Positions 1 through 41,211 of a stretch of DNA of 41,211 nucleotides are shown one piece after another (position 1 is the stretch's first letter; each line of letters begins with the position of its first letter). This stretch comes from Chiloscyllium plagiosum (Eukaryota), in NCBI RefSeq assembly GCF_004010195.1, contig NW_025214291.1:1-41211 (forward strand), read 5' to 3'. A model generated the notes under the pieces. The model saw nothing but the letters and a program-made list of their open reading frames with translations. It had not been told where the DNA came from and did no database searches. The position numbers and the translations under genes were made by a program.

Positions 1-211
1 CACCTAACACTAAGGGCAATTTAGCCTGGCCAATTCACCTGACCTGCACATTTTTGGACCGTGGGAGGAAACCGGAGCACCCGGAGGAAACCCACACAGA
101 CACGGGGAGAATGTGCAAACTCCACACAGACAGTTGCCTGAGGTGGGAACTGAACCCGGGTCTCTGGCGCTGTGAGGCAGCAGTGCTAACCACCGTGCCG
201 CCGTGCCACCC
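1..211 (-). mobile_element. HE1-type tRNA-derived shark SINE (3' part cut off by window edge)
   Basis: Reverse complement starts GGGTGGCACGGCGGCACGGTGGTTAGCACTGCTGCCTCACAGCGCCAGAGACCCGGGTTCAG (Pol III A/B-box head); near-identical to other copies in the window. Confidence 0.85.
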
Positions 212-660
212 TCTAATATTTATGAGCCTGCAGTGGTGGATGTCACAGATCTCAATGATTATCCGTTGCCATGGGGACCTATTGCAAGAGAGAGTGGGCA
301 ATGTTGTTATGGAGGATTGCGCAGGGCACAGGACTATTTTAACTAAGTTCCTGTTCATGTAAGCTCTGCCAAAGAGGTCAGACTTCAGAGGAGCACCTGA
401 CTGCTTCTGCTCAAACCTCACTAGCATTGAGATCTTCCAGTGATACCCTCCTTAGCGAATGATTGGCACTCCTCACACTGCGGTGGTTCAAGTTATCCCC
501 ATTGTAAAGGAATACTGTGCGGATGCAGCAGTTTTGACCATTAGTTGACCCACTCTCACTGGACTGTGTTGCAGAAGATTGCCAGACCTCACGAGGACGA
601 AGAACCATTTCTGGACTCTCATGCTTGTGTCTAATTGCTTTTGGTTGCATGAGTGTTCAT

Positions 661-866
661 GGAATCAAGGAATCCCTACAGTATGGAAACAGGCCCTTCA
701 GCCCAACAGGTCCACACCGACTCTCCGAAGAGTATCCCACCCAGACCCATTCCCCTACCCTACCCTCTACACTTCCCCTGACTAATACACCCATATCCCT
801 AAACACTATGGGCAATTTAGCATGGCCAAACTTTGGACTGTGGGAGGAAACCGGAGCACCCAGAGG
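661..866 (-). mobile_element. HE1-type SINE, 5'-truncated
   Basis: Matches the 3' half of the SINE copies at 20075-20374 and 40585-40895 (CCCTACAGTATGGAAACAGGCCCTTC...GGAAACCGGAGCACCC). Confidence 0.8.
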
Positions 867-1439
867 GATCCCACGCAAGAGGCTCATCACTTTTCATCAA
901 AGTACCATGAACCTGGGGTGTAGGGGAGAACGCTGGTCCCTAAGGCACCACTGGCTCATTGTGTGGGGTCAAAGGTTGAAGGGAAAGTAAAGAGTGCTAG
1001 CTAGCAGTGTAAGAACATACCAGAGCAGTCACCAGGAAAGTGAGCAGAAAGTTGCTCAATGCACTGATAGCTATCAGGGGTTAAGTACGAAGAGAACGGA
1101 AACCCAAAGGTTTATGAGGGCTGCTGGTTGACTGGCTAAGAGCTGAGAACAACATGAGTACGTTCAATGGTGAGTTGGACCTGGTGGCAAAGCAGCAAGC
1201 TCCAGAGTCCTGCCTTGTTCCTCCTGGCTGGTCATAGGGACTTCATCAATTGGATTCCTTCACCAAACAGGGCATCTGTTTGATGCAGGCATGCACCGCA
1301 GATCGAATATGATGATTAATAATCTTTACTTCAGCCTGAAAGAATCACAATGAAAATTAAACACTGCTGTTGCTTTGAATGTAAAATACAAGGCCTTGGA
1401 GGTGTGGCAGCAGCGTGCAGGTCTTGGGTGAGATGGATT

Positions 1440-1960
1440 ACAGAATGACAGTATACAGTTCTTACAACATACTTTCATTGCATACCTACAGAATCTTCAC
1501 ACTGGGTACAAACAGTACCTCCAAAATTCTCTCAATTTTCAAAAAGTACTTATAGAATACACCCAGTATAGTCGATTGCATCTACATTATACAGTCAGTA
1601 CTTGTAGCTTTCTTAGACAATGTGCGTACATTATGGGCAAAGTATTTCACAGTTCCTCCTGAAAACCTCCACAGTCTGCAGGATACTCCCACAGTATACA
1701 CATGCGTGCACCGAGTATTTGCAGTGTAATCCCACAGTATACACACAGATCACACTGTCTCCTTTCAAATTACAAGGCAGAATATAATCACAGTACACAG
1801 CCACGCAGAACATACAAACTACACCCCAGTACACCTGCAGAAAAAGGCCACAGTACACATAGTGCCTTCAGAATATTCCCTCAGCAAACACACAGCGTTA
1901 AACCTGTCCCAAGGATAGAGAATCCCGATAATACCCATGCAGTGTTGTACAGAGTATCTT
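1440..1960. repeat. Degenerate low-complexity repeat with recurring (C)ACAGTA(T/C)A motif
   Basis: CAGTATAC/CACAGTAC/CCACAGT motifs recur every ~30-45 bp. Confidence 0.45.
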
Positions 1961-3624
1961 CATTTCTTTTGCCTCATGTGAAATTGTACGTACTAACATT
2001 TTCATGAAATCTTTGAAAGTAAGAGCATATAAATTGGGTGCAACACTAAGACCAAGGCTGATTTTTGATCTCCACTCTATTTTCTTGCCTAATCAACATG
2101 TGCCTTATTTTCCTTACAGCCCAACAATATATCAACCTCAGCCTTAAATATACACAACAACGGGACACATTGAGATCTCTTGCAATTATTTCATGATATC
2201 TTCATGACTGAATTTACACTGAATGACCATTTAAACAAAAGTGAATTGGAGGAAAAGTTGACTGGAGGAAAATATTGATGATCAAATCAATTAGAAAATG
2301 TCCCTGAGTTTTGCATATTTCTGAAAGTGTTTAACACAAATCACCTTGTTATTTTTTGTCTGGACCACCATTGGGTAGTTCATCCTTTAAGAGCCGGGGA
2401 TAGTTGGCACTCCAACAGAATGCAAGGTATTCTGTGAATTTGTGTGCACTCATTGACCTCCATCAGAATCCTGTTCTAGAGATCACTGACATTACTCAGA
2501 TATGGTTCTGGGTACCCAGAATAGCACGTAGCAGATTAGAGCCCAGTGGTGATGAGTGTGAAAACTCATGTAACACAACCAAACACTGCCTTGATATATC
2601 ACCCATTTAGCACAAGGCTGATTGACTGCACATTTTTATTTTCTTTAATCTTACAAGTTGGCAGTCTGTGAAACAGCCAATTAAGGAGTAGTGTAGAATA
2701 TAGGAATGAGTGACCCAAAGTATCTAGGAGGAAATTCTTATTTGTGAGGGGTAATGGAGCCTTAGTTATGGCTTACTTTGGAGCCTGATCAAAGTCTTAG
2801 AGTCATAGAGCTGTACAGCATGGAAATAGACCTTTCAGTCCAACTGGTCCATGCTGACCAGATATCCTAAATTAATCTAGTCCTATTTGCCATCATTTGG
2901 CCCTAAATCCTTCCTATTCATATACTCATCCAGATGCCTTTTAAATGCTGTAATTGTATCAGCCTCCACCACATCCTCTGGCAGCTCATTCTATACACAT
3001 ACCACCCTTAGGTGAAAATGTTGCCCCTTAGGTCTCTTTTATATCTTTCCCCTCTCACCATAAACCTATGCCCTTTAGGTCTGGACTCCCCGACCCCAGG
3101 AAAAAGACCTTGCCTATTTATCCTATCCATGCCCCTCATAATTTTATAAACCTCTATAAGGTCACCCCTCAGCCTCCGACGCTCCAGGGAAAACAGCCCC
3201 AGCCTGTTCAGCCTCTCCCTGTAGCTCAAGCCCTCTAACCTTGGCAATATTCTTGTAAGTTTTTTTCTGAACCCTTTCAAGTTTCACAACATCTTCCCGA
3301 TAGGAAGGAGACCAGAATTGCACGCAATATTCCAAAGTGACCTAACCAATGTCCTGCACAGCCACAACGTGACCTCCCAACTCCTGTACTCAATACTCTG
3401 ACCAATAAAGGAAAGTAGAGTCAGTGCCTTCTTCACTAGCCTATCTACCTGTGACTCCACTTTCATGGAACTATGAACCTGCACTCCAAGGTCTCTTTGT
3501 TCAGCAACACTTACCATTAAGTGTTTAAATCTTGCCCTGATTTGCCTTCGTCTACATTTGTCTATTTGTCCATTTGTTTACATTAAACTCCACCTGCCTC
3601 TCCTCAGACTATTGGCCCATTTGT

Positions 3625-4110
3625 TGTATTATTTGTTCACAGGACGTGGGTGACACTGACTAGGCAACATTTATTGCCCATCCTTAATAGCCCAGAGGGC
3701 AGTTAAGAGTCAACCACATTGCTGAGAGTCTGGAGTCACATGTAGGCCAGACCAGGTGAGGATGGCAGTTTCCTTCCCTAAAGGACATAAGTGAACCAGA
3801 TGAGTTTTTCCAAAATCAGCAATGGATACATGGCCATCATTTGACACCTAATTCCAGTTTTTTTAAGAAATTGAATTCAAATCCCTTGATCTGCCATGGC
3901 AGGATTTGAACTCAGGTCCCCAAAACATTACCTTGGCCTCGAGATTAACAGGAGAAAGTGAGGTCTGCAGATGCTGGAGATCAAAGTTGAAACTTTATTG
4001 CTGGAACAGGCAGCATCCAGGGAACAGGAGATTCGACGTTTCGGGCACAGGCCCTTCTTCTCAAGATTAACAGTCCAGGAACAGTACCACTAGGCCATTG
4101 CCTCCACTGC
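3625..4110 (-). mobile_element. Second tRNA-derived SINE family (possibly SacSINE1/DeuSINE-like), itself interrupted at 3951-4060
   Basis: Reverse complement matches the + strand copy at 26501-26835 (GGAGGCAATGGCCTAGTGGTA...GAGTTCAAATCC...GGGCAATAAATG); family name from memory only. Confidence 0.7.
3951..4060 (-). mobile_element. Short Penelope-like terminal fragment with truncated hammerhead-like core
   Basis: Near-identical to 22205-22330; rc GAAGAAGGGCCTGTGCCCGAAACGTCGAAT; flanked by 14-bp direct repeat CTC(G/A)AGATTAACAG. Confidence 0.65.
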
Positions 4111-4789
4111 TCTGATTAAGGTCCTGTAGTACTCTGAGGTAATCTCCTTCGTTGCCCACTACAATTCCAATTTTGGTGTCGTCTGCAAAATTACTAACCA
4201 TACTTCTGAAGTTCACATCCAAATCATTTATATAAATGATGAAAAGCAGTGGATTCAGCACTGATCCTTATGGCACACTGCTGTTCACAGGCCTCCAGTC
4301 TAAAAAGCAACCCTTCACCACCATCCTCTACCTTTGAGCTAGTTCCATTGCCAAATGATTAGTTCTCCCTGTATTCCATCTCATCTAACCTTGCTAACTC
4401 GTGTACCATGTGGAACCTTATTGTACGCCTTATTGAAGTCCATGTAGATCACGTCCACCTCTCTCTCCCGTCATCAAACCTCTTTATTACTTCTTTAAAA
4501 AACGCAATCAAGGCGGGTAGGTATGATTTCCCATACAAATACACACACTGCAGAAACCAAACTGTATATCACTGATCAACAACAATCTCACAATTTTCAT
4601 TTTTCCTTGTCGACTCTTTCATTGTCATGCTCTTTGCTTGAAAACACCTCCCAGAGTTAATTTATATATCTTTATTCTTTTTGCTGCTAATTTATATTTC
4701 ACATTGATTCTTTGAGTGCTGTGCATTGCTTTGAAATTGTTCAGCATTCTTGTTTTAACCCATCCATTTGCTCATTTTTCTTTACTCAC

Positions 4790-5410
4790 TGTCACAAAGC
4801 TAGTCCCTCTTTTTTCTAAAGGCTGTTCCTTGGCTCAAGGGTACTCTGTCTTTGATTTTTTTCACAGGGGAAATAAACCAGACTGGGCTCTGATCAGTCT
4901 GGTTTGGTGCAGAGATGAAAAGGATTTTGAGAGGCCTTTTGTTTATATGTAAACAGATGAGACTTCAGGCCAAAGTGGTCATGTTTTAGAAGTGACCTGT
5001 ATAATGAAAAGGGAGTGGTCAGCTCTCTTGCTGAGCAGTTTAGGTCAGTCCTGAACTGTGTGGAAACTCTCTCTTTCTCTTTCAGCCCTTCAACTTCAAC
5101 CTGTAAGCATGTGTTCCATTTATACCGGGTTTTAAAGCGAGTTTGTTTATTGGGACTGTTGTGTATATTCGGAACAGCATACTTAAGTCTAGTTTGGATA
5201 GACTGAGTTCTCTGGGGTTCTTTATTCTATTCTTTGTGTTTAATTGTATAATTTTGTGGATGAATTTCTGTCTGTTTTAAAATCTAGTAGTCAACCTCAC
5301 TAACTTAATCTGGATAATTTTCGCTGTACACTTACCGAAACAAATTGCAAAGTTATGGTCTGGGGCTGCCTGCTTAAGAATGTTTGAGTCATCTGGCTGA
5401 GTCGAAAACA
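4790..5410 (+). mobile_element. Probable solo LTR
   Basis: ~620-bp non-coding block bounded by TGT...ACA, flanks TCAC/TCTC (imperfect 4-bp TSD); no internal coding sequence. Confidence 0.45.
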
Positions 5411-5599
5411 TCTCTCATAAGATTTGGGCATTACTGGCTGCTCAGAAATTACTGCCTGTCCCGAGTTACCCCAGAGGTGGTGATGGTGAGTTGCCTTCTT
5501 GTCTATGTACTGCCGTCCGTTTTCATTCCTGTTTTCCCTTATAGCAGCTGATACAACTGAGTGTAAAATGTTGGTAATGAAAAGAGACAGTCTACATTA

Positions 5600-5930
5600 T
5601 AGACAATAGGTGCAGGAGTAGGCCATTCAGCCCTTCAAGCCTGCACTGCCATTCAATATAATCATGGCTGATCATCCTTAATCAGTATCCTGTTCCTGCC
5701 TTATCTCCATAACCCTTGATTCCACTATCCTTGAGAGCTCTATCCAACTCTTTCTTAAATGAATCCAGAGACTGGGCCTCCACTGCCCTCTGGGGCAGAG
5801 CATCCCACACAGCCACCACTCTCTGGGTGAACAAGTTTCTCCTCATCTCTGTCCTAAATGATCCAATAGCCAGAATGTCTTTCCTCAAATTTGGAGACCA
5901 GAACTGCACACAGCACTCCAGGTGTGGTAA
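5600..5930 (-). mobile_element. CR1 LINE 3' end, internally deleted
   Basis: ORF 5682-5984: PHLECCVQFWSPNLRKD...FRTEMRRNLFTQRVVAVWDALPQRAVEAQSLDSFKKELD. Confidence 0.85.
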
Positions 5931-6169
5931 GTGTATTTGGCATTTGGAATGCATTGACTGACACTGTAGCGAAAGCAGGTTCAATTAAAGCATTCGATAA
6001 GGAATTGGATTATTATCCAAAAGCAAAGCACGTGCAAGGTCACGGGGAGAAGATCATGGGGGGGTCACCTGATAAAGTCCTCTTTTGACAACACAGTGGA
6101 TCAAATGCTTCCTCCAGCACTGAAACAATTTGTTGATTCTGCGAAATGAATCGAAGCTGCTTGCATTGA

Positions 6170-6520
6170 CATGGCACCCATAATGTGGTAGGGTGCCCTA
6201 AGGTGCGTCACAGGAGCTATTACCATATAAACGTTTACACTCAATCACCTGATACAGCATTAGGGCAGGTGACTAGAAGCCTGGTCAAAGAAAAGGGTTC
6301 TAAGAAGCAGACTGAGGGAAAGAGGCGAGGTGGAGAGGTGTAGAAGTATACAGAGGGAGTTTCAGAGTTTAAGTGCCAGACAGCTGAAAGTGCAGTCGCC
6401 AGTAGTGGGTCATTTAAATCAGGAGTTGCCAGAGGAAAGCAGAGATCTTAGAGGGTTGTGAGGCTAGAGGAGATAACAGAGATGTGGTGGCCAAGGGCAT
6501 GGAAGGATCCAAACATGCCT
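6170..6520 (-). mobile_element. Degraded L2-like LINE 3' region
   Basis: Sequence pattern (AAGCCTGGTCAAAGA...GAGGTGGAGAGG...GAGGGAGTTTCAGAGTTTA) resembles elasmobranch L2 3' ends as I recall them; no ORF support. Confidence 0.4.
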
Positions 6521-6526
6521 TTTTAA

Positions 6527-6766
<240 letters not shown>

Positions 6767-6803
6767 TAATCAGGAGCAGCTCAATGTCTGACCACAGTCC
6801 TGA

Positions 6804-6980
<177 letters not shown>

Positions 6981-7259
6981 TGAAGTCCAATTGACTTTTC
7001 AAAATTCTTCCATCATTCGCTAAGGTCGAAACAGACCTTTTACATGAACTCTCCCATCTTCACATTCCCCAATTCCTTCAGTTCCCCACCATCAATTAAT
7101 TTCTCTCTTGAATATACTCAATAACTGAAAATCCGTGCCTCTGGGATACTGATTTTTAAAGAATCACTTCCCATTGAGAGAAGACATCTTTCCTCAATCT
7201 TCTTCTTGCCCCTCCCATTTCTACAACTCTATTACCTAACACTTCACTTTCAATTACTC

Positions 7260-7830
7260 CAATCTCTCAGCATGCTATATTTCCACCTTCCGACCCCAGG
7301 TACTTGAAACTAATCACTTTCTTCAAGTCTTCAACCATAATCTCTACGCTGCCATTTTGATCCTCAAACTGACAGTCCAGAATCTGTGTCTCCAATCCAC
7401 TGATTTTCTGCAGTGTTTTTCTCCAGTTCTCCAGACACTCAATCACATTCTTGTCATCCCCTCTGTATGGTTCAATGTCATCTGCATTTGCCATTGATCC
7501 TGGGACTTCTCATTTCACTTCCTTAGTTAGAATATCCAAATAATCAAGATGGAATAGGACCTCAATGCCAGTCTTTGATGTGATCTAATTCTGACTTTAA
7601 ATCTTTCATTCTTCCTCCTCACTGCTTCTTATTCTTGTCTGGTACTCCTTGTACATGAACTATAATAGTCTTATGTACCTCTCGGAGGAGAATTCACAAA
7701 TTCTAGCCCATCTCCAGGCTTCTTCCCTAGGCACCCAGTCATAAACCTTCTCTAGATCAATAAATGCAACCTTCATGTTGCATTGACCTTCCCAAAGTTT
7801 CTCCATCACCTGACTCAATGCTTGACTAGT
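7260..7830 (-). mobile_element. Degraded RTE-clade LINE RT fragment
   Basis: Minus strand ALSQVMEKLWEGQCNMKVAFIDLEKVYDWVPREE and ANADDI...LENWRKTL...KKVISFKYLGS resemble RTE/Rex3 RT motifs. Confidence 0.7.
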
Positions 7831-7893
7831 GTGAATCACCTCAGCTTACCTTCAGGTCTACTTAAGAGAGGATCTGTCAAAAGTGCATGATCA

Positions 7894-8508
7894 TCTTTTG
7901 CAAGGTTTGTGAAGGTTTGTAGCTCAGGTTGAGGTTTAGGGTGTAGGTTTGCTCACTGAGCTGTAGGTTTGATATCCAGACGTTTCATTACCTGGCTCGG
8001 TAACATCATCAGTGGCAACCTCCAAGTGAAGCGAAGCTGTTGTCTCCTGCTTTCTATTTATATCTTTCTCCTGGATGGGGTTCCTGGGGTTTGTGGTGAT
8101 GTCATTTCCTGTTCGTTTTCTGAGGGGTTAATAGATGGCATCTAGATCTATGTGCTTGTTTATGGCGTTGTGGTTGGAGTGCCAGGCCTCTAGGAATTCT
8201 CTGGCATGTCTTTGCTTAGCCTGTCCCAGCATAGATGTGTTGTCCCAGTCAAAATGGTGGTTTTTTTCATCCGTGTGAAGGGCTACGAGGGACAGAGGGT
8301 CGTGTCTTTTTGTGGCTAGCTGGTGTTCGTGTATCCTGGTGGCTAACTTTCTTCCTGTTTGTTCCACGTAGTGTTTGTGGCAGTCCTTACATGGAATTTT
8401 GTAGATGACGTTGGTTTTGTCCATGGGTTGTACTGGGTCTTTTAAGTTTGTTAGTTTATGTTTGAGAGTGTTGGTGGGTTTGTGTGCTACTAGGATTCCG
8501 AGGGGTCT
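7894..8508 (-). mobile_element. Penelope-like element: inverted 3' segment (GIY-YIG endonuclease end plus pseudo-LTR)
   Basis: ORF 8128-8424 NVIYKIPCKDCHKHYVEQTGRKLATRIHEH...AREFLEAWHS (GIY-YIG); reverse complement of 10112-10410. Confidence 0.9.
7971..8020 (-). ncRNA. Minimal type I hammerhead ribozyme motif in Penelope pLTR
   Basis: rc GGTTGCCA-CTGATGA-TGTTACC-GAGCCA-GGTAAT-GAAAC-GTC-TGGATATC: core CUGAUGA/GAAA, stem II, GUC site, stem I CCA/UGG. Confidence 0.7.
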
Positions 8509-8509
8509 T

Positions 8510-10411
8510 TATCTGTGTTTCGAAATATCGGGACCTGAAGAGAAAACTTGACAAACTCACAAACAAAGACAAAACCGATAACACAGGGGCATGGATAAAG
8601 AACTTATCAGACCGGACCCTATCAGACACAGAAGAAGCGGTACTAGTAAAAGGGTTAAATTTCAATTCAAGACGCTGACAAGCAGGATTTCCTAGCGGCA
8701 TTAGAAACCACATTGAAGGACAACAATCTCACAGACAGACAGACAGACAGACAGTTGCACCTACTCTGAGCCGAAAGAGGGAAGGAAACAAACTGAACAC
8801 ACAAGGAAAGAAAGCCGTAGAAAACCTCAAAAAAGACAAAACATTGTTATATTACCTGCAGACAAAGGTCGGCTCACAGTCATCCTGAACAGAAGGGACT
8901 ACATCGAGAAAGACAATGCACTACTCGCAGACACCAACATCTACCAAAAGGTGGCGCTAGACCCAACCCCACAACTAGGAAACAAAATGACATATCTCCG
9001 AAGAAAATTACACAATTCCGGACAATTAAACAAGACGGAATTCCAGAAAATGAAACCCGAGGGGACCAACACCCCACGATTCTATGGATTACCCAAAATC
9101 CATAAACCCGGAGCCTCCCTCAGACCTATCGTCTCACTACCCGGAACACCAACTTATAGACTGGCCAAAGAACTACACGCAAGACTGAAGTACCTAGTAG
9201 AAGAGTCACAGCACTCCATCCACTCCACCCAGGAATTCCTAAAAATCATCAAAAACACCAAAATAAAGGAAGACGAAACAATGATCTCATTCGACGTAAC
9301 AGCACTGTTCACCTCCATCAACATCGACCTNNNNNNNNNNNNNNNNNNNNNNNNNNNNNNNNNNNNNNNNNNNNNNNNNNNNNNNNNNNNNNNNNNNNNN
9401 NNNNNNNNNNNNNNNNNNNNNNNNNNNNNNNNNNNNNNNNNNNNNNNNNNNNNNNNNNNNNNNNNNNNNNNNNNNNNNNNNNNNNNNNNNNNNNNNNNNN
9501 NNNNNNNNNNNNNNNNNNNNNNNNNNNNNNNNNNNNNNNNNNNNNNNNNNNNNNNNNNNNNNNNNNNNNNNNNNNNNNNNNNNNNNNNNNNNNNNNNNNN
9601 NNNNNNNNNNNNNNNNNNNNNNNNNNNNNNNNNNNNNNNNNNNNNNNNNNNNNNNNNNNNNNNNNNNNNNNNNNNNNNNNNNNNNNNNNNNNNNNNNNNN
9701 NNNNNNNNNNNNNNNNNNNNNNNNNNNNNNNNNNNNNNNNNNNNNNNNNNNNNNNNNNNNNNNNNNNNNNNNNNNNNNNNNNNNNNNNNNNNNNNNNNNN
9801 NNNNNNNNNNNNNNNNNNNNNNNNNNNNNNNNNNNNNNNNNNNNNNNNNNNNNNNNNNNNNNNNNNNNNNNNNNNNNNNNNNNNNNNNNNNNNNNNNNNN
9901 NNNNNNNNNNNNNNNNNNNNNNNNNNNNNNNNNNNNNNNNNNNNNNNNNNNNNNNNNNNNNNNNNNNNNNNNNNNNNNNNNNNNNNNNNNNNNNNNNNNN
10001 NNNNNNNNNNNNNNNNNNNNNNNNNNNNNNNNNNNNNNNNNNNNNNNNNNNNNNNNNNNNNNNNNNNNNNNNNNNNNNNNNNNNNNNNNNNNNNNNNNNN
10101 NNNNNNNNNNNCACATCTATCCTGGGACAGGCTAAGCAAAGACATGCCAGAGAATTCCTAGAGGCCTGGCACTCCAACCACAACGCCATAAACAAACACA
10201 TAGATCTAGATGCCATCTATCAACCCCTCAGAAAATGAACAGGAAATGACATCAGCACAAACCCCAGGATCCCCATCCAGGACAAACATATAAATAGAAA
10301 GCAGGAGACAACAGCTTCGCTTCACTTGGAGGTAGCCAATGATGATGTTACCGAGCCAGGTAATGAAACGTCTGGATATCAAACCTACAGCTCAGCGAGC
10401 AAACCTACAGC
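8510..10411 (+). mobile_element. Penelope-like element body (RT-GIY-YIG ORF with frameshifts, spans N gap) plus 3' pLTR
   Basis: WIKNLSDRTLSDTEEAVLVKGLNFN; PRFYGLPKIHKPGASLRPIVSLPGTPTYRLAKEL...MISFDVTALFTSI; 3' part after gap AREFLEAWHS. Confidence 0.92.
9331..10111. other. Assembly gap (781 N) inside the Penelope element
   Basis: N run. Confidence 1.
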
Positions 10412-10439
10412 GCATGATCAATAAGTTTTGCATGATCAA

Positions 10440-13400
10440 GAAGGAGAAATCAAACTCATACTGAGTCAATATGTATTCCTGGGAGTTTGGAGCAATGTGG
10501 GAATTCCGCGCAGAGGGGATGAAATGCTTTTTCGCTTGCTTTTTGGCTAATAAGTTTGTAATGTCTTTTTTATGGAATAACTTGAAGTTCAGGACTGGGG
10601 GGCCCAGCAGAAGAGTAAGAGTGACATCACAGGAAAACCATAAATTCATTCGTTGGTAATAGCTGCTAATTGGATGAATCTATTATAGGTTACTTTTAGA
10701 TTGGAGGTAAATAGGAGAAATATTTTACAGATGGTAATAGAAAATGAAAAGGTGAAGGACGAGGTAGGATTGCAGATTAGTGATGGAGCTGATTGTTACC
10801 AGGAAATACAAGGATAGGACAAAACGTCAAATTGTACCAAGTAAGTATAAAAGTATAAGGAAATTCAATAATAGAAAAAACTTAAAGGCTTTGTATCTTA
10901 ATGCTTGAATAGATAGATGAACGGATAGCGTGGGTTACTAGGGGAAGCGAGGGAAGACATCGCTGCGCCTTTGACGATGGTCTTTGCGTCCTCACTGTCC
11001 ACTTGAGTAGCCCCAGATGATTGGAGGGTGGCAAATGTTATTTCCTTGTTTAAGAAATGGAATAGGGATAATCCTTGGAATCATGTCAGTCTTAAGTCAG
11101 TGGTGGGCAAATTATTGGAGAGACAGGATTTATGATTATTTGGGAAAGCATAGTGTCATTAGAGATAGTCAGCATGGCTTTGTGAGGGGCAGGTCATGCC
11201 TCACAAACCTTATTGAATTCTTTGAGGTTGCGACAAAACACATTGATGAAGGTAAAGCAGTGGATGTGGTGGAAATGGATTTTAACAGTGCGTTTGATAA
11301 TATCCCTCATGGTAGGATCATTCAGAAAATAAGGAGGATGGGATACAGGGAAATTTGGCTGTCTGAATACAGACATGGCTGGCCCATTGAAGACAGAGGG
11401 TGGTGGTAGATGGAAAGTATTCAACCCGGAGCTCGGTGACCAGTGGTGTTCCACAGGGATCTGATCTGGAATCTCTGCTGTTTGTGATTTTTACAAATGA
11501 CTTGGATGAGGAACTGGAAGGGGTGGGTAATGATACTAAGATAGGTGGAGTTGTGGATAGTGTGGAGGGCTGTTGTAGGTTGCAATCAGGACATTGATAG
11601 GATGCAGAGCTGGGCTGAGAAGTGGAAGATGAAGTTCAACCTGGAAAAATGTGAACTGCTTTGTTTTGGAAGGTCAAATTTGAATGCAGATTACAGGTTT
11701 AAAGGCAGGATTCGTGGCAGTGTGGAGGAACAGCGGGATCTTGGGATCTGTGTCCCTAGATCCCTCAAGGATGCCACCCAGGTTGACAGGGTTGTTAAGA
11801 AGCCGTATGATAGGTTGGCTTTCATTAGCAGGGGGATTGAGTTTAAGAGCCATGAGGTTATGCTACAGCTCTATAAAGCCCTGTTTAGACCACACTTGGA
11901 ATATTATGTTCAGTTCTGGTCGCCTCCATTACAGGAGGGATGTGGAAGCTTTAGAGAGGGTATAGAGCAGATTTACCAGGATGCTGCTTGGACTGAAGGG
12001 CATGTCTTATGAAGAAAGCTTGAGGGAGCTAGGGCATTTCTCATTGGTGTGACTTGGTGGAGGTGTACAAGATCATGAGAGGCAGAGTGGAGTGGATAGC
12101 CAAAGACTTTTTCCCAGAGAAATGACTATCACGAGGGGGGCATAATTTTAAGGTGATTGGAGGAAGGTTTAGAGGAGATGTCAGAGATAGGTGCTTTACT
12201 CAGAGAGGATGGGTGTGTGGAATGTATTGTCAGCTGTTGTAGTCGAGTCAGATACATGAGGGACACTTAAGCAACTCTTGGCTCAGCACATGGATGATTG
12301 TAAAATGAATGATATGTTGGTGAGTTTGGTCTTAGAGGAGGATAAAAGGTCAGCACAACATCGAGGGCCTGTACTGTGCTGTACTGTTCTATATCCTATG
12401 TTCTAAGTCAAGGTAATGAATACGATCTCATAGTCATTTCAGTTCAACGGGATCAAAACTGGGAATTTAACTGGGCTTTCCAGAGAGACAGGAAGGAAGG
12501 AAAAGGTGGTGGGGAAACACTGTGACAAAGAGTGAAATGAGGACAGTTATGAGAGATGATCCAGGCTCTAATGATTTGCAGTCCACCTGTACAAATGTAA
12601 AACGCAGCAAGGGAAAAAAGACATTGATCAGAGTTGTACATCGATCCCTAACAGTAGGCATTCCGTAGGAAAGGTGATAAAATAAACAAGTTATAGGAAC
12701 ATGTAAAAATATGGGTGACTTTAATCCTCATGTTGATTGGATTAATCTAATTGCAAAGAGTAGCTACAATAAATTCATAGAGTGCATTCTGAGAGGAATG
12801 TATTATGGAGTTGACCAGAGAGTAGGTAATCCATGATCTGATAATGGGTAATGAAGCAGGTTTAATAAATAATCTCAGAGTAAAAGATCCCCTAGGAAGT
12901 AGCTAGTTAAAATGTTAGAATTTAATATTCAGTTTGAGAGTGAGAAACTTGGATTGAAAGCATCTGTGAATAACTTAAATAAAGGGAACTACAATGAAAT
13001 GAGTCGAGAGTTATCTGAAGTGGACCGAGTGGGAAGATTAGCAGGAATGACAGTAAGCAAGCTGTAGCAAACGTTTAAGGCGGTAAGTCATGACTCTCAG
13101 CAGGAAGATATCCTTGAAGGAGGAACTGTTTTAAGAGAAGGATAAACTGACCATGGCTAACCACGGAAGTTAAGGAGCATATTAAATTGAAAGAGAAAGC
13201 AATATAAGAAAGCAAAGGTGAGTGATAGCCCCAAAGACTGGGATACATTCAGAATCCAACAAAGGAGAACTAAAAAGATAATAAAAAGAAAGAAATTAAA
13301 CTATGAGGGCAAACTGATGAGGAATTTAAAAATTGACAGTAAGAGCTTCTTTAAATATATAAAAAGAGAGAGGTCAATGTGAACATATTCTCCTTAGAAA

Positions 13401-14940
13401 ATGAATCTGGAGAGACAGATTAGAAATGGCAGAGAAGTTACACAGATATTTTGCATTAGTCTTTACTGTGCAAGACACTTGGAACATCCCATTAATACTA
13501 AAGACTACAGGGGAGGGATTAAGAATCATAACCAGCACCAGGGAAGCAGAATGAGACAAACTAATTGAGCTACAGGCAGTTAAGTCCCTGCTCCTGATGG
13601 CATGAGTCCAAGTATCTAAAAAGAAATGCTATGGAAACAGTAGACGCAGCAGTTGTAATTTTCCAAAATTCCCTGGATTCTGGAGAATTACCAGAGGTCT
13701 GGAAAACTGCCAATATGCCACCCGTTTGCAAGAAGGGAGGGAGGCAAAAAGTGGGTAACTGGAGGCCGATTAGCTGAACATCTATTGTTGGAAAAATGTG
13801 GGAATCAATTATTAAGGATGAAAGAGCAGAATGTTTGGAAAATCATATTCTAATGAAGCAGAACCAGCTCGGTGCCATGAAAGGGGACTCACTTCTGACT
13901 AATTTGTTCGAGTTTGTCGAGGAAGTCTGAAGCAGAGTGGATAGGTGGGAACCAGTAGGTGTTCTGTATTTGGATTTCCAGAAGATATTCGACAAGACAC
14001 CTCACAAAAGGCTAAGTCATAAGATAAGAGCCCACGGTGTGGGAGAGAGCATATTGACATGGATGAGAATTGGCTAATAAGCAGGAATCAGCGAGTGGGG
14101 ATAAGGGGTTAGTTTTCAGGTTGGTGATCTGTGACCAGTGAGACGGCAACTGTTTACAATACATATTAATGACTTGAAGGAGGAAAGCAAATGTATGCAC
14201 GCCAAATTTGCTGCTGAGCAAACATAGCTGGAAAGGCAGGTTGCAAAAAGGATACAGAGAGATCGTGGTAAGTGGGAAAATGGAGTAAAATATGGAAAAC
14301 GGTGAAGTTGTTCATTTTAGAAGGGAGAACAGAAGAACGGATTATTATTTAAACGGAAAGAAACTGCAGTGAGCTGCAACACAAAGGGAATTGGGGGTTA
14401 CTTGTGCACGGAACAGGGGAAGCTGGCATGCAGGTGCAGCAGGGAATCAGGAAGGCCCTGGTTGTTTGGAGAGTTTGGAATATACGAGGAGAGAAATCTT
14501 CCTTCAACAGCACAAGGTCACATCTGCAGAACTGTGAGCAGTTTTGGCCCCCTTATTTAAGAAAATGTTTAATTTGACTGAACGGGTTCAGTTGGATGAT
14601 CTCTGCTATGGGCAATTCTCTTTTGAGCAAAAGCTAAAATGATTGGGACTCTACTCACTGGAGTTTTGAAGAATGAAAGGTGATCTCATCGAAATGTCTA
14701 GGATTCTTCAGGGCTTTAGCAGGGTAAATGCTGGGAGGATGTTTCCCTTCATGGGAGAGTCGAGGACCAGAGGGAATGGTCTCAGAATAAAGAGGCACTG
14801 ATTTAAGACGGATATGAGGAGGAATTTCTGCTCTCAGAGGAGCACGAGTCTTTGGAACTCTTTGCCACAGAGGGATGGATGCTGTATGTTTCCCTCTTGT
14901 GGGAGAATCTAGAATCGGGGTTGATTTCAACATAACGAGT
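10440..14940 (+). mobile_element. Old, heavily degraded CR1 LINE (EN start to 3' end) hosting a younger nested CR1
   Basis: LKALYLNA endonuclease start at ~10880, resumes NEYDLI at ~12416, MGDFN at ~12711, RT-region remnants to ~14900. Confidence 0.75.
10931..12406 (+). mobile_element. 5'-truncated CR1 LINE nested in an older CR1
   Basis: QHGFVRGRSCLTNLIEFFE, VTSGVPQGSDL, EEQRDLG, RPHLEYYVQFWSP; tail GTTCTATATCCTATGTTCTA. Confidence 0.9.
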
Positions 14941-15065
14941 ATTGAATTTAGGTTGGAGATGGGGAGGGATTTCTTCTCTCAAGATGTGGTTAATGTTTGA
15001 AATCCTTATCGACAGAGAACAACAGAGACTGGGTCATTAAATTATAGCCAAAGCAGAGTAGGGTC

Positions 15066-17711
15066 ATAAAGAACAAAGGACATTACAGCACAAGAACAGG
15101 CCGTTCGGCCCTCCAAGCCTGTGCCGATCCAGATCCTCGATCTAAACCTGTAACCGATTTTCTAAGGGTCTGTACCCTTCTGCTCCCTGCCCATTCGTGT
15201 GTCTGTCTAGATACATCTTAAATGACGCAATCGTGCCCACTTCTACCACCTCCGCTGGCAACGCATTCCAGGAGCCCACCAATCTCTGCATAAAGAACTT
15301 TCCACGCATATCTCCCCTAAACTTTACCCCTCTCACCTTGAACTCGTGACCCCTAGTAATTGAGTCCCCCCACTCTGGGAAAAAGCTTCTTGCTATCCAA
15401 CCTGTCTATACCACTTATGATTTTGTAGACCTTGATCAGGTCCCCCCTCAACCTCCTTTCTAATGAAAATAACCCTAATCCACTCAACCTCTCCTCATAG
15501 CTAGCACCCTCCATACCAGGCAACATCGTGGTGACCCTCCTCTGCACCCTCTCCAAAGTATCCACATCCTTTTGGTAATGTGGTGACCAGAACTGTATTC
15601 ATAGACTATTGAACATTACAGCACAGTACAGGCCCTTCGGCCCTCGATGTTGTGCCAACCTGTGGAACCAATCTGAAGCCCATCTAACCTACACTATTCC
15701 ATTTTTGTCCATACATCTATCCAATGACCATTTAAATGCCCTTAAAATTGGTGAGTCTACTCCTGTTATAAAACTCTTACTGTTTTTCCAAATGTGGCTG
15801 AACCAAAGTCCTATACAACTGTAACATGACCTGCCAACTCTTGTACTCAATACCCCGTCCGATGAAGAAAGCATGCCGTATGCCTTCTTGCCCACTCTAT
15901 TGACCTGCGTTGCCACCTTCAGGGTACAATGGACCTGAACACCCAGATCTCTCTGTACATCAATTCTCCCCAGGGCTTTTCTATTTACCATATAGTTCGC
16001 TCTGGAATTGGATCTTCCAAAATGCATCACCTCACATTTGCCCGGATTGACCTCCATCTGCCATTTCTCTGCCCAACTCTCCAATCTGTCTATATTCTGC
16101 TGTATTCTCTGACAGTCCTCTTCACTATCTGCTACTCCAGCATCTGCAAACTTGCTAATCACACCACCTAAACCTTCCTCCAGATCATTTCTGTATATCA
16201 CAAACAACAAGGGGTCCCAGCACAGATCCCTGTGGAACACCACTGGTCACAGGTCTCCATTTTGAGAAACTCCCTTCCACTACTCCTCTCTATCTCCCTT
16301 TTCCCAGCCAGTTCTTTATCCATCCAGCTAGTACACCCTAGACCCCATGCGACTTCATTTTCTCCATCGGTCTTCTAAGGGGAGCCTTATCAAACACCTT
16401 ACTGAAGTTCATGTCAATAACATCCATAGCCTTTCCCTCATCAATCAACTTTGTCACTTAAAGTCATAGTCATAGAGATGTACAGCATGAAAACAGACCC
16501 TTCTGTCCAACCCGTCCATGCCGACCAGATATCCCAACCCAATCTAGTCCCACCTGCCAGCACCCAGCCCATATCCCTCCAAACCCTTCCTATTCATATA
16601 CCTACCCAAATGCCTCTTAAATGTTGCAATTGTACCAGCCTCCACCACTTCCTCTGGCAGCTTATTCCATACACGTACCACCCTCTGTGTGAAAAAGTTA
16701 CCCCTTAGGTCTCTTTTCTATCTTTCCCCTCTCACCCTAAACCTATGCCCTCTACTTCTGGACTCCCCGACCGTGGGGAAAAGACTTTGTCTATTTACCC
16801 TATCCTCTTCACAGAATTCTATTAAGTTGGTAAGACGTGACCTTCCCTGCACAAAACAATGTTGCCTATCACTGATAAACTCATTGTCTTCATATTGTGA
16901 ATAGATCCTATCTCTCAGTATCTTCTCCAGCAGCTTCCCTACCACTGATGTCAACCTCACCGGTCTATATATATTTACCTGGATTATTCCTGCTACCCTT
17001 CTTAAACAATATTAACAATTCTCCAGTCCCCTAGGATCTCACCCGCGTCCAAGGATGCTGCAAAAATATCTGTTAAGGTCCCAGCTATTTTCTCTCTCGC
17101 TTCCCTCGGGAACCTGGGATAGATCCCATCTGGACCTGGGGACTTGTCCACCTTAATGCCTTTTAGAATACCCAACACCTCCTCCCTCCTAATGCTGACA
17201 TGCCCTAGAGTAATCAAACATCTATCCCTAACCTCAACATCCGCCATGTCCCTCTCCTCAGTGTATACTGATGTGAAATACTCATTAAGAATCTCACCCA
17301 TTTTCTCTGACTCCACGCATAACTTTCCTCCTTTGTCCTTGAGTGGGCCAACTCTTTCTCTAGTTACCCTCTTGCTGCTTATATATGAATAAAAGGCTTT
17401 GGGGTTTTCCTTAACTCTGTTTGCTAAAGATATTTCATTACCCTATTTAGCCCTCTCAATTCCTTGTTTCAGATTGGTCCTACATTCCCAATATTCTTCC
17501 AAAGCTTTGTCTGTCTTCAGTCGCCCAGACCTTATGTACACATCCTTTTACCTCTTAGCTAGTCTCACAATTCCACAGTTATCCATGATTCCCTAACCTT
17601 GCCATTTCTATCCCTCATTTTCACAGGAACATATCTCTCCTGAACTCTGATCAACCTCTCTTTAAAAGCCTCCCACATATCGAATGTGGATTTCCCTTCA
17701 AACAGCTGCTC
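15066..17711 (-). mobile_element. CR1 LINE ORF2 (runs into gap) with two nested CR1 3'-end insertions (~15600-15780 and ~16462-16800)
   Basis: ORFs 17002-17316 (KSPGPDGIYPR), 16718-16960, 15689-16243 (SKFADA...KCEVMHFGRSN), 15142-15565; same subfamily as 33890-37075. Confidence 0.9.
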
Positions 17712-18211
17712 NNNNNNNNNNNNNNNNNNNNNNNNNNNNNNNNNNNNNNNNNNNNNNNNNNNNNNNNNNNNNNNNNNNNNNNNNNNNNNNNNNNNNNNNN
17801 NNNNNNNNNNNNNNNNNNNNNNNNNNNNNNNNNNNNNNNNNNNNNNNNNNNNNNNNNNNNNNNNNNNNNNNNNNNNNNNNNNNNNNNNNNNNNNNNNNNN
17901 NNNNNNNNNNNNNNNNNNNNNNNNNNNNNNNNNNNNNNNNNNNNNNNNNNNNNNNNNNNNNNNNNNNNNNNNNNNNNNNNNNNNNNNNNNNNNNNNNNNN
18001 NNNNNNNNNNNNNNNNNNNNNNNNNNNNNNNNNNNNNNNNNNNNNNNNNNNNNNNNNNNNNNNNNNNNNNNNNNNNNNNNNNNNNNNNNNNNNNNNNNNN
18101 NNNNNNNNNNNNNNNNNNNNNNNNNNNNNNNNNNNNNNNNNNNNNNNNNNNNNNNNNNNNNNNNNNNNNNNNNNNNNNNNNNNNNNNNNNNNNNNNNNNN
18201 NNNNNNNNNNN
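17712..18211. other. Assembly gap (500 N; true size probably unknown)
   Basis: Round-number N run; the CR1 on its left does not resume on its right. Confidence 1.
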
Positions 18212-18373
18212 CTGCGTTGTTATGGGCCAGAGATAGAGTTACTACAACGCAACAGCATGAGAATGTAGATGCCACAGGTTTTAAGGCACACTGGTGGAAA
18301 GCAGTGGCACCTTCTCTCAGTTGGCACACCTGTACATGTAAGAATCTAGCACATTTGACACCGGGAAACCAAT

Positions 18374-18793
18374 TGTGGGAGAATTTGACCAAAATTGAAA
18401 CAAACCTGTGTGGAAGCCATTTTTGTCCCTAGCCAGCTTTCCTTTTTTATTTATTCCTCAGCCTTAGTGTCCTCACACTGTTTCTCCTGTTCCCTTTTTT
18501 TTGTCATCTACCCATTCACACTCAGCTTTTAACATCTCTCAGCTTTTGAGAGCTCCATCTGCTGTACAAATCTCTGTCCCCCCCATCACATGCATTGTTC
18601 CTTCAACTGGCCAGTAAGATATCTTTCCAATTAGTATCGGCTTTATCCTTCCATTCTTTAATGAATAATTAATCAATGCAGCCATGCTTCAAATATATAA
18701 TTTAGTTAAATATTGTAAAACTGAAAGCACGAAGATAGATCCAAAAATGGCTTCCACACACTTGTGAGTCAATTTTGGTCAAATTCTCCCACA
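18374..18793. mobile_element. Non-autonomous TIR element (MITE-like)
   Basis: 52-bp inverted repeats 18374-18425 and 18742-18793 (TGTGGGAGAATTTGACCAAAATTGA...TGTGTGGAAGCCATTTTTG). Confidence 0.6.
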
Positions 18794-19852
18794 CTAAGAT
18801 TGTTAGATTTCATTTGTGTGCAGTGAAAGGGTAGATTTGGTACTAGCGGTCTGGACTGAGTTGATTCATGAGCAATGGCACAGTGGAATGGTTGGTACAG
18901 TTTCTGAGCTTTGGAAAGGTCTAGGTTAAATGGTTTAGTATCTGTGCTCTGGGATTGTTGAAGATGCATCATTAGTTCAAGGTGGTTTGGTATCTCAGTT
19001 CTGGTAAGTTGGTTGTCTTGTTAATGGGGTCAGTCAGTAAGTGCGCTACGTAACAACAGAACAAAAAATAGGTAGAGATCTCATATACGAGTAATACCGG
19101 ATAAGTCAGATCCCAGAATGAAACCTGTCATCATTGATCATGTGTTTAAATTGGTTGCCATGGTGGTTAGTTACTGAAATTTAACTAGACAAGGCTGAAG
19201 ATGGTCCTGAACAAATGAATTGTACAAAAAATACAAGCCTATATATAAAAAGCAGCAGTTAGAAAAATCCTAATGCAAACATCATAACAAGGTTTCAATG
19301 TCTTTTGCAACATTATCCTTTTGTTCCTATCTCAACTCTTCAAGTTCTTACCAAATTGATTCCTCCCTGTTTCTTGGTCTTGGTCTGTGGAAACAATTTT
19401 ATGATTTGCTCTGAGTCCTCTACCCTTCACAATCCCTGATGCCTTTAAACTTTTTCAGTCCTTGATGATTTCTATCTGAACTCTCCTGTTTGGAAGCTGC
19501 ATCATCTATAGCACTTTGGCCACAGCGAGTCGCACACCTGAGCGAAAACCTCGATTCTCTGACTGGGAGAAACTTGCTCTCCCTTCGGAACTAAACACAG
19601 AAACTAAACTAATGGCGTTTCATCTGTCGTAAACTCAGCAATATAAATATTCCATCCATTAACACTGTAGGTTCTGCCAGGCATCATGTGCTCTGGGGAT
19701 TAGTGCAACTAGGTCACTATTCCAAAAAAAAAAGCCTGTTTGAAGAAAAAAACTTTCACAAAACTGCCCCTCCGCTAACTGCCTTTGTTTTAAAATCCAA
19801 AATATAATAAATAGTGTGCACCATTCATCATATTTTAAACTAAAAATATCAC

Positions 19853-20425
19853 TCATGGGATGTGGATGCCATTAGCTGTAGCAATATGTATTGTCCATGA
19901 GAAGATGGTGGTGAACTGCCGTCTGGAACCACTGCAGTCCGTGTGCTGTAGGTTAACCCACAATGGCCTTAGGGAGGGAATTCCAGGACTTTGACCCAGC
20001 AACAGTGAAGAAACACTGATAGATTGCCAAGCCAGGATGGTGAGTGGCTTGAAAGGGAACCTGAGGTTGGTGGTTAGATTAGATTAGATTGCCTACAGTG
20101 TGGAAACAGGCCCTTCGGCCCAACCAGGCCACACCGACCCTCTGAAGAGTAACCCACCCAGACCCATTTCTCTCTGACTAATGCACCTACCACTATGGGT
20201 AATTTAGCGTGGCCAATTCACCTGACCTGCACATCTTTGGACTGTGGGAGGAAACCGGAGCACCCGGAGGGAACCCACACAGACATGGGGAGAATGTGCA
20301 AACTCCACACAGACAGTCGCCCGAGGCTGGAATAGAACCTGGGACCCTGGTGCACTGAGCTACCATGCCGCCCCAGGTGTTCCCAGGTTTCTGCTGCCCT
20401 TGTCCTTGTAGTGGTTGTGGGTTTG
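19853..20425 (-). mobile_element. 3' end of an unclassified LINE, interrupted by an HE1 SINE
   Basis: Similar to the reverse complement of 27005-27280 and to 5415-5520; terminal ~40 bp resembles the tail of the second SINE family. Confidence 0.5.
20075..20374 (-). mobile_element. HE1-type SINE
   Basis: (TAGAT)n tail on + strand, HE1 body, head with internal deletion. Confidence 0.88.
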
Positions 20426-20650
20426 TCTTCAGATAGAGATCAAGGACAAAATCTGAGAGCTTCTCACCAACCCATGTAGCAGGAAGTGCTTCCTTCTCAG
20501 TCACAGCAAATCTCCCAGTTTCTGTCAGTCAGTGGATACAGAGTCTTTGTTTCCTATCCATCAGTGTTTGAGAGAGTGTGGCAACAGCTCAGTAGAAGAT
20601 ACATCTGTAGCAATGATAATGGGCAACTCTGTGTCATAGATAACCAGTGA

Positions 20651-21156
20651 TTTAGGGTGCAGGTTTGCTCACTGAGCTGTAGGTTTGATATCCAGACGTT
20701 TCATTACCTGGCTAGGTAACATCATCAGTGGCTACCTCCAAGTGAAGCGAAGCTGTTGTCTCCTGCTTTCTATTTATATGTTTGTCCTGGATGGGGTTCC
20801 TGGAGTTTCCTGTTCATTTTCTGAGGGGTTGATAGATGGCATCTAGATCTATGTGTTTGTTTATGGCGTTGTGGTTGGAGTGCCAGGCCTTTAGGAATTC
20901 TCTGGCATGTCTTTGCTTAGCCTGTCCCAGGATAGATGTGTTGTCCCAGTTGAAATGGTGGTTTTATTTCATCAGTGTGAAGTCTATGAGGGAGAGGGGG
21001 TGGTGTCTTTTTGTGGCTAGCTGGTGTTCGTGTATCCTGGTGGCTAACTTTCTTCCTGTTTGTCCTACGTAGCGTTTGTGGCAGCCCTTGCATGGGATTT
21101 TGTAGATGACGTTGGTTTTGTCCATGGGTTGTACTGGGCCTTTTAAGTTTGTTAGT
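20651..21156 (-). mobile_element. Penelope-like 3' fragment (GIY-YIG end plus pLTR)
   Basis: Highly similar to 7935-8455. Confidence 0.9.
20687..20736 (-). ncRNA. Minimal hammerhead ribozyme motif (best-formed copy)
   Basis: rc GGTAGCCA-CTGATGA-TGTTACCT-AGCC-AGGTAAT-GAAAC-GTC-TGGATATC. Confidence 0.72.
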
Positions 21157-22204
21157 TCTTGTCATAAGCAGTGATGTCAACATCTCTTTGACTTTCCTGA
21201 AATGTCTTTGTTGTTCTTCCTGCCAGCACCTTGTAGTTTCTTCTAACAGCTGGTGTTATGGCTCATTGACAATAGCTGCCCATCAATCTCTGGAACAGAC
21301 GTGGACCATTCAGCCCATCAAGTCTGCTCCTCGTGTTCCAAAGAGCTGGAAACTGGATGCACCCACCATATGCCAAAGGAAATTTATAGCCCAGTTGTGA
21401 GAAACTACATTTGCTAGTGTGTGTAAGTGGCCAGGTGGGTTTCAGACACTGAATATTATCTGGGTGCCTTTTAAATATGGCGCCCAGATATTGGAGCTCA
21501 GCAGGTTTCAGAACTTTTATCGATAAAAGCTTACCATGCACTTGCAATGAAATCACACAGGAAAACTTAACTTGTCTCCAAAGAAAGTCCTTCCTACATT
21601 TCAGGCCCATCAAGACACTTAGCTTCAGAAGAGAAAGTTCCTCTCAAGTTTTTCTATAATATGTCTTATAACCTTCAGAGTTCTGTCCATGCACTATTTA
21701 TTGATCTTATTAAATGGCTGGAGGGATTTGGAGGGCTGAATAGTTCCCAATTCTTGTATTTTTGTCTCTTGTTTCTGTACTCATCCACACCGGTAGCAAG
21801 CCATGCAGACCGGTGGGCAACACATTTTAGCATCAGAGTTTCTTTTACCTGCATTTGAACTAGCCCATCCCTGATCACTAACCAAATCCCACCCATTATC
21901 GAAAGGATGTGATTGTACTCAGAGTCAGAATGTCACTTCTCTAATATCTGCATCTCAAACTCCATCTCACCAAGCCAGAGCTGAAGAGTTGTAAACACTT
22001 GATTAGATGTAACTGAGTGGAATCACATTTGGTTGCAATTAGCTGGCGTGGGATCTTCTCTTGGATGGTTACAGCTGATCCTTTGCTCACCTGTGCTCAG
22101 GAATAATCGCTTTGGTTGGTTTGATATCTGTGTGATCTGGGAGGATCAAGTGGATTGACTCACATCTGTTGTGTATTGGTTGGACCTTGTTGGTTTGTAT
22201 TTGT

Positions 22205-22330
22205 GGAGAAAGTGAGGACTGCAGATGCTGGAGATCAGAGCTGAAAATGTGTTGCTGGAAAAGCGCAGCAGGTCAGGCAGCATCCAGGGAACAGGAGAAT
22301 CGACGTTTCGGGCATAAGCCCTTCTTCAGG
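22205..22330 (-). mobile_element. Short Penelope-like terminal fragment with hammerhead core
   Basis: rc CCTGAAGA-A-GGGC-TTAT-GCCC-GAAAC-GTC-GATTCTCC... Confidence 0.65.
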
Positions 22331-22479
22331 TGTGTCTGGTGCAGAGCAATGGGTTGGGATCTGTGCTCATCTCTGGCCCTGGCTAACTGAGTTAGTATCT
22401 TTACTCTGGGAGAGTCAGGGCCCAGTGCTCTCCGATTTTCATTGGTTTGATAATTGTGCTCAGGCATTGCCATTTCCGG

Positions 22480-23420
22480 CTTGCATTTTCCTCTCCCCTT
22501 CCAGCATTGTGAAAGGATTATTCCTACTTCAACACCTTGAACAATCTCTCCCAAAACCTATCCCCCCTCTCATGCCAACGCCTTCCCTTTCACTGCTTCT
22601 CTTTCTAGTGCATGGCTCCTTTAAGGGGAAGCATATGGTATCCACCACTCATAACCCAGTTCTCATCTACATTGTGGAGACTAACTGCAGACTAGCCGAC
22701 ATGAGTGATCCTGACCTTCCTCATTGCTGCACTCCCACCTGGATCTCCTTATTCTCAGCTTCCCATATTCGGCTGAACACCCTGCAGGGTGATAACCTGA
22801 ACCCCACCCCCACCCAGAGTCAAAGCCAGTGGATTAAAGTCCAGCTTTGACCAGTTGGTGGTGCCACTGAGTACGTACCTTCCAGCCACTCCTACAATCA
22901 AGTGAGCTCCTCTGGATTGAGTCTGTAAGCTCAAAAGAAAGATGTGGAGATACTGGGCAAGTCTGTGTCTACAGATCCGCCGAGGCTAGACAAAAGAAAA
23001 AGACAAATGGAGGGGACCCATCACAGAGAGACGATCAATACAGGAAGGGTGGTTTATGGATTATAAACCCAATTTGACTGGTATTAGATGAGGAAACTCT
23101 GGCTTACTGCCTATAGTGGGAAGGATCAGGTTATTGGTCAGTCAGCGAGTGCCTTCAGCTGGACAAATGCAGCAAACAAGGTACTGACCTGACAAGGCCT
23201 GCTGTCCTCTATGGGAGCATGAGACTTACCTGTCCCTTTTCTGCCCCCTTTTGCCTTACACCATCTCCTGCCTTCTCACCACCTATTTCCTCCCTCTTTC
23301 TACATTACCTCTTTTCTTGCTTCTGAACTTGCTTAAAACCTGCCCGGATTTTGACTGTCCCTTTTGAGTATTTTCAGCATTTTCTCCTTAGATTTCCAAT
23401 GTCTGTTGGGTTTGCATTCT
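22480..23420 (+). mobile_element. Very old Penelope-like remnant (GIY-YIG trace plus decayed pLTR) with a possible RTE scrap at ~23100-23230
   Basis: LIYIVETNCRLAD...DPDLP resembles LYIGETKRRLGD...DLPVA; 23350-23420 resembles the pLTR end of the short elements. Confidence 0.4.
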
Positions 23421-23463
23421 CATAAAATTTAACATATATAGAAGGGACTGACAGAATAAATGA

Positions 23464-23712
<249 letters not shown>

Positions 23713-23829
23713 TGAGATAGAGGACTGAGGTGGCCTTGGACAGATGGGGCCATCCGACAGAGAGGTTAAACGTTGAAAATGTTAAACTGTCAGCTTGGCA
23801 CATTGAGCTCAGAAAGCAATTAAGGATGT

Positions 23830-24310
23830 TGATCAGCTTTTAGTGGGAGCCTGTTTGGATGCCATTCATTTAGATTGTGGCTGGTTGATGCCCCCGTTCC
23901 ATTGATCCAGCGTTGTGATATCATCCTGACGCTCTCACCAAATATAACTCAGCACCCTTTCTCGCAAAAGCTCCAAGCATCCACACCCCTTTTTGAGGGA
24001 GACGGTTCCAAATTTTCACCACTCCTGTGTGATTCCCCCTCCTGATCGGTTTCATTTGAGTTTTATCCTGCTTTCATCCCTGCACTCCTCCTCCAGAGGG
24101 TATCATTCCTCTCCATCTATCCTCCCAAAATCCTTTAAGCAACTTGTACATTTCGATTGGAGCAGCCCTCAATTTGCTTTATGCAAGTCGGTGTGACATA
24201 AGTTTATTGAACCTAGCTTCATAATGTAGCCCTGGTGAATCAGTCCAAGACCCTCTTCTTCCAAGGCGTCCCTGATATCCAGTGCCCAGAACTGAACCCA
24301 CAGCTCTAGA
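23830..24310 (-). mobile_element. Degraded CR1 3' remnant
   Basis: TTCCAAATTTTCACCACTC, CCAGTGCCCAGAACTGAACCCACAGCTCTAG (rc of LE..VQFW-type motif). Confidence 0.5.
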
Positions 24311-24649
24311 AACATGGTATCTGGGACTTCAGGATTTCTCCTGGTGCCTTGTGTGCTACATCCAATAAACCTCTGGGTGTGTAAAGGGTGTTTTAACTTC
24401 AGAGTCTCTGTGCATAGTATGCGAGGAGATCATGTAGTACGTGGTGTCTTCAGAGCCTTTTCTAGTAAACAAACATCAATATGCAAGTAAGATCTGTATT
24501 ATCCACCAATTTTGCATCCTTAACCAACGATTAGATTTGCTACTGTATATGGCACCTTCCTGTGCACTAACTGGTTGCCATGTGAACCAGCACAACACTT
24601 TGGAATGAGCTAAGGAGAAGCACTTTACCTCATATTTTTATATCAACAG

Positions 24650-24813
24650 GTGAGAGTGGGGCCACTGGATCAATTGCTGGCTGTCTCTACGGCCTCCTTT
24701 ATGGAATGGCAAACATCCCCAAAGGCTTATACAAGAATTTGGAGTTCAGGGAGAGACTGGAGGGGCTTGCAGAAGAACTGTACAAAGCAGCAAATGTCAG
24801 CAAAACCCCTTGA
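24650..24813 (+). CDS. ADPRHL1: ADPRHL1-like, terminal coding exon 7
   Basis: CAG| acceptor, phase 1; encodes (G)ESGATGSIAGCLYGLLYGMANIPKGLYKNLEFRERLEGLAEELYKAANVSKTP*, TGA 24811-24813. Confidence 0.92.
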
Positions 24814-24891
24814 GAGGTACAAGGGGGCAAAACCAGGTCACAACATTTCAGATTTCCTGTCATCTGTAAAGTTACTGAATGAACCACGAAT

Positions 24892-24897
24892 AATAAA
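24892..24897 (+). terminator. Candidate poly(A) signal of the ADPRHL1-like gene (alternative at 25686-25691)
   Basis: First AATAAA ~80 bp after the stop codon. Confidence 0.4.
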
Positions 24898-24924
24898 TGG
24901 ATACCGCGACAGATGTAAAAGATA

Positions 24925-25410
24925 ACTCACAGTGAGCACAGCTCTGTGACTTGATGATAAAATCTCTCCCTATAGCTCAAATCCTCCAACCCTGGCAACA
25001 TCCTTATAAATCTTTTCTGAACCCTTTCAAGTTTCACAATATCTTTCCGATAGGAAGGAGACCAGAATTGCACACAATATTCCAACAGTGGCTGAAACAA
25101 TGTCCCGTACCACACCCATTCACCTATTGTACTCTTTGCTACCTTCTCCCAAGCCCCACCCCACCCCATTTATCTCTTCACCCTGGAGGATTCCCGCTTC
25201 TATTCCTGATGAGGTGCTTTTTCCCGAAACGTCGATTTTCCCACTCCTTGGATGCTGCCTGACCTGCTGTGCTTTTCCAGGATTGTCCTGTACAGCTGCA
25301 ACATGATCTCCCAACTCCTGTACTCAATACTCTGACCAATAAAGGAAAGCATACCATTTCCTGCTCCTCGGATGCTGCCTGACCTGCTGTGCTTTTCCAG
25401 CACCACTCCA
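24925..25410. mobile_element. Interleaved CR1 (-) fragments and duplicated Penelope-like termini (+)
   Basis: CR1 LEYCVQFWSPSYRKD at 24960-25100 and 25281-25356; GGATGCTGCCTGACCTGCTGTGCTTTTCCAG at 25250-25280 and 25370-25400. Confidence 0.7.
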
Positions 25411-26436
25411 ATAAAATTACATACTTCATCATATATTTTGAACACAAATCGCCTCAGGGTCTCCCTTGCTTGGACCCAGATGTTCAGCGTTTTTGGTTTT
25501 GTTTCTAATTGGAATTTCAGATGAACCGCAATTGATATCACACTAAGATTTGAGGGAAACACCAAGCAAATTTCACGCTACAATATTTCCAAAATGCCTT
25601 AGTACGTATAGTGTATTATCTAATATATATTAATGTATCCTTCTGTCATGTCCACCTTCTAATACTATGAAAGTGTATACTTTAAAATAAATGTAGGTGG
25701 ATTTTGACAGTGTACGTGTCATGTGTAATTTCCTGTATTAAGCATCGAAGTACGTTGTAGGATGGTGAGTTATAATCCCAGCTCCTCCATTGGTGCTCCC
25801 CATCATACCTCCACCATACTGCATATACCTACTGAATGGCAACATGTAATATTCATGTTTAAAACAAAAAAGGGCTTTAACCACAGGGCCTCCTGAACTG
25901 TGGGTTGCAAACTGTTGGGGGCAAATATTCAAGGCAGCAATGGGTGCCAAAAGCTGAGTGAGCCCCTTCAAATCTGAATTTGTTCTGTAAACTGGGCCTA
26001 GCCTTGAGGCTTGGTTCTGTGATGAAAGATCCTGTGTGAATGAGTAGGTGCTCTCTAACGTTTAAAAAAAAATCTGCCAATGGAACAGATCATTCTTTCT
26101 GCTGACCCCTGCTGTCACCCCCCCCCGCCCCTCACCAGAGTCATGGCTACTCTCAAACACCAACATAGGGTCACAGTGGGGACAAGGTTTGGAAAACAGC
26201 GAGGACAGTTTCCATAAACTTGGCTTTGCATTACCTTTAGTTTAGAAAACTGCAAGTTGATGTAACTGGATGGGCTTAGAACACCAGAGAATGATGAGGG
26301 AGGGGACAGGGAAGTCCAGAAGAAAAAAAGCCAGCAACAAAACAAGGGTTCGGTGGTTCAGGGATGATGGCGAGAGGCACTTTGTCAAAGAGCAATGGAA
26401 ATCTGGAACTTTCTCCATCACCCTACAGCAGCAGCA

Positions 26437-26461
26437 ACCCCCGCCCCCCCCCCCCCCCCCC
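26437..26461. repeat. Poly-C tract
   Basis: CCCCCGCCCCCCCCCCCCCCCCCCC. Confidence 0.9.
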
Positions 26462-26500
26462 GCACCGGATAGGCAAGATACTGACTAAGCATTATTTAAG

Positions 26501-26835
26501 GGGAGGCAATGGCTTTGTGGTATTATTGCTAGACTATTAATCGAGATACCCAGGCATTGTCCTGGGAACCTGGGTTCAAACTTTGCTATGGCAGATGGTG
26601 GAATGTGAATTCAATAAAAATCTGAAATTAAGAGTCAAATGTTGACCATTAGACCCTTTGTCAATTGTCAGAAAAATCCATCTTGTTCACCAATATCCTT
26701 TAGAGAAGGAAACTGTTGTTCTTACCTAGTCTGGCCCATGTGTGACTCCAGACCCACAGCAATGTGGATGATTCTCAAATACCCTGAGGGCAATTAGGGA
26801 TAGGCAATAAATTCTGACCTAATTTGAATGAATTT
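26501..26835 (+). mobile_element. Second tRNA-derived SINE family, near full length
   Basis: A-box-like TGGCTTTGTGG, B-box-like GGTTCAAAC, tail GGCAATAAAT...GAATGAAT; homologous to 3625-4110 and 40315-40530. Confidence 0.72.
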
Positions 26836-27004
26836 TTAAAAAAGTGTTACAGGCCCAAGAATGCACATTGCTAATAGTGACTGAAACTGGTTTACTCTGG
26901 TGTGGCAATGTACTGGTTGTGGGGAGAACTTCACCTTATGTAGATATTTAGGTTTAGCAACACAGTTCAACCTCCACTCCATCCACCATGACCATGGTTA
27001 CAGT

Positions 27005-27280
27005 ATGCTGTCTCCCTCTAACCTCCATCAGCTGACGGTTAAAGGCAGCAGGCATATGGGCACACTATTACCCTCAAGTTGTCCTCCCAAGTGGCATCCT
27101 TTGCCGAGACGGATGTGTGTCAGCCATTTCTTCAATGTCTTCAAGCTCCCGCCCTGTGCAGGTACTGTGGCTGTCCCTACACCAAATGAACTGCAGCAAA
27201 CTTAAAGAGAAGGCACCACACCATTCGAATGGGAATGTTATGATGGGGCTTTGCCAGTGATGCTCATATCTTGAGAATGC
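27005..27280 (+). mobile_element. Degraded 3' end of the unclassified LINE
   Basis: Similar to reverse complement of 19853-20425. Confidence 0.45.
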
Positions 27281-27364
27281 ATATTAGAAGCACAGTATTA
27301 GCATTTCAAGCAGCAGGTTTTACAGCACTCCCTATTCCTTAACTAAACAGCAGTAAACATGACT

Positions 27365-28668
27365 CAGAAGGAAGTATTCATTTTTTATTCAAACTTATAG
27401 ATTCCTTGCAAGATGTCATTTTATATCATACATTTTAAATAGGAAAATAATCCAAACTGTGTAGCATATAAAATTCCGTACATATTTGTAATCCTTACAT
27501 ATACTATTAAAATAATACTGAATAAATATTGAACATATATGCATGTAGAGAGATAGCTGATAAACTGACTGATCCATTAACAGCAGCCACACTAAGCTGA
27601 TTATGATATAGGTGGGTTCTTATGTCACAAACCTTTGGCAATTTTACATGTTTTGCCTGAAAAGTGCGCTTTCCACATTCAGACTTTGATTGCTGTGTGT
27701 TTAAATCTCCTGAATTTACCAAACGTCTGAGCTCTCTGCTGTGTAACTGACTTTAGTGCTTGTAACAGCTTCTTCCCCTGATAGACTTGCCTTTTTCAGA
27801 GGAATCCATCTCAATGTACTTGCACCAGTATTTTCAGGCCAAGAGAAAGATCAGCACTGGCCAGAGGTCACAGTGTCACTGCTGGTGGGCAATCCAAAGG
27901 ATTACTTTCATCATCTGACTCTAATGAGCACCGCGAGCCATTTGTCATTTTTAAAAGAAATCATTATTGGGGAAACAAAGTCTGTGCTTACTGTGTGCAC
28001 ACACCATCTCGCAATGCAGTTCTAACTGCATTGTTCTTGGTCATGTTATATCCTGGCAATTTCACTTGAAGGGCCGATGTACTGTTGACAGGAACCCAGT
28101 TTACTCAGGGGCCTGGAGTCTGATTGGAGATTACAAGAGGAAAGGCTGACCTTGCAAGCGGAGGTTATAAATCGAAATATATAAACACGATCTTATTCTG
28201 TATAACGTAGACCAGCTAACCATTTTAATACTGTATCAAAAATACAAGAATGTCCTTTGAATACTGTTGAGCCACTTTAAAGCTGGATCATCATCTTTTG
28301 GGTCTTGTGAAGGGCACTCAAGAGCCCAGGGGAGATTACTCAGAAGGCATGCTCACACACCTGGGCACCAAAACACACACCTGAGGCACAAATACTTGGC
28401 ACTGAGACAGATATCTGGGCACATATACCTGGCACATACATACACTTGCCAACAGCTGCACTGGATCTGCTACCAGCAGAAACTCTCAGCAATGTCAGTA
28501 AAATAATTTGTTAGTTTAATGATTAAAACTGTATAATTGTCAAAACCTTCAAGATAACATAAAGCCATGGCAGTGGTTTGGAGGGTGATTCTCATTTCAT
28601 ATACATATATATAAATATATATATAAACTTTGCATGCTAAATGAGGTTACAGTGATATGAAGTTCTCC
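27365..28668 (-). other. PHLDB2: Probable 3'UTR of the PHLDB2-like gene
   Basis: Between stop codon and AATAAA; AT-rich, with (TA)n run at ~28600-28625. Confidence 0.55.
27384..27389 (-). terminator. Candidate poly(A) signal of the PHLDB2-like gene
   Basis: AATAAA on - strand at the end of a ~1.3-kb AT-rich stretch after the stop codon with no recognisable interspersed repeats. Confidence 0.55.
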
Positions 28669-28842
<174 letters not shown>

Positions 28843-29098
28843 CTAAGAGGCTTATCAGCCTGCAACGTTTCCACATTACACAGAATCTATACTGAGGTGA
28901 TATTCCAACGGAATCTCTCTATTCCCGTCCTCAAAAGGACAGCCTGTCACTCTGACATTCACTGTCCTGTCAGCACATTCCAGAACCCAAGCAATTATCC
29001 GACCCTGCCCTTGTTATTATTCTGTTGCTTGGTTTTCTGGCAGTGCTTCACAGGGAGAGCTTTAAATAATAGTTTTTGAAGATATATATCAACTGTCC

Positions 29099-30567
29099 AG
29101 ACAGGAGGTCAGGGCAGGGTCATGACCCACACCCCCACCGAGACAGGAGGTCAGGGCAGAGTCATGACCCACACTCCCACTGAGACAGGAGGTCAGGGCA
29201 GGGTCATGACCCACACCCACACCAAGACAGGAGGTCAGGGCAGGGTCATGACCCACACCCCCACCTAGACAGGAGGTCAGGGCAGGGTCATGACCCACAC
29301 CCCCACCGAGACAGGAGGTCAGGGCAGGGTCATGACCCACACCGAGACAGGAGGTCAGGGCAGGGTCATGACCCACACCCCCACCTAGACAGGAGGTCAG
29401 GGCAGGGTCATGATCCACACCCCCAACGAGACAGGAGGTCAGGGCAGGGTCATGACCCACACCCCCACTGAGACAGGAGGTCAGGGCAGTGTCATGACCC
29501 ACACTCCCACCGAGACAGGAGGTCAGGGCAGGGTCATGGCCCACACCCCCACCTAGACAGGAGGTCAGGGCAGGGTCATGATCCACACTCCCAACGAGAC
29601 AGGAGGTCAGGGCAGGGTCATGACCCACACTCCCACTGAGACAGGAGGTCAGGGCAGGGTCATGACCCACACCCCCACTGAGACAGGAGGTCAGGGCAGG
29701 GTCATGGCCCACACCCCCACCGAGACAGGAGGTCAGGGCAGGGTAATGACCCACACCCCCACCGAGACAGGAGGTCAGGGCAGGGTCATGACCCACACTT
29801 CCTCCGAGACAGGAGGTCAGGGCAGGGTCATGACCCCCACCCCCACCGAGACAGGAGGTCAGGGCAAGGTCATGACCCACACCCCCACCTAGACAGGAGG
29901 TCAGGGCAGGGTCATGACCCACACTCCCACCTAGACAGGCAGTCAGGCAGGGTCATGACCCACACCCCCACCTAGACAGGAGGTCAGGGCAAGGTTATGA
30001 CCCACACTCCCACCTAGACAGAAGTTCGGGGCAGGGTCATGACCCACTCTCCCACCTAGACAGGAGGTCAGAGCAGAGTCATGACCCACACTCCCAACTA
30101 GACAGAAGTTCAGGGCAGGGTCATGACCCACACCCCCACCTAAACAGGAGGTCAGGGCAGGGTCATGACCCACACCCCCTCCTCGACAGGAGGTCAGGAC
30201 AGGGTCATGACCCACACTCCCACCTAGACAGGAGGTCAGGGCAGGGTCATGACCCACACTCCCACCTAGAAGGAGGTCAGGGCAGGGTCATGACCCACAT
30301 TCCCACTGAGACAGGAGGTCAGGGCAGGGTCATGACCCACACCCCCACCTAGAAGGAGGTCAGGGCAGGGTCATGACCCACACCCCCACCTAGACAGGCG
30401 GTCAGGGCAGGGTCATGACCCACACTCCCACCTAGACAGGAGGTCAGGGCAAGGTTATGACCCACACTCCCACCTAGACAGAAGTTCAGGGCAGGGTCAT
30501 GACCCACACCTCCACCGAGACAGAAGTTCGGGGCAGGGTCATGATCCATACTTTCACCTCGACAGGA
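29099..30567. repeat. 42-bp-unit minisatellite, ~35 copies, in the last intron of the PHLDB2-like gene
   Basis: Consensus AGACAGGAGGTCAGGGCAGGGTCATGACCCACAC(C/T)CCCAC(CG/CT/TG); head-to-tail, no spacers. Confidence 0.97.
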
Positions 30568-30854
30568 ACTTAGTACGAAGGGAATCAACAGTGCATGTTC
30601 TGCACCCTCATCACCCACCCGCAGGCCTCAAGCTCACTGAATACACTGGGAGCAACTGAAAAAGAAAGCCACCCGTTTTACTTCCAGAATGTGTGTCTCA
30701 TTCGCTTCCTCCTTTAATAGTAACAACAGACTGGCCTTGGACGAGGTTACCATGACAGTGTTGTAGACCCCAGTAACACCCAGTCCCCCAGAGTACATGT
30801 ACTTCACCAATGTGTCTACTGAAGAAACATCTGCAGTAATAATGAATGCGAACT

Positions 30855-31445
30855 GGATGCTGGCCCAGGGAACTGAGTATAAAGGGAGGAAGGTTTCGCT
30901 ACAACTAAACCAGACCCTAGTCAAACCACAGCTGGAAAACTGTCAACAATTTTGTGTTGCGGATCTGAGGGAAGATATTGGCGGCAGTCCTGTGAAGGTT
31001 CATTTGGGCTGATACAGGTATGGAATGATTATATTACAAGGAGAGGTTGAATATGTTTGGCCTGTACTCATTGGTGTTTAAAAGAATGAGAGGCAACCTT
31101 ATTAAACCTAAAAGATTCTTATGCAACTTGTCCAGGTAGATGTAGGTAGGACTGTCTCGGACCAGAGGACATAATCTCACCATGGGGAGTCATACATTTA
31201 AGACAGAGATGAGAAGGAATTTCTTCTTTCAGAGGGTAGTAAATCTGTGGAATTCTTTACCACAAAGGGCCGTATAGGCTGGGTCAGTAAGTATATTCAA
31301 GGCTGAGACAGACAGATGTTTACTCAGAAAGAGAATCAAAAGTTATGGGGTAAGGCAAGGAAGTGGAGTTGAGGACTCATGATCTCACTGAGTGGCAAAG
31401 CAGACTTGACGGGCTGAATGGCCTACTTCTGTCCCTCCATCTTAC
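30855..31445 (+). mobile_element. Degraded CR1 3' fragment
   Basis: TEYKGRKVSLQLNQTLVKPQLENCQQF; TTTAAGACAGAGATGAGAAGGAATTTCTTC; GGGCTGAATGGCCTACTTCTG. Confidence 0.8.
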
Positions 31446-31694
31446 ACAGGTTTACTCACGCTGCTCCTCTATCACGTCACAGTCAAAGCAGCTGCACTCT
31501 GACTTACTACTTACAGCAGCCTGCAGTCGGTACTCAGTACACTGTGTCACTCCCTTCCATTACAGGGCATTAAAAGGACCTTCAGCACATGAATTATCTT
31601 TATCTATAAATCAGGATGTGAGCTGCTGAGTGAGCAGAGTTATGAAGCCTGGAATAAAGAGAGGTTCGGCATGTTAATGTACAACGTTGAATCA

Positions 31695-31961
<267 letters not shown>

Positions 31962-32539
31962 TCAGGATTTACCTTCACAGAGAGCTCAAGGAGGTCAACC
32001 ATCTCTCATTGACAGCAGCGATCCCTGACACTTCTCCCTCACTCACTAACCCCCCCACCCCCACCCTCCCCTTCACATGCCCCCTCTCATTCTTAAATAT
32101 TGACACTCTCCAATAGTCCAACTCATTACAGTCTGCACCACAGCATTCCCAATCTCCACCTGATCCCATAAACATCACTCACCTGATTCCTCCCCAAAAA
32201 CCTCACTCAGAGCCCTCCAACCCCCGGCAACCTCACTCAGACCCAGGGGAAGGGTCCTTTTTGGCATTGGGGGCTGTTGCTGATGAGTAAAGGGAGTGGT
32301 GCCATTACAAACAGAAACACCAGCAAAAAGGGGAGCAGCTCCAGATCGAGGGGTGGCTGTGGGCCTGGATTGGGAAACACTGGCTTTTCCGGCTGGGTTT
32401 GGGTATCTCCACTCTCTTCCAGCTCCGGATAAGTGGGCAGGACCAGGATAGTGCGGCAGAATGGAGCTCCTGGAAGAACAGGGTGAGTGAGCTGGACAAT
32501 GGTGACATGTTCCTGGGAGACTCGGTGAAATGATTCAAA

Positions 32540-32775
32540 TGAAAGCAAAATACTGTGGATGCTGCAGATTTAAAATAACAACAAAGGGCTGGAGAAACTC
32601 AGCAGGTCTGACAGCGTCTGTGAACAAAGAAACAAAATGAGCGTTTCAAGCCTGAAATGCTTCATCTTCAGAACGCAGTTCTGAAAAATCGACATTTCCA
32701 ACTGGAAGTGTTAACTCTGTCTCTCCCTCCACAGATGCAGCCGACCTACTGACTTTCTCCTGCTCTTTCTGATGA
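32540..32775. mobile_element. Inverted pair of decayed Penelope-like termini (fold-back)
   Basis: GGAGAAACTCAGCAGGTCTGACAGCGTCTGTG (32591-) is complementary to CACAGATGCAGCCGACCTACTGACTTTCTCC (-32760); centre TTCAGAAC-GCA-GTTCTGAA. Confidence 0.6.
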
Positions 32776-33207
32776 TATTAAAGGTCATTCCCACGCTGGG
32801 GCTAGTGATGTGATCATAGGAGCTGCTGGATTGCTATACAAGCCCCACAGGGATGTGGGCTCATCCTACACAATGTGGTTGAGCCCAGCTCTGGGCAACT
32901 CACCCAGGACCAAGATCAAGAGCAATTGAGATGAAGATTTTCAGCAGGATGGTACCAGTGATGTGGAGCGATGAGGACGAGGAACTGGGCTGTATATCTG
33001 ACTACAACCTTCTCTGCTTTGAGGAGGACACAATATGTGCCCAAAATCTTGCTTAATTCGGATCAAGTACAGAGGTGAAACTGCTTCCAGTGGCAAGTAG
33101 GATCGATGAGCAGAAGGCACAGATTTAAAGGGACCTGCAAAATTGCAGAAGGTGACATGTGGGAATATTTCCTCTAAGCCTCATAAGTGAGGGAATGAAT
33201 GGCCTCA

Positions 33208-33495
<288 letters not shown>

Positions 33496-33889
33496 TCAAC
33501 CCTCATTACATCTACACTCATCCACTGCGGCTTTTGTTTTGCACCTTTGCTGGAAGAGAATATTCCCAAAAGGCTTTCTGCAGGAGCAAAGTAGGAAGAT
33601 AACAGGTCAGATAACCTAAAGTTTGTGCAAAGAGGCAGAATTGTCTTAAAAGAGGGATAGAACCGGAAATAACTCTGTCCCTTAGGGCCCAGACAACTGA
33701 AGATGCAGTCACTAAAGGTGGAGGAATTAAAATCAGGGAAACACAACAGGCCAGAGTTCGAGAACATCAGATACCTCAGAGAGTTAATGCAGATGTTGCT
33801 GCCCCACCTCCGTTTTGTGCTGGGTGGTAGTGTGGTTTCTGGATGGATCACATTCTGTTGCTTGGATAAACTGGAAGTTCATCATGTGC

Positions 33890-36800
33890 TGGCCAGGGTA
33901 GAAATGAAAGAATAGGCAGGTTCAACACGTGGCTTGAGGGATGGTGTAGGAGGGAGGGCTTCAGATTTGTGGAACGTTGGGACCGGTTCTGGGGAAGGTG
34001 GGACTATTACAAATTGAATGGACTACGCCTGAACCAGGCTGGAACTGACGTCCTTGGGGGGAGTTTTGGCGACTGCTGCTGTGGAGGGTTTAAACTAATG
34101 TGGCACAGGGGCTGGGAACCAGAAGAGAAGACTCGTAGACAGCGAGGTGGAGACTGGAGACTGTAAGGATCATGAAGTTAGCATTACCAAGGGGAAGAGA
34201 AGGCAGACAGCAGATGAACTCAAAGGAACTGGTGGTCTGAAGTTTAATGCAAGGAGTATAGTGGGTAAGGCAGACAAACTTAGGGCTTGGATTGGTGCCT
34301 GGGAGTATGACGTTATTGCGATCACAGAGACTTGGGTGAAGGAAGGACATGACAGGCAAGTAAACGTTCCAGGATATAGATGCTTCAAACAGGACAGGGA
34401 AGGAAGTAAAGGTGGGGGGATGGTTGCATTGCCGGTCAGGAATGATATCACGGCTGTGCTAAAGGAGGACACTATGGAGGACTTGAGCAGTGAGGTATTA
34501 TGGGTAGAGCTGAAAAATAAAGGTGCAGTTACATTGTTGGGGCTGTACTACAGGCCTCCCAATTGTGAGCGTGAGGTAGAAGAACAAATGGGTAAACAGA
34601 TTATGGAAAGGTGTAGAGGCAACAGAGTGGTGGTGATGGGAGATTTTAATTTTCCCAACATTGCATCAGAGGCCTGGATGGGGCAGAATTTGTAAGGAGC
34701 ATCCAGGAAAGTTTTCTAGAGCAGTATGTCATTGAGTCCAATGAGGGAAGAGGCCATATGGGACCTGATATTGGGGAATGAGCCCAGGCCAGGTGGTAGA
34801 AGTTGCGGTGGGGGATTTTTTTGGGAACAGTGACCACAATTCTGTAAGTTTTAGAATACTCGTAGACAAAGATGAGAGTGGTCCTAAGGGAAGAGTACTA
34901 AACTGGGCCAAGGCCAATTACATCAAAGTTAGGCAGGAGCTGGGAAATGTGGATTGGACACAGCTATTTGAAGGGAAGTCTACATTTGAGATGTGGGAGG
35001 CTTTCAAAGATAGTGCAGGACAGGCATGTCCCGTTGAAAACAAGGGATAGGAAGGGCAAGATTCGTGAACCATGGATGACGGGAGAAATTGTACGACTAG
35101 CCAAGAGGAAAAGGGAAACGTACATAAGGTCTAGGCAGCTTAGAACAGAATGGGCCCTGGAGGAATATTGAGAGAGTAGAACAAGTCTTAAACGAGGAAT
35201 CAAGCGGGCTAAAAGGGCTCATGAAATAGCTTTAGTGAGCAGAATTAAGAAGAATCCCAAAGCATTTTATTCTTATATAAGAAGCAAGTGGGTAACTAGA
35301 GAAAGGGTTGGTCCATTAAAGGATAATGAAGGAAGGCTGTGTGCCGAACCTGAGAGAATGGGTGAGATTCTGAATGATTACTTTGCATCAGTGTTCAATG
35401 AGGAGAGGAACATGATGAATCTTGAGATTAGATATAGAAGTTTGATTAGTCTGGATCATGTTGACATAAGTAGGGGAGATGTGTTGGGTAGGCTGGAGGT
35501 TATTAAGGTGGACAAATCCCCAGGACCGGATGGGATCTATCCCAGGTTGCTGAGGGAGGCGAGAGAGGAAATAGCTGGGGCCCTGACAGATATCTTTGTG
35601 ACATCCTTAAATACAAGTGAGGTGCCAGAGGACTGGAAGATTGCTCATGTTTGTACCCTTGTACAAGAAGGGTAGTAGGGATATTCCAGTTAACTACAGA
35701 CCAGTGAGCCTGACATAGGTGATGGGAAAGTTGCTGGAGAAGGTACTGTGGTATAAGACCTATTTATATTTGTAAACGATTGGGCTTATCAATGATAGGC
35801 AACATGGTTTTTTGCAGGAGAGATTGTGCCTTACCAACTTAATAGAGTTCTTTGAGGAAGTGAGCAAGTTGATAGATGAAGGAAGGGCTGTAGATGTCAT
35901 ATAAATGGACTTTAGTAAGGCTTTGATAAGGTTCCCCATGGTAGACTAATGGAGAAAGTGAAGTCACACGGTGTGCAAGGTGTTCTGGCTAGGTGGGTAA
36001 AGAACTGGCTGAGCAACGGGAGACAGAGTGTAGTAGTTGAAGGGAGTTTCTCGAAATGGAGAAAGGTGACCAGTGGTGTTCCACACCAGGTCAGTGCTGG
36101 GGCCACTGTTGTTTGTGATATACACAAATGATCTGGAAGAGGGCACTGTTGGTATGATCAGCAAGTTTGCAGATGACACGAAGATTGGTGGAATAGCAGA
36201 AAGCATAAGGGACTGTCAAAGAATACAGGAGAATATAGATAGACTGGAGAGTTGGGCGGAAAAGTGGCAGATGGATTTCAATCCAGACAAATGTGAGGTG
36301 ATGCATCTTGAGAGGTCTAATTCTAGAGCGAGCTATACTGTAAATGGAAGAGCCTTGGGAAAAGTTGATGAGCAGAGAAAACTGGGAGTTCAGGTCCATT
36401 GTACCCTGATGGTCGCTGCACAGGCGGATAGGGTGGTCAAGAAGGCATATAGTATGCTTGCCTTCATTGGACAGGGTATTGAGTATAAAAGCTGGCAGGT
36501 CATGTTAAAATTGTACAAGACTTTGGTTCAGCTGTATTTAGAATACTGTGCACAGTTTTGGTCACCACATTACCAAAAGGAAGTGGATGCTTTGGAGAGG
36601 GTGCAGAGAAGGTTAATGAGGATGTTGCCTGGTATGGAAGGTGCCAGCTATGAAGAGAGATTGAGTAGGATTGTTTTCATGAGAAAAAAGGAGATTAAGG
36701 GGGGACCTGATTGAAGTCTACAAAATCATGAAGAGTATGGACAGGGTGGATAGAGATAAGCTTATTCCCAGGGATCCAATAATATGAAGTCACATATTCA

Positions 36801-37075
36801 AGGGGAGAGGAGAAAAGCTTAAGGGGATACACGTGGAAAGCACTTCACACAGAAGGTGGTAGGTGCCTGGAACGTGTTGCCAGCAGAGGTAGAAGAGGCA
36901 GGCATGGTAGATTCATTTAAGGTGTGTCTGGACAGATACGTGAGTAGGTGGGGAGTAGAGGGATATAGATCCTTAGGAATTGGGCGACAGGTTTAGACAG
37001 CGGATTTGGATCGGCTCAGGCTTGGAGGGCCGAAGGGCCTGTTCATGGGCCGTAAATTTTCTTTGTTCTTTGTGA
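33890..37075 (+). mobile_element. Near-complete CR1 LINE: ORF1 esterase C-terminus, ORF2 APE endonuclease plus RT (disrupted), 3' tail
   Basis: WCRREGFRFVERWDRFWGRWDYYKLNGLRLN (SGNH-type ORF1); FNARSIVGK...IAITETW...YYRPPN...VVMGDFN; SKFADDTK; multiple stops and frameshifts. Confidence 0.93.
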
Positions 37076-37090
37076 TCGAGCATTTTTAGA

Positions 37091-37405
37091 ACCACAGAAT
37101 CCCCACAGTGCAGACAGAGGCCATTCAGCCTATCAAGTCTGCACTGACCCTCCGAAGGGCAGCCCACCCTATTGCCAGAACGCCATCTTCACTACACTTA
37201 ATCCACTTTGCCTGTAGAACCCTGAACACTACGGGCAATTTAGCATGGCCAAGCCACATAATCTGCACATCTTTGGACTGTGGGAGGAAACCGGAGCACC
37301 CGGAGGAAACCCACGCAGACACGGGGAGAATGTGAAACTACATGCAGACAGTTGCTCAAGACTGGAATCGAACCCAGGTCCCTGGTGCTGTGAAGCAACA
37401 GTGCC
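37091..37405 (-). mobile_element. HE1-type SINE
   Basis: GGGCAATTTAGCATGGCC...GGAAACCGGAGCACCCGGAGGAAACCCACGCAGACACGGGGAGAATG. Confidence 0.85.
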
Positions 37406-37820
37406 ATTTCAACTTGTGTTGTTAACATTTCAACAGCTTTGCAAAACCTTGTCCCAACTTTTTCCATCACCCCCTCCCACCAGCACTGAACAGAATGCAG
37501 GAGCATGGGGTACATTTACCAGCAATGATACCTGGGGAGGGCCAGTTATACAAACCCAGGGGCTTGTATTCCTTGGAATTTGAATGGCCAGGGGTGGTGA
37601 GATTTGAGGTCTTGAAGATAATTTGATGGGATGAATAGTAAACCAGAAAGGAGCAGGAACCAGATCCAACTATATAAGTAAGTTTGGAAATATCCCAAAC
37701 ATTGCTGGGTGCCTTGGTAAAAAGTGACAAAGGAGGCATTAAATTGCATTTCATGATAATAATTATTAATAGTAAATAAATCGTAAAATTTATGAATGAA
37801 AGCTGCATTTGTAGCCAATG

Positions 37821-37834
37821 CCACTAGGTGGAGC
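37821..37834 (+). promoter_or_regulatory. Candidate CTCF binding site
   Basis: CCACTAGGTGGAGC vs consensus CCASYAGRKGGCRS (1 mismatch). Confidence 0.45.
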
Positions 37835-38180
37835 ACCATACCCACATGCGCAAAATTGGAGCAACAGCTGGTGATAACCTGATAGTATGAATAATATTTT
37901 TCTAATACTTAATGCTACATCAGCTAACCACCTCCTTTCCTCTCTTTACTTTAGATAACAGATTTTAAACAATGAGCTGTGTTGGTATCAGGTCAGGACA
38001 GTACTGTGTGCGTAAGAATGCCCCACTTTGGGGCTGAAGAGTCTCTGCACACTAACTGAAATTTGACATTTGGATAGCCAATCTAATCCAGTGGGCTAAC
38101 TGATGGGTTCAGCCTGGGCTGCAGATTTTACCATGTGAACTTAAAACCTTGGTGAAATACATGTTTCTAGCAATCATAAC

Positions 38181-38495
38181 GGCGGCACGGTGGCAGTGGG
38201 TGGCACGGTGGCACAGTGGTTAGCACTGCTGCCTCACAGCGCCAGAGACCCGGGTTCAAGTCCCGCCTCAGGTGACTGACTGTGTGGAGTTTGCACGTTC
38301 TCCCCGTGTCTGCGTGGGTTTCCTCCAGGTGCTCTGGTTTCCTCCCACAGTCCAAAGATGTGCAGGTCAGGTGAATTGGCCATGCTAAATTGCCCATAGT
38401 GTTAGGTAAGGGGTAAATGTAGGGGTATGGGTGGGTTGCGCTTCGGCGGGTCAGTGTGGACTTGTTGGGCCGAAGGGCCTAATGTAATCTAATCT
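38181..38495 (+). mobile_element. Full-length HE1-type SINE with duplicated 5' head and 9-bp TSD
   Basis: A box TGGCACAGTGG, B box GGTTCAAGTCC, (AATCT)n tail; AATCATAAC at 38172-38180 and 38496-38504. Confidence 0.92.
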
Positions 38496-38864
38496 AATCA
38501 TAACATGCTGTTAAAACTTGCCAAAGGGGTTAATTAAAAACTATGTATTATAAGTAATTCAAATATTTTGCGAATGTGCCCAAAGATCTCCTACCATCAA
38601 ATGCTTCACCACAGTATTGTGATCAGTTGAAACTACACTTTGGGAAGATAGCGTTAAGTACCTTCTGCATTGACCGGAGTTTCAGTTTAGTGCTCCATTC
38701 CAAACTTGGTGAAAAAACATTACTTTCTCTTCTGTGCTGTGAGGTCATGATGTGCAGATGGATCACAGTGGCCATTTTCAATGGCAGCGTTCATCTCCCA
38801 TGTGGGAATGCACTGGCATATTCATGAATATATGCCTATCAATTAAGTGCATCCAAGAAAAGCT

Positions 38865-39085
38865 GGTATACGGCTCAGTGGCTGGCACTGCTGCCTCACA
38901 GCGCCAGGGACCCGGGTTCAATTCCAGCCTTGGTGACTGTCTGTGTGGAGTTTGCACATTCTCCCCGTGTCTGTGTGGGTTTCCTCCCACAATCCAAAGA
39001 TGTGCAGGTCAGGTGGATTAGTCATTGTAAATGCGGGGATGGGGGTGGACCTGGGGGTGGGGTGGGGATTACTCTTTGGATTGGT
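38865..39085 (+). mobile_element. HE1-type SINE, degraded
   Basis: GCACTGCTGCCTCACAGCGCCAGGGACCCGGGTTCAATTCC... Confidence 0.85.
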
Positions 39086-39109
39086 TGAATAGATTCTTTG
39101 GTTCGACAT

Positions 39110-40165
39110 TGCTATGTAGGATTGCCAATAATGAGGAAAATTGATGGGACTAAAGAGTGACCATGGAATTGAAGGCAAATTACTGAAATGGCTGGTTGAG
39201 CAATAGGCAACAGAAAGTAAGGAAAATGGGAAGGCATTCAAATTGACAATGAAGTGACCAGTGGTGTTCCACAAGGATCTGTGTGAGAGTCACAATTATT
39301 TATATAATTTATTAACAATTTGGATAGTGGCATAAGAAGTGATATGTCCAATGTTTTGGATGATACTGGTGCTAGGTGGCATTGTAGACAGTGAAGGTGA
39401 CAGCATAAAATTACAAAGGAATGTTGATAGCTTGGGTGAATGGGAAAAATGGAGTTCAATGCAAGCAAATGAGAGGTTATCCACTTCAGAATGGATCAGA
39501 ATAGACCAAGATACTTTCTTGATGAAATTAAATACAGAGATGTCCAAAGAGACATGGGGTTTTGTGGTGTACAGATCTTTAAAAAAAAAACAAGCAAGTT
39601 AATGGAATTCTGGCCTTTAGTTAAAGAGGATTGAAGGAGAAAGATGCAGGAGTCATACAAAACTCTGGTTCGAGCCCACTTGGAGTATTGTGAGCCGATC
39701 TACGCACCACACCTTAGGAAGGATAATTAGCATTACAGGGACTACAATGTAGGTTTATAAGAATGATGTCAGGATTTCAGGGGTTATGACAAGAGATTAG
39801 ACATATTAGGACTGTTTTCACTAGAATTTATAGGGTAAAGCAATGATCTGGTGGCAGTCTTCAAGGAAAAGACAGGGTCGATAAAAATAAAGTACTTCGA
39901 CTCGTTGGAAATTATAGAACTGGGGGCACGGTCTGCGGGTTGGGGCCAGATCATTCAGGAGAGATGGTAATGAAGCACTTCTGCACAAAGGGTGGTAAAT
40001 GATTGGAACTCTCTTCCACAATTGACAATGGTTGCTGGATCAGTTGGTAATTTTAAATAGATAATACTTTGTTAAGCAAATGTTTCAAGGAGTATTGGCC
40101 AAAGGAGTTTGATGAATGGTGAAACAAGCTCAAGGAGCTGAATGGAATACTTCTGTTCTGATTAT
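39110..40165 (+). mobile_element. Degraded CR1 RT and 3' fragment
   Basis: GTGACCAGTGGTGTTCCACAAGGATCTGTG (VTSGVPQGSV), RAHLEYCE-like motif, CR1-type 3'UTR. Confidence 0.8.
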
Positions 40166-40314
40166 GACATGATCACATTATCACAGACGATGGTCAGGAA
40201 TGAATTCCTCATAGTCCTGCTTCTCAAATGTTCAGGAATAATAGAGAAGGGAAGAGGACAGGTTGTGGCAGGATGCCCTTTAGTTACCAACAGTTGATGG
40301 GGGCTAATATGACG

Positions 40315-40530
40315 AGGTGGCAATGTTAATCCAGAGTAATGCTTGAGAAATGGAGATTCAAATCCCACCCACTGCATCTGGTGGTATTCAAACGTAACTA
40401 ACAAAAGTTAGTGTTATAAAGGTCACCTCAGTGATGGTGACCATGAAGTTATCATTCACTGTCATTAAAAGAAGCCCATCTGGTTCACTAAGGTCCTTTA
40501 TCTGCCAGCCTTACCTGGTCTGGCCTACAA
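40315..40530 (+). mobile_element. Second SINE family, degraded
   Basis: AATCCAGAG...TTCAAATCCCACC...CCCATCTGGTTCACTAA...CCTTACCTGGTCTGGCCTACA. Confidence 0.65.
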
Positions 40531-40584
40531 TTCCTTAGCTCGTAGAATTGTCTGCCACTGAAAGCTTTCAAGGAGGTATAGTTT

Positions 40585-40895
40585 AGCTTAGATTAGATTC
40601 CCTACAGTGTGGAAACAGGCCCTTCGGCCCAACCAGTCCACACCGACCCGCCGAAGAGTAACCCACCCAGACCCATTTCCCTCTGACTAAAGCACCTAAC
40701 ACTGCGGGCAATTTAGCATGGCCAGTTCACCTAACCTGCACATCTTTGGACTGTGGGAGGAAACCGGAGCACCCAGAGGAAACCCATGCAGACACTGGGA
40801 GAATGTGCAAACTCCACACAGGAAAGTCGCCTGAGGCCGGAATTGAACCCGGGTCTCTGGTGCTGTGAGCCAGCAGTGCTAACCACTGAGCCACC
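40585..40895 (-). mobile_element. HE1-type SINE
   Basis: TTAGATTAGATT tail, body similar to 20075-20374. Confidence 0.88.
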
Positions 40896-41126
40896 TTGAA
40901 GAGATCAAAGGGGATGGGGCGAAAGCAGGAACAAGGTACTGAGTTGGCTGATCAGTGATAATCATATTGTTATAATGCAGATCAAACTCAACAAGAATAT
41001 GGAAAAGGGACAGACCTCTCAACCTGTCCAGCCTTATCCCCCCTTCAAGATCATGGCTGATCATCGGCCACTTTTCTCCATTTTTCTTGCAATGGAGTTT
41101 AAATAGCCCTTAAATTTCTTAAATAC

Positions 41127-41211
41127 CTGCGATCGCTGTTTCTCTCGCATTTTCACTTCCTTCTCGATGAGCTGTTGCCTGCGTGCTGTCTCCTCCTGTA
41201 GCCTCTTCTCC
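41127..41211 (-). CDS. PHLDB2: PHLDB2-like, fourth-last coding exon (partial; coiled coil)
   Basis: EKRLQEETARRQQLIEKEVKMREKQRSQ|GTATTT, phase 0 donor joining ARPLTRY of the next exon. Confidence 0.92.

Follow-up and report, generated by a model that had tools for sequence, protein, structure and literature searches.

Tandem repeats that multiply the motif of a transcription factor are an established kind, and a close parallel to the locus described here is provided by the MORC3-restricted repeats of human cells, the IFNB1-MRE included, in which an intronic repeat multiplies the motif of one factor tens of times (Krumwiede et al. 2026, PMC13373173). These repeats are reported to hold up to 61 motifs, with 45 PU.1 sites in the IFNB1-MRE; SP/KLF-like clusters occur among them, and their copy number varies (PMC13373173). 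A second parallel is the 23-bp element of the human ESRRA promoter, a tandem nuclear-receptor element described as a functional ERR element, present in one to four copies less than 700 bp from the start site (Laganiere et al. 2004, cited in PMC7031416). Regarding the receptor elements themselves, an earlier note on this DNA had given RGKTCA-n5-RGKTCA (DR5) as the canonical RAR/RXR element and IR0 as a bound palindrome, in agreement with the published consensus and with the motifs reported as bound (PMC8608873, PMC7515732): in zebrafish ChIP the RAR motif ranked first is DR5, with IR0 in third place (PMC8608873), RXR-RAR is described as binding IR0 (PMC7515732), and some of the composite elements in RAR/RXR-bound regions are called coincidental by the authors of that report (PMC4446430). 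Two further classes of repeat are comparable, namely the hypervariable minisatellites with the Jeffreys core, which are GC-rich, carry interspersed variants, stand at single loci and have a tabulated core sequence in humans (PMC9069542, PMC2408603), and the Alu elements, whose amplification multiplied consensus DR2 and DR4 receptor elements without prior selection (PMC1785376).

The array considered here lies at 29099–30567 (no strand assigned) in a window of 41,211 nucleotides from the shark Chiloscyllium plagiosum. Tandem Repeats Finder gives it a period of 42, 35.2 copies, 90% matches and a score of 2294, which bears out the earlier count of about 35 tandem copies of a 42-bp unit. Alignment of the 34 anchor-to-anchor units yields 31 distinct sequences with a mean pairwise identity of 90%; the unit is purine-biased, the G+C content of the array is about 62%, and variant units are interspersed along this head-to-tail array of a 10–100-bp unit, as in other minisatellites and VNTRs. 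The minisatellite occupies a single locus and is not part of a dispersed satellite family, a conclusion supported by the sequencing run X1, from another individual of the same species, where a contig of an exact 36-base unit has 9.0 times the single-copy depth as against 9.2 copies in the array, a rough measure taken in one run; this agreement also backs the rough use of depth made below. The same run contains unit variants absent from the window.

A PHLDB-type gene on the minus strand houses the array in its last coding intron (28810–31817; 3008 nt, GT-AG at the splice sites), 289 bp from the last acceptor and on its upstream side in the sense of the gene. The last three exons (33471–33252, 31903–31818 and 28809–28669) lead into a C-terminal PH domain, the start of which gives a Pfam match in the first of them (PH, E 1.8e-06, with PH chains in the PDB) and the end of which, followed by the stop codon, matches in the last (PH, E 0.0046, below the curated cut-off); the 86-nt penultimate exon has no Pfam match when searched alone. 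The 3′ UTR covers 27371–28668 on the same strand, with AATAAA at about 27384–27389; next to it the transcript ends in run X15, where a poly(A)-like loose end stands at 27371. This run is RNA-like and has no cover beyond that position. An Atlas search with the host gene returned PH-domain matches of at most 0.85, one of them named PHLDB1 at 0.80, to be read as leads only; following the earlier note, the gene is presumably PHLDB2. A plus-strand gene, presumably ADPRHL1-like, with its last exon at about 24650–24920, stands tail to tail with the PHLDB-type 3′ end, and this last exon gave no Pfam match.

The reading of the unit as DR5 plus IR0 is confirmed, since the unit carries AGGTCA-n5-GGGTCA with TGACCC immediately after. 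In the first unit, the DR5 spans 29106–29122 (plus strand), and the IR0, a 12-bp perfect palindrome that shares the second half-site, spans 29117–29128 (no strand assigned). Of the 35 units, 31 retain half-site 1, 29 retain half-site 2 and 30 retain the inverted half-site 3, leaving RGKTCA half-sites at DR5 spacing in 25 units, at IR0 spacing in 24 and all three together in 21. Within the 1469 bases of the array, half-sites match 60 times in forward and 30 times in reverse orientation, which amounts to tens of homotypic motifs in one tandem repeat, and a search of the rest of the window found neither DR5 nor IR0. The IR0 palindrome is also bound by TR. Two details of the earlier description are weaker than claimed: the CCACACCC box, which we take to be a KLF/SP motif, is present but in 17 of the 35 units only, and AGTTCA, given as a variant within the consensus, is confirmed at 30107 and 30483, although the same G>T change occurs in four units, two of which read AGTTCG and have a broken site.

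In comparison with the systems above, the array shares with canonical RAREs the exact RGKTCA half-sites, the DR5 spacing, the IR0 and the three-half-site composite (PMC8608873, PMC4446430, PMC7515732), and by its motif content it may be counted among the motif-multiplying repeats. The MORC3-restricted repeats, however, carry SPI, AP-1 or SP/KLF motifs with chromatin and reporter evidence, whereas the array carries putative nuclear-receptor half-sites; the IFN element is reported to keep its motif cluster across mammals, whereas the array is compared with one close relative (PMC13373173). The few ESRRA copies stand at a promoter, in contrast to 35 copies of DR5 plus IR0, as predicted sites, in a last intron (PMC7031416), and Alu elements are retroposon-dispersed over more than 100,000 sites, in contrast to the single-locus tandem array described here, for which a source element was not found (PMC1785376). 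Functional RAREs such as the skap1 intron site are described as conserved from fish to mammals and rest on ChIP and transgenes, unlike the half-sites of the array, in which constraint is not seen. Literature searches that covered few subscription papers found no tandem-repeat enhancer or minisatellite made of DR5/IR0, retinoid or thyroid elements, and nothing relevant on shark RAR and DR5.

Under plain null models the composite is rare, as shuffling the unit 1,000,000 times by base and 300,000 times by dinucleotide never produced an exact DR5+IR0, and gave three half-sites in any arrangement 9 and 119 times, respectively; together with the motif counts, this absence from the shuffles shows that the earlier description of the motifs was right. 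The rarity of the exact composite per unit counts against a neutral reading of the array and speaks for a selected enhancer; the origin model that would account for it is post hoc. Several features of the unit are nevertheless consistent with an origin from within. The unit matches itself in excess at lags 5 and 6 (p 0.015), and the step between the DR5 half-sites is 11 bp; the unit may thus have been built from degenerate 5–6-bp GNCAG-like subrepeats, two steps of which (5+6 = 11 bp) would place two GGTCA words at DR5 spacing, and a 12-bp fold-back palindrome would supply the IR0. The same seven bases, GACAGGA, open the array (29100–29106, plus strand) and close it (30561–30567, in the extra 0.2 copy). 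Identical ends of this sort usually point to an initial duplication between short repeats, and this word is the likely seed between whose copies the unit would have been duplicated; a literature search on the birth of minisatellites between direct repeats found nothing relevant. Expansion would have followed by slippage or unequal exchange, aided by palindrome pairing between neighbouring units, a pairing that is seen for the 12-bp palindrome in single-strand folds, one of three multi-unit folds being significant (two units, z −4.06 via the palindrome; three units, z −1.01 and −1.71). A hairpin within the single unit was considered and rejected, as its folding is no better than that of shuffles (z −0.12 and −0.45). 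A coding role was also discarded: the 287-aa repeat frame on the sense strand stays open simply because 42 is divisible by 3, and neither this frame nor four other intronic frames have a Pfam match.

The frequency at which such units would be met can be gauged with the number of human minisatellite loci, 191,286, as a stand-in (PMC8096271). To an order of magnitude only, as it combines a human locus count with random units, this gives about 15 random 42-bp units with a DR5, about one with some named triple and 0.014 with the exact composite, and a post hoc model in which units arise through a single duplication and a single fold-back yields about 240 of 191,286 units with three half-sites; on this rough modelling, scans of many genomes would be expected to meet such three-half-site units. 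Compared with the human hypervariable minisatellite core, the unit gives 13 matches with a 2-base gap (p 0.017, dinucleotide shuffles), the first 13 bases of the core all being matched around a 2-base insertion, although the resemblance is modest and post hoc (PMC9069542). As to a source element, Rfam gave no match over 26000–34000, no degenerate unit in either flank was significant (best p 0.057 and 0.08 among six tests), and the best unit match elsewhere in the window had a score of 36, which one of 40 shuffles reached. To the right of the array, 30588–30620 bears a weak likeness to the unit (p about 0.08) and is perhaps a decayed copy, and about 90 bases left of the array stands an exact inverted copy of an 11-mer of the core (p 0.057).

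The distribution of changes among units does not set the half-sites apart. Over the 34 anchor-to-anchor units, 47 of the 77 substitution cells fall in the 12 C-rich linker columns, and the earlier statement that most variation lies in the linker holds by this count; 31 of the 47, however, come from two dimorphic columns, each about evenly split between two bases, and half-site columns do not differ from the others either in substitution cells (permutation p 0.21) or in distinct alleles (11 in 18 half-site columns versus 16 in 24 others, permutation p 0.49). When the two old dimorphic linker columns are left out of the comparison set, departures from the consensus amount to 22 of 612 half-site cells (3.6%) versus 24 of 748 others (3.2%; Fisher p 0.76), so that the half-sites are as variable as the linker, an outcome that the earlier note had itself named as telling against its reading. 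Nine of the 11 half-site alleles break RGKTCA and two are tolerated (13% expected by chance, p 0.43), and variants show no clear trend from one end of the array to the other (Spearman 0.31, p 0.07). Selective constraint on the half-sites is thus not detected, in a test of limited power, because the 21 intact sites are redundant, and selection acting on the summed output of the array would barely register in any one unit. The half-sites decay no more slowly than the remainder of the unit, and the array is therefore in all likelihood a common tandem repeat and not a selected hormone switch; neutral expansion of a chance motif, which the earlier note had kept as its fallback, is the better-supported reading.

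The other proposal of that note was a selected retinoid or thyroid-hormone enhancer, scaled by copy number and acting on the PHLDB-type gene or its tail-to-tail neighbour, which we consider quite unlikely. Similarly doubtful is its fuller form, in which a 35-fold DR5+IR0 multimer occupied by RAR/RXR or TR would serve as a length-tunable, ligand-responsive enhancer or internal promoter selected on total site number, with an unspliced poly(A) contig as its transcript. Apart from the rarity of the composite, such an enhancer is suggested by the presence of the array at the same base in two species, by the fact that the poly(A)-ended contig begins in the array in one RNA-like run, which initiation there could explain, and by the precedents of the ESRRA element, with its 1–4 copies (PMC7031416), and of the IFNB1 repeat enhancer (PMC13373173). 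These points are outweighed by the lack of half-site constraint and of any excess of tolerated changes, by a first unit that is broken in both runs of the sister species, with an unrelated stretch after it in one, and by the helical phase. The intervals between anchors are 42 bp in 30 of 34 cases, 41 bp in three and 36 bp in one, and these indels split the array into five phase blocks of 6, 14, 8, 2 and 5 units at angles of 0, 154, 120, 86 and 51 degrees (10.5 bp per turn); with four of 34 intervals at 36 or 41 bp and blocks up to 154 degrees apart, the sites do not lie on one face of the DNA, as had been proposed. In a literature search on PHLDB2 and retinoic acid, neither term stood in the titles among the matches listed. 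With half-sites as variable as the linker, phasing broken and the first unit damaged in the sister species, the inference of a selected multimerised enhancer is not supported.

Further evidence comes from the sister species, designated organism B. The flank and the first unit were found in runs of two organisms (18 of the 21 listed rows, six studies), and 27250–29140, which covers both, was compared in four of the 21 listed runs. The flank of organism B diverges at 64 of 1868 bases (3.4%), a rate of the same size as that of the departures within the array. In contigs of both its runs (X9 and X14) the array starts at the same base as in the window and matches as far as 29117, where an A-rich insert replaces the second half-site and the palindrome, breaking the first unit in both. 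In X14 the insert is followed by at least 255 letters, the start of which has no match in the window beyond chance; insert and unrelated letters are possibly a polymorphic mobile-element insertion. Short contigs of organism B identical to 29099–29131, the whole composite, reach a depth of 240 versus 9–17 in the single-copy flank, which corresponds to roughly 14–26 exact 33-base copies, a rough figure as the contigs are unanchored and their assignment to the locus presumptive; the array in the window holds 13–14 copies of the same word, and a crude estimate of neutral decay leaves 6–11 exact 33-mers. The persistence of the array in two species, with about 14–26 exact composite copies in organism B, counts against a neutral reading, although neutral decay predicts a similar number. 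Both dimorphic linker variants are also present in organism B and hence predate the species split, being old and not a sign of a freer linker. Units with broken sites are revealed by loose ends in both runs of organism B and in a further individual of C. plagiosum, in which one unit has both direct half-sites broken. The array with its variants in organism B and these broken units show that it is older than the split from the sister species and tolerant of damage; expansion would have taken place before the split, with later decay even along the unit. In the 3′ UTR, at 28363, organism B has a 13-base insertion in both compared runs.

A cluster that is active in vivo while unselected has also to be weighed, in which the approximately 21 perfect composites would bind RXR heterodimers, COUP-TF or further proteins that recognise half-sites, and in some cell types would act incidentally as an enhancer or a silencer. 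The high density of consensus sites agrees with this possibility, as does the report that RAR/RXR-bound regions often contain composite and multiple elements (PMC4446430), and homotypic tandem-repeat clusters are described as recruiting both factors and repressors and as giving higher reporter activity when more repeats are present (PMC13373173). Nevertheless, consensus DR5s occur in thousands per genome (5786 in human), and a match is no proof of binding (PMC1785376); moreover, of the MORC3-restricted repeats, two only are reported to have activated neighbouring genes, and only upon loss of MORC3 (PMC13373173). In our estimation, occupancy of this kind is unlikely.

The RNA-like run X15 bears on a possible effect of the array on splicing of the last intron, in which the units would act as decoy or recursive acceptors and slow intron removal. 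On the sense strand of the gene, many units read a branch-like CTGAC, a pyrimidine tract and a YAG, often with GT directly after. The array contains 21 YAG sites with 14–16 pyrimidines in the 20 upstream bases, compared with 13 at the real acceptor and a median near 10–11 at the 53 YAGs in the rest of the intron, and 15 of the 21 read TAG|GT, a shape like that of recursive splice sites. In agreement with slowed removal, a single long contig of X15 (27371–29137) starts in the second unit, crosses the last exon and the 3′ UTR and reaches the poly(A) end with no splicing, and spliced joints are absent over 27250–29140 among the contigs listed. However, the tracts consist largely of C, only about 12 bases separate the branch-like word from the AG, in-phase use of such an acceptor would lead to a stop after nine codons and cut the PH domain, and no joint from the upstream exon to the array is present among the contigs listed. 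The contig, from one run in which contigs only are available, is a hint that fits intron retention, nascent RNA, 3′ bias or initiation in the array, and nascent RNA or 3′ bias explain it equally well. An effect on splicing is the most improbable of the alternatives. Other array contigs in X15 have a depth of 3.5–6.8 versus a contig mean of 92.7. A low-depth contig of this run joins the right flank, 30764–30782, onto a unit at a 5-base shared word, either a template switch or a duplicated allele.

With the test of selection negative, a neutral intronic minisatellite is the likeliest of the four readings and, in our judgement, probably the right one: a GC-rich array at a single locus, whose incidental receptor motifs would bind in vitro and be ignored or silenced in vivo. 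From their match to the consensus, intact units are predicted to bind RAR/RXR-type dimers in vitro, and the array, which resembles a multimerised RARE, would probably bind like one. In vivo it would most likely be closed repeat chromatin, with no selected hormone-dependent effect on the host gene, and most of the MORC3-restricted repeats in human cells are reported to be without general gene-regulatory activity (PMC13373173). Against this neutral reading, 193 of 1071 tested human VNTR-gene pairs (about 18%) are associated with expression, which indicates that some effect on expression is not rare (PMC8096271). If the array is neutral, it cautions that a repeat born by internal duplication and fold-back may spell out textbook receptor elements, which are then multiplied by expansion; if it is active, it would be a natural counterpart of the multimerised RARE reporters of the laboratory and evidence that minisatellite length can confer and tune hormone sensitivity. 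In either case the array is a cheap test object, because intact and broken units stand side by side.

As regards the rest of the window, LINE-like fragments are numerous throughout, and two assembly gaps are present (9331–10111 and 17712–18211), the first of which sits in a reverse-transcriptase-like frame, with its flanking pieces repeated at about 8128–8508 and 10112–10240.
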